Program-made: the position numbers and the translations under genes
Notes under the pieces: model-generated
What the model was told of the DNA's origin: nothing
The model's database searches: none
Seen by the model: the letters and a program-made list of their open reading frames with translations, nothing else
Virus genome (UHGV): UHGV-0119084
DNA: 19,527 bases
Direction: 5' to 3' (one strand)
Source: a virus
Shown: positions 1 through 19,527 of the stretch, piece after piece
How positions within the stretch are numbered: position 1 is the stretch's first letter
Layout: the number at the start of each line of letters is the position of its first letter

Positions 1-870
1 CGCCTGGACGGCCACTTCTGAGAAAAGGTATTTACACAGAATCCTGAACAGGCTCATTATGGTTTCTCCGCCAAGAATCTCTTTGCATTTATCAAGTGTT
101 TCCTTCATTGATATCCCGAGAGCATCAACATGCAATGTTGTTGGGATGGCAATTTTTACGCCTGTTTTGCTTTGCTCGACATAAAGATATCCATCTACGA
201 TATCAGACCACTTCATTTCGCATAAATCACCAACTCGTTGCCCGGTAACAACAGCCAGTTCCATTGCAAGTCTGAGCCAACATGGTGATGATTCTGCTGC
301 TTGATAAATTTTCAGGTATTCGTCAGCCGTAAGTCTTGATCTCCTTACCTCTGATTTTGCTGCGCGAGTGGCAGCGACAGGGTTTGTTGTTATATGGCCT
401 TCAGCTATTGCCTCTCGGAATGCATCGCTCAGTGTTGATCTGATTAACTTGGCTGACGCCGCCTTGCCCTCGTCTATGTATCCATTGAGCATTGCCGCAA
501 TTTCTTTTGTGGTGATGTCTTCAAGTGGAGCATCAGGCAGCCCCCTCCTTATTGCTTTAATTTTGCTCATGTAATTTATGAGTGTCTTCTGCTTGATTCC
601 TCTGCTGGCCAGGATTTTTTCGTAGCGATCAAGCCATGAATGTAACGTAACGGAATTATCACTGTTGATTCTCGCTGTCAGAGGCTTGTGTTTGTGTCCT
701 GAAAATAACTCAATGTTGGCCTGTATGGCTTCAGTGATTGCGATTCGCCTGTCTCTGCCTAATCCAAACTCTTTACCCGTCCTTGGGTCCCTGTAGCAGT
801 AATATCCATTGTTTCTTATATAAAGGTTAGGGGGTAAATCCCGGCGCTCATGACTTCGCCTTCTTCCCAT
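1..870 (-). CDS. int: Lambda-type tyrosine integrase, partial (runs off the window start); the 3' portion below about position 55 diverges from the lambda Int sequence I recall
   Basis: Minus-strand translation from the ATG at 870 gives MGRRRSHERRDLPPNLYIRNNGYYCYRDPRTGKEFGLG... and continues through ...KEILGGETI, matching my recollection of lambda Int; after that it reads MSLFRILCKYLFSEVAVQA with no stop before the edge. The start overlaps the xis stop, as in lambda. Not in the ORF track because no stop codon lies inside the window. Confidence 0.85.
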   Translation of the reverse strand, partial: MGRRRSHERRDLPPNLYIRNNGYYCYRDPRTGKEFGLGRDRRIAITEAIQANIELFSGHKHKPLTARINSDNSVTLHSWLDRYEKILASRGIKQKTLINYMSKIKAIRRGLPDAPLEDITTKEIAAMLNGYIDEGKAASAKLIRSTLSDAFREAIAEGHITTNPVAATRAAKSEVRRSRLTADEYLKIYQAAESSPCWLRLAMELAVVTGQRVGDLCEMKWSDIVDGYLYVEQSKTGVKIAIPTTLHVDALGISMKETLDKCKEILGGETIMSLFRILCKYLFSEVAVQA

Positions 871-1066
871 TTCTGATCCTCTTCAAAAGGCTACCTGTTA
901 CTGGTCGATTTAAGTCAACCTTTACCGCTGATTCGTGGAACAGATATTCTCTTCCATCCTTAACCGGAGGAGGGAATATCCTGCATTCGCGCACCCATCG
1001 ACGAACTGTTTCAAGGCTTCTTGGGCGTCGCTGGCGAGCGTTCCACTCCTGAAGTGTCAAGTACAT
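848..1066 (-). CDS. xis: Excisionase Xis
   Basis: 72-aa ORF MYLTLQEWNARQRRPRSLETVRRWVRECRIFPPPVKDGREYLFHESAVKV... matches lambda Xis as recalled; overlaps the int start. Confidence 0.93.
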   Translation of the reverse strand: MYLTLQEWNARQRRPRSLETVRRWVRECRIFPPPVKDGREYLFHESAVKVDLNRPVTGSLLKRIRNGKKAKS

Positions 1067-1090
1067 CGCAAAGTCTCCGCAATTACACGC

Positions 1091-1113
1091 AAGAAAAAAC
1101 CGCCATCAGGCGG
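1091..1113 (-). terminator. Candidate intrinsic terminator (minus strand): CCGCC/GGCGG stem with a 4-nt loop, followed on the minus strand by a 6-U run
   Basis: Plus-strand sequence aaaaaaCCGCCatcaGGCGG; the reverse complement gives hairpin then UUUUUU. The stop codon of the 55-aa ORF sits in the loop. Confidence 0.45.
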
Positions 1114-1273
1114 CTTGGTGTTCTTTCAGTTCTTCAATTCGAATATTGGTTATGTCTGCATGTGCTATCTGCGCCCATATCATCCAGTGGTCGTAGCAGT
1201 CGTTGATGTTCTCCGCTTCGATAACTCTATTGAATGGCTCTCCATTCCATTCTCCTGTGACTCGGAAGTGCAT
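1106..1273 (-). CDS. Small hypothetical protein (55 aa), lambda b-region ORF between xis and ea8.5
   Basis: Hand translation of the minus strand from the ATG at 1273: MHFRVTGEWNGEPFNRVIEAENINDCYDHWMIWAQIAHADITNIRIEELKEHQAA. Below the ORF-track size cutoff. Its position matches the lambda xis/ea8.5 intergenic ORF. Confidence 0.6.
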   Translation of the reverse strand: MHFRVTGEWNGEPFNRVIEAENINDCYDHWMIWAQIAHADITNIRIEELKEHQAA

Positions 1274-1361
1274 TTATCATCTCCATAAAACAAAACCCGC
1301 CGTAGCGAGTTCAGATAAAATAAATCCCCGCGAGTGCGAGGATTGTTATGTAATATTGGGT

Positions 1362-1643
1362 TTAATCATCTATATGTTTTGTACAGAGAGGGCAAGTATC
1401 GTTTCCACCGTACTCGTGATAATAATTTTGCACGGTATCAGTCATTTCTCGCACATTGCAGAATGGGGATTTGTCTTCATTAGACTTATAAACCTTCATG
1501 GAATATTTGTATGCCGACTCTATATCTATACCTTCATCTACATAAACACCTTCGTGATGTCTGCATGGAGACAAGACACCGGATCTGCACAACATTGATA
1601 ACGCCCAATCTTTTTGCTCAGACTCTAACTCATTGATACTCAT
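1362..1643 (-). CDS. ea8.5: Ea8.5 protein (lambda b-region, function unknown)
   Basis: 93-aa ORF MSINELESEQKDWALSMLCRSGVLSPCRHHEGVYVDEG... with a Cys/His-rich C-terminus; same size and position as lambda Ea8.5. Confidence 0.8.
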   Translation of the reverse strand: MSINELESEQKDWALSMLCRSGVLSPCRHHEGVYVDEGIDIESAYKYSMKVYKSNEDKSPFCNVREMTDTVQNYYHEYGGNDTCPLCTKHIDD

Positions 1644-1834
1644 TTATAAACTCCTTGCAATGTATGTCGTTTCAGCTAAACGGTATCAGCAATGTTTATG
1701 TAAAGAAACAGTAAGATAATACTCAACCCGATGTTTGAGTACGGTCATCATCTGACACTACAGACTCTGGCATCGCTGTGAAGACGACGCGAAATTCAGC
1801 ATTTTCACAAGCGTTATCTTTTACAAAACCGATC

Positions 1835-2383
1835 TCACTCTCCTTTGATGCGAATGCCAGCGTCAGACATCATATGCAGATACTCACCTGCATCCTGAAC
1901 CCATTGACCTCCAACCCCGTAATAGCGATGCGTAATGATGTCGATAGTTACTAACGGGTCTTGTTCGATTAACTGCCGCAGAAACTCTTCCAGGTCACCA
2001 GTGCAGTGCTTGATAACAGGAGTCTTCCCAGGATGGCGAACAACAAGAAACTGGTTTCCGTCTTCACGGACTTCGTTGCTTTCCAGTTTAGCAATACGCT
2101 TACTCCCATCCGAGATAACACCTTCGTAATACTCACGCTGCTCGTTGAGTTTTGATTTTGCTGTTTCAAGCTCAACACGCAGTTTCCCTACTGTTAGCGC
2201 AATATCCTCGTTCTCCTGGTCGCGGCGTTTGATGTATTGCTGGTTTCTTTCCCGTTCATCCAGCAGTTCCAGCACAATCGATGGTGTTACCAATTCATGG
2301 AAAAGGTCTGCGTCAAATCCCCAGTCGTCATGCATTGCCTGCTCTGCCGCTTCACGCAGTGCCTGAGAGTTAATTTCGCTCAC
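1835..2383 (-). CDS. ea22: Ea22 protein (lambda early-left operon)
   Basis: 182-aa ORF MSEINSQALREAAEQAMHDDWGFDADLFHELV... with a central coiled-coil segment; matches lambda Ea22 as recalled. Confidence 0.85.
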   Translation of the reverse strand: MSEINSQALREAAEQAMHDDWGFDADLFHELVTPSIVLELLDERERNQQYIKRRDQENEDIALTVGKLRVELETAKSKLNEQREYYEGVISDGSKRIAKLESNEVREDGNQFLVVRHPGKTPVIKHCTGDLEEFLRQLIEQDPLVTIDIITHRYYGVGGQWVQDAGEYLHMMSDAGIRIKGE

Positions 2384-2601
2384 TTCGAACCTCTCTGTTT
2401 ACTGATAAGTTCCAGATCCTCCTGGCAACTTGCACAAGTCCGACAACCCTGAACGGCCAAGCGTCTTCGTTCATCTATCGGATCGCCACACTCACAACAA
2501 TGAGTGGCAGATATAGCCTGGTGGTTCAGGCGGCGCATTTTTATTGCTGTGTTGCGCTGTAATTCTTCAATTTCTGATGCTGAATCAATGATGTCTGCCA
2601 T
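2380..2601 (-). CDS. TraR/DksA-family C4 zinc-finger protein (lambda orf73-like)
   Basis: 73-aa ORF with a CCECG...CRTCASC four-cysteine motif in the C-terminal half; overlaps the ea22 start by 4 nt. Confidence 0.75.
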   Translation of the reverse strand: MADIIDSASEIEELQRNTAIKMRRLNHQAISATHCCECGDPIDERRRLAVQGCRTCASCQEDLELISKQRGSK

Positions 2602-2650
2602 CTTTCATTAATCCCTGAATTGTTGGTTAATACGCTTGAGGGTGAATGCG

Positions 2651-2677
2651 AATAATAAAAAAGGAGCCTGTAGCTCC
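2651..2677 (-). terminator. Candidate intrinsic terminator (minus strand)
   Basis: GGAGC-ctgta-GCTCC hairpin; on the minus strand it is followed by a run of U (plus-strand A-run at 2655..2662). Lies just downstream of the 2700..2981 ORF. Confidence 0.45.
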
Positions 2678-2699
2678 ATGATGATTTTGTTTTTCATGC

Positions 2700-2981
2700 T
2701 CACCGTTCCTTAAAGACGCCGTTTAACATGCCGATCGCCAGGCTTAAATGAGTCGGTGTGAATCCCATCAGCGTTACCGTTTCGCGGTGCTTCTTCAGTA
2801 CGCTACGGCAAATGTCATCGACGTTTTTATCCGGAAACTGCTGTCTGGCTTTTTTGATTTCAGAATTAGCCTGACGGGCAATACTGCGAAGGGCGTTTTC
2901 TTGCTGATGTGTCATTGAACAAGTCCCATGTCGGCAAGCATAAGCACACAGAATATGAAGCCCGCTGCCAGAAAAATGCAT
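2700..2981 (-). CDS. Hypothetical small protein (b-region); true start uncertain, an internal ATG at 2915 would give 71 aa
   Basis: ORF-track 93-aa frame; basic C-terminal half; co-directional with the lambda-like orf63/orf60a neighbours. No family recognised. Confidence 0.4.
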   Translation of the reverse strand: MHFSGSGLHILCAYACRHGTCSMTHQQENALRSIARQANSEIKKARQQFPDKNVDDICRSVLKKHRETVTLMGFTPTHLSLAIGMLNGVFKER

Positions 2982-2991
2982 TCAGTGGTTG

Positions 2992-3183
2992 TCATACCTG
3001 GTCTCTCTCATCTGCTTCTGCTTTCGCCACCATCATTTCCAGCTTTTGTGAAAGGGATGCGGCTAACGTATGAAATTCTTCGTCTGTTTCTACTGGTATT
3101 GGCACAAACCTGACTCCAATTTGAGCGAGGCTATGTGCCATCTCAATGCTCGTTCTTAACTCAACAGGAGATGCTTTGTGCAT
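2992..3183 (-). CDS. Lambda orf63-like small protein
   Basis: 63-aa [66 protein letters not shown]; position and size match lambda orf63. Confidence 0.7.
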   Translation of the reverse strand: MHKASPVELRTSIEMAHSLAQIGVRFVPIPVETDEEFHTLAASLSQKLEMMVAKAEADERDQV

Positions 3184-3338
3184 ACAGCTCCCCGTTTATT
3201 ATTTATCTCCTCAGCCAGCCGCTGTGCTTTCAGGGGATTTCGGGTAACAGAAAGGCCGGGAAATACCCAGCCTCGCTTTGTAACGGAGTAGACGAAAGTG
3301 ATCGCACCTACCCGGATATTATCGTGAGGATGCTTCAT
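3156..3338 (-). CDS. Lambda orf60a-like small protein
   Basis: [31 protein letters not shown]... (60 aa from the internal Met of the ORF-track frame); 4-nt overlap with the exo start as in lambda. Confidence 0.7.
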
Positions 3339-4015
3339 CGCCATTGTTCCCCAAATACAAAACCAATTTCAGCCAGTGCCTCGTCCATTTTTTCGATGAA
3401 CTCCGGCACCATCTCGTCAAAACTCGCCATGTAATTTTCATCCCGCTCAACCACGACATAATGCAGGCCTTCACGCTTCATTCGTGGGTCATAGTTGGCA
3501 AAGTACCAGGCATCTTTTCGTGTCACCCACATGCTGTACTGCACCTGGGCCATGTAAGCCGACTTTATGGCCTCGAAACCACCGAGCCGGAACTTCATGA
3601 AATCCCGGGAGGTAAACGGGCATTTCAGCTCAAGGCCGTTGCCGTCACTGCATAAACCATCGGGAGAGCAGGCGGTGCGCATACTTTCGTCGCGATAGAT
3701 GATCGGGGATTCAGTAACATTCACGCCGGAAGTAAACTCAAACAGGGCTCTGGCGTCATTCTCGTACTGTTTTCCCCAGGCCAGCGCCTTAGCGTTAACT
3801 TCCGGAGCCACACCGGTGCAAATCTCAGCCAGCAGGGTGTGAAAGTAGGACATTTTCATGTCAGGCCACTTTTTACCGGAGCGGGGTTTTGCTATCACAT
3901 TGTGAACTTCTGAAGCCGTGATGACGCCGAGTCGTAATTTGTTCCACGCATCATCTCCCTGTTCGACAGCTCTCACGTCGATCCCGGTACGCTGCAGGAT
4001 AATGTCCGGTGTCAT
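3335..4015 (-). CDS. exo: Lambda exonuclease (Red alpha), 5'-3' dsDNA exonuclease
   Basis: 226-aa [67 protein letters not shown]...; near-identical to lambda Exo as recalled, same length. Confidence 0.97.
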
Positions 4016-4797
4016 GCAGCCACCTTCTGCTCAGAGGCTTTCTGTTTCAGGAATCCAAGAGCTTTCACTGCTTCGGCCTGTGTCAGTTCTGACGATGCGC
4101 GAATGTCGCGGCGAAATATCTGGGAACAGAGCGGCAATAAGTCGTCATCCCATGTTTTATCCAGGGCAATCAGCAGAGTGTTAATCTCCTGCATGGTTTC
4201 ATCGTTAACCGGAGTGATGTCGCGTTCCGGCTGACGTTCTGCAGTGTATGCGGTATTTTCGACAATGCGCTCGGCTTCATCCTTGTCATAGATACCAGCA
4301 AATCCGAAGGCCAGACGGGCACACTGAATCATGGCTTTATGACGTAACATCCGTTTGGGATGCGACTGCCACGGCCCCGTGATTTCTCTGCCTTCGCGGG
4401 TTTTGAATGGTTCGCGGCGGCATTCATCCATCCACTCGGTAACGCAGATCGGATGATTACGGTCCTTGCGGTAAATCCGGCATGTGCAGGATTCATTGTC
4501 CTGCTCAAAGTCCATGCCATCAAACTGCTGGTTTTCATTGATGATACGGGACCAGCCATCAACGCCCACCACCGGAACGATGCCGTTCTGCTTATCAGGG
4601 AAGGCGTAAATTTCTTTCGTCCACGGATTAAGGCCGTACTGGTTGGCGACGATCAACAATGCGATGAACTGCGCATCGCTGGCATCACCTTTAAATGCCG
4701 TCTGGCGAAGAGTGGTGATCAGTTCCTGTGGGTCGACAGAATCCATGCCGACACGTTCAGCCAGCTTCCCTGCCAGCGTTGCGAGTGCTGTACTCAT
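4012..4797 (-). CDS. bet: Red beta single-strand annealing protein
   Basis: 261-aa [71 protein letters not shown]...; matches lambda Bet, 4-nt overlap with exo. Confidence 0.97.
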
Positions 4798-4802
4798 CCG
4801 TT

Positions 4803-5099
4803 TTATACCTCTGAATCAATATCAAACTGGTGGTGAGCAATGATTTCAACCATGTACCGGATGTGTTCTGCCATGCGCTCCTGAAACTCAACATCGTCAT
4901 CAAACGCACGGGTAATGGCTTTTTTGCTGGCCCCGTGGCGTTGCAAATGATCGATGCATAGCGATTCAAACAGGTGCTGGGGCAGGCCTTTTTCCATGTC
5001 GTCTGCCAGTTCTGCCTCTTTCTCTTCACGGGCGATCTGCTGGTAGTGACGCGCCCAGCTCTGAGCCTCAAGACGATCCTGAATGTAATAAGCGTTCAT
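4803..5099 (-). CDS. gam: Gam, host RecBCD inhibitor; only the short (GamS-equivalent, 98 aa) form is encodable
   Basis: 98-aa [63 protein letters not shown]... The upstream in-frame sequence still encodes [25 protein letters not shown], resembling the lambda GamL N-terminal extension, but runs directly into the stop codon of the upstream gene with no start codon. Confidence 0.93.
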
Positions 5100-5174
5100 G
5101 GCTGAACTCCTGAAATAGCTGTGAAAATATCGTCCGCGAAATGCCAGGCTGATTAGGAAAACAGGAAAGGGGGG

Positions 5175-5381
5175 TTAGTGATTCAGGCCGTTACCGCGTC
5201 CGTCGAGAAAAACTTCCACGAGCAAATCACGGGTATAAGTGCGCTCGATGCCGCGATGCAGATAAAGCCGTCCGCGTAAATTAGCTGATGCAGTCCAGGT
5301 ACCATCTTTGTGTTTGACCAGCATTCCTGGCATGACCGCACCTCGATTAACGGTCTGCGTTCCGTAATGTTGATGAACCAT
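5175..5381 (-). CDS. KilR-like cell-division inhibitor homolog (Rac KilR family); the ORF-track frame extends to 5465 but the internal ATG at 5381 has a strong RBS
   Basis: MVHQHYGTQTVNRGAVMPGMLVKHKDGTWTASANLRGRLYLHRGIERTYTRDLLVEVFLDGRG aligns by eye with Rac KilR as recalled (MIAHHFGTD...YIASANNIKKRKLYIRNL...TDRMIKVYLGRDG). A GGAG lies 6 nt upstream of the ATG at 5381. Sits in the kil position upstream of gam. Confidence 0.55.
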   Translation of the reverse strand: MVHQHYGTQTVNRGAVMPGMLVKHKDGTWTASANLRGRLYLHRGIERTYTRDLLVEVFLDGRGNGLNH

Positions 5382-5658
5382 AAAAACTCCTGCCCGTAAG
5401 CTGGGCTGCTGAACATATAAAGACTTCTGCGCGTATTCAGGCGGTGGATGGCCGCCGGTTGTCATAACTAAGTCGCCTCGTTGAAGCGACTAAGGTATGA
5501 AATGTTGAGTTAATTTCAGCTGGTCACACCGACGTTCACGCGTCCGTTTCACCCCTCGCACTCCCCGGAGCCTGCTGAAATTCAAGCTGCGGATCTAAGC
5601 GGTCATCGCAACGGTGAATCAGGTGATTGCCGTATCGTTGTGTTGTTGCGATGAATTC

Positions 5659-5687
5659 ATTTAAAACTATAGTTGTTTTATCGTCAA
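5659..5687 (-). promoter_or_regulatory. Candidate pL promoter with embedded operator half-sites
   Basis: On the minus strand: TTGACG (-35, plus 5682..5687), 17-nt spacer, TTAAAT (-10, plus 5659..5664). Nearly the same layout and spacer sequence as the pR candidate (TTGACT-aaaaacaaccatagttt-TAATCT). The flanking 5635..5740 is dense in GTTGTT/AACAAC motifs, including the palindrome AACAACaaaaGTTGTT. Confidence 0.5.
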
Positions 5688-5833
5688 CAACAAAAGTTGT
5701 TTTATTGGTTGTTTTAGATATAACTGGTTGTATTTAAGATGGATTTATTTTGTGACTTGCATCGCATAGCGATAACTGAAGCGAGGTCGTGGTGGTTTTT
5801 TGAACGGTTTGTGTGATGAGGGGAGGCAAAAGA

Positions 5834-5857
5834 AAACCCGGCACTGGGGCCGGGTTT
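5834..5857 (-). terminator. Intrinsic terminator ending the cI/gene A/gene B leftward unit (analogous to the lambda immunity-region terminator)
   Basis: Perfect 9-bp inverted repeat AAACCCGGC-actggg-GCCGGGTTT; on the minus strand the stem is followed by UUUUCUUUUG. Lies 76 bp downstream of the gene B stop and upstream of the pL candidate. Confidence 0.65.
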
Positions 5858-5932
5858 AGATGGATAAGAAAGGGTAATAGGGAATGAAAAATCGCTTTGC
5901 GTAATGCAAGGTGGCGAGCAGTTTCTTAAGCA

Positions 5933-6373
5933 CTAAAGAAAAAAGTACATTGATAGCTTATAAAGACCTGTTCCTGCAGCGATGATTGCTGGAACACCAA
6001 GCAATACCGCAAGCTTTGCGTCTGAAATCTTTCTATCGACAGCATCGATGGAGGGTTTTTTGGCTAGTGAATCTTTTATTGAATCGAGTCGCTCCAGAAC
6101 AGCGATCATGTTTCTGTCGATAGATTTGACATCTGTCTTAAGCTCATCAACGTCACGTCGGATATAGGACACATCAGACTCAAGCTTTGCAACTTTCGAT
6201 TCAAGCACATTATTACTCCCAGAGCCACCGCTACCACTTGATTGTAGCATAGGTACATTACCGCCAGACATACCAGCTGATTGAGAAAATGCTGCAGTGT
6301 GCAAAGATGATGATCTTGCCGCTTGTTCAAGCTTTTCAGTTAGGTTTGGAGCTTCGTAATAACCGTGTTTCAT
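5933..6373 (-). CDS. Uncharacterised tail-anchored membrane protein (146 aa): Gly/Ser-rich N-terminal region, central coiled coil, single C-terminal transmembrane helix; gene B of the rex-slot cassette
   Basis: ORF MKHGYYEAPNLTEKLEQAARSSSLHTAAFSQSAGMSGGNVPMLQSSGSGGSGSNNVLESKVAKLESDVSYIRRDVDELKTDVKSIDRNMIAVLERLDSIKDSLAKKPSIDAVDRKISDAKLAVLLGVPAIIAAGTGLYKLSMYFFL. The heptad-like segment LESKVAKLESDV...LERLDSIKDSL and the hydrophobic stretch AVLLGVPAIIAAGTGLY are visible directly. AT-rich by eye relative to the flanking lambda-like DNA. Starts 8 bp after gene A. Confidence 0.6.
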   Translation of the reverse strand: MKHGYYEAPNLTEKLEQAARSSSLHTAAFSQSAGMSGGNVPMLQSSGSGGSGSNNVLESKVAKLESDVSYIRRDVDELKTDVKSIDRNMIAVLERLDSIKDSLAKKPSIDAVDRKISDAKLAVLLGVPAIIAAGTGLYKLSMYFFL

Positions 6374-6381
6374 TGTTAATA

Positions 6382-6651
6382 TTATGACTTATTGGTTTTA
6401 GCTCTATCATGCTGATCGCGAATAAAGTCAGCGAGTTTAAGCATTAAATCTTCCGTCATGCGAATTGTTGCAATGTTGTACTTTACGTTTTCAGTGTCAT
6501 TACTACCATCAGCGCCCCATTCTGTAACATGCTGAAAGAAAGATATGGAGCCTAAGCGATCGTCATCTTCCCCAAAAGATGAATATCCAAATGCATCAGC
6601 ATATGCATCTACACAGTTATTTGATTTTTTTATAAGTTTTTTATCACTCAT
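6382..6651 (-). CDS. Uncharacterised small acidic protein (89 aa); gene A of the rex-slot cassette
   Basis: ORF MSDKKLIKKSNNCVDAYADAFGYSSFGEDDDRLGSISFFQHVTEWGADGSNDTENVKYNIATIRMTEDLMLKLADFIRDQHDRAKTNKS. An RBS-like GGAAAGG lies about 6 nt upstream of the ATG; Asp-rich; C-terminal predicted strand-helix (IATIRM then TEDLMLKLADFIRDQ). AT-rich. No family recognised. Confidence 0.55.
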   Translation of the reverse strand: MSDKKLIKKSNNCVDAYADAFGYSSFGEDDDRLGSISFFQHVTEWGADGSNDTENVKYNIATIRMTEDLMLKLADFIRDQHDRAKTNKS

Positions 6652-6730
6652 TTTTGCCTTTCCCGTAATGTTATTTTTATAAAGAATTCTTTCAGCGCAT
6701 TACCCAAAAGCCTCATCAGCACGCAGCTGA

Positions 6731-7420
6731 TTATCCGTGTTTCCTATACGTCTGCGGCATACTGCCAATAACCTTCCCGAAAATGAACACCCGGTTCATC
6801 TCGTCTTTCTCGATCGGGTCCCACGGTGAGTAGCTCTTGTTATCAGAGATAACCAGTAGCTTATCTTTCATCATTTGCAGGCGCTTTACATGGGCTGTGT
6901 CGTCGTACAGAAACGCATAGATACCATCACCGTCGAAAGATTTAACCGTGATATCAACGAACAGCAGATCACCTGGTTCGATCGTTCCTGACATGCTGTC
7001 ACCACGCACGTTAATGATGCGGATATTTTCCGCCTTCCTGCCATCGAACATGTGACGAGCATCGTCAAACGAGTACTCAACCGAGCGTAGAACTTCTACA
7101 AATTCACGGTTGATGACTCCCGGCCCGGCACTCACTTCTATATCAAGAACGTCAATCTTAAAGTATTTGGAATGGCTGACAGTTGATTGTATTGGTTGCA
7201 CTGTACTGTCTGACATATTTCCAACGCCAGAAGATAACCATTCTGCGCGCACACCCAAAGCGTTCGCGATCTCCACGATTTTAGTTGTTTGGTTAGCTTT
7301 CCCTGTTTCGATTTTCTGAATAGCAGCTTGGCTAACCCCGACCAAATCCCCAAGCGCCTTTTGTGTAAGGCCTCGCGCTAATCTGGCTTCTTTAAGTCTT
7401 TCTGAGAGTGTTGTTTTCAT
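6731..7420 (-). CDS. cI: CI-type prophage repressor: N-terminal HTH (Cro/C1 type) plus C-terminal S24/LexA-like autopeptidase domain
   Basis: MKTTLSERLKEARLARGLTQKALGDLVGVSQAAIQKIETGKA... followed by GDSMSGTIEPGDLLFVD (Ser) and AHVKRLQ (Lys), the S24 catalytic dyad context. I place the start at the ATG at 7420 (229 aa) because the ORF-track 251-aa frame reads through the promoter region. Confidence 0.85.
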   Translation of the reverse strand: MKTTLSERLKEARLARGLTQKALGDLVGVSQAAIQKIETGKANQTTKIVEIANALGVRAEWLSSGVGNMSDSTVQPIQSTVSHSKYFKIDVLDIEVSAGPGVINREFVEVLRSVEYSFDDARHMFDGRKAENIRIINVRGDSMSGTIEPGDLLFVDITVKSFDGDGIYAFLYDDTAHVKRLQMMKDKLLVISDNKSYSPWDPIEKDEMNRVFIFGKVIGSMPQTYRKHG

Positions 7421-7426
7421 AGTCCA

Positions 7427-7497
7427 AATGTACAACCAAGGTTTTATTCCATCAAACGAAAATGGTTGTTGACTAAAAACAACCATAGTTTTAATCT
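7427..7497. promoter_or_regulatory. Divergent pRM/pR promoter-operator region
   Basis: pR (plus): TTGACT 7469..7474, 17-nt spacer, TAATCT 7492..7497, then a GGAGG RBS and the cro-like ATG at 7525. pRM (minus): TTGATG (plus 7450..7455), 17-nt spacer, TACATT (plus 7427..7432), ending 6 nt before the cI ATG, so the cI mRNA would be leaderless as in lambda. A 9-bp inverted repeat ATGGTTGTT-gactaaa-AACAACCAT (7462..7486) overlaps the pR -35 and spacer; a further ACAACCA copy lies at 7432..7438. Confidence 0.55.
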
Positions 7498-7524
7498 TGA
7501 TTCAAATTAACCACGGAGGTTGTT

Positions 7525-7665
7525 ATGAATCCAGCTATCAAAACAGCGATCAATATCGTTGGTTCACAAAAGAAACTGGGCGCTGCCTGCGAAGTTTCAC
7601 AGCAGGCCGTCTATAAGTGGCTTCACAACAAAGCAAAGGTAAAGGCGTTTACCCGAATCAGGTAA
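7525..7665 (+). CDS. cro: Cro-like HTH protein (P22 Cro/YdaS-like), 46 aa, probably C-terminally truncated
   Basis: Translation MNPAIKTAINIVGSQKKLGAACEVSQQAVYKWLHNKAKVKAFTRIR; the HTH pattern (G.Q..LA...VS..AV..W) resembles P22 Cro and Rac YdaS. The last 10 codons read through iteron-like repeats and the stop lies in ori-like sequence. Confidence 0.6.
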   Translation: MNPAIKTAINIVGSQKKLGAACEVSQQAVYKWLHNKAKVKAFTRIR

Positions 7666-8132
7666 ACACAAAAGACAAACTAACAAAAGACAATATAAAA
7701 CCTTTTTCGTCCGAGAATTCTGGCGAATCCTCTGACCAACCAGAAAACGATCTTCCTGTGGAGAAACCAGATGCTGCAATTCAGAGCGGCAGCAGGTGGG
7801 GGACAGCAGAAGACCTGACCGCCGCAGAGTGGATGTTTGACATGGTGAAGACCATCGCGCCATCAGCCAGAAAACCGAATTTTGCAGGGTGGGCTAACGA
7901 TATCCGCCTGATGCGTGAACGTGACGGACGTAACCACCGCGACATGTGCGTGCTGTTCCGCTGGGCATGCCAGGACAACTTCTGGTCCGGTAACGTGCTA
8001 AGTCCGGCCAAACTCCGCGACAAGTGGACCCAACTCGAAATCAACCGTAACAAGCAACAGGCTGGTGTGACTGCCAGCAAACCAAAACTCGACCTGACGA
8101 ACACTGACTGGATTTACGGGGTGGAGCTATGA
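7617..8132 (+). pseudogene. O: Replication initiator O, C-terminal (P-interacting) portion only; the N-terminal iteron-binding domain and cII are absent
   Basis: The frame encodes ...SSENSGESSDQPENDLPVEKPDAAIQSGSRWGTAEDLTAAEWMFDMVKTIAPSARKPNFAGWANDIRLMRERDGRNHRDMCVLFRWACQDNFWSGNVLSPAKLRDKWTQLEINRNKQQAGVTASKPKLDLTNTDWIYGVEL, matching the lambda O C-terminal half as recalled. It opens only at a GTG inside the cro-like ORF with no RBS. A full O would be about 300 aa. Confidence 0.7.
7638..7666. repeat. Iteron-like repeats (GGTAAA x2 and inverse TTTACC) directly upstream of a lambda-ori-like AT-rich stretch; probable origin remnant
   Basis: GGTAAAggcgTTTACCcgaatcaGGTAAA followed by cacaaaagacaaactaacaaaagacaatataaaacc, which resembles the A/T-rich part of lambda ori (inside the O gene) as I recall it. 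Confidence 0.35.
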
Positions 8133-8830
8133 AAAACATCGCCGCACAGATGGTTAACTTTGACTGTGAGCAGATGCGCCGGATCGCCAACAACATGCCG
8201 GAACAGTACGACGAAAAGCCACAGGTACAGCAGGTAGCGCAGATCATCAACGGTGTGTTAAGCCAGTTACTGGCAACTTTCCCGGCGAGCCTGGCTAACC
8301 GTGACCAGAATGAACTGAACGAAATCCGCCGCCAGTGGGTTCTGGCTTTCCGGGAAAACGGGATCACCACAATGGAACAGGTTAACGCTGGAATGCGCGT
8401 AGCCCGTCGGCAGAATCGACCATTCCTGCCATCACCCGGGCAGTTTGTCGCCTGGTGCCGGGAAGAAGCATCTGTTAACGCCGGGCTGCCAAACGTCAGC
8501 GAGCTGGTTGATATGGTTTACGAGTATTGCCGGAAGCGTGGCCTGTATCCGGATGCAGAGTCTTATCCGTGGAAATCGAACGCGCATTACTGGTTGGTTA
8601 CCAACTTGTACCAGAACATGCGGGCCAATGCGCTGACTGACGCGGAATTACGGCGCAAGGCTGCCGATGAACTGACCTGTATGACAGCGCGAATTAACCG
8701 TGGTGAGACGATACCTGAACCAGTAAAACAACTTCCTGTTATGGGCGGTAGACCTCTAAATCGTGCACAGGCTCTGGCGAAGATCGCAGAAATTAAAGCT
8801 AAGTTCGGACTGAAAGGAGCAAGTGTATGA
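8129..8830 (+). CDS. P: Replication protein P (DnaB helicase loader)
   Basis: 233-aa ORF MKNIAAQMVNFDCEQMRRIANNMPEQYDEKPQVQQVAQIINGVLSQLLATFPASLANRDQNELNEIRRQWVLAFRENGITTMEQ...; near-identical to lambda P as recalled; 4-nt overlap with the O stop. Confidence 0.95.
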   Translation: MKNIAAQMVNFDCEQMRRIANNMPEQYDEKPQVQQVAQIINGVLSQLLATFPASLANRDQNELNEIRRQWVLAFRENGITTMEQVNAGMRVARRQNRPFLPSPGQFVAWCREEASVNAGLPNVSELVDMVYEYCRKRGLYPDAESYPWKSNAHYWLVTNLYQNMRANALTDAELRRKAADELTCMTARINRGETIPEPVKQLPVMGGRPLNRAQALAKIAEIKAKFGLKGASV

Positions 8831-9129
8831 CGGGCAAAGAGGCAATTATTCATTACCTGGGGACGCATAAGAGCTTCTGTGCACAGGACGTTGCCGCGGT
8901 AACAGGCGCAACCGTAACCAGCATAAATCAGGCTGCGGCTAAAATGGCGCGGGCAGGAATCCTGGTCGTTGATGGTAAGGTCTGGCGAACGGTGTATTAC
9001 CGGTTCGCTACCAGAGAAGAACGGGAAGGAAAGGTGAGCACGAATCTGATTTTTAAGGAGTGTCGCCAGAGTGCCGCGATGAAACGGGTATTGAGGGTAT
9101 ATAAAAGAACATCAATGGGAACACAATGA
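8827..9129 (+). CDS. ren: Ren protein (lambda ren-like, Rex-exclusion resistance)
   Basis: 100-aa ORF MTGKEAIIHYLGTHKSFCAQDVAAVTGATVTSINQAAAKMARAGILVVDGKVWRTVYYRFATREEREGK... matches lambda Ren as recalled; overlaps the P stop. Confidence 0.88.
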   Translation: MTGKEAIIHYLGTHKSFCAQDVAAVTGATVTSINQAAAKMARAGILVVDGKVWRTVYYRFATREEREGKVSTNLIFKECRQSAAMKRVLRVYKRTSMGTQ

Positions 9130-9196
9130 TGAAACAGGTGAGTTGAGTTCAAACTGTAGTACAATTCTCTCCAGTTTGAACAGGAAAGAATATGCT

Positions 9197-9529
9197 ATGA
9201 ACCCTTATATTTATCTTGGTGGTGCAATACTTGCAGAGGTCATTGGTACAACCTTAATGAAGTTTTCAGAAGGTTTTACACGGTTATGGCCATCTGTTGG
9301 TACAATTATTTGTTATTGTGCATCATTCTGGTTATTAGCTCAGACGCTGGCTTATATTCCTACAGGGATTGCTTATGCTATCTGGTCAGGAGTCGGTATT
9401 GTCCTGATTAGTTTACTGTCATGGGGATTTTTCGGCCAACGGCTGGACCTGCCAGCCATTATAGGCATGATGTTGATTTGTGCCGGTGTGTTGGTTATTA
9501 ATTTATTGTCACGAAGCACACCACATTAA
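9197..9529 (+). CDS. emrE: Small multidrug resistance (SMR) efflux transporter EmrE, 110 aa, four TM helices
   Basis: MNPYIYLGGAILAEVIGTTLMKFSEGFTRLWPSVGTIICYCASFWLLAQTLAYIPTGIAYAIWSGVGIVLISLLSWGFFGQRLDLPAIIGMMLICAGVLVINLLSRSTPH matches E. coli EmrE; start set at the internal ATG preceded by AGGAAAG. The ORF-track frame begins 18 codons earlier. Confidence 0.93.
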   Translation: MNPYIYLGGAILAEVIGTTLMKFSEGFTRLWPSVGTIICYCASFWLLAQTLAYIPTGIAYAIWSGVGIVLISLLSWGFFGQRLDLPAIIGMMLICAGVLVINLLSRSTPH

Positions 9530-9559
9530 AATAATTTGTTTCTAAACGACTAAAATATG

Positions 9560-9590
9560 GAGGCTCTTATATTTATATGAGCCTCGTTTT
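9560..9590 (+). terminator. Intrinsic terminator downstream of emrE
   Basis: GAGGCTC-loop-GAGCCTC hairpin followed by GTTTTATGCTTTTT. Confidence 0.55.
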
Positions 9591-9783
9591 ATGCTTTTTG
9601 TTAATGTCTTTATTTTTTATGTATTCTTTTGTGCTTTCAAGATTATGGCGTAAGAAAATTGCAATACGATTATTGTTGTATATTCAAGATAATGTGACCT
9701 TAATTGTCTTTTTAAATAAAAATTAAACAAAAATTATATCCCACCACTAAGGTTTATAAAAGCATACGTTAGCAGGTGTCACC

Positions 9784-11310
9784 ATGAAAAAAGCCATAGC
9801 ATATATGCGATTTTCATCACCAGGTCAGATGTCTGGTGACTCATTAAACCGACAGAGAAGACTTATTGCTGAATGGTTAAAGGTAAATAGTGATTATTAT
9901 CTTGATACCATAACATATGAAGATTTAGGATTAAGTGCATTCAAAGGAAAGCATGCACAATCAGGAGCTTTTTCGGAATTTTTAGATGCTATAGAGCATG
10001 GTTATATATTGCCAGGAACTACATTGTTAGTTGAAAGTCTGGACAGACTTTCAAGAGAAAAAGTCGGTGAAGCGATTGAACGTCTGAAATTGATTTTGAA
10101 TCACGGTATTGATGTTATAACTCTTTGCGACAATACAGTCTATAATATTGACTCTTTGAATGAGCCATATTCATTAATAAAAGCCATACTTATAGCACAA
10201 AGGGCAAATGAAGAAAGCGAGATAAAGTCAAGTCGGGTTAAATTATCATGGAAGAAAAAACGGCAGGATGCAATGGAATCAGGTACGATTATGACGGCGT
10301 CTTGTCCGAGATGGCTCTCCTTAGATGACAAAAGAACGGCTTTTGTTCCAGACCCCGACAGGGTGAAAACTATTGAGCTAATTTTTAAACTCAGGATGGA
10401 AAGGCGCTCATTGAATGCAATAGCCAAGTATTTAAATGATCATGCTGTAAAGAATTTCTCAGGAAAAGAAAGTGCATGGGGACCTTCTGTAATTGAAAAA
10501 TTATTAGCGAATAAAGCTCTGATAGGTATATGCGTACCTTCATATCGTGCAAGAGGGAAAGGGATAAGTGAAATCGCTGGCTATTATCCCAGAGTTATAT
10601 CAGATGATTTGTTTTACGCTGTACAGGAAATTCGGTTGGCACCTTTTGGTATTAGCAATAGTAGCAAGAATCCTATGCTAATAAATCTACTTCGAACAGT
10701 TATGAAGTGTGAGGCTTGTGGTAATACCATGATTGTTCATGCGGTATCTGGAAGTTTGCATGGCTATTATGTTTGTCCGATGAGAAGATTACATCGATGT
10801 GACAGGCCATCAATAAAAAGAGATTTGGTTGATTATAATATCATTAATGAATTGCTTTTTAATTGTAGCAAAATTCAACCAGTTGAAAACAAGAAAGATG
10901 CTAATGAAACTTTAGAGTTAAAAATTATTGAGCTTCAGATGAAAATTAATAATTTAATCGTTGCATTGTCTGTCGCGCCTGAAGTTACCGCTATAGCAGA
11001 GAAAATAAGACTATTAGATAAGGAATTACGAAGGGCTTCGGTATCATTGAAAACTTTGAAGAGTAAAGGTGTAAATTCATTCAGTGATTTTTATGCTATT
11101 GACTTAACCAGTAAAAATGGACGAGAGTTATGCCGTACACTTGCCTATAAAACATTCGAAAAAATCATAATTAATACGGATAATAAAACCTGTGATATCT
11201 ATTTTATGAATGGCATTGTTTTTAAACACTATCCTTTAATGAAAGTAATATCCGCCCAGCAGGCGATAAGTGCTCTCAAATATATGGTTGATGGTGAGAT
11301 TTATTTCTAA
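9784..11310 (+). CDS. ybcK: Large serine recombinase (resolvase-type N-terminal catalytic domain, Cys-rich zinc-ribbon and coiled-coil C-terminal region); DLP12 YbcK-like
   Basis: 508-aa ORF; N-terminus MKKAIAYMRFSSPGQ... has the serine-recombinase catalytic motif context; Cys cluster CEACGNTMIVHAVSGSLHGYYVCPMRRLHRC; coiled-coil segment LELKIIELQMKINNLIVALS. Very AT-rich gene and flanks. Confidence 0.8.
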   Translation: MKKAIAYMRFSSPGQMSGDSLNRQRRLIAEWLKVNSDYYLDTITYEDLGLSAFKGKHAQSGAFSEFLDAIEHGYILPGTTLLVESLDRLSREKVGEAIERLKLILNHGIDVITLCDNTVYNIDSLNEPYSLIKAILIAQRANEESEIKSSRVKLSWKKKRQDAMESGTIMTASCPRWLSLDDKRTAFVPDPDRVKTIELIFKLRMERRSLNAIAKYLNDHAVKNFSGKESAWGPSVIEKLLANKALIGICVPSYRARGKGISEIAGYYPRVISDDLFYAVQEIRLAPFGISNSSKNPMLINLLRTVMKCEACGNTMIVHAVSGSLHGYYVCPMRRLHRCDRPSIKRDLVDYNIINELLFNCSKIQPVENKKDANETLELKIIELQMKINNLIVALSVAPEVTAIAEKIRLLDKELRRASVSLKTLKSKGVNSFSDFYAIDLTSKNGRELCRTLAYKTFEKIIINTDNKTCDIYFMNGIVFKHYPLMKVISAQQAISALKYMVDGEIYF

Positions 11311-11774
11311 ATAATGATCTCGGATTTTAAGTTATGCTATGGTGATAAAGTGCAAGACAGAATTAATTATCTTTGACGAAACTTAATGGGTAATTACTTT
11401 GTTTGCTCCCACAAGCGAGTTTTGTACGGCTGTATTGGGGTAGTAAATGAGCTATACAATCTTAATCATTTGTTAGGTGAGAACTCTTGGTCGCAGATTC
11501 AAATACTGAAAATACGTGACAAATTATTATGAGCAAAATGGTGTATGTCACGTATTTTGAATGGTAGGTTAAAAAATAACACCGACTTTCGTAGGTATTA
11601 CTAATAATAAAGCAGAGTTTTTAGATAGTATCAATGTGCTTTGTGTATATTGTGGCAAATAATTGGGTTGGGGGTACAATTGTGATTGCTTTTGCATAAA
11701 CATTGCGCCTTTATGCATAATGAGATAAAGGAATATCAAATAAAATAACGATAGGTCATAACAAAGAGGTTTTT

Positions 11775-12326
11775 ATGAAAACACTTATCGTTTCAACTGT
11801 ATTGGCATTCATAACATTTTCTGCGCAGGCTGCAGCATTTCAGGTCACTAGTAATGAAATAAAAACAGGAGAGCAACTTACAACGTCTCATGTCTTTTCT
11901 GGATTTGGGTGTGAAGGTGGTAATACATCGCCCTCATTAACCTGGTCTGGTGTTCCTGAAGGTACCAAAAGCTTTGCCGTAACTGTATATGATCCAGATG
12001 CACCTACAGGCAGTGGTTGGTGGCATTGGACTGTTGTTAATATTCCAGCAACAATAACATATTTGCCCGTTGATGCAGGGAGACGTGATGGAACAAAACT
12101 GCCGACTGGTGCTGTTCAAGGCCGAAATGATTTTGGCTATGCTGGGTTTGGTGGCGCATGTCCTCCTAAAGGAGATAAACCACATCATTACCAGTTTAAA
12201 GTATGGGCTCTAAAAACTGAAAAGATTCCTGTAGATTCTAACTCCAGCGGAGCGTTAGTTGGTTATATGCTTAATGCTAATAAAATCGCAACCGCTGAGA
12301 TAACACCAGTTTATGAGATAAAGTAG
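11775..12326 (+). CDS. ybcL: Secreted PEBP/YbcL-family protein (UPF0098) with N-terminal signal peptide
   Basis: 183-aa ORF MKTLIVSTVLAFITFSAQAAAFQVTSNEI... with PEBP-like DPDAP and HHY motifs; matches DLP12 YbcL as recalled. Confidence 0.8.
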   Translation: MKTLIVSTVLAFITFSAQAAAFQVTSNEIKTGEQLTTSHVFSGFGCEGGNTSPSLTWSGVPEGTKSFAVTVYDPDAPTGSGWWHWTVVNIPATITYLPVDAGRRDGTKLPTGAVQGRNDFGYAGFGGACPPKGDKPHHYQFKVWALKTEKIPVDSNSSGALVGYMLNANKIATAEITPVYEIK

Positions 12327-12335
12327 GGTGAGAGT

Positions 12336-13133
12336 ATGCTGGCAAGAGGTAAGACTAACTTAAAGATCGAAGAAATACGGATGCATAAACATCATGAGAT
12401 TCATAGGGTTAAGCCTCTTATGCCAGCTTTGTGTCGTATCCGTCAGGGAAAGAAAGTTATCAATTGGGAGACGCATACTTTAACTGTTGATAATAATCAA
12501 ATAATATTATTTCCTTGTGGTTATGAATTTTATATTGAGAATTATCCTGAAGCAGGGCTTTATCTTGCAGAAATGCTTTACTTACCCATTGATTTAATTG
12601 AGAGTTTCCAAAAACTTTATACGGTAACTGATCAAATACGTAACAAAACAAGTTTCTTTTTACCTCAGAATCCTGAGTTAATATATTGTTGGGAGCAACT
12701 AAAAACATCTGTTTCCCGAGGCTTCTCAACTAAAATTCAGGAGCACTTAGCAATGGGCGTTCTACTTTCGTTAGGAGTGAATCATGTTAATCATTTACTT
12801 TTATCATATAGTAAACAATCATTGATAAGTCGTTGTTATAACCTGCTGCTATCCGAACCCGGCACAAAATGGACAGCAAACAAGGTTGCTCGATATCTCT
12901 ACATTTCTGTTTCTACATTACATCGCCGTCTAGCAAGCGAGGGGGTAAGTTTCCAAAGTATACTGGACGATGTGAGGTTAAATAATGCGTTGTCTGCTAT
13001 ACAAACGACGGTAAAACCTATAAGCGAGATTGCCAGAGAAAATGGTTATAAGTGTCCTTCTCGTTTTACTGAAAGATTTCATAATCGTTTTAATATAACA
13101 CCAAGAGAGATAAGAAAAGCTTCCAGAGAGTAA
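12336..13133 (+). CDS. ybcM: AraC/XylS-family transcriptional regulator (C-terminal double HTH)
   Basis: 265-aa ORF; C-terminal ...[75 protein letters not shown] is a typical AraC HTH region; matches DLP12 YbcM. Confidence 0.8.
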
Positions 13134-13197
13134 AAGTGTTTTAAGAAGGAGCAATTCTATCGATTTTGATTTTGGGAAATCAACACGGCATAATTAT

Positions 13198-13226
13198 GTC
13201 ACCGGAGCCTGAACAACTCCGGTGAC
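13198..13226 (+). terminator. Strong 10-bp hairpin downstream of ybcM; weak terminator candidate (poor U-tract)
   Basis: GTCACCGGAG-cctgaacaa-CTCCGGTGAC perfect inverted repeat, followed by only TTCTG. Confidence 0.3.
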
Positions 13227-13249
13227 TTCTGCGCTAAACGGGGACGTTT

Positions 13250-13351
13250 ATGCGCACATACAATCCAAACTCTCTTCTCCCTTCACAGATGCAGAAATGC
13301 ACCTGCAATTCTTTGCATCTAGCGTTTGACCTCTGCGGAGGTGAAGCGTGA
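13250..13351 (+). CDS. ylcH: Small protein YlcH-like (33 aa)
   Basis: Hand translation [33 protein letters not shown]; below the ORF-track cutoff; its stop overlaps the GTG start of ybcN. Confidence 0.4.
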
Positions 13352-13803
13352 ACCTCTCACAAGACGGCATCAAATTACATCGCGGCAACTTCACCGCTAT
13401 CGGTCGGCAGATCCAGCCTTATCTGGAGGAGGGCAAATGCTTTCGCATGGTGCTTAAACCGTGGCGTGAGAAACGCAGTCTTTCCCAGAATGCACTCAGC
13501 CACATGTGGTACAGCGAAATCAGTGAATACCTCATCAGCAGGGGTAAAACGTTCGCCACTCCAGCTTGGGTAAAAGATGCTCTCAAACACACATATCTCG
13601 GTTATGAAACCAAAGACCTGGTTGATGTCGTAACCGGTGATATCACCACTATCCAGTCGTTACGCCATACCTCCGATCTTGATACCGGAGAGATGTATGT
13701 CTTCCTGTGTAAGGTTGAAGCCTGGGCGGTGAATATTGGCTGCCACCTGACTATTCCGCAGAGCTGCGAGTTCCAGCTGCTCCGCGACAAGCAGGAGGCG
13801 TAA
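13348..13803 (+). CDS. ybcN: YbcN-family nin-region protein (reported DNA base-flipping protein)
   Basis: 151-aa [64 protein letters not shown]..., GTG start; matches DLP12 YbcN as recalled. Confidence 0.75.
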
Positions 13804-13973
13804 TGGCTACACCGCTTATTCGTGTCATGAACGGACACATCTACAGAGTATCAAATCGTCGTAAGCGTAAGCCTGAGCTGAAGCCATCCGAAATACCAAC
13901 ACTGCTCGGATATACCGCTAGCCTGGTTGATAAAAAATGGTTGCGACTGGCAGCAAGGAGGAATCATGGCTGA
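13803..13973 (+). CDS. ninE: NinE
   Basis: Hand translation [56 protein letters not shown] (56 aa); TAATG overlap with the ybcN stop. Confidence 0.75.
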   Translation: MATPLIRVMNGHIYRVSNRRKRKPELKPSEIPTLLGYTASLVDKKWLRLAARRNHG

Positions 13974-14256
13974 TTTGAGAAAAGCAGCGCGTGGTCGGGA
14001 ATGCCAGGTAAGAATCCCTGGCGTATGTAATGGCAATTCTGAAACGTCTGTACTGGCACATATCCGGCTGGCTGGATTGTGCGGTACCGGTATCAAACCG
14101 CCAGACCTGATTGCCACCATTGCATGTTCTGCCTGCCACGACGAAATCGACCGCCGCACACATTTTGTCGATGCTGCATATGCAAAAGAATGCGCGCTGG
14201 AAGGTATGGCGAGAACACAGGTTATCTGGCTGAAAGAGGGGGTTATTAAGGCGTGA
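13966..14256 (+). CDS. ybcO: YbcO (DUF1364 family, putative nuclease) of the nin region
   Basis: [67 protein letters not shown]... (96 aa from the internal ATG of the ORF-track frame); Cys/His-rich. Confidence 0.8.
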
Positions 14257-14615
14257 ATACCTACAGTATCACATTACCCTGGCCTCCGAGCAATAATCGC
14301 TATTACCGCCATAATCGCGGGCGCACGCACGTCAGTGCAGAGGGGCAGGCATACCGCGATAACGTCGCCCGAATCATTAAAAGCGCAATGCTGGATATCG
14401 GCCTGGCTATGCCTGTGAAAATCCGCATTGAGTGCCACATGCCGGATCGCCGTCGCCGTGACCTGGATAATCTGCAAAAAGCCGCTTTTGACGCACTCAC
14501 TAAAGCAGGTTTCTGGCTGGATGATGCTCAGGTCGTTGATTACCGCGTTGTGAAGATGCCTGTTACCAAAGGTGGGAGGCTGGAACTGACCATCACCGAA
14601 ATGGGGAATGAATGA
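14253..14615 (+). CDS. rusA: RusA Holliday-junction resolvase
   Basis: 120-aa [102 protein letters not shown]...; matches E. coli RusA. Confidence 0.93.
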
Positions 14616-14752
14616 TGTTTGAGTTTAATATAGCAGAACTTCTTCGCCACCGCTGGGGGCGTCTGCGCTTATATCGTTTCCCCGGTTCTGTTTTGACCGA
14701 TTACCGAATACTGAAGAATTACGCCAAAACCCTGACAGGAGCAGGAGTATGA
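14612..14752 (+). CDS. ylcG: Small protein YlcG-like (46 aa)
   Basis: Hand translation [46 protein letters not shown]; overlaps the rusA stop. Confidence 0.5.
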
Positions 14753-14837
14753 AGTCAGAGATAACAATCAACTAATACTGTTTTATTGATTTTTGCTTGT
14801 AATTGGCGTTCTGGTCTGATTTTTGTGGAGTAAGTTG

Positions 14838-15221
14838 ATGCGTGATATTCAGATGGTTCTTGAGCGTTGGGGAGCGTGGGCGGCTAATAATCATGAAGAT
14901 GTGACCTGGTCGTCCATTGCCGCCGGTTTTAAGGGATTAATTCCTTCAAAAGTAAAATCTCGCCCGCAATGTTGTGACGATGACGCGATGATCATTTGCG
15001 GGTGCATGGCCCGTCTGAAAAAGAACAACAGCGATTTGCACGATTTATTAGTAGATTATTATGTAGTCGGTATGACATTCATGTCACTGGCAGGTAAGCA
15101 TTGCTGCTCTGATGGTTATATCGGGAAAAGGTTACAGAAGGCTGAGGGCATAATTGAAGGGATGTTAATGGCATTAGATATCCGGTTAGAGATGGATATC
15201 GTTGTTAATAACTCTAATTAA
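14838..15221 (+). CDS. quuD: Q-family late-gene antiterminator (DLP12 QuuD-like)
   Basis: [64 protein letters not shown]...; a GGAG lies about 8 nt upstream of the ATG at 14838. The ORF-track frame begins at an upstream TTG. Confidence 0.8.
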
Positions 15222-15248
15222 TACGCCAATTATTTACTAAAAGTTATT

Positions 15249-15280
15249 AAAAATGGGGCGTTGAAACGCCCCCAAAAATA
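15249..15280 (-). terminator. Intrinsic terminator of the porin gene nmpC (minus strand)
   Basis: GGGGCG-ttgaaa-CGCCCC hairpin; on the minus strand it is followed by AUUUUUAAU. Confidence 0.65.
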
Positions 15281-15360
15281 AAGGGTAATATATAACAGAA
15301 GGTTTGTATAGTTAGAAGCAAGGTTGTGCTTCTAAAGGAAGTGGCTTGAGGGAGCCACTT

Positions 15361-15399
15361 ATATGTTGGGGAGGCAAAGCCTCCCACAACATATCTTTT
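15361..15399 (+). terminator. Long imperfect hairpin (about 15 bp, one bulge) followed by CTTTT; candidate plus-strand terminator or structural element between the convergent quuD and nmpC
   Basis: ATATGTTGGGGAGGC-aaa-GCCTCCCACAACATAT, then CTTTTAG. Confidence 0.4.
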
Positions 15400-15409
15400 A
15401 GTAATCAAA

Positions 15410-16492
15410 TTAGAACTGGTAAACCATACCTACAGCAACGATATCATCGGTAGCAACGCCAGATGCTTTCGTGAAATCGCTCTTATCAATCAGGTTGATT
15501 TTGTAGTCAACAAAAGTGGACATATTTTTGTTGAAGTAATAGGTTGCACCTACATCAACATATTCAACCAGGTCCTGATCACCCCAAACACCCAAGTCTT
15601 TTCCTTTAGAATGCAGGTAAGCAACGGATGGACGCAGGCCGAAGTCGAACTGATATTGTGCAACAGCTTCGAAGTTTTGTGCTTTGTTGGCAATATGGTT
15701 ATTACCAAAAACAGTCATGTTCTGGGTTTCAGAATAGGTGGTGGCCAGATAGATGTTGTTCGCATCATATTTCAGACCAGCTGCCCATACTTCAGCATTT
15801 TGACCAGAAGCATTCAGACCGTTGTTACCGTAGATAACCTGATTATTAGTGCGATCAGATTTAGCATAGGTTGCACCTACACCGAATCCTTCATACTCAT
15901 AAGTAGTGGAGAAACCGAAACCATCACCATTAGCTTCAGTTACGTCAGTGCGGTCATTTTTACCCTGATACTGAGCAGCAAAGTTCAGACCATCAACCAG
16001 ACCAAAGAAGTCGTTGTTACGATAAGTTGCAACACCAGTGGTGCGACCAGTCATGAACACATCTGTTTGAGTCCAAGTGTCACCACCGAATTCTGGCAGG
16101 ACGTCAGTCCACGCACCGATGTCGTATGCTACACCGTAGTTACGGCCGTAATCGATGGAGCCGTAGTCACCGAATTTCAGGCCAGCGAAGGCAAGACGGG
16201 TTTTATCTTTGGAGGAACCTTGAGATTCAGCGCGGTTGCCTTTGAATTCATATTCCCACTGACCGAAACCAGTCAGTTGATCGTTGATTTGGGTTTCACC
16301 TTTGAAGCCAAGACGGGCATAAGTAGTATCACCATCATCTGCATCATTAGAGGAGAAGTAGTGCTTAGCATTAACTTTCCCGTACAGATCCAGCTTGTTA
16401 CTGTCTTTATTATAAATTTCAGCTGCCTGAGCAGACATCGCCATCAGTACTGATGCAGCTACAGCAGAAATTGCCACTGTTAATTTTTTCAT
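15410..16492 (-). CDS. nmpC: General outer-membrane porin (OmpC/OmpF/NmpC family), intact, with signal peptide
   Basis: 360-aa [50 protein letters not shown]... ending ...VAVGMVYQF (typical porin C-terminal Phe); matches NmpC/OmpD-type porins as recalled. Confidence 0.93.
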
Positions 16493-17080
16493 CGTGAGCC
16501 CTTTTTTTTGAACTATTATTAAAAAATGATGTCACTGCGCGATAAATATTCATCTAATCAATGTGATTATTTCAAGATGTAAGTTTTAGTTTCTCATTTA
16601 ATTTGTGAAGTAGATCTCTATTTTTATCTGAACTTTTTCTATCGAAACCTATTTATGGCTCTTATTTGAACAATAATAAACCTATTAGCTAATTTATATT
16701 AATGGCTGTTATTTATGGGGGGTCTATAATTCGATGGTTTAATTTAAATTAACTAAAAATAACGCCGGAAATTATTTATTGGTTATTTGTTGAGGTTTTC
16801 TTATGTATTTGTGGTGGTGTTTTGAACACTCGGTAGCATTCTCATAAATATCATTCAGTGGTTTACGTACGTAAAAAATTGGTTATGCTGTTAAGAGTGG
16901 TTACTTCGTCACACAGCTTAAACCCGCCGTCGAGCTGGTTTTTCCATTTTTTGAGTCTCGATATTAGCTGATAACTCAATACCTGAGTTATTCACTGACT
17001 CCGAGTCTGTTACGTTTCTGCTTTTTTGCGATACGTTGTATTCCCTCAATTTACACCCGCTTTGTCTGCGAGGTGGGGTT

Positions 17081-17296
17081 ATGAAATCCATGGATAAGTT
17101 AACAACGGGTGTCGCCTATGGCACCTCAGCAGGTAGTGCCGGTTACTGGTTTTTACAGCTGCTCGATAAAGTCACGCCCTCACAGTGGGCAGCAATAGGT
17201 GTGCTGGGTAGCCTGGTATTTGGCCTGCTGACGTACCTGACAAACCTTTATTTCAAGATTAAAGAAGATAAGCGCAAGGCTGCGAGAGGTGAATAA
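17081..17296 (+). CDS. essD: Phage-21-type pinholin (S21-like) with a dual-start motif (MKSM)
   Basis: [71 protein letters not shown] (71 aa); two TM segments; a GGTGGGG RBS-like run precedes the ATG. Confidence 0.88.
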
Positions 17297-17793
17297 TGCC
17301 TCCATCATTACGAAAAGCCGTTGCTGCTGCTATTGGTGGCGGAGCAATTGCTATAGCATCAGTGTTAATCACTGGCCCAAGTGGTAACGATGGTCTGGAA
17401 GGTGTCAGCTACATACCATACAAAGATATTGTTGGTGTATGGACTGTATGTCACGGGCATACAGGAAAAGACATCATGCTCGGTAAAACGTATACCAAAG
17501 CAGAATGCAAAGCCCTCCTGAATAAAGACCTTGCCACGGTCGCCAGACAAATTAACCCGTACATAAAAGTTGATATACCGGAAACAACGCGCGGCGCTCT
17601 TTACTCGTTCGTCTACAACGTGGGTGCTGGCAATTTCAGAACATCGACGCTTCTTCGCAAAATAAACCACGGTGATATCAAAGGCGCATGTGATCAGCTA
17701 CGGCGCTGGACATACGCTGGCGGTAATCAATGGAAAGGACTGATGACTCGCCGTGAGATTGAGCGTGAAGTCTGTTTGTGGGGGAAACAATGA
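17296..17793 (+). CDS. rrrD: SAR endolysin (T4-lysozyme-like muramidase, phage 21 R-type) with an N-terminal signal-anchor-release domain
   Basis: 165-aa [62 protein letters not shown]...; the Gly/Ala-rich N-terminal hydrophobic segment is typical of SAR endolysins. Confidence 0.9.
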
Positions 17794-18257
17794 GCAGAGT
17801 AACCGCGATTATCTCCGCTCTGGTTATCTGCATCATCGTCTGCCTGTCATGGGCTGTTAATCATTACCGTGATAACGCCATTACCTACAAAGCCCAGCGC
17901 GACAAAAATGTCAGAGAACTGAAGCTGGCGAACGCGGCAATTACTGACATGCAGATGCGTCAGCGTGATGTTGCTGCGCTCGATGCAAAATACACGAAGG
18001 AGTTAGCTGATGCGAAAGCTGAAAATGATGCTCTTCTGCGGAAGCTTGATAATGGTGGCAGGGTGCTCGTCAAAGGAAAATGCCCTGTGCCATCCTCTGC
18101 CGAAACCTCCAGCGCCTCCGGCATGGGCAATGATGCCACCGTCGAACTCTCTCCAGTTGCTGGACGAAACGTTCTCGATATCCGGGACGGAATTATCCGC
18201 GACCAAACAGCACTGAGAACGCTTCAGGAATACATTAGGACGCAATGCCTTCGATGA
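17790..18257 (+). CDS. rzpD: i-spanin Rz-like (N-terminal TM, periplasmic coiled coil)
   Basis: [55 protein letters not shown]...; overlaps the endolysin stop. Confidence 0.85.
18010..18216 (+). CDS. rzoD: o-spanin Rz1-like lipoprotein embedded in the +1 frame of Rz
   Basis: [44 protein letters not shown]...: lipobox VAGC and proline-rich mature region, fully nested in rzpD. Confidence 0.75.
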
Positions 18258-18430
18258 TAGCGATAATTTTACTCATCATCCTTCACATCTGGCTCTGTAG
18301 ACAGGGTGGTGATCACTTCTGGAGTAAATCCAGATTAAACATCTCATTGCTGATGCTTGATATTGAGCATCTGGCGCGCAGTAAGGGGCTGCGTTGAGAT
18401 AAGAGCCAGTTCATTACAAATACCAGGATT

Positions 18431-18456
18431 TAGCCTCGCATTCGCGGGGCTTTTTA
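18431..18456 (+). terminator. Intrinsic terminator downstream of the lysis cassette
   Basis: AGCCTCGC-attc-GCGGGGCT hairpin (one G-U pair) followed by TTTTAT. Confidence 0.55.
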
Positions 18457-18599
18457 TATCTGAATTTCACAGCGCATCTCACGCGCATATTAACGAGAGC
18501 CTTTCAGTAAGCGAGCCTGAGAAATGCCGTTATAGGTGGCGACCTCTCTCGGGCGGCTTTTCTGTGAGACAGGCTCACTTTCTAAAAGGTAAAGACGCT

Positions 18600-19124
18600 A
18601 TGAATAATCATTCAGTTATTCCAGCCTTCGACTTCCGAGAAATGGTGCAAGCCAAAAACGGAGAGGTCGTTACCACATCCAGAAAAATTGCCAAGTACTT
18701 CGGCAAGCGACACGGTGATGTTCTCAGGAAAATCGAGCAGGTTAAGGCTGATTGCTCGCGTGAGTTTAGCCAACGCAATTTTGCGTCGGCTGATTATATC
18801 GATGAGCAGGGCAAGGTTCGCCCGATGTACAGCCTGACGAAAGATGGCTGGATCATGGTTGTGATGGGGTTCACCGGGAAAGCTGCTGCGGCAATCAAGG
18901 AGAGCTATATCGCAGCATTCAACTGGATGGCAGAACAACTGAGCCGCCGCATGGCAATTGGCGAAGAAATGCAGCACCGCTACGCCATCAAAGAAACACG
19001 CTCAAAGCTGAAAGGTACGATCGGCAGTCGGTTAATGAACGAACGGAAGAAAGAGAAGCGTGTCCTGGCTGTCGAGCATGAATACATCTTGCAGGTGACA
19101 CAGCCTGAACTGCTGATTAATTGA
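18600..19124 (+). CDS. rha: Rha-family phage regulatory protein
   Basis: MNNHSVIPAFDFREMVQAKNGEVVTTSRKIAKYFGKRHGDVLRKIEQVKADCSREF... is typical of the Rha N-terminal domain; start set at the ATG preceded by AAAAGG. The ORF-track frame starts 81 codons earlier with no support. Confidence 0.7.
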   Translation: MNNHSVIPAFDFREMVQAKNGEVVTTSRKIAKYFGKRHGDVLRKIEQVKADCSREFSQRNFASADYIDEQGKVRPMYSLTKDGWIMVVMGFTGKAAAAIKESYIAAFNWMAEQLSRRMAIGEEMQHRYAIKETRSKLKGTIGSRLMNERKKEKRVLAVEHEYILQVTQPELLIN

Positions 19125-19527
19125 AGATGTCATTACAAAGCCTATCTACGGGGGGCTTGATAATGGCTTATACCCTGCACGGGATAACTTAACTGATATC
19201 CCTTTTAACGGATAAAGGTATTCAAGCCTGACACATCATGCGCTGTATCGTCGCCGTATTCCCGCATTAACCATGACCGTAGCCCGACGGGGAATTCCTT
19301 CTGCGTGAGTGTGCGGGAATAATCAAAAACGATGCACACCGGGTTATTAACGCGTCAACTGAACGCGGGGTTGCTCTTCATGTCAGCCAGTCCGGTGCAG
19401 GGGTAGAAGAAACCGGACGTTATGGTTTAGTGTGGAAACATTTGTGATGTGCTCTGTATGTTTTCAGTAAAGAGTAATGAATTATCAAAGGTATAGTAAT
19501 ATCTTTTTTGTTCGTGGATATTTGTAA

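Follow-up and report, generated by a model that had tools for sequence, protein, structure and literature searches.

An N-less lambdoid early-left operon with a conserved hairpin module in its untranslated leader

The N/nut system of phage lambda is the textbook case of processive antitermination, and in lambda N is needed for read-through of the pL-distal terminators. In nin5-type lambda, early expression is independent of N and terminators are absent. Lambdoid phages without N are already known, namely HK022, HK639 and LLS. The put RNA acts in cis on RNA polymerase via the beta' zinc-binding domain (PMC9378689). LLS has been reported as an N-less lambdoid phage, and its authors merely speculate about put. 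A regulatory RNA within the lambdoid early-left transcript has also been described, PreS/LPR1, an Hfq-binding small RNA of lambda that is derived from the pL transcript and has its 3' end at tL2a, a terminator confirmed in the published work to lie between ea10 and ral.

The locus studied here, interval 5382-5932, forms the left border of the immunity region in a lambda-like prophage and lies in a window of 19,527 nucleotides (the whole stretch of viral DNA that was analysed, UHGV-0119084). The early-left features described below are all on the minus strand. Reading leftward, cI (6731-7486) is followed by two cassette genes in the position of rex, encoding 89 aa (6382-6651) and 146 aa (5933-6373), then by a terminator, the operators and promoter, the leader and the genes kil-gam-bet-exo. 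The cassette terminator assumed in the initial annotation is real: this signal of the cI-moron (rex-position) operon, equivalent to t-imm, has a 9-bp stem with six GC pairs (5857-5834) and then a T run, TCTTTTGCCT. Homology with relatives of the same immunity type stops at this terminator, and the cassette beyond it varies among them. The first gene of the pL operon, kil (5175-5381, 68 aa), matches phrog_294, 'Kil protein for bacterial septation inhibition' (E = 1.3e-37), and is labelled 'phage encoded cell division inhibitor protein' by PGAP. It starts at ATG 5381 behind a Shine-Dalgarno sequence, AGGAG, at 5391-5387, and is 207 nt long in both the RefSeq record of 4A7 and the PGAP annotation; a 96-aa ORF ending at 5465 is its in-frame upstream extension.

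The left arm carries exo, bet and gam as in lambda, and the right arm is DLP12-like. PGAP annotates the same gene order, again without N, in a 100% identical prophage of E. coli SW070917, and this order with N absent is common to the window, 4A7, PhiR5_1, O157:H7 and PK8241. The window prophage is damaged elsewhere, with a 1243-bp deletion from within cro to within O (cro'-cII-like-O') relative to the SW070917 copy, to which it is otherwise 100% identical; the SW070917 copy itself carries an IS and a truncated integrase.

The pL candidate was found where the initial annotation had placed it (TTGACG-17-TTAAAT, 5687-5659). Its -35 (5687-5682) and -10 (5664-5659) hexamers fall within a stretch read from the sequence as the oL operators and pL (5659-5713), with operator repeats of the AACAAC-N4-GTTGTT type at 5677-5662, 5701-5686 and 5713-5698. 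Its description as near-consensus is generous: at a spacing of 17 nt, the hexamers match at 9 of 12 positions; the A at -10 position 2 is missing, and the strict consensus scan omits pL for this reason (the terminator and promoter scans used here were simple consensus scans). That pL is almost a copy of pR was borne out: pR (TTGACT-17-TAATCT, 7469-7497, plus strand, with the oR operators) is identical to it at 25 of 29 positions, the AACAAC-N4-GTTGTT repeats are common to both, and inverted repeats I1, I4 and I11 as well as direct repeat D7 are shared between oL and the pR region (7451-7494). Homology among phages across immunity types begins at 5651, 1-2 nt from the expected transcription start, and relatives of a second immunity type have their own promoter (TTGATA-17-TATTAT) at an equal distance from the conserved leader start. 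Because relatives of different immunity place their own promoter at this distance, the pL assignment is independently supported, and as a reading of the sequence it appears sound.

The layout of the locus is that of the lambda N/nutL region, with the same order of cI, rex-position cassette, t-imm, oL/pL and leader, with gam, bet and exo downstream, and with identical distal terminators; unlike lambda, the locus has no N ORF, boxA, boxB or tL1-type terminator. The claim that no real ORF lies between the cassette terminator and kil was upheld, as the longest in 5466-5932 on either strand is 36 aa, and so was the absence of N from the early-left operon, which yielded no N-like PHROG match; none was obtained among the early unknown proteins of PhiR5_1 or of the window immunity region. 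No boxA (YGCTCTTWA, at most one mismatch) occurs in 5382-5700, and the window-wide count is that expected by chance. No boxB (5-bp stem with a purine-rich pentaloop) was found in the leader, where the sole hairpin with a 5-bp stem and a loop of 4-6 nt is the top of the hairpin described below (loop CAACG) and the single GACAA sits outside any loop.

The observation named beforehand as one that would overturn the N-less reading was a short, overlooked Arg-rich ORF accompanied by a nut site. An Arg-rich frame of 31 codons does exist (5585-5490, TTG start), with a KRTRERR motif that we take to resemble the N-type Arg-rich motif of lambda N, but it fails every coding test. It was rejected as an N gene, and indeed as a gene of any kind: a Shine-Dalgarno sequence and a PHROG match are both lacking, no boxA or boxB lies nearby, and tblastn recovered it within the same family only, with no homolog among N genes. 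In most relatives its TAG stop reads CAG, and of the 11 variable sites in their sequences 7 are non-synonymous. Nor did any of the mini-ORFs give a match when all were scanned against PHROG. Thus, the locus is not a member of the N/nut system. Since N proteins are very diverse, an unrecognisable N analogue may nevertheless be encoded elsewhere in the genome.

A put-like RNA was the other interpretation offered in the initial annotation. The locus resembles those of HK022 and HK639 in being lambdoid and N-less and in having a non-coding RNA at or near pL +1; the leader starts at about +1 of pL, a likeness of position only. A put covariance model (R1) was built from eight put RNAs, comprising putL and putR of HK022 and the put-like RNAs of HK639, UPF_BP1, phiEt88, CobraSix, S9-5 and PdC23, whose two-stem structure was confirmed by covariation. 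The model recovered all trained sites as well as the untrained putR of UPF_BP1 and phiEt88, at 54-101 bits. On the window and three close relatives it gave nothing above 9.3 bits and nothing in the leader; the top score in the window, 9.3 bits (E = 0.8), lies outside the leader at 15148-15222. In addition, blastn-short and nhmmer searches of the window and of the complete genome of PhiR5_1 revealed no second copy of either part of the leader as an analogue of putR. With no covariance-model match in the leader, no copy on the pR side and no covariation, the put-like interpretation is not supported, and the locus is not a member of the put family; an RNA that is put-like in function but unrelated in sequence may still be present. 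Rfam 15 gave nothing on the leader at the gathering or E-value threshold, a result that says nothing about put, because Rfam has no put family and putL and putR of HK022 are also unmatched. The fold z-score was dropped as a test for put-like RNA, since true put RNAs themselves give z = -1.1 to +0.5.

The untranslated leader runs for about 270 nt from the pL start to the kil start codon at 5381 and is a composite of two parts. It had been described as GC-rich and structured, with several hairpins. Its G + C content (0.52) does exceed that of the window (0.446), but it equals that of kil, gam, bet and exo (0.50-0.52) and contrasts only with the AT-rich operator region (0.35). Only one hairpin in it is significant, and the leader as a whole does not stand out from shuffled sequences (z = -1.4 to -1.6).

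The 5' part (5503-5652, from about +1 to +150) is non-coding and family-specific. No homologs were found outside the family by blastn and tblastn against the phage collection or upstream of kil in other genera, and its 150 nt have no supported structure (z = -0.8). Its diversity within the family is 0.024, as compared with 0.054 at kil third codon positions and 0.001-0.009 at Kil protein positions. As this is below the diversity of synonymous sites and the conserved sequence starts exactly at +1, the 5' part may have some function. In the O157:H7 type, the first 37 nt of the leader are replaced. The first 45 nt are rich in C (15 C versus 7 G); a rut-like C-rich 5' end was considered and dropped, as it is not conserved in the O157 type, and motifs resembling RfaH ops and sigma-dependent pause sites, checked by eye, were at chance level.

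The 3' 120 nt (5502-5382), on the other hand, are common to phi80, HK639, HK225, Klebsiella KO-TP1, Enterobacter ENT1 and more than 120 IMG/VR contigs. This module comprises, in order, a hairpin flanked by CAUAC and GUUAUG, a 26-nt core and a spacer that varies; then come a GAAGUCUU block and a small hairpin, and finally the Shine-Dalgarno sequence and start codon of the next gene, whichever this is. The hairpin proposed at 5470-5489 proved to be real, as the core of a 39-nt hairpin (5500-5462, hereafter hairpin 1), which is built of a lower stem UCAUA/UAUGA, CU/AG, a variable 6-bp middle stem (AGUCGC/GCGACU in the window), a UUC/GAG top and the loop AAC. It folds at -17.1 kcal/mol (z = -5.8, reached by 0 of 200 shuffles). 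In 95 distinct sequences, aligned with MAFFT without reference to the structure, seven of the eight tested pairs vary on both sides, with up to six pair types per position, and 96.8% of cells are paired. The covariation score of 0.456 was reached by none of 500 shuffles (0.14), and sliding the partner columns gave no more than 0.087. Five diverged versions folded independently gave the same architecture (z from -3.7 to -5.8), and the same fold is predicted for the copies in lambda, HK639, phi80 and KO-TP1. From its frequent U-G pairs, the structure can be assigned to the pL sense strand. Hairpin 1 is therefore a real conserved RNA structure of that strand. It has no match in Rfam 15, and no published function was retrieved.

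The invariant 26-nt core, AUGACAACCGGCGGCCAUCCACCGCC (5440-5465), recurs in the same phages and contigs as the module, and contains a small hairpin of its own (GGCGG 5456-5452 with CCGCC 5444-5440); its AUG forms part of the lower stem of hairpin 1. CobraSix (-1 nt) and S9-5 (-3 nt) retain GGCGGC(C/U)AUCCACCGC but change or shift the reading frame. Given these indels, and spacers of all three length classes, the core is conserved as nucleotides and not as a peptide. The distal part of the module (5382-5439), delimited by alignment, consists of the block at 5427-5420, a hairpin (GCCC 5406-5403 with GGGC 5395-5392) and the kil Shine-Dalgarno sequence; its folding is at the level of chance (z = 0.04). 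Many different first genes are preceded by the GAAGTCTT block and by the arrangement of CGTTC, hairpin and Shine-Dalgarno sequence.

A model of the module also found a weak match in lambda (33478-33521), with the same architecture, a terminator-like hairpin directly before it and the cIII ribosome-binding site directly behind it; a similar hairpin match lies upstream of cIII in HK022. A pattern scan for lambda-type hairpins added almost no diversity. The hairpin upstream of lambda cIII and the region behind tL1A of phi80 have the same CAUAC..UUC-loop-GAG..GUUAUG architecture; in both cases an intrinsic terminator comes immediately before, and the first gene of the cIII/kil block follows immediately. 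Lambda differs in having the hairpin only, with the cIII Shine-Dalgarno sequence directly next to it. In the window, the 26-nt core is added together with an 84-nt spacer ahead of kil, and no terminator precedes the hairpin. Hairpin 1 is part of a conserved leader element of lambdoid phages, of which the hairpin upstream of lambda cIII is another instance. Compared with a Rho-independent terminator, it has the stem but no U tract, its tail being UUAGUUAUG, and the terminator scan is silent on it. PreS/LPR1, although also a regulatory RNA within a lambdoid early-left transcript, has a GC stem with a poly-U tail and differs from hairpin 1 in locus and sequence; the identification of the two was rejected on the locus. 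The Pas small RNAs belong to the late region and are irrelevant to the leader.

The leader is present, with 95-99% identity and always unannotated, in 2231 of 5426 complete E. coli genomes (41%), and in 16 records of isolated phages, including 4A7 (Bievrevirus), Perceval, Turner and the PhiR series. The pL-leader-kil layout occurs with three immunity types and varied cassette cargo. A kil-anchored scan with one genome per species yielded nine loci, in Citrobacter, Kluyvera, Silvania, Enterobacter and Pseudocitrobacter, and none of them has the leader; hence these loci supply no distant homologs for a covariation analysis of the 5' part. Deletion of the N region was the alternative suggested in the initial annotation. 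Taken as a defect peculiar to this prophage, it does not stand: the identical layout in the phage records and in 41% of the E. coli genomes means that N-lessness is not a private defect, nor is the loss of N recent. N and tL1 may have gone together in a single old event at the origin of the family.

The sequence immediately upstream of the module differs between this family and most other carriers. A GC hairpin with a T run stands immediately 5' of CATACC in 70 of 75 distinct contexts outside the family and in 0 of 22 within it. In phi80 this hairpin is annotated as tL1A and lies right after N; a terminator of the tL1 type occupies this position in lambda too, and likewise in the put phages HK639 and CobraSix. 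The exceptions among the 75 contexts include two IMG/VR contigs, L035 and L038, in which put abuts the module directly with no terminator between. Thus, the N-less family has neither the antitermination device nor the terminator that it served, whether through loss or from the outset. This double absence is the main support for regarding the left operon as independent of N up to exo. On the other side of the immunity region, the simple scan found no strong terminator on the plus strand of PhiR5_1 from cro to Q.

The distal part of the left operon has retained its terminators. Four terminator-like hairpins identical to those of lambda lie between exo and xis: an intrinsic terminator at 2663-2677 (GGAGCTACAGGCTCC and then TTTTTTATTA), identical to lambda 30670-30689, and three more at 1344-1323, 1312-1293 and 1116-1097. 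These hairpins do not fit well with expression of the distal genes ea22, xis and int from pL without antitermination.

On this evidence, we consider it somewhat more probable than its opposite that the locus is an N-independent lambdoid early-left operon whose hairpin module works post-transcriptionally and not as an antiterminator. The genes kil-gam-bet-exo probably need no antitermination. On loss of the repressor, RNA polymerase would run from pL straight into kil, gam, bet and exo, and the hairpin module would act after transcription, on the delayed-early message. Its role might be RNase-dependent processing or stabilisation of the message, control of translation start, considering that the base of the hairpin sequesters an AUG, or weak termination or pausing, considering that the lambda copy has a U run.

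An alternative hypothesis sees in the 5' leader (5652-5503), with or without the hairpin module, a cis-acting antiterminator RNA of a new kind, unrelated in sequence to put; RNA polymerase modified by it would pass the lambda-type distal terminators and reach xis and int. The 5' leader lies at pL +1, in the same place as putL of HK022, and in L035 and L038 it is put that occupies exactly this place; 5' leader and N-lessness occur together in every family member. The reduced diversity of the 5' leader is in keeping with such a role, and its non-significant fold does not speak against it, genuine put RNAs folding no better. The retention of the lambda-identical distal terminators in particular keeps this hypothesis alive at a small probability. 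However, the 5' leader has no similarity to put by covariance model and no second copy in the right operon or elsewhere, and 36 distinct family variants contain no compensatory changes, while several of about 10 variable sites disrupt pairs of the predicted fold. The replaced first 37 nt of the O157:H7 type, and a constraint far weaker than that on Kil protein positions, also argue against it. We regard this hypothesis as unlikely, and it seems slightly less probable again that the 150-nt family-specific RNA from pL +1 represents a new class of cis-acting antiterminators unrelated to put, by which unmodified E. coli RNA polymerase would get past the distal terminators common to lambda and this family. 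Hairpin 1 (5500-5462) might instead be an attenuator, that is, a weak intrinsic terminator or pause site at which the pL RNA would be released after about 190 nt, so that transcription into kil is restrained. Its stem is strong, the lambda copy is followed by UUUUUCGUUAU, and lambda has a cluster of tL2 termination sites in the region of that copy; part of the module is annotated as a terminator in HK639, and the phi80 record M11919 labels the whole region 't-L1 regulatory signal terminator'. In the window, though, the tail has only four U in eight and itself pairs with CAUA in the lower stem, and an efficient terminator would silence the recombination genes of a family without an antiterminator, which leaves attenuation with a slender chance.

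Two further explanations would give the leader, or a piece of it, a coding past or present. If the leader were partly coding, either a uORF from AUG 5465 or a long Kil of at least 96 aa would control kil; the uORF reads MTTGGHPPP..., with a polyproline stall motif. All copies of the hairpin have the AUG, and in the lambda copy it opens a mini-ORF of three codons ending in the cIII Shine-Dalgarno sequence. The frame of AUG 5465 continues into kil, a GAG(G) stands 11 nt upstream of it, and some phage records give a Kil of 291 nt. Yet this AUG is base-paired in the lower stem of hairpin 1, with spacers of 5, 7, 9, 18 and 20 nt the conserved block downstream falls into each of the three frames, and the indels of CobraSix and S9-5 alter the peptide while the RNA sequence is kept. 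As a strong Shine-Dalgarno sequence precedes ATG 5381 only, and the peptide from AUG 5465 has no PHROG match, a coding leader is improbable. Decay, by deletion of N, nutL and tL1 with the Arg-rich frame at 5585-5490 left as a stump of N, is the least credible of the explanations considered. The prophage is indeed damaged elsewhere (the 1243-bp deletion, and the IS and truncated integrase of the SW070917 copy), KRTRERR has the likeness mentioned above, and in phi80 the shared module comes right after N-tL1A. But the identical leader in phage records whose listed hosts are laboratory strains (E. coli C, K-12) and in 41% of complete E. coli genomes speaks against decay, as does a frame with a polymorphic stop codon and neither an N homolog, a Shine-Dalgarno sequence nor boxA/boxB. 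An ancient founding deletion, for its part, is compatible with the N-independent operon favoured here and is not a rival to it.

LLS and nin5-type lambda likewise combine N-free early expression with absence of terminators. They differ from the present family, which is naturally N-less and widespread and keeps the lambda recombination module together with the distal terminators. Thus, a very common natural relative of lambda has kept the recombination genes and the distal terminators but has no N, nut, put or tL1. This raises a testable question, namely whether antitermination is dispensable in the N-less family or is supplied by something unrecognised. The retained lambda distal terminators and the well-supported leader hairpin are both worth following up. 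Because hairpin 1 is common to lambda, phi80, HK639 and many prophages, its function can be approached directly in lambda. If the 150-nt RNA were an antiterminator after all, it would explain how xis and int are expressed after induction in the N-less phages found in about 40% of complete E. coli genomes.

In two IMG/VR contigs, L035 (about 6160-6300) and L038 (about 8420-8560), the CAUAC hairpin module, the 3' part of the pL leader common to many lambdoid phages, begins no more than about 15 nt downstream of a CobraSix-like putL RNA, and no terminator separates the two elements. This layout corresponds to that of the window, in which the family-specific 5' leader (5652-5503, minus strand) precedes the module, except that put stands where the window has its 5' leader.

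The linker that joins the 5' leader to the hairpin (window about 5503-5515) reads CAACTCAACTCAAC instead of CAACTCAAC in some relatives. The CAACTCAACTCAAC variant carries a 5-nt unit duplicated in tandem (loci L080, L109 and L136), which suggests that changes in length are tolerated here. The minus-strand frame at 5490-5585 is non-coding, and it encodes by chance KRTRERRCDQ, which is similar to the lambda N Arg-rich motif. Where relatives carry CAG for the TAG stop, this frame continues via the AUG at 5465 into kil, which accounts for some phage records having an over-long 'Kil' annotated. In addition, an inverted repeat with 5-bp arms, ATCGC-TAT-GCGAT, is located at 5761-5773, in the interval that separates the operators from the cassette terminator.

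The distal left operon of the window, from a phage family without N, harbors four intrinsic-terminator-like hairpins on the minus strand (2663-2677, 1323-1344, 1293-1312 and 1097-1116), all identical in sequence to lambda hairpins. Their lambda counterparts are located at lambda 30670-30689 and at three other sites between ea8.5 and xis. The right arm, from 9143-11310 onward, is similar to the DLP12 prophage of K-12, with emrE, ylcJ and ybcK downstream of ren according to the PGAP annotation of the identical copy in E. coli SW070917. The SW070917 prophage adjoins ybhC, the lambda attachment region, and holds an IS3-family element, and its integrase is truncated.

Sequence comparison revealed that the window lacks 1243 bp relative to the SW070917 prophage, to which it is elsewhere 100% identical. 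The junction, with a 5-bp overlap, lies at 7637-7641 within the affected stretch 7525-8132. The deletion shortens cro to 46 aa and removes the YdaT-domain gene at the cII position, and only the C-terminal portion of the O replication gene is present (7617-8132). This copy of the prophage has probably lost normal replication and regulation.

The rex position, between cI and the cassette terminator (5857-5834), carries cargo that differs from relative to relative (window and loci L001, L002, L012 and L013). The window encodes here (5933-6651) a 146-aa protein (phrog_3556) and an 89-aa protein (phrog_4231), both functionally unassigned, while the slot is occupied by a gene pair annotated as HipA/HipD in PhiR5_1, a SIR2-family protein in O157:H7, an ASCH-domain protein and one hypothetical protein in 4A7, and a BamE-like lipoprotein in PK8241. 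This slot has the appearance of a hot spot for morons or defence genes.

Follow-up and report, generated by a model that had tools for sequence, protein, structure and literature searches.

The described switches that come closest to the locus reported here are those of phage 434, phage lambda and CP-933P of E. coli O157:H7. Operators of phage 434 are 14 bp long, their outer five bases on each side being contacted and the central four not, and the reference sequence, ACAATNNNNATTGT, has T at position 5 (PMC1636474). Lambda operators are longer, reported as 18 bp (PMC8630535). In CP-933P, a YdaS-family Cro and a YdaT-family cII analogue accompany four intergenic repeats, the second and fourth of which have degenerate left halves, and these repeats are equally spaced 18-bp palindromes with the half-site GTTTAGTAA; its pL carries matching operators beyond a cargo consisting of a toxin-antitoxin pair (PMC8630535, PMC9986795). 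The paaR2 repressor gene of this analogous switch is described as leaderless (PMC8630535). Intact relatives of the present locus encode a YdaS-family Cro and a YdaT-family cII analogue, and the locus itself shares the four repeats with the same two degenerate left halves, the leaderless repressor (predicted) and the pL operators beyond the cargo, whereas its half-site is ACAACYA, its site spacing is 24, 23 and 31 bp, and it has lost ydaT along with the greater part of cro.

The locus is found in virus genome UHGV-0119084, in a stretch of 19,527 nt referred to here as the window. It exhibits a lambdoid immunity layout: cI (6731-7420, minus strand) and a truncated cro (7525-7665, plus strand) diverge from a multipartite operator, a second leftward early promoter carries the same operator family (OL1 and OL2, 5663-5700), and the repressor combines a helix-turn-helix domain with a LexA-type self-cleaving domain. 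The motifs repeated at the two early promoters are very probably the operators of a lambda-type lysogeny switch, i.e. predicted repressor-binding sites, as supported by the site pattern, its conservation, its joint exchange with the DNA-binding domain of cI and the homology of this domain to 434 repressor. Like lambda, the locus has divergent promoters with predicted starts 84 bp apart, an operator within each promoter spacer, a central operator approximately 42 bp from pRM, a repetition of the operator family at pL, an S24 self-cleaving repressor and a predicted leaderless cI mRNA. Unlike lambda, its operators are unrelated in sequence and length (14 bp here), the N-terminal repressor domain is of another family, no N gene follows pL, and unknown cargo genes occupy the place of rexAB.

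The affinity of the repressor lies with phage 434. The 229-aa cI protein has a 434-like helix-turn-helix domain and an S24 autopeptidase domain (Pfam HTH_3, 5e-13; Peptidase_S24, 1e-18), and its translation carries Ala98-Gly99, Ser142 and Lys179; an upstream ATG at 7486 was ruled out as its start by stop codons in relatives. Among solved structures, its best matches are gap-free and correspond to the 434 repressor DNA-binding domain (4.5e-9) and an engineered 434 variant (1.7e-9). Residues 5-68 align to residues 2-65 of 434 repressor without gaps (E 4.5e-9), which places Gln31 opposite 434 Gln28, the first glutamine of the recognition helix. Other features in common with 434 are 14-bp operators with ACAA/TTGT outer ends and a 4-bp centre, as well as a tripartite OR. 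The recognition helix itself differs, however, reading SQAAIQK rather than TQQSIEQ (QAAIQK against QQSIEQ), the Cro protein is of the YdaS family rather than the 434 Cro family, the operator centres are 23-24 bp apart, and half-site position 2 is C or A while all 48 half-sites carry C at position 5, where G or T is found in natural 434 operators. The distinct helix and the invariant C at position 5 thus indicate that this is not the 434 immunity type itself. The replacement of Gln29 by Ala appears to go with the relaxed position 2 and that of Gln33 by Lys with the strict C at position 5. Partial cross-recognition may exist between 434 and this E. coli prophage repressor, since their half-sites share ACAA.

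The initial annotation had proposed that one half-site family is common to both early promoters, and shuffle tests place this clustering far above chance. GTTGTT occurs 27 times in the window compared with 13.2 ± 3.5 after shuffling, no shuffle being as high as 27, with five copies within 5642-5713 and five more within 7410-7524. With the stricter pattern ACAACNNNNGTTKT, allowing up to one mismatch, 12 strand-matches occur where 3.2 would be expected (none of 200 shuffles reaches 12), and 11 of them are located at the two early promoters. The 9-bp inverted repeat reported between cI and cro (7462-7486) is likewise genuine, comprising ATGGTTGTT at 7462-7470 and AACAACCAT at 7478-7486, which are separated by a 7-nt gap and show 100% complementarity. 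Taking this repeat at face value, the operator would be a unit of 25-26 bp, GTTGTT-N7/8-AACAAC, lying astride the -35 sequence of pR or pL with its half-sites outward and bound by a dimer or tetramer. We consider this unlikely. The facing repeat is a perfect 9+9 in both the window and Providencia, two apparently paired changes exist among seven related loci, and in these loci the symmetry of the facing halves (6-9 of 9 at OR, 7-8 of 9 at OL) equals or exceeds that of the 14-mers, so symmetry alone cannot choose between the two units. However, in every locus the facing repeat has a gap of 7 nt at OR but of 8 nt at OL, while the N4 inside the 14-mers is constant; the centre of the facing repeat is asymmetric and contains the -35 hexamer, whereas the YATR centre is symmetric about the 14-mer dyad; and the left half of OR3, the best-conserved half-site, would be left partnerless. 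Moreover, the homologous 434 domain contacts half-sites approximately 10 bp apart on one DNA face with ACAA outermost, and the OR3 position of related repressors is a perfect 14-bp palindrome unaccompanied by an extended facing repeat. The best-fitting unit therefore appears to be a 434-like 14-bp palindrome, ACAAC-YATR-GTTKT, rather than the 25-bp repeat, which is most likely composed of two half-operators from adjacent 14-bp operators: OR2 contributes its right half and OR1 its left half, one on each side of the pR -35. At pL and pR, some 30 bp can be aligned as GTTGTTGAC-N-AAAACAAC-TATAGTTTTAA, provided that a 1-bp indel is placed between the two 14-mers.

Three promoter candidates accompany these 14-bp sites. 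The hexamers of pR (7469-7497, plus strand) are TTGACT (-35, 7469-7474) and TAATCT (-10, 7492-7497), with a 17-nt spacer and a predicted start at ~7504. Those of pL (5659-5687, minus strand) are TTGACG (5687-5682) and TTAAAT (5664-5659), also with a 17-nt spacer and with a predicted start at ~5652. The hexamers of pR and pL were read directly from the sequence; a consensus promoter scan called none of pR, pRM and pL, and both pR and pL have a weak -10 hexamer. For pRM (7427-7455, minus strand), the candidate hexamers are TTGATG (7455-7450) and TACATT (7432-7427), again 17 nt apart, and the latter ends 6 nt before the cI ATG, from which a leaderless cI mRNA had been predicted in the initial annotation. 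Its -10, TA[C/A]ATT, and the TTG of its -35 are kept in nearly all of the seven loci (TATCTT in Providencia, 7 nt from the ATG), and the intervening 6-7 nt are variable and contain no Shine-Dalgarno sequence in these seven loci. Because the conserved -10 lies 6 nt before the ATG and a Shine-Dalgarno sequence is lacking, the comparison supports a predicted cI mRNA that starts at or beside its ATG.

The positions of these starts also bear on whether the 9-bp repeat is a nucleic-acid hairpin, either a terminator or attenuator of leftward read-through or a cruciform, instead of a protein site. A consensus scan flagged the repeat as terminator-like on both strands, with nine pairs, a 7-nt loop and a T-rich tail, but the repeat lies between the predicted divergent starts at 7420 and ~7504 and would consequently be transcribed by neither pR nor pRM, and for this reason the terminator was rejected. 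Only three of its nine pairs are G-C, the same half-sequences recur at OR3 and the OL sites, where a hairpin is impossible, and the repeat is exchanged along with repressor specificity. Such a role is thus scarcely credible, and the repeat is better treated as parts of OR2 and OR1.

To score individual sites, a matrix was built from the other loci without the window. It yields the consensus half ACAACYA and finds exactly four sites in the window, at 19-23 bits, against a null maximum averaging 9.7 and at its highest 19.2 (300 simulations). These four strong sites all fit ACAA-N6-TTKT, whereas OR2 and a candidate fourth operator in OR deviate in their left halves. In the 104-bp cI-cro gap, which holds three to four 14-mers, OR3 (ACAACCAAGGTTTT, 7432-7445, plus strand, 20.7 bits) lies in the pRM spacer and OR1 (ACAACCATAGTTTT, 7479-7492, plus strand, 23.0 bits) in the pR spacer with a 1-nt overlap of the pR -10. 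OR3 is invariant in 80 E. coli loci and constant in position in the seven loci, where OR1 is conserved as well. Between them, and between both -35 hexamers, is OR2 (ACGAAAATGGTTGT, 7456-7469, plus strand), whose centre is at approximately -42 from each of the two predicted starts. With its degenerate left half, OR2 reaches 8.3 bits, which is by itself within the null range, yet ACGAA[A/T]AT[G/A]GTT[G/T]T is kept at its position in the seven loci. The sites are spaced by 24 bp and then 23 bp, with 31 bp from OR1 to the fourth site. Across 80 E. coli copies, variation affects 3 of 56 positions inside the OR 14-mers versus 14 of 48 outside them (p=0.0013).

The candidate fourth operator (ACCACGGAGGTTGT, 7510-7523, plus strand) overlies the cro Shine-Dalgarno, at approximately +7 to +20 in the predicted pR transcript. 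It is weak, with one mismatch to the pattern, and its matrix score taken alone is inside the random range, although the Providencia counterpart, ACAACCGAGGTTTT, is perfect. In two specificity families, this fixed position receives a positive score from the cognate matrix and a negative one from the non-cognate matrix; a fourth site with a matching half-site recurs in at least two such families and probably in three. Whether the OR of this repressor family consists of four sites, with a weak cognate 14-mer covering the cro Shine-Dalgarno as the last, is close to an even question, and we lean slightly against it. If cooperation with OR1, at a distance of three helical turns, led to its occupancy, this site could serve as a roadblock or tighten the repression of cro.

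At pL, OL1 (ACAACTATAGTTTT, 5663-5676, minus strand) lies in the promoter spacer and overlaps the -10, and with 23.1 bits is the top matrix match. Its position is constant in the seven loci. OL2 (ACAACTTTTGTTGT, 5687-5700, minus strand, 18.9 bits) abuts the pL -35 and starts 24 bp from the OL1 start, a spacing that is exact in 7 of 7 loci. The three copies quoted for this region by the initial annotation do exist (GGTTGT at 5707-5712 and at 5726-5731, and AACAAC-aaaa-GTTGTT at 5686-5701), and the last of these stands as an operator, OL2. The one at 5726-5731 is at best half an operator: it belongs to a possible OL3 (ACAACCAGTTATAT, 5718-5731, minus strand), 31 bp upstream of OL2, with a perfect left half and a misfit right half. 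ACAACC is present at this -31 position in the window and in 4 of 6 other loci and is nearly invariant across 76 E. coli loci. The remaining copy stands alone as an ACAACC half-site (5707-5713, minus strand), 12 bp upstream of OL2; it is polymorphic among E. coli relatives (ACAGCC, ATAACC, AAAACC), and its function is doubtful. The interval given for pL had also overlooked its strongest site, at 5663-5676, and had included GTTGTGTTGTT (5637-5647), which we dropped from the operator set because it falls in a transcribed leader that is 98% identical in heteroimmune phages. In the OL module, 6 of 42 positions inside sites vary versus 22 of 48 outside when the -31 site is counted in (p=0.0014), while for OL1 and OL2 alone the depletion is not significant (5 of 28 versus 23 of 62, p=0.087); for these counts the module was located by BLAST and not by a regular expression that would fix the half-sites. 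We considered and dropped a put-like element or another known RNA for the pL leader, as an Rfam search of the leader gave no match either at gathering score or with E allowed up to 1, and the leader has no similarity to the HK022 pL-nun region.

Comparison with related loci points to the exchange of these operators together with the DNA-binding domain of their repressor. Seven loci from six genera have in common the recognition helix VSQAAIQKI and the same operator layout, with A[C/A]AAC-N4-GTT[G/T]T at OR3 and, 47 bp away, at OR1, a pair spaced by 24 bp at pL and a variable OR-OL distance, although these loci are mutually related and not independent samples. A different specificity is found in ST104, BTP1, 4A7 and PhiR30_1, which share the backbone, leader and replication genes with the window, the C-terminal domain of PhiR30_1 cI being nearly identical to that of the window. 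Their repressors have the helix VAQPTIWRL (N-terminal ~100 aa of cI 53-59% identical) and ATACGCTTGCGTAT-type 14-mers at corresponding positions, including the weak one over the cro ribosome-binding site; their half-site, however, is ATAC/GTAT rather than ACAAC/GTTGT, and by sequence they are therefore heteroimmune. The ST104 cI is annotated as 'similar to HK022 cI', but the N-terminus of HK022 cI is lambda-type and unrelated, so HK022 operators are uninformative and HK022 was set aside as a characterised relative. Relative to PhiR30_1 and 4A7, positions 5653-5742 are non-homologous, whereas the flanks (5237-5652 and 5743-5855) are 92-98% identical in PhiR30_1 and 84-98% in 4A7. This 90-bp pL/OL module (minus strand) is swapped as a block, and the exchange boundary at 5652/5653 matches the predicted pL start. 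It was found in 76 of 80 IMG/VR loci sharing the cI N-terminus, 965-3158 bp from the cI ATG. Cargo genes aside, replacement in heteroimmune relatives is confined to this module and the segment comprising cI N-terminus, OR and cro, which supports the view that half-sites, cI DNA-binding domain and cro travel jointly as exchangeable immunity modules. The nearest phage relative under 99% identity, an uncharacterised Klebsiella phage, is 63% identical in the N-terminal region, and the operator sequences are unlike those of lambda, in agreement with the distinct immunity specificity that the initial annotation had suggested.

Because one exchanged block contains both cro and the cI N-terminus, co-variation does not tell the two proteins apart, and the Cro helix begins with VSQ, like that of cI. 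The motifs could accordingly be bound mainly by the YdaS-type Cro or another module protein, with cI recognising something else in the same 90-100 bp blocks. This is very improbable: every characterised lambdoid switch has cI and Cro acting on common operators, PaaR2 and YdaS have overlapping footprints in CP-933P (PMC8630535), the 14-bp geometry agrees with the 434-like fold of cI, and no second repeated motif was seen in the exchanged blocks.

With cI as the principal ligand, a working scheme can be proposed, in which we infer binding, the order of occupancy, pRM activation and the transcription start points from the sequence. A cI dimer would bind the 14-bp palindromes ACAAC-YATR-GTTKT. Occupancy of OR1 would block pR, OR2, ~42 bp from each predicted start, would help to repress pR and stimulate pRM as in lambda, and OR3 would shut off cI at high repressor levels. 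OL1 and OL2 would cover pL in like manner, and the YdaS-family Cro would presumably act at the same sites.

In the window, only the repressor side of this switch is left, as cro is truncated to 39 native plus 7 foreign residues. A 1248-bp deletion with AGGTA microhomology at its junction (7637-7641) has removed ydaT together with the 3' half of cro and the 5' half of O. In intact relatives both families are present, Cro being 76 aa long (Pfam YdaS_toxin, 4e-17) and the cII analogue matching YdaT_toxin (3e-29). No YdaT site (TTGATT-N6-AATCAA) could be located in the intact relative. In the window, TTGATTCAAATTAACCAC (7498-7515) was rejected as such a site, as it has two mismatches, lacks conservation in relatives and differs in location from the CP-933P site, which sits at the end of ydaS. 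A defence-system identity was likewise dropped for two cargo ORFs, for which PADLOC returned nothing meaningful and PHROGs unknown-function families alone.

The repressor/operator module is encoded, at 95% identity or more, by 1520 of 5426 complete E. coli genomes (28%). Its database names are generic only, and a literature search by protein accession and phage name found no paper describing this immunity type. It adds one further natural specificity variant of the 434 fold and leaves the general understanding of such switches unchanged. The consensus W-ACAAC-YATR-GTTGT-W and the site map should nonetheless allow homoimmune prophages and incoming phages to be predicted, pL, pR and pRM to be annotated in thousands of genomes, and reporter or induction tools to be designed. 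The cI operon itself ends at a terminator-like hairpin (5834-5857, minus strand) with a nine-pair stem containing six G-C pairs and a T-rich tail.

Judged from its sequence, the window carries an ordinary lambdoid operator set of predicted 434-like, 14-bp operators. The N-terminal domain of its cI gives a gapless alignment with the DNA-binding domain of the phage 434 repressor (E 4.5e-9), whose sites are 14 bp long, with the outer 5+5 positions contacted, the outer 4+4 conserved, and the central 4 uncontacted (reference ACAATNNNNATTGT; PMC1636474). Read in the 434 frame, as the pattern ACAA-N6-TTKT, the window has matches at OR3 (7432-7445, ACAACCAAGGTTTT), OR1 (7479-7492, ACAACCATAGTTTT), OL1 (5663-5676, minus strand, ACAACTATAGTTTT) and OL2 (5687-5700, ACAACTTTTGTTGT), plus weaker sites at OR2 (7456-7469, ACGAAAATGGTTGT) and at a fourth position (7510-7523, ACCACGGAGGTTGT). 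Start-to-start spacing is 24 and 23 bp for the OR sites and 24 bp for the OL pair. The motif GTTGTT occurs 27 times in the window vs. 13.2 +/- 3.5 expected, a count reached by no shuffle, and 10 of the 27 copies lie inside the two regulatory regions.

The initial annotation had pointed to a 9-bp inverted repeat with a 7-nt gap (25 bp in all) in the cI/cro intergenic region and to half-sites of the same family at pL. Its observations hold: the 9-bp inverted repeat is exact (ATGGTTGTT 7462-7470 / AACAACCAT 7478-7486), every half-site copy quoted at pL is present, and about 30 bp of the two early promoters pL and pR, from just upstream of the -35 across the spacer to the -10, can be aligned with one 1-bp indel. 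Its reading of these elements as lambdoid operators also stands, but not the 25-bp repeat as their unit, as 14-bp 434-like operators fit better. On the 14-bp reading, the repeat would consist of two facing halves, the right one of OR2 and the left one of OR1, and each arm comprises a complete half-operator (flanking W, ACAAC, central Y-A-T). The facing repeat is itself well kept (6-9 of 9 at OR, 7-8 of 9 at OL), so symmetry alone does not choose between the units. However, the N4 inside the 14-mers is invariant, whereas the gap of the facing repeat differs between OR (7) and OL (8); the central YATR shares its axis of symmetry with the 14-mer; the OR3 left half, the best-conserved half-site, would be partnerless in a 25-bp unit; in a related family, the OR3 position is occupied by a perfect 14-bp palindrome; and the 434 fold puts ACAA at the outer ends and spaces the half-sites ~10 bp apart. 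Because of these features the 14-bp model is favored, and a 25-bp operator unit appears quite improbable.

The predicted 14-bp operators recur elsewhere. Six further loci with a cI carrying the window's recognition helix, VSQAAIQKI, came out of a scan that covered one genome per species and a phage collection (Klebsiella phage, Kosakonia, Klebsiella grimontii, Enterobacter, Providencia, and Symbiopectobacterium), with cI N-terminal regions 54-71% identical to that of the window. Every VSQAAIQKI locus has A[C/A]AAC-N4-GTT[G/T]T at OR3 and OR1, 47 bp apart, an ACGAA...GTTKT site between them and, downstream of the cI operon, a site pair exactly 24 bp apart over a TTGAC -35 hexamer, a layout that stays constant though OR and OL are anywhere from about 0.9 to 3.3 kb apart. 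A weight matrix built from the six other loci only, leaving out the window (consensus TACAACTATAGTTGTA), detects four sites in the window at 18.9-23.1 bits, with the next match at 9.5; over 300 simulations, the null maximum averaged 9.7 and peaked at 19.2. In the 434 repressor, Gln28 reads the first A of the half-site, and Gln31 of the window cI is presumably its counterpart. Position 2 of the half-site is C in 32 and A in 16 of 48 half-sites, while the C:G at position 5 is invariant (48/48). By analogy, Ala32 in place of 434 Gln29 would fit the C/A tolerance at position 2, just as Lys36 in place of Gln33 would fit the invariant C:G. The window repressor may also recognize 434 operators.

Three candidate promoters were read from the sequence, none of the three being called by a consensus scan: pRM (-35 TTGATG 7455-7450, -10 TACATT 7432-7427), pR (TTGACT 7469-7474, TAATCT 7492-7497) and pL (TTGACG 5687-5682, TTAAAT 5664-5659), each with a 17-nt spacer. 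With predicted starts near 7420 and 7504, OR3 and OR1 fall inside the pRM and pR spacers, and the OR2 center lies ~42 bp from both starts and adjoins the pRM -35, the same arrangement as in lambda. As the initial annotation noted in predicting a leaderless cI mRNA, the pRM -10 ends 6 nt before the cI ATG. Over the seven loci, this -10 is conserved as TA[C/A]ATT (TATCTT in Providencia), and the 6-7 nt preceding the ATG are variable and devoid of a Shine-Dalgarno, which supports the prediction. For the analogous CP-933P switch, the repressor gene paaR2 is described as leaderless, like lambda cI (PMC8630535). In the protein-cluster representative and certain phage records, cI is annotated as 251 aa, from an ATG at 7486 inside OR1. 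Since relatives have stop codons within this extension, the 229-aa start at 7420 is preferred and likely correct.

The fourth 14-mer is weak but cognate, overlaps the cro Shine-Dalgarno, and lies 30-31 bp from OR1. In the window's own ACAAC family, it scores +7 to +18 with the cognate matrix and -8 to -18 with the ATAC matrix, Symbiopectobacterium being the sole exception without the site, and in Providencia it is a perfect ACAACCGAGGTTTT. In the heteroimmune ATAC family, the scores are reversed and the position is fixed, with two Providencia loci slightly negative for both matrices, and perfect family-type sites occur there in two loci with a third type of helix. Four palindromes are also found in CP-933P, where numbers two and four have poor left halves (PMC8630535). 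As a candidate operator, the fourth site is probably functional.

ST104, 4A7, PhiR30_1, and many enterobacterial prophages encode cI N-terminal regions 53-59% identical to the window's, with the helix VAQPTIWRL, and carry ATACGCTTGCGTAT-type 14-mers whose positions, counted from the cI ATG, are the same. The window is 84-98% identical to PhiR30_1 and 4A7 across kil and the pL leader (5237-5652), 5743-5855, the cI C-terminal domain (6730-7182), and ydaT onward; homology is absent from the 90 bp at 5653-5742, from the cargo genes, and from the cI N-terminus/OR/cro block. On sequence comparison, this exchange pattern is what classically marks an immunity region. The pL block has its left boundary right where pL is predicted to start, and the block boundaries tie 5653-5742 to the window repressor and exclude GTTGTGTTGTT (5637-5647), a candidate operator outside the exchanged block. 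The pL leader of ~270 nt (5381-5652, minus strand) matches that of heteroimmune phages at 98% identity and starts with a 10-bp stem (5645-5654 / 5603-5612), with a z-score against shuffles of only -2.0. Neither an Rfam match nor similarity to HK022 putL was found for it, and no N-like ORF lies in it between pL and kil. No N gene was seen in the left operon, despite a perfect boxA (CGCTCTTTAACAA) directly downstream of cro in intact relatives (about 5360-5375 in the comparison locus L001), a stretch deleted in the window.

This immunity type is very common in E. coli, the OR and cI N-terminus segment being present at ≥95% identity in 1520 of 5426 complete genomes and at 85% in one more; no experimental description of it was found in the literature. 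Among 80 IMG/VR contigs whose N-terminal region is essentially identical (99-100%), 76 contain the OL block, 965-3158 bp from the cI ATG, and in the other four it is cut off by the contig end. Variable positions number 3/56 inside the four OR 14-mers vs. 14/48 outside (p 0.0013). At OL, they number 6/42 inside vs. 22/48 outside when OL1, OL2, and a site at 5718-5731 are counted (p 0.0014), and 5/28 vs. 23/62 for OL1 and OL2 only (p 0.087). Among these loci, the 5718-5731 site hardly varies, and polymorphism is seen in an isolated half-site at 5707-5713. Conserved at the former is ACAACCAAATAAAACC (ACAACCAGTTATAT in E. coli), an element that the window and 4/6 other loci have 31 bp upstream of OL2; equivalents occur in comparison loci L003 and L007-L010. 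Its left half alone fits an operator; its right part is A/T-rich and conserved.

The window represents an E. coli lambdoid prophage, ordered as exo-bet-gam-kil (leftward), pL, two ORFs of unknown function, cI (6731-7420, minus strand; 229 aa, HTH_3 and Peptidase_S24 domains), a 104-bp intergenic region, a truncated cro (7525-7665), the 3' part of O, P, ren, emrE, ylcJ, and ybcK. The two ORFs (5933-6373 and 6382-6651, minus strand; phrog_3556 and phrog_4231) share the orientation of cI, end at a terminator (5857-5834), and occupy the position of rexAB; PADLOC gave no meaningful match for them. Cassettes at this position are diverse among relatives, with cI-to-OL distances of 965-3158 bp. The closest match, E. 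coli SW070917, is 100% identical except for one deletion. The window lacks 1248 bp between AGGTA microhomologies (junction 7637-7641; L001 5243-6490), and the junction was found in one piece in no complete E. coli genome. The cro of intact relatives codes for a YdaS-family protein of 76 aa (this length in 76/80 related contigs), and ydaT, a YdaT-family cII analogue, follows it. The deletion cuts cro after codon 39, leaving 39 native residues, and removes ydaT, the boxA, and the first ~176 codons of O. Of the switch, the repressor side is intact; the lytic side is not, nor is replication. The prophage has probably retained immunity and lost the ability to switch and to replicate.

Follow-up and report, generated by a model that had tools for sequence, protein, structure and literature searches.

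Organization of the cI-A-B locus

The DNA analysed here (the window) is a 19,527-nucleotide stretch of the virus genome UHGV-0119084. Its immunity region carries a cassette of two small genes, here named A and B, lying between the stop codon of a cI-type repressor gene and an intrinsic terminator (Table 1). Both open reading frames, which the first-pass annotation had listed as a pair directly downstream of cI, were recovered on the minus strand with 8 nt (tattaaca) between the TAA of A and the ATG of B. The repressor is well supported by matches to Pfam S24 (E-value 1.5e-18), HTH_3 (E-value 6.5e-13) and phrog_4 (E-value 5e-73). No Shine-Dalgarno sequence precedes gene B, whose start lies 8 nt past the A stop codon, and its translation is probably coupled to that of A. 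Comparison of alleles gave dN/dS values of 0.05-0.10 for gene A and 0.25-0.41 for gene B; purifying selection thus indicates that both are real genes, and the exact A and exact B proteins are each present on at least 1000 public contigs.

Table 1. Positions of the features of the cI-A-B locus in the window, and segments of protein B.
Feature	Position	Strand or location	Remarks
Five GTTGTT/AACAAC half-sites around TTGACG-17-TTAAAT	5640..5715	minus	probable OL/pL
Intrinsic terminator	5834..5857	minus	closes the cI-A-B unit; found by scan
Variable cargo segment	5858..6729	minus	missing or different in prophages sharing this cI
Gene B	5933..6373	minus	146 aa; phrog_3556
Gene A	6382..6651	minus	89 aa, acidic, soluble; phrog_4231; predicted beta-beta-beta-alpha fold
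cI-A spacer	6652..6730	minus	79 nt; GGAAAGG Shine-Dalgarno-like motif ahead of the A start
cI-type repressor gene (HTH_3 + Peptidase_S24)	6731..7486	minus	RefSeq start 7420, 229 aa, WP_000858975.1
Perfect inverted repeat (ATGGTTGTT..AACAACCAT)	7462..7486	between cI and cro	probable OR operator
B variable N-terminal segment	residues 1-40	protein B	
B Gly/Ser linker	residues 41-54	protein B	predicted disordered stretch at 33-52
B coiled coil	residues 55-105	protein B	~50 residues; helix at 53-105
B conserved KKPS/juxtamembrane stretch	residues 106-120	protein B	
B C-terminal TM helix	residues about 121-139	protein B	

The terminator proposed downstream of B was confirmed by the scan, which gave a 9-bp stem with six G-C pairs and a T tail at 5857..5834 on the minus strand. 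Beyond it, five GTTGTT/AACAAC half-sites cluster at 5642-5713 against a background of 1.4 per kb, and the same half-sites make up the inverted repeat between cI and cro, which makes an OL/pL at this position plausible. The promoter within the cluster was read by eye and is absent from the list of the promoter scan. An OR-type palindrome with fixed spacing was looked for at OL and was not found, the half-sites being clustered instead. The cluster is probably the OL/pL region that drives kil-gam-bet-exo.

Features of the A and B proteins

Gene A encodes a protein with a pI of 4.98, 12 Asp residues and no hydrophobic segment, in keeping with its initial description as small, Asp-rich and soluble-looking. 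The architecture first assigned to B, comprising a Gly/Ser-rich region, a coiled coil and one C-terminal TM helix, also held. The coiled coil has 14 hydrophobic a/d positions in a single unbroken heptad register (residues 53-106); a second helix (109-145) follows a break at the KKPS motif and contains the sole hydrophobic segment of the protein (about 119-139), past which there are only about 7 residues. Conservation within B is highest in the juxtamembrane and TM parts, with top-residue frequencies of 0.84-0.86 compared with 0.43 at the N-terminus, a measure that is biased for the TM part because the homologues were gathered by similarity to this tail. A passive anchor would be less in keeping with such conservation than a membrane element with a function of its own.

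A and B each belong to PHROG families of unknown function. Gene A gave no matches in Pfam, NCBIfam or PADLOC, while gene B gave only sub-threshold coiled-coil matches to FlaC, LPP, Rad50, GajA and LmuB, which were read as compositional. Against the component models of PADLOC-DB v2, there was likewise nothing for A, and the best match of B (E-value 0.006) fell on a coiled-coil stretch of GajA. No membership of the RexA or RexB families was found by sequence in Pfam, NCBIfam or PADLOC, and within these collections the pair resembles no recognised family, as the first-pass annotation had stated. Families annotated for superinfection exclusion were absent from the PHROG matches at E-value ≤ 0.1 and from the Pfam matches, and no validated defence protein similar to A or B was found. 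Comparison with solved and predicted viral structures gave no informative fold match for either protein. When the profile of A was searched against 1.84 billion representative proteins, only 8 true clusters were obtained; two WD40-repeat proteins were rejected as spurious because the match was confined to a single beta-hairpin motif. The literature search found no publication naming A or B, their accessions or their PHROG numbers, and both are absent from the DefensePredictor supplements. HepS was considered and is unrelated to the pair.

Cargo polymorphism behind an identical cI

The interval between cI and N is described as a mosaic hot spot holding rexAB and bstA (PMC8585504), and the equivalent interval of the window had been taken for a cargo site of this type. 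This is borne out by comparison with four other E. coli prophages with an identical cI protein, in which homology breaks exactly at two points, the cI stop codon (6730-6732) and the top of the terminator stem (5855-5857). Behind WP_000858975.1, the slot of other E. coli may contain an empty 119-bp spacer, A-B, a HipA-family kinase with a DUF3037 protein, a DUF6932 protein with a 310-aa protein, or a BamE-like lipoprotein. Of these cargoes, the kinase pair matches the PADLOC candidate system PDC-M66 and the DUF6932 pair matches PDC-M63. The A-B cassette itself lies behind the identical cI in 198 of 5,426 complete E. coli genomes (~3.6%).

The cassette thus shows the presence or absence behind one repressor and the sharp junctions of a moron, and also its base composition, with a cargo of 40.0% G+C set between flanking gene blocks of 51.7% and 52.2%. 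The copy at locus L013 in Citrobacter is likewise low in G+C (39-43% versus 53-57%). The AT-richness originally noted therefore stands with respect to the neighbouring genes but not with respect to the window as a whole, where the mean is 44.6% G+C and 88 of 374 segments of equal size have less G+C than the cargo; the cargo is AT-rich relative to its neighbours and unexceptional for the window. As regards a promoter and terminator of its own, the terminator belongs to the conserved flank, and so is common to all cargo variants and the empty slot, and the promoter scan gave no promoter-like site in the 79-nt spacer between cI and A, so that the cassette probably borrows the cI promoter. A pLIT-like promoter inside the 3′ end of gene A (6410..6381) was discounted since the scan sites were fewer than expected by chance. 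On this view, the immunity operon of a lambdoid (DLP12-like) prophage would carry A-B as an accessory cassette, or moron, that can be swapped for other cargo. It would be co-transcribed with cI from the repressor promoter as far as the shared terminator, and from this position both proteins are probably made in the lysogen.

Relatives and modular exchange

Relatives of the pair also occur beside cI-like repressors of several kinds in other prophages. At least nine different repressors of the cI type have a B homologue 3′ of them, in Citrobacter, Klebsiella, Phaseolibacter, Symbiopectobacterium and metagenomic contigs, and in one case the homologue directly precedes an N gene. In Citrobacter, B is followed by a BamE-like lipoprotein gene. 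Pairs of the A-B type also sit on the mnt strand in the interval from mnt to gene 16, in Salmonella phage UPF_BP1, where the mnt promoter pair was detected, and in a Leclercia P22-like prophage; in a Serratia P22-like prophage an A homologue in this interval is followed by a dissimilar coiled-coil/TM protein. The Serratia 207-aa protein gave a marginal match to the B N-terminal motif (z = 2.8, 11 of 500 shuffles), to which no weight is given. Further copies are antisense, low-GC inserts within tail gene clusters, while B cores with no partner are present in the chromosomes of Pantoea and Erwinia.

Among the B-family pairs checked, those that are intact have gaps of 1-16 nt from partner to B. 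The upstream partners belong to at least four unrelated families (phrog_4231, phrog_5893, phrog_12039 and phrog_4293). By blastp, the only mutual relatives among the partner proteins are those of 136-153 aa, and hhalign showed no relation of the A family to the 93-aa partner at locus L023. In all eight contexts checked, the type of the B N-terminus tracks that of the upstream partner. Each of the two kinds of membrane tail (T1 and the XhlA-like T2) is found joined to at least four N-terminal types, and judging from the sequences compared the tails are exchanged independently of partner and N-terminal type. The window and UPF_BP1 illustrate such shuffling: their A proteins are 76% identical, and identity between their B proteins falls from 69% over the N-terminal part to 29% over the C-terminal part. 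The association of partner and N-terminus could be one of simple physical linkage, in which adjacent DNA recombines as one block at the Gly-rich linker.

A small acidic protein encoded upstream of a membrane protein, the short gaps of the intact pairs, the co-variation of partner type with the B N-terminus and the strong purifying selection on A would all fit an addiction or stabilisation module, in which B would be a small membrane toxin and A, or another partner, its cognate antitoxin. Such a pair would stabilise the prophage or the cargo itself, and any exclusion of phages would be no more than a by-product. Neither A nor B matched a known family of toxins or antitoxins, however, nor was a DNA-binding domain found in A; a YdaT_toxin match (E-value 0.024) was set aside as a coiled-coil artefact. 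With no toxin fold, DNA-binding antitoxin or own promoter recognised, the pair does not have the features of a type II toxin-antitoxin system. Four unrelated partner families on one tail would also be unusual for toxin-antitoxin pairs, and the partner-less B cores that persist in Pantoea and Erwinia indicate that the membrane module is not necessarily dangerous or dependent on a partner. An addiction module is therefore quite improbable.

Another reading is lysogenic conversion with no link to phage, in which the cassette, expressed with cI as are other accessory genes of lambda in the lysogen, would benefit the host through a role at the membrane or envelope, for instance in stress tolerance, colonisation or membrane organisation. 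Slots expressed in the lysogen do hold non-defence cargo, an example being the BamE-like lipoprotein in the same slot of another E. coli, and neither the A nor the B sequence points specifically to phage recognition. However, the partners and N-terminal parts diversify fast while the tail is conserved and modules are shuffled, a pattern more typical of conflict systems, and the family is confined to prophage contexts except for the solo Pantoea copies. This reading is considered rather unlikely.

Comparison with known systems

The suggested likeness of B to XhlA (PF10779), a membrane-associated phage lysis protein of the PBSX type, applies to architecture and not to sequence. Both are short proteins with an N-terminal coiled coil and a C-terminal TM helix, while the match of the window B (E-value 0.34, 11.5 bits) is far below the Pfam gathering threshold of 34.7 bits. 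B differs in having a variable N-terminal segment and a Gly linker in addition, in its location in immunity and moron positions and not in a lysis cassette, and in its occurrence in Enterobacterales rather than Bacillus prophages. Among the B relatives, 3 of 23 match XhlA, the best (E-value 1.9e-5) being of the T2-tail type, which carries the NCBI name XhlA, and there are weak matches to PHROG "hemolysin" and holin families. On this basis B might act after induction, as a holin partner of the XhlA kind or as a timing factor, with its place near cI due to chance. Against such a role, the lysis genes of the window lie elsewhere, with the lysozyme at 17296..17793, 11 kb from the cassette, and in all contexts examined the cassette is outside the lysis clusters, being antisense to the late genes in tail regions. 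The empty slot in prophages with the same cI shows the cassette to be dispensable. Together with the poor match of the window B itself, this makes a lysis or lytic-development accessory very improbable.

The mnt-gene 16 interval where the pair lies in P22-like phages is the position of sieA in P22. SieA is an inner-membrane protein of the lysogen, as B is predicted to be; it differs in that it is one polytopic membrane protein, while A-B comprises two genes and its membrane protein is tail-anchored. This shared position raises the question of an entry blocker of the SieA, HK97 gp15 or T4 Imm type, in which membrane-bound B with tethered A would stop incoming phage DNA or ejection proteins and the cell would survive. 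The target of B could be the incoming channel or a conserved membrane protein of the host. The latter would fit the conservation of the juxtamembrane and TM parts across genera, and the flexible Gly linker and variable soluble partner resemble a membrane tether. However, B is predicted to be almost wholly cytoplasmic and, with about 7 residues past the TM helix, could act on the inner face only. In addition, no exclusion-annotated PHROG family was matched and the known Sie proteins are single-gene systems. Entry blocking is an unlikely explanation.

A close positional parallel is with the RexA/RexB system of lambda, where the order is also repressor gene, two co-directional genes, terminator and then OL/pL. 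The soluble protein precedes the membrane protein in both, and both pairs would be made in the lysogen. There is no sequence similarity, and nothing points to common descent. RexA is about 279 aa in length, A being 89 aa, and RexB is a polytopic channel subunit with four TM helices, while B has one C-terminal TM helix and a long coiled coil. The rexAB genes lie at the cI-N site, RexA being an intracellular sensor and RexB an ion channel (PMC8585504). BstA of the Salmonella prophage BTP1 is likewise encoded directly 3′ of cI, presumably under the repressor's promoter and with its own terminator (PMC8585504). BstA differs in that it is one large protein, associated with DNA, which acts by abortive infection and comes with a DNA element for self-immunity; it is dissimilar to A-B in sequence and architecture.

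Another prophage pair is gp30/gp31 of mycobacteriophage Butters, whose membrane partner is reportedly polytopic. The two genes lie near the immunity genes, encode a cytoplasmic and a membrane protein as A and B are predicted to do, and are proposed to act together against heterotypic phages (PMC7542560). Their sequences and hosts are unrelated to those of A-B.

A proposed role in phage exclusion

The position of the cassette and its membrane-anchored design suggest an unrecognised phage-exclusion module. As a tentative preference, held at less than an even chance, A-B would be a Rex-like exclusion module of two components, expressed in the lysogen and having a tail-anchored membrane protein as its effector, a function that we infer by association. 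In favour of this reading are the placement of the cassette, the polymorphism of the slot, the recurrence of relatives in accessory-gene positions, the modular exchange, the conserved membrane parts of B, the short gaps from partner to B and the XhlA matches of T2-tail relatives. B would be a tail-anchored inner-membrane protein with its N-terminal segment, Gly-rich linker and coiled coil in the cytoplasm and its conserved, small-residue-rich C-terminal helix in the membrane. A may be a small acidic cytoplasmic protein bound to the N-terminal segment of B, serving as a sensing or restraining subunit that a superinfecting phage would perturb. On perturbation of A, the coiled coils of B might assemble and the TM helices compromise the membrane, so that infection would be aborted. 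The single tail-anchor helix of B is a minimal pore former, and this counts against the membrane-damage step. Also against the proposal are the lack of similarity to any validated defence protein, the partner-less B cores of Pantoea and Erwinia, and the simple physical linkage that could account for the association of partner and N-terminus.

The recurrence of the family in lysogen-expressed and moron positions also allows a broader, rather doubtful proposal. A-B would belong to an unrecognised and widespread modular class of prophage immunity systems, in which a conserved tail-anchored coiled-coil effector (with at least two tails) and its N-terminal docking segment are combined with swappable small cytoplasmic partners (at least four unrelated families), each recognising its own phage cue, in the rex, sieA or tail-moron slots of different temperate phages.

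The system would be easy to dissect, comprising a docking segment, linker, coiled coil and tail anchor, with sensors and tails that are naturally swapped. One identical cI followed by an empty slot, A-B, the kinase pair, the DUF6932 pair or the lipoprotein offers a ready-made isogenic comparison. If A-B does exclude phages, it would add a defence family missed by PADLOC, Pfam and NCBIfam, with a bearing on host range in phage therapy of E. coli, Klebsiella, Citrobacter and Salmonella.

Organization of the immunity region

Genes A and B, here termed the cassette, occupy the interval between the cI stop codon and an intrinsic terminator (the slot), which confirms the arrangement reported in the first-pass annotation. 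The GTTGTT/AACAAC half-site from which the inverted repeat between cro and cI is built occurs at only 1.4 per kb across the whole window, but is clustered at 5642-5713, so the pL candidate proposed by the first-pass annotation is reasonable. A GGAAAGG motif precedes the start codon of A. B lacks a Shine-Dalgarno sequence and begins 8 nt past the stop codon of A, which suggests that B is translationally coupled to A; both would be co-transcribed with cI. No Rfam family was matched in the entire window.

In lambda, the promoter pLIT is located inside rexA. A promoter-like site reminiscent of it by position (ATGATA-18-CATAAT, 9/12) is present at 6381-6410 (-), in the final codons of A and just ahead of the B start, although it may be due to chance, the region being poorer in such matches than shuffled sequence.

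Features of the window and of comparison loci (L-numbers) from other bacteria and contigs; a partner is the gene directly upstream of a B homolog
Feature	Source	Position	Strand	Details
Inverted repeat between cro and cI	Window	7462-7486		Perfect; GTTGTT/AACAAC half-site
cI-type repressor gene	Window	6731..7486	-	Peptidase_S24 1.5e-18, HTH_3 6.5e-13; RefSeq start gives 229 aa
cI-A spacer	Window		-	79 nt
Gene A	Window	6382..6651	-	89 aa
A-B gap	Window		-	8 nt
Gene B	Window	5933..6373	-	146 aa
Spacer, B to terminator	Window		-	75 nt
Intrinsic terminator	Window	5857..5834	-	9-bp stem, 6 G-C pairs, T tail
Cluster of five half-sites	Window	5642-5713		Surrounds TTGACG-17-TTAAAT element
kil, gam, bet, exo	Window		-	Last in minus-strand order, beyond half-site cluster
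EmrE-type SMR pump	Window	9143..9529
Large serine recombinase	Window	9784..11310
PEBP-family protein	Window	11775..12326
AraC-family regulator	Window	12336..13133
NinB-like protein	Window	Right half
NmpC-type porin	Window	15410..16492		Opposite strand
Phage lysozyme	Window	17296..17793
Rha-family protein	Window	18357..19124
Empty slot	E. coli O39:NM F8704-2			119-bp spacer only; identical cI
HipA-family kinase, DUF3037 protein	E. coli prophage, L020	992-2565		Identical cI
DUF6932 protein, 310-aa protein	E. coli prophage, L021	965-2367		Identical cI
BamE-like lipoprotein	E. coli prophage, L022	963-1343		126 aa, sole cargo; identical cI
Partner-B pair	Citrobacter, L003-L006			Four different repressors; 136-aa partner; trailing BamE-like lipoprotein
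Partner-B pair	Klebsiella, L007-L010			Two repressors; 144-aa partner
Partner-B pair	Metagenomic contig, L023			cI, 93-aa partner, B, N gene
Partner-B pair	Enterobacteriaceae MAG, L024			cI (231 aa), 144-aa partner, B (127 aa)
Partner-B pair	Phaseolibacter, L030			Repressor, 139-aa partner, B
B homolog	Symbiopectobacterium, L032	3734-4281		Behind cI gene; frameshifted, long N-terminal extension, no partner ORF
Inserts within or at edge of tail gene clusters	Citrobacter L013; Pantoea L016-18; Raoultella L037-39; Serratia grimesii L031			Antisense, low GC

The slot as an exchangeable cargo site

The cassette is an exchangeable cargo and belongs to a prophage-borne modular family that recurs in lysogen-expressed or independently transcribed accessory-gene positions. 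With a 2.6-kb query running from kil to cro, 3,288 E. coli genomes were matched, the middle part being present in only 198. Four prophages encoding an identical cI protein (WP_000858975.1) were inspected and the contents after cI differ in each. The matches to the same query also include an ASCH-domain cargo and, beside a different repressor, ImmA/IrrE with DUF4411. The HipA-family kinase/DUF3037 pair matches the PADLOC candidate system PDC-M66 (6e-15, 4e-16) and the DUF6932/310-aa pair PDC-M63 (7e-43, 4e-42). Homology to the window breaks at 6730-6732 (cI stop codon) and 5855-5857 (top of the terminator stem), which delimits the cargo to 5858..6729 (872 bp) and places the terminator in the shared backbone. 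The cargo had been described as AT-rich, which is true relative to the flanking gene blocks (40.0% vs. about 52% G+C) but is not unusual when set against the full window.

Lambdoid phages are known to have a mosaic hot spot in the cI-N interval, where lambda carries rexAB and BTP1 carries bstA, and the repressor promoter ranks with the most active ones of the lysogen (Owen et al., PMC8585504). The earlier positional interpretation of a rex-like slot is strongly supported, as the identical cI is followed by an empty spacer, by A-B or by unrelated cargo with sharp junctions. Such variants provide a natural isogenic series for testing the contents of the slot.

The 126-aa lipoprotein which is sole cargo in one E. 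coli prophage is of the same kind as that found behind partner and B in Citrobacter (L003 6474-6854). Its similarity to Pfam BamE is below threshold (E = 1e-3 to 2e-4). Such a lipoprotein may act on its own in exclusion or serve as a third component.

A and B are real genes under selection, dN/dS between the window allele and three other natural alleles being 0.05-0.10 (A) and 0.25-0.41 (B). The entire cassette is present in 198 of 5,426 complete E. coli genomes. For each of the two proteins the exact sequence is found on 1000 or more public contigs, annotated throughout as 'hypothetical' or else, spuriously, as 'chromosome segregation ATPase'. Behind the same repressor and in the same place, E. 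coli also has another allele (A 79%, B 75% identical). In E. coli TD225-C4 (L001), the cassette is 100% identical and its prophage, integrated at icd, also encodes a DGQHR-domain protein and is near a McrBC-type locus; its bet (L001 10213-10998) has been annotated as a pseudogene interrupted by an internal stop, that of the window (4012..4797, 261 aa) being intact.

Gene products of A and B

As the first-pass annotation had indicated, neither protein resembles a recognised family, a result that holds for Pfam, NCBIfam and PADLOC. Protein A had no matches in Pfam, NCBIfam or PADLOC and matched only phrog_4231 (2e-49), which has no annotated function. Its family is tiny (15 clusters at 90% identity), a profile search over 1.84 billion representative proteins recovering eight real clusters, and every named member is from Enterobacterales; two WD40 matches in this search were rejected as hairpin-motif artefacts. 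There are 25-27 invariant columns, including C13, Y17, an FGYSSFG motif and W45. The protein is acidic (pI 4.98) with no hydrophobic segment, and its AlphaFold model (pLDDT 77.9) has three long antiparallel strands followed by a C-terminal helix, for which a BFVD search returned nothing informative.

Protein B matches phrog_3556 (4e-54), also without annotated function, its remaining matches being sub-threshold coiled-coil hits. The predicted model has a weak helix (9-32), disorder (33-52), a helix (53-105), a KKPS break and a final helix (109-145). The coiled coil and single C-terminal TM helix noted earlier are borne out by 14 hydrophobic a/d positions that keep a single unbroken heptad phase (53-106) and a sole hydrophobic stretch at about 119-139. 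With no signal sequence and some seven residues beyond the TM helix, B is most simply read as a tail-anchored protein, the bulk of it cytoplasmic. Top-residue frequency among 69 aligned homologs is 0.86 for the juxtamembrane region, 0.84 for the TM segment, 0.75 for the coiled coil and 0.43 for the N-terminus, these homologs having been gathered by similarity to this tail, which biases toward its conservation. Such conservation would not be expected of a passive anchor.

B had also been likened to XhlA. The architecture is indeed similar, but the Pfam XhlA match is below threshold (E = 0.34) and B lies outside a lysis cassette; none was found among the B-family contexts inspected.

Genomic contexts and modularity of the B family

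B has 108 homologous clusters, with all named members in Enterobacterales, and most share only residues about 55-146. A search for the pair beside cI-like repressors, as had been proposed, found partner-B pairs behind many different cI-type repressors (table). The Symbiopectobacterium copy may be a fusion of partner and effector, or a gene in decay. A P22-like context was also identified in Salmonella phage UPF_BP1 and a Leclercia prophage, with the pair downstream of mnt, between mnt and gene 16, the interval that sieA occupies in P22. In UPF_BP1 (A 76%, B 45% identical to the window), divergent ant and mnt promoters were detected just upstream. In a Serratia P22-like prophage, an A homolog occupies the mnt-gene 16 interval and precedes a protein of 135 or 207 aa with a coiled coil and TM helix but no detectable similarity to B. 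At L031 3562-3921 in Serratia grimesii, a B homolog is paired, within a tail-region insert, with a 119-aa partner having two CxxC pairs (phrog_4293). Partner-less copies of the B core are found in Pantoea and Erwinia chromosomes (L025-L029, ~3650-4390) at a conserved site beside an AraC-like gene, some of 100 aa and others of 136 aa after a second 85-99-aa coiled-coil/TM paralog; one such site adjoins an integrated element. These may be remnants or domesticated copies.

The upstream partners belong to at least four unrelated families, all PHROGs with no annotated function: phrog_4231 (A), phrog_5893 (136-153 aa), phrog_12039 (93 aa) and phrog_4293. The N-terminal type of B matches the partner in all eight cases where both are known, 'M(K/S)xxYYE.PNL..KLE.AAKSSSLH' accompanying A and 'MVRAIDINT..PIEE' the 153-aa partner. 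The membrane tail assorts independently, with T1 (KKPS...LLGVPAII, as in window B) and T2 (ending SKILDALNGLVLK, and reaching Pfam XhlA at 1.9e-5) each found with at least four N-terminal types; beyond these two, A is paired in UPF_BP1 with a third tail and in Raoultella with a fourth. The B proteins of the window and UPF_BP1 share 69% identity in the N-terminal 54 residues and 29% in the remainder. Recombination therefore occurs around the Gly-rich linker, with partner and N-terminal segment staying joined as a unit. This fits docking of the partner on that segment, but could reflect mere adjacency on the DNA.

Remainder of the prophage

The right half of the window (9143-19124) resembles the cryptic prophage DLP12 of E. 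coli K-12; the window copy retains exo-bet-gam-kil and the immunity region, which DLP12 of K-12 is not known to carry. The window lacks approximately 1,243 bp present in all of the closest E. coli prophages, with a junction at 7637-7641 (5-bp overlap) touching ORFs 7525..7665 (+) and 7617..8132 (+). This removes the 3′ part of a YdaS-type cro (46 aa in the window, 76 aa elsewhere), all of a ydaT-like gene and the 5′ part of replication gene O. Among the 5,426 complete E. coli genomes, not one has the junction in one piece, and unless it is an assembly artefact this prophage has probably become locked in, with defective replication.

Possible function

A-B resembles RexAB in layout and in its division into a soluble and a membrane protein, but by every sequence and architecture criterion it falls outside that family. 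It matches no PADLOC system and is absent from the DefensePredictor supplements and the searchable literature, although it may already be described in Brenes and Laub 2025, who reportedly screened E. coli prophage defences. An exclusion or defence function is plausible. A Rex-like model is put forward tentatively, in which A would restrain or sense and, on superinfection, B would assemble through its coiled coil and damage the membrane; taken together with entry blocking, inter-phage exclusion in some form is marginally favored. Taken singly, the alternatives are less likely than this model: entry blocking at the inner face of the membrane appears unlikely, lysogenic conversion unrelated to phages slightly more so, a toxin-antitoxin-like stabiliser improbable and a lysis accessory very improbable.

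The cassette is best classed as a two-component prophage module linked to the repressor, with an accessory or possibly exclusion role, and its proteins have no characterised relatives. Candidate defence cassettes are to be expected in this hot spot; what is noteworthy here is that the module recurs across slots, comes with a clean allelic series in nature and has an unusual modular design with a putative tail anchor.

Follow-up and report, generated by a model that had tools for sequence, protein, structure and literature searches.

A DLP12-type AT-rich island in a cargo slot of a lambda-like Escherichia coli prophage, probably assembled stepwise and not delivered by its serine recombinase

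By sequence comparison, the AT-rich region between ren and ybcN in virus genome UHGV-0119084 (19,527 nucleotides, the whole of which is referred to here as the window) is the DLP12-type accessory-gene island (emrE, ybcK, ybcL and ybcM) of a lambda-like E. coli prophage, most probably built up in a general cargo slot by stepwise phage mosaicism, with the large serine recombinase YbcK not acting as its vehicle. The locus is already known as b0543–b0546 of the E. coli K-12 prophage DLP12; it is textbook material and requires no new annotation. Positions 9000–13400 shared 100% identity with strain 442/2 and 99.7% with E. coli K-12 MG1655, whose DLP12 agrees with the window in the order of the genes and in what flanks them (renD, ylcH, ybcN); the order in the RefSeq annotation is ren-emrE-ylcJ-ybcK-ybcL-ybcM-ybcN. 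The prophage in the window is more complete than K-12 DLP12, with int, xis, exo, bet, gam, cI, P, an intact ren and an intact porin gene, whereas the K-12 copy carries an IS3 within ren and has undergone large deletions; YbcL differs between the two by a single residue (I94 in the window, V94 in K-12). The full island was present in about 671–675 of the 5,426 E. coli genomes compared and in the viable phages PhiR70_1, PhiR34_1 and PhiR68_2. Feature coordinates are given in Table 1.

Table 1. Features of the ren–ybcN region, with positions in the window.
Feature	Position	Strand	Basis or remark
ren	8827..9129	+	left flank; final ~9–12 codons are island DNA
Accessory-gene island	9094..13163	+	comparison with lambdoid phages without the island or with other cargo in the slot
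emrE, 110 aa, small-multidrug-resistance efflux pump	9197..9529	+	Pfam Multi_Drug_Res 2e-35; NCBIfam EmrE
Segment of ylcJ, ybcK and 309 bp downstream (2,083 bp)	9537..11619	+	absent from fliE islet
Hairpin GAGGCTCTTATA/TATATGAGCCTC, then T-rich tract	9560..9585	+	z = -3.2
ylcJ, annotated 49-aa small protein	9577..9726	+	PF23688
ybcK, 508-aa large serine recombinase	9784..11310	+	Pfam Resolvase, Recombinase and Zn_ribbon_recom
Perfect 13-nt inverted repeat AAAATACGTGACA-N24-TGTCACGTATTTT	11509..11558	.	full-island type only
ybcLM promoter GTGGCA-17-TACAAT	11652..11680	+	region common to fliE islet; hexamers as in PMC3946193
ybcL, PEBP/RKIP-like protein with signal peptide	11775..12326	+	Pfam PBP; NCBIfam PRK09818
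ybcM, AraC-family regulator	12336..13133	+	HTH_18/AraC
Right boundary element	13166..13226	+	conserved across all slot variants
Promoter-like TTGATT-17-CATAAT	13166–13194	+	part of right boundary element
Inverted repeat GTCACCGGAG/CTCCGGTGAC	13198–13226	+	part of right boundary element
ylcH (orf33 of phage 82), 33 aa	13250..13351	+	between ybcM and ybcN
ybcN	13348..13803	+	right flank; NinB-family match weak

The original prediction of an AT-rich moron island in the gap between ren and the nin region was borne out, as was its gene content of emrE, a large serine recombinase, a PEBP protein and an AraC regulator, which was supported by Pfam and NCBIfam matches. The quantitative difference in composition is clear, with 36.2% G+C at 9130–13140 versus 52.2% at 7600–9129 and 50.2% at 13348–14800, and GC3 values of 25–34% in emrE, ybcK, ybcL and ybcM versus 52–61% in P, ren, ybcN and rusA; the lowest G+C of any 4,011-bp stretch in the whole window was that starting at 9151. 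Like other lambdoid moron slots, the island lies between conserved phage modules, has an atypical composition and a hairpin resembling a terminator, may have promoters of its own, and is dispensable, with close relatives lacking or replacing it (lambda and PhiR26_1 are without it). It differs from them in its unusually large size, in being a composite of three modules and in having a recombinase gene inside.

Comparison with lambdoid prophages lacking the island placed its bounds at about 9094–13163, near the coordinates given earlier. Homology to phage lambda stopped at 9102, within the last ren codons, and in phages with other cargo it stopped at 9093 and restarted at 13164/13165. PhiR26_1, whose slot holds PD-lambda-1 (as annotated in the record) and Rha, and strain CM2010-0578/1, also with other cargo, matched the window to 9093–9102 and again from 13164/13165; lambda matched up to 9093–9102 with no resumption at 13164/13165, unlike the other slot variants. 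The ren–ybcN gap is a general swappable slot for non-essential phage cargo, with edges at 9093/9102 and 13164. In the phage 82 record X92588, the right boundary element is annotated with a putative -35/-10 and a “possible regulator-binding site”. The next gene, ylcH, is the first of a conserved nin-type block and is outside the island.

The proposal that the recombinase drove a nested element, and with it the arrival of the cargo, was not supported. If the whole 4-kb island were one nested mobile element, YbcK would have carried emrE, ybcL and ybcM into the phage; the four genes do share a low G+C content and orientation, with the recombinase gene inside the block, and yet this reading is extremely improbable since thousands of genomes have the modules apart from one another, the island ends coincide with the generic slot edges, the search for att-like repeats at the flanks found none flanking the island and YbcK homologues of other genera have unrelated neighbours. 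Specifically, the emrE-ybcL-ybcM trio was found without ybcK, adjoining fliE, in 2,628 of the 5,426 E. coli genomes; this second site, taken to be present in most E. coli, lacks the recombinase, and its copies exchange sequence with the prophage ones. Conversely, emrE-ylcJ-ybcK in other prophages had either no cargo downstream, an alpha/beta hydrolase or a truncated antirepressor-like gene, and such alternative downstream content was also found in the viable phages 1W, 4A7 and Perceval. The island thus consists of three modules with separate distributions, namely emrE, ylcJ-ybcK and ybcL-ybcM, and because of these separate distributions YbcK is not what delivered the cargo. What survives of the nested-element proposal is the 2,083-bp ylcJ-ybcK segment, a clean insertion or deletion in the emrE-ybcL spacer.

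The fliE islet aligned to 9121–9536 and 11620–13350 with 89–92% identity and carries paralogous cargo, with nucleotide identities of 92.8% for emrE, 94.7% for ybcL and 91.1% for ybcM. It shares the ybcLM promoter region with the DLP12-type island and both end in a ylcH-like element; it differs in lacking ylcJ-ybcK, in lying within a decayed prophage relic beside flagellar genes and in often being trailed by an IS200-family transposase gene. The islet is judged to be the relic of another lambdoid prophage because it ends in the ylcH-like element, an antiterminator Q gene fragment and a porin gene (the last in one strain). Gene conversion between the fliE and prophage copies was seen in strain HH45, and the dN/dS values of the cargo against the fliE copy (0.01–0.12) indicate purifying selection.

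Stepwise mosaicism would have brought the three modules together from separate histories by homologous exchange in the conserved flanks and occasional illegitimate joints, in an order of events that we infer. Integration of the phage itself would be the task of its own lambda-type tyrosine integrase (1–870, minus strand) and excisionase Xis (848–1066, minus strand), not of YbcK.

The expected zinc-ribbon and coiled-coil features of YbcK were found within a complete large serine recombinase, comprising a catalytic domain, a Recombinase domain, a zinc ribbon and an embedded coiled coil (Pfam Resolvase 5e-19, Recombinase 2e-14 and Zn_ribbon_recom 8e-8). The catalytic residues R9, S11, D87, R88 and R91 were invariant across an alignment of 30 family members, and the four zinc-ribbon cysteines (C309, C312, C331 and C339) were near-invariant. 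The AlphaFold model (mean pLDDT 82) showed a coiled coil/helical hairpin at about residues 368–427 followed by a C-terminal beta/alpha region, and the best Foldseek matches were the full-length SPbeta, Bxb1 and PhiC31 integrases (E = 5e-19 to 3e-13), with sequence identity to solved integrases of only 14–19%. The gene occurred in 1,427 genomes, encoded 508 aa in every allele examined and showed dN/dS values of 0.08–0.18. YbcK is, on this evidence, an intact serine recombinase kept by purifying selection, which makes its description as a “remnant” unlikely. That selection shows YbcK to have some role, which mosaicism leaves unexplained. YbcK resembles the integrases of PhiC31, Bxb1, SPbeta (SprA) and TP901-1 in its full domain architecture, catalytic residues and best fold/profile matches; unlike phage serine integrases, its gene is internal to the prophage and not at an end, in a phage that has a tyrosine Int/Xis. 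No attP/attB or recombination-directionality factor was identified for YbcK, no att sites, excision products or split sites were found in the window and the 5,426 genomes, and none of the 30 papers that mention ybcK reported recombination activity. Other genera carry relatives with 41–61% identity in their prophages and plasmids, where emrE, ybcL and ybcM are not neighbours; the relatives in Erwinia, Ewingella and Yersinia were located at prophage ends, where integrases sit.

Against the fliE islet, the ylcJ-ybcK segment appeared as a single clean indel with 4 unaligned nt at the joint, and ybcK starts 247 nt from its left end and reads inward; this clean indel with a recombinase gene near the left end stands as a counterpoint to mosaicism. 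An unlikely reading is that positions 9537–11619 are a small integrative element, inserted site-specifically by YbcK into the emrE-ybcL spacer of an ancestral emrE-ybcL-ybcM phage, the other prophage types later losing ybcL-ybcM through cargo replacement. It would agree with the discrete presence or absence of the segment, its precise joints, the intact and selected state of YbcK and the lack of any target-site duplication or terminal inverted repeats at the segment, as serine recombinases predict. Joining the flanks (reconstructed empty site) gives an imperfect palindrome whose centre is the joint, with 7-nt perfect arms and 15/26 symmetric positions, which could be the look of an integrase target site and is a further counterpoint to mosaicism; its nominal P of about 0.01–0.02 was, however, obtained post hoc after several tests, the palindrome was not kept in the fliE islet and the reciprocal attP-like joint had no symmetry (9/26). 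Nor were other insertion sites, near-identical empty sites or circular joints found for the segment: the best match to a precise-loss joint in the 5,426 genomes had 88.6% identity and was the diverged fliE islet, and ybcK followed emrE in all E. coli and IMG/VR loci inspected. The same indel is also explained by deletion between AATAAT microhomologies.

Further support for a small element came from a 59%-identical relative in an Atlantibacter-like prophage, where a ~3-kb recombinase-KGG-DinI segment lies between two copies of the 5' part of a DUF1367 gene, which form a direct repeat of 229 bp with 82% identity, although the upstream junction of the relatives differed in position between contigs. 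It is quite unlikely, taking the family as a whole, that YbcK-type recombinases actively integrate very small elements residing in the accessory slots of lambda-like phages, with the 2.1-kb ylcJ-ybcK and ~3-kb recombinase-KGG-DinI segments parasitising phages; if true, such mini-elements may promote the turnover of slot cargo, and the repeat at 11509–11558 may be one of their sites. In Tn4451 (TnpX), Tn5397 (TndX) and SCCmec (Ccr), a large serine recombinase moves a short element without target duplication. These would be a working model for the 2,083-bp segment only if it were a small element; unlike for them, no circular form, alternative insertion sites or matched att sites were found.

The perfect 13-nt inverted repeat spans 50 bp and lies 199 nt 3' of the ybcK stop codon; its place downstream of ybcK and the relatives at prophage ends are again counterpoints to mosaicism. 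It could be read as the attP of YbcK for an alternative bacterial site, YbcK being a second working phage integrase, since its size and outer-arm symmetry may be typical of a serine-integrase attP, a likeness based on the PhiC31 and Bxb1 attP, viable phages carry both ybcK and the repeat, and relatives of YbcK are located at prophage ends. This is very unlikely, as the repeat was missing from roughly 700 genomes with ybcK and other downstream cargo, in which ybcK was equally intact, and all matches of at least 95% identity to 11311–11774 in the 5,426 genomes were full length, with no prophage split there. No partner half-site beyond chance was found within the window, and no similar repeats were found near ybcK homologues.

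For the island as a mosaic, promoters, silencing and protein functions are taken from the literature, and identities, composition, boundaries, distributions and YbcK integrity and selection from the present analysis. EmrE belongs to the classic efflux pumps. The window translation gave a full-length match to NCBIfam NF042984 (240.6 bits, cut-off 226), with the essential Glu14 present. Both spacers, 9530–9783 (27% G+C) and 11311–11774 (33% G+C), are AT-rich as predicted; the first, earlier taken as non-coding, contains the annotated ylcJ together with a hairpin that looks like a putative emrE terminator, with the ribosome-binding site and start codon of ylcJ lying inside it. The coding status of ylcJ is uncertain because it is frameshifted in one compared locus and truncated in an O157 prophage. 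The second spacer contains the inverted repeat and the ybcLM promoter, which corresponds to the SELEX-mapped site (PMC3946193). Sigma-70 promoters and H-NS marks have been reported in both spacers (PMC3946193), as have a terminator that depends on Rho/NusG and precedes ybcK (PMC4150792) and Hfq-polyphosphate binding to ybcK DNA (PMC10954037); a consensus promoter scan gave 17 promoter-like sites versus 16.5 expected, which is chance level overall. The view of the cargo as lysogenic-conversion candidates is plausible given the efflux pump, the report of YbcL as a periplasmic effector in uropathogenic strains (PMC4810123) and the identification of YbcM as a ChIP-exo-validated regulator with a binding site upstream of ybcLM (PMC8464067). 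The island genes, co-oriented with the early-right transcript, would have their own promoters and Rho-dependent terminator, and H-NS, Rho/NusG and Hfq-polyphosphate would bind or silence their AT-rich DNA. Because of these published promoters, terminator and silencing, they may behave as lysogen-expressed accessory genes, with EmrE for cationic-drug efflux, YbcL as a periplasmic PEBP protein and YbcM regulating its own operon and host genes.

The second emrE-ybcL-ybcM site beside fliE is relevant to studies that equate emrE, ybcL or ybcM with DLP12, and the ren–ybcN gap can be regarded as a delimited slot for exchangeable cargo, with a conserved promoter-like element at its right edge. YbcK appears to be a rare case of a complete serine integrase under selection in viable phages equipped with a tyrosine integrase as well; its substrate, once found, may reveal a phage-resident mini-element or provide a new recombinase/site pair for genome engineering.

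The window is a lambda-like prophage of E. coli, in which Xis is followed by exo-bet-gam, a cI-type repressor, P and ren, and ybcN by ninE, ybcO, rusA, ylcG, Q, a porin gene and the lysis genes. Domain and family searches confirmed each of the gene identities given in the original prediction. Positions 9000-13400 share 100% identity with E. coli strain 442/2 and 99.7% with K-12 MG1655, where the counterpart is the segment renD-emrE-ylcJ-ybcK-ybcL-ybcM-ylcH-ybcN of the cryptic prophage DLP12; the locus is already known. An Rfam scan of the window gave zero matches. The porin gene (nmpC/ompD type, annotated ompC; 15410-16492, minus strand) is intact with 360 codons, and IS5 is present in the porin-gene region of K-12 DLP12. 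Comparison with phage PhiR26_1 (L010 4978-6220) and strain 442/2 also showed that about 1.24 kb is absent from the window, with the joint at 7637-7641 (region 7487-7700): cro has lost its 3' end, cII is gone entirely, and the replication gene O is missing its initial ~524 nt. In lambda this portion of O contains the origin, and the prophage is therefore probably replication-defective.

Features of the prophage and of the island (window coordinates)
Feature	Position	Strand	Remarks
Tyrosine integrase	1-870	-	Cut by window end
Xis	848-1066	-	
P	8129-8830		
ren	8827-9129		
emrE	9197-9529	+	Score above curated EmrE cut-off
ylcJ	9577-9726	+	Annotated small gene
ybcK	9784-11310	+	Resolvase, Recombinase and Zn_ribbon_recom domains
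Inverted repeat	11509-11558		Perfect 13-nt repeat, 50 bp overall, 24-nt spacer; AAAATACGTGACA-N24-TGTCACGTATTTT
ybcL	11775-12326	+	PEBP protein
ybcM	12336-13133	+	AraC-type regulator
Right-edge element	13166-13226		Promoter-like TTGATT-17-CATAAT and 10-bp inverted repeat GTCACCGGAG/CTCCGGTGAC
ylcH	13250-13351	+	
ybcN	13348-13803	+	

The AT-rich character ascribed to the DNA between ren and ybcN was borne out, with 36.2% G+C at 9130-13140 and 52.2% and 50.2% in the DNA adjoining it on either side. At third codon positions, G+C was 25-34% in the four island genes and 52-61% in P, ren, ybcN and rusA, and the window-wide G+C minimum for a stretch of island length begins at 9151. The description of the two long spacers as non-coding did not hold for the first, which contains the gene ylcJ and a terminator-like hairpin; the second carries the published ybcLM promoter (11652-11680; PMC3946193) and a perfect 13-nt inverted repeat. 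The hairpin, 3' of emrE (region 9560-9600), contains both the start codon and the ribosome-binding site of ylcJ, a gene whose protein-coding status is doubtful because it is frameshifted in one of the loci compared (L006) and truncated in an O157 prophage (L004).

The island boundaries were examined by comparison with lambdoid phages, as the original prediction had proposed. Homology to phage lambda ends at 9102 and is followed there directly by ninB, while PhiR26_1 loses homology at 9093 and regains it at 13165, the intervening genes including, according to its record, those for PD-lambda-1 and Rha. Strain CM2010-0578/1 has further different genes between the same two points. On this comparison the ren-ybcN gap is a generic cargo slot, and the ends of the island are those of the slot, none being specific to the island. 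The right end of the slot starts exactly at the TTGATT-17-CATAAT motif, and the right-edge element is kept in every slot variant; record X92588 (phage 82) labels it, ahead of orf33/ylcH, as a putative promoter plus a regulator-binding site, and the cargo of PhiR26_1 itself includes another copy with 80% identity (L010 9707-9861). This suggests that the element is a linker where homologous exchange can swap cassettes. The att-like repeats proposed for the island flanks were searched for, and only short repeats at chance level were found around either the island or ybcK. A 12/13 direct repeat (9534-9546 and 11299-11311) was no better than several unrelated pairs found alongside.

Five arrangement types were distinguished among the genomes and phages compared. 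Type A, the full island, occurs in ~671-675 of 5,426 E. coli genomes and in the viable phages PhiR70_1, PhiR34_1 and PhiR68_2. In type B, found in the O157:H7 prophage at icd, ren-emrE-ybcK is followed directly by ylcH-ybcN; ybcK is followed by an alpha/beta hydrolase gene in type C (including phages 1W, 4A7 and Perceval) and by a truncated antirepressor-like gene in type D. Types B-D are homologous to the window from 7637 to ~11320-11385 and again from 13164, and appear to derive from an A-like form in which everything right of ~11385 was replaced. Type F, emrE-ybcL-ybcM without ybcK, lies in the chromosome as an islet flanked by fliE and a yedK remnant, so that roughly half the E. coli genomes (2,628/5,426) have a second copy of these genes (e.g. 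L002/L003 8001-10153; L064 2735-4888). The islet ends in a ylcH-like element and a Q fragment, with a porin gene as well in strain HH45, which makes it a relic of another lambdoid prophage. The HH45 islet also combines DLP12-type emrE, ybcL and ybcM alleles (with identical proteins) with an islet-type spacer, which shows gene conversion between the two loci. In total, ybcK was present in 1,427 genomes; it is truncated in one IMG/VR sequence lacking window positions 8996-10684 (L054), and strain TB4019 has an IS3-family insertion in the ybcK region. Because the module distributions differ among types, the comparison rules out a single element bearing all four genes. The original prediction is thus supported in that this is a moron island whose serine integrase-type gene is genuine, and not as regards the recombinase as the driver that delivered the cargo, since the modules occur separately (types A-D and F).

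Type F aligned with window positions 9121-9536 and 11620-13350 at ~90-92% identity, the two blocks being separated by just 4 unaligned bases. The sole break in colinearity between A and F is a clean indel (9537-11619, covering ylcJ, ybcK and 309 bp downstream). One event therefore separates them: an emrE-ybcLM ancestor gained the segment, or an A-like ancestor lost it. That this 2,083-bp segment is an integrative mini-element of a serine recombinase seems improbable. Joining the flanks gives an imperfect palindrome with the joint at its centre (AAGCACA-N31-TGTGCTT, 15/26 symmetric positions), a degree of symmetry matched by only 1-2% of random joins of island DNA, and among the reconstructed attB-, attP-, attL- and attR-like joints the attB-like one alone stands out, weakly. 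However, symmetry is absent from the reciprocal attP-like joint, and the palindrome is not retained in the fliE islet. The segment showed no target duplication or terminal repeats, which is compatible with a serine recombinase and is no evidence for one. A synthetic precise-loss joint found no near-identical match in 5,426 genomes (best 88.6% identity), so the genomes give no sign of recent excision.

The inverted repeat of the second spacer lies 199 nt past ybcK and was found in type A only. The window contains 6 further half-sites against 7.1 expected, all 40 matches in an IMG/VR scan were to the same locus, and no genome had split copies of 11311-11774 as phage integration through the repeat would give. 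The ybcK alleles without the repeat are conserved equally well, and its RNA hairpin potential reached a z of about -4. Candidate roles for the repeat are those of a YbcK site, of an operator and of an RNA hairpin.

All island genes are co-oriented with the early-right transcript and lie along its path, so that Q is reached only by transcription through the island. Work in K-12 has described sigma-70 promoters and H-NS marks in both spacers (PMC3946193), a Rho/NusG-dependent terminator upstream of ybcK (PMC4150792) and polyphosphate-dependent binding of Hfq to ybcK DNA (PMC10954037); following this literature, the AT-rich DNA would be bound or silenced and the island genes driven from their own promoters. 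Binding of YbcM occurs upstream of ybcLM, and the protein influences survival under peroxide stress (PMC8464067), and in uropathogenic strains YbcL suppressed neutrophil migration (PMC4810123). Position 78 of YbcL is T in every copy compared. The dN/dS values of emrE, ybcL and ybcM (0.01-0.12) indicate purifying selection, which fits functional cargo.

YbcK is a complete large serine recombinase. Of the zinc ribbon and coiled coil predicted for this 508-aa protein, the first was recovered in domain searches and both in an AlphaFold model (mean pLDDT 82) with a catalytic domain, long E helix, recombinase domain, zinc ribbon and coiled-coil hairpin (residues 368-427), whose top structural matches were the full-length SPbeta, Bxb1 and PhiC31 integrases. 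A 30-sequence family alignment showed R9, S11, D87, R88, R91 and four zinc-binding cysteines to be kept, and its profile matched the solved structures of the SPbeta integrase SprA (E = 1e-16), TP901-1 and PhiC31; phmmer with YbcK alone gave no match in the PDB, the family profile being required. Alleles 0.6-3.3% apart in DNA retain all 508 codons with dN/dS of 0.08-0.18. With domains and residues intact under such constraint, the protein does not appear to be a decaying remnant.

A GTDB genome scan with YbcK matched only E. coli and one Atlantibacter locus. Relatives sharing 41-61% identity were found in Atlantibacter-like bacteria, whose lambdoid prophages carry them at a broadly equivalent location (recombinase-DinI-DUF1367-NinG-Q) with variable upstream cargo; in Erwinia, Ewingella and Yersinia, at prophage ends bordering host genes, an integrase-like position; and on plasmids of Pantoea and Duffyella, as solitary genes amid cargo. 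In none of these settings did emrE, ybcL or ybcM lie beside them. Those of Erwinia, Ewingella and Yersinia (L067 7001-9954, L068 7001-9159, L018 7001-9232) lie at the extreme end of the prophage, past the genes for tail-fibre assembly, with host genes or another prophage as neighbours, the place of a phage integrase. One Atlantibacter-like lambdoid prophage has a 229-bp, 82%-identical direct repeat (L066 6623-6851 and 9609-9831) flanking a relative of 59% identity together with KGG and DinI; it duplicates 5' sequence of the nin gene for DUF1367, of which the left copy is truncated and the right one intact. It looks like ordinary mosaic joining because upstream junctions vary between contigs, with no junction common to the 60%-identity clade (-10, -40, -59 and -120 nt). 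No conserved inverted repeats were found near YbcK homologues at eight other loci.

The phage already carries Int and Xis, and YbcK is therefore dispensable as a phage integrase. The literature retrieved with the term ybcK did not address its role.

Follow-up and report, generated by a model that had tools for sequence, protein, structure and literature searches.

The closest described counterparts of the locus considered here are NmpC of the K-12 prophage DLP12 (qsr') and Lc of phage PA-2, which are the same gene as the porin in our window, in the same position between quuD and essD and in the same orientation. Castillo-Keller, Vuong and Misra are said to have placed the small RNA IpeX, in 2006, between the nmpC/lc stop codon and a rho-independent terminator. 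IpeX, a 167-nt RNA from DLP12, is made within the transcript of the porin gene and released from it by processing (PMC12197685). It represses ompC and ompF (PMC5069750), and in published genetics the ipeX RNA alone is enough to repress OmpC and OmpF (PMC12197685, PMC5069750, PMC3617542). Base-pairing has been denied in reviews as the mode of action of IpeX, or as its sole mode (PMC3617542, PMC12197685). Two chromosomal antisense RNAs, MicC for ompC and MicF for ompF, are encoded by independent genes divergent to porin genes and carry their seeds at the 5' end.

The phage side of the comparison is provided by lambdoid morons (lambda bor and lom, stx, and the Blc lipocalin of ev087), which are likewise autonomous cargo with a terminator of their own in the neighbourhood of Q and the late promoter, and by the short pR'-tR' leader RNAs, StxS and lambda 6S. 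In Stx phages, dRNA-seq placed the PR' start site 258 nt upstream of tR' (PMC7547250), and in the 933W record this 258-nt spacing corresponds to the distance from the annotated pR' to the second annotated terminator. A different minus-strand gene occupies a similar spot in other phages.

Here, we analysed the window, a 19,527-nt stretch of the virus genome UHGV-0119084, around a porin gene and the hairpins next to it (Table 1). Very probably, the region belongs to a lambdoid prophage of the DLP12/PA-2 type and is its nmpC/lc porin cassette, self-contained and directed leftward, lying between Q and pR' and carrying IpeX as its 3' UTR. Such a cassette would consist of a promoter region, the porin gene, a structured 3' UTR and a terminator. 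The porin and hairpin cluster singled out in the preliminary description are thus the known nmpC/lc and IpeX and are nothing new on their own; the sole point that is possibly new is an antisense match of IpeX to the ribosome-binding sites of ompC and ompF.

Table 1. Features of the porin cassette and its surroundings (positions in the window).
Feature	Position	Strand	Details
quuD, Q-type late antiterminator, 127 aa	14838..15221	plus	Pfam PF06530 Phage_antitermQ, E=5e-53
Porin 3' UTR, identified as IpeX RNA	15243..15409	minus	about 165-167 nt, stop codon to U-tract
Intrinsic terminator of the porin/IpeX transcript	15245..15272	minus	stem 15255-15272 (8+8, perfect), then AUUUUUAAUA
Near-invariant unpaired IpeX stretch	15276..15304	minus	RNA nt 106-134: AACCUUCUGUUAUAU-AUUAC-CCUUUAUUU
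IpeX hairpin 3 (RNA order)	15312..15335	minus	9 bp; repeat 9+9, perfect
IpeX hairpin 2	15339..15360	minus	8 bp; repeat 8+8, perfect
IpeX hairpin 1	15361..15394	minus	15 bp, one bulged U, loop UUU
nmpC/lc-type general porin, intact	15410..16492	minus	360 aa, with 16424-16492 coding for the signal peptide
Porin 5' UTR and promoter region	16493..16800	minus	conserved part stops near 16800
Predicted CRP site (ATTTGTGAAGTAGATCTCTAT)	16601..16621		misc_binding in J02580 (PA-2 lc), identical sequence in window
Late promoter pR' homologue	16862..16889	plus	TTTACG, 16 nt, TATGCT; predicted start near 16896
First hairpin and T5, candidate tR'	16923..16943	plus	downstream of pR'
essD, S21-type pinholin, first lysis gene	17081..17296	plus	Pfam PF04971 Phage_holin_2_1; 434B and K-12 annotation
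rrrD, then rzpD/rzoD (lysis cassette after essD)	17296..17793 (rrrD)		Pfam PF00959; 434B and K-12 annotation

The porin ORF spans the whole Pfam Porin_1 profile (PF00267, positions 1-337 of 337, E=3e-152 in a profile search), and solved chains of OmpC, OmpK36, PhoE and OmpF match its residues 24-360 with E values of 1e-115 to 1e-136. Its first 60 residues are identical to those of Lc and include the same signal peptide, annotated in the PA-2 record (J02580) as the first 23 residues of Lc, and the protein ends in ...MVYQF with a terminal Phe, so that the full-length profile, signal peptide and C-terminal Phe expected of a general bacterial porin are all present. Overall protein identity to Lc is 91%; the window porin is 5 residues shorter and its substitutions relative to Lc cluster in two stretches near indels, at residues 181-187 and 216-233. 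In K-12, IS5 interrupts nmpC after codon 346, whereas the copy in the window is intact; the IS5 insertion also separates the K-12 UTR from the porin promoter, so that the RNA may not be made in that strain. About 300 nt upstream of the ATG are conserved with the E. albertii copy of the porin, and a promoter scan returned one weak promoter-like site (16702..16673). The preliminary description had proposed a complete OmpC/NmpC-type porin on the minus strand, convergent with quuD, separating quuD from the pinholin gene, and had seen in it a lysogenic-conversion cargo; all of this held, with Pfam matches on both flanking genes as well as over the entire porin.

The edges of the cassette were placed by comparison with phages and with E. 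albertii. The quuD product is 82% identical to Q of H-19B and 78% identical to Q of 933W, and in a megablast comparison the similarity shared with other Q genes runs no further than query position 398, or 15197 in the window. The final quuD codons (IVVNNSN*) are therefore, as judged from the alignment, part of the inserted cassette. With a right edge between 16800 and 16860, the cassette extends over about 15198-16830 (~1.6 kb); it has its own terminator, and its edges break otherwise contiguous phage sequence, as expected of a moron. In E. albertii, the porin with its upstream region and the UTR through the terminator adjoins ycgN and is accompanied by no Q gene, and homology stops just past the terminator. 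Unlike the lambdoid morons named above, this cassette has a regulatory RNA in its 3' UTR: its protein would replace host porins and its RNA would remove them.

The interval between quuD and the porin folds far better than shuffled sequence on both strands (z=-8.1 for the minus strand and z=-7.4 for the plus strand, with 0 of 200 shuffles as good). The four strong hairpins reported in the preliminary description were found at 15255-15272, 15312-15335, 15339-15360 and 15361-15394, the last of these with an 11+11 outer repeat at 91% and a perfect 7+7 inner repeat. A terminator scan of the interval made a single call, the first hairpin in window order on the minus strand (GGGGCGTTTCAACGCCCC followed by ATTTTTAATA), in agreement with the suggestion that at least one hairpin terminates the porin transcript. 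The other three lack the combination of GC-rich stem and U-tract on either strand and belong to the body of the UTR, so the companion idea of separate terminators, one of them facing the plus strand, was not upheld.

This UTR is 95-96% identical to the corresponding intervals of K-12 DLP12 and PA-2, and like IpeX it lies on the porin strand from stop codon to terminator over about 167 nt. As sequence, place and length are as published, with no difference at the sequence level, the hairpin cluster is identified by homology as the porin 3' UTR and hence as the known small RNA IpeX. The exact ends were taken from the 167-nt figure of a review (PMC12197685) and from the placement reported for 2006. 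IpeX carried no annotation in the RefSeq K-12 record used, its coordinates were not in the supplementary table searched, and an Rfam scan of 14500-17500 (E up to 1) gave no match, which is uninformative because Rfam holds no IpeX family. The RNA would thus contain three structural stem-loops and a fourth hairpin that serves as terminator, with a near-invariant unpaired stretch in between.

Comparison of 26 distinct UTR variants yielded a single compensatory pair, a C-G to U-A change at the loop-closing pair of hairpin 1 in E. albertii; with conservation of 91-100%, the region gives the hairpins minimal support from covariation, and 98.1% of variant cells were paired versus 97.9% in shuffles. 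In hairpin 3, the minus strand alone accommodates the A-to-G changes as G-U pairs, and G-U-only substitutions, at 14 cells versus 7, favour the minus strand.

The unpaired stretch of IpeX is open in the predicted fold, with an opening energy of 1.6 kcal/mol, and is complementary to the ompC and ompF leaders. We assessed pairing by seed-only duplexes, co-folding and opening energies. With ompC, it forms 15 contiguous bp (14 Watson-Crick and 1 G-U) plus 9 bp, spanning ompC -31 to -7; the 15 bp lie over the Shine-Dalgarno sequence and the 9 bp upstream, at the MicC site. A run as long as these 15 bp occurred in 0.1% of 1000 shuffles. The hybrid energy was -24.8 kcal/mol, versus -26.5 kcal/mol for the validated MicC-ompC pair, and energies of -26 kcal/mol or lower were reached by 8 of 5344 control windows, porin leaders being kept apart. 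With ompF, the match is 10+5+4 bp at the ribosome-binding site, and its duplex energy is unexceptional: 6.8% of random windows do as well, as do 14.9% of Shine-Dalgarno/ATG windows (a background that includes porin leaders). Among 54 porin leaders, the top-scoring duplexes were those of the ompC and ompF types. Co-folding kept all four hairpins and added the duplex; the energy gained was -21.0 kcal/mol with ompC and -20.6 kcal/mol with ompF, compared with -10.3 kcal/mol for the ompA leader and -9.9 kcal/mol for the porin's own leader. The match may have been overlooked because its longest exact run, 10 nt, is shorter than the blastn word size of 11.

No other part of the UTR, the stems included, is as well conserved as the unpaired stretch, which is unchanged in 23 of the 26 distinct variants. 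Of the three exceptions, two (L056 and E. albertii) carry a single C-to-U substitution, with the pair preserved as G-U, and the third, L032, loses one pair through a U-to-G substitution. On the target side, conservation of the ompC leader reaches 99% or more in 5368 of 5371 E. coli genomes. An unlikely alternative is that the cluster stabilises the 3' end of the porin mRNA against 3' exonucleases and that the complementarity is a relic of an inverted porin leader with no function in trans. Stacked stable hairpins ahead of a terminator are typical of mRNA stabilisers, one survey listed ipeX among sRNAs with REP-like palindromes, the reviews' denial of base-pairing agrees with such a role, and the plus strand of 15276-15304 resembles a copy of the ompC leader, as a rearrangement relic should. 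Against it stand the repression of OmpC and OmpF by ipeX RNA alone in the published genetics, the conservation of an unpaired stretch above that of the stems and the retention of pairing through G-U wobbles in two of the three substitutions; nor is the sequence a dispersed repeat (median one copy per genome).

From the modelled duplexes we infer base-pairing as the mechanism by which IpeX represses OmpC and OmpF, whereas the IpeX literature denies pairing with these mRNAs. The unpaired stretch would act as an ordinary antisense seed on the ompC leader, covering the Shine-Dalgarno sequence and the MicC site; in a shifted register, the seed would pair with the Shine-Dalgarno sequence and start codon of ompF, and both pairings would stop translation initiation. 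Blocks shared with the 5' end of MicC, GUUAUAU and CCUUUAUU, were read straight off the two sequences, and IpeX would cover the same site in the ompC leader as MicC. The AUUACCC core of IpeX resembles the UUAUUACC core of MicF and would cover the same Shine-Dalgarno region of ompF. In contrast to the 5'-end seeds of MicC and MicF, the seed of IpeX is internal, between hairpins, in a 3' UTR, and in the predicted pairing it unites the specificities of the two RNAs, with an ompC duplex that reaches further, across the Shine-Dalgarno sequence. We tentatively propose, with somewhat less than even confidence, that IpeX is a conventional antisense RNA with a composite MicC-/MicF-like seed copied from the host, in which the 15+9 bp with ompC are Hfq-independent and the shorter ompF duplex is Hfq-dependent. 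The predicted duplexes offer a simple mechanism for an sRNA that reviews call unexplained.

The preliminary description also had late transcription from the Q side meeting the porin head-on, which is probably wrong, as the pR' homologue is on the lysis side and points away. This homologue can be aligned to the annotated pR' of 933W and related phages, and 16862-16950 is homologous to a block of pR', leader and first hairpin that in H-19B and 933W comes immediately after Q and with which the Stx-phage pR' transcript begins. The pR' homologue is invariant across five cassette-bearing loci, K-12, PA-2, 4A7 and SHP24 among them, even where the downstream late region differs. Of the lambdoid Q/pR'/tR' module, the PF06530 Q protein is present, but the promoter does not adjoin or overlap the end of Q, from whose stop codon it lies 1.64 kb away because the porin cassette intervenes; relative to StxS and lambda 6S, the hairpin cluster is a different element. 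No strong tR' was found between pR' and essD. In the candidate tR', a G-to-T change (GCTGG rather than GCGGG) puts a C-U mismatch into the stem and weakens it; in K-12 and 4A7 the stem is perfect. The main tR' of Stx phages, the second terminator at 258 nt from the start, has no counterpart in the window. By homology, the site at 16862 is probably the active late promoter. Since the pR' homologue lies beyond the porin, the cassette sits between Q and the promoter of Q, and porin expression and late transcription would thus be divergent rather than convergent; a collision with the porin would be left to early transcripts from pR that run on past Q. This arrangement alters which interference between porin and late transcription merits testing.

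It is accordingly improbable that the hairpins form a bank of terminators for both strands that insulates the porin from Q-driven late transcription off the quuD side. All four are strong, and the hairpin at 15361-15394 has CTTTT (in K-12, CTTTTT) behind it in the plus-strand direction and could halt unmodified early transcription after Q. Against such a bank, the single hairpin that passes the scan faces the minus strand, the pR' homologue lies beyond the porin and is directed away from it, and the entire hairpin set accompanies the porin in the Q-less E. albertii locus. Moreover, Q- or N-modified polymerase in lambda reads through intrinsic terminators and would ignore them. Least probable is that the late operon has a leader RNA on the plus strand of this interval, resembling lambda 6S or StxS and started by a pR' just after Q. 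In favour of it, pR' directly follows Q in lambda, 933W and H-19B, the plus strand folds well, and ATATAACAG is common to the interval and the post-Q region of phage ev087. However, the scan of 15222-15409 made no promoter-like call in the plus-strand direction, where TTGAAA/TAATAT, the best candidate, is spaced by 19 bp, and the interval is retained in the Q-less E. albertii context. The pR' that the string common with ev087 had suggested was rejected in view of the pR' homologue found elsewhere and of the similarity to the ompC leader, which accounts for this string.

In a lysogen, the porin cassette would make a general-diffusion porin, and its transcript would also yield IpeX, lowering host OmpC and OmpF synthesis; the outcome would be a remodelled cell surface. 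OmpC is the receptor of PA-2, and in this phage the remodelling would block superinfection. OmpC and OmpF levels influence antibiotic entry and phage adsorption, and a defined seed would allow clinical porin-loss phenotypes to be tied to prophage content.

The UTR occurs in 2510 of 5426 complete E. coli genomes (~46%), nearly always at 90% identity or more, and the Q-porin-lysis module in 2466 of the 5426. In Salmonella, Citrobacter and Enterobacter, the chromosomal porins of the ompD type lack the UTR sequence and thus could not enlarge the UTR alignment. A search of IMG/VR with the porin returned only copies 99-100% identical, adding no diversity. A 64-nt partial match in strain JB2 was considered as a module boundary and rejected as an IS5-associated deletion. 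The module is also present in at least 36 phage records, PA-2 and 434B among them, and the cassette DNA is 92-98% identical to phage and prophage copies.

The minus-strand porin gene between quuD and the S21-type holin gene was present and intact as the preliminary description had proposed, with a full-length profile match and Pfam matches in the flanking genes. The porin matched solved OmpC, OmpK36, PhoE and OmpF chains at E=1e-115 to 1e-136, ended in a C-terminal Phe, and showed 91% protein identity to Lc of phage PA-2, to which residues 1-60 were identical (Lc residues 1-23 are the annotated signal peptide). The locus belongs to the NmpC/Lc porin group, every defining feature that could be tested having been found. 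The RefSeq/PGAP label "ompC: porin OmpC", carried by the prophage porin in the complete genomes listed (H1-H25), is a naming artefact that could mislead automated tallies of ompC copies or ompC loss.

Coordinates of features at the porin locus
Feature	Position	Strand	Description
quuD	14838-15221		left of porin; Pfam Phage_antitermQ
IpeX	15243-15409	minus	porin 3' UTR
Hairpins	15255-15272, 15312-15335, 15339-15360, 15361-15394		quuD-porin interval
Porin ORF	15410-16492	minus	360 aa; full Pfam Porin_1 profile covered, E=3e-152
pR' homologue	16862-16889	plus	predicted late promoter
S21-type holin gene (essD)	17081-17296		right of porin, followed by lysozyme and spanin genes
Rha-family regulator ORF	18357-19124		after rzpD; Pfam Phage_pRha, E=4e-28

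Gene order in the window (ybcM, ybcN, ninE, ybcO, rusA, ylcG, quuD, porin, essD, rrrD, rzpD) was that of DLP12, the cryptic prophage of E. coli K-12, in which nmpC is interrupted by IS5. A 1801-nt stretch comprising the quuD end, the porin and its upstream region was found in 2466 of 5426 complete E. coli genomes, and the 2.5-kb stretch from quuD through essD in 36 phage records (coverage of at least 80% in both cases), among them PA-2 (gene lc, J02580) and a 434 derivative carrying an acquired K-12 region. In the near-identical relative from strain 442/2, the module lay within a complete lambdoid prophage that includes head and tail genes. The porin gene and IpeX at this locus are already known biology. 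At the position of the Rha-family ORF, whose listed TTG start probably lies too far upstream, K-12 and strain 442/2 carried bor/iss on the opposite strand.

All four inverted repeats were confirmed in the quuD-porin interval, which folded far better than shuffled sequences on both strands (z=-8.1 and -7.4). The proposal that these hairpins are terminators held only in part: a terminator scan returned a single canonical intrinsic terminator, facing the minus strand (GGGGCGUUUCAACGCCCC then AUUUUUAAUA), but none of the others was canonical. From the porin stop codon to the terminator U-tract the distance was about 165-167 nt. In a 2006 study, ipeX was reportedly mapped between the nmpC stop codon and the predicted nmpC terminator, and the same sequence is said to be present after lc in PA-2; the window interval was 95-96% identical to those of K-12 and PA-2. 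Reviews describe IpeX as a DLP12 RNA of 167 nt, produced within the porin transcript and processed out of it (PMC12197685). Of 5426 E. coli genomes, 2510 carried the UTR, almost all with at least 90% identity; it is not a dispersed repeat, since the median was one copy per genome. Rfam holds no family for IpeX, and ipeX is unannotated in the RefSeq K-12 record examined. Changes that preserve a pair only as G-U numbered 14 cells on the minus strand vs 7 on the plus strand, and a single compensatory pair (C-G to U-A) was seen in the hairpins of E. albertii, the region being otherwise too conserved for covariation analysis; terminator aside, this substitution evidence for the minus strand is weak but consistent. 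Overall, these hairpins make up the 3' UTR of the porin gene, already known as the RNA IpeX, with all testable defining features present, and its suggested role in terminating head-on late transcription is probably wrong.

A PA-2 lysogen makes Lc and loses OmpC, the PA-2 receptor. The lc/nmpC 3' UTR causes loss of both OmpC and OmpF (PMC12197685, PMC5069750). Between the third hairpin and the terminator, IpeX nt 106-134 (window 15304-15276) are unpaired in the predicted fold and would cost 1.6 kcal/mol to open. Conservation within the UTR was highest in this stretch, which did not change in 23 of the 26 distinct variants; a C-to-U change in E. albertii and the variant L056 would keep the pair as G-U, and a U-to-G change in the variant L032 would break one pair. 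The IpeX segment AACCUUCUGUUAUAU was complementary to the K-12 ompC leader AUAUAACAGAGGGUU (-21 to -7) through 14 Watson-Crick pairs and one G-U, and CCUUUAUUU to AAAUAAAGG (-31 to -23) in the same leader; a run of 15 bp with ompC was reached in 0.1% of 1000 shuffles. The predicted ompF duplex joined UAUUACCCUU with GAGGGUAAUA, then GUUAU with AUAAU, then CUUC with GAAG. The predicted pairing extends across the Shine-Dalgarno sequence of ompC and over positions -14 to +9 of ompF.

When full-length IpeX was co-folded with each leader, all four hairpins were kept and an intermolecular duplex was added, with gains of -21.0 kcal/mol for ompC, -20.6 for ompF, -10.3 for ompA and -9.9 for the porin's own leader. 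OmpA is reportedly unaffected by IpeX. The IpeX-ompC hybrid energy of -24.8 kcal/mol was on a par with the -26.5 of the validated pair of ompC with its chromosomal antisense RNA MicC, and that of IpeX-ompF (-17.4) was weaker than that of MicF-ompF (-27.4). Of 5344 control windows of enterobacterial DNA, 8 reached -26 kcal/mol, and the best scorers among 54 porin leaders were of the ompC and ompF types. The MicC 5' end has the blocks GUUAUAU and CCUUUAUU in common with IpeX, and the plus-strand reading of 15276-15304 resembles a copy of the ompC leader. The leader itself was conserved, with 99% identity or more in 5368 of 5371 E. coli genomes. Hfq is reportedly needed for IpeX to act on ompF and dispensable for ompC, a difference that a long ompC duplex and a short ompF duplex would fit. 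We put at slightly under even the chance that IpeX is, as predicted here, an ordinary antisense RNA whose seed combines MicC-like and MicF-like elements; such pairing adds a possible mechanism for the loss of OmpC and OmpF. Reviews state instead that IpeX does not act by base-pairing, or not only by it (PMC3617542, PMC12197685). The longest exact IpeX-target match was 10 nt, so that blastn at its default word size of 11 finds nothing, which may explain the earlier negative result on IpeX complementarity.

In the E. albertii type strain, the porin, ~300 nt upstream of it and the UTR through the terminator occurred together, adjoining chromosomal ycgN and ycgM, with a bor-like remnant on the other side and no Q gene. 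Because this Q-less unit, and its homology to the window, ends just past the terminator, the hairpins go with the porin unit rather than with Q. Homology of quuD DNA to other Q genes stopped at ~15197, and the final QuuD codons were unlike those of H-19B Q. No UTR sequence accompanied the ompD-type porin genes on the chromosomes of Salmonella, Citrobacter and Enterobacter, whose products share 76-80% protein identity. The E. albertii locus next to ycgN and ycgM (NBRC 107761; L105, 1364-2680), with its Lc-like porin, promoter region and complete IpeX-like UTR, had only a bor-like ORF upstream and no Q or lysis genes, and appears to be a domesticated remnant retaining exactly the porin/IpeX unit. 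In E. coli JB2 (L167, 2501-3700), the porin gene was lost by deletion and the UTR was reduced to its 64 terminator-proximal nt, with an IS5-like element at ~window 15285, within the IpeX seed region.

Beyond the porin, window 16861-16943 matched, at 76-77% identity, the stretch directly after Q in ~290 Stx-phage records, where it is annotated as pR' and terminator (window GGTTTACGTACGTAAAAAATTGGTTATGCTGTTAAGAGTGGTTAC...AAACCCGCCGTCGAGCTGGTTTTT vs H-19B AGTTTACGATCGTAAAAATCTGCATATCATGATAAGAGTGGTTAC...AACCCGCCGATGCGCGGGTTTTTTT). For Stx phages, dRNA-seq placed the PR' start 258 nt upstream of tR' (PMC7547250), in agreement with the pR' annotated in 933W. The block did not vary among K-12, PA-2, phage 4A7 and strain SHP24, and in SHP24 the sequence beyond it changed to a Stx-phage-like late region; Q, cassette and pR' therefore move as one module. 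It follows from the pR' homology beyond the porin that the cassette (~15198 to 16800-16860) was inserted between Q and Q's own predicted promoter, displacing pR', and the arrangement is thus not the canonical one. With its start predicted near 16896, late transcription would proceed rightward to essD, moving away from the porin gene. The preliminary view that late transcripts from the Q side meet the porin gene head-on is probably wrong, as the predicted late promoter is not on that side; such a collision would concern early pR transcripts alone, where these continue past Q.

The first hairpin and T5 after pR' (16923-16943) read CCCGC...GCTGG in the window and PA-2, a G-to-T change that weakens the stem by a C-U mismatch, and CCCGC...GCGGG in K-12, phage 4A7 and SHP24; this polymorphism could alter basal read-through into the lysis genes. 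K-12 (L001) lacked 17 nt (the CTGCTTTTTTGCGATA region; window 17010-17030) between the pR' leader and essD that were present in the window, PA-2 and 4A7. The PA-2 GenBank record annotates a second CRP site at window 16896-16916 (AGTGGTTACTTCGTCACACAG), which lies at the start of the region transcribed from the pR' homologue and corresponds to the qut annotated in 933W; the CRP annotation is probably a 1986 sequence guess and not a porin regulatory site. In SHP24 (L169, 2117-5190), the Q-porin-pR' block was followed by a hypothetical gene and a DNA methyltransferase, replacing essD. Other lambdoid phages had different cargo in a similar place: a leftward ORF for a 148-aa hypothetical protein between Q and the pR' block in PhiR55_1 (L178, 690-1136), and, in ev087 (L004, 3073-3597), a leftward Blc lipocalin gene directly behind Q and a plus-strand terminator. 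Reverse-oriented morons appear to have inserted repeatedly in the Q/pR' neighbourhood.
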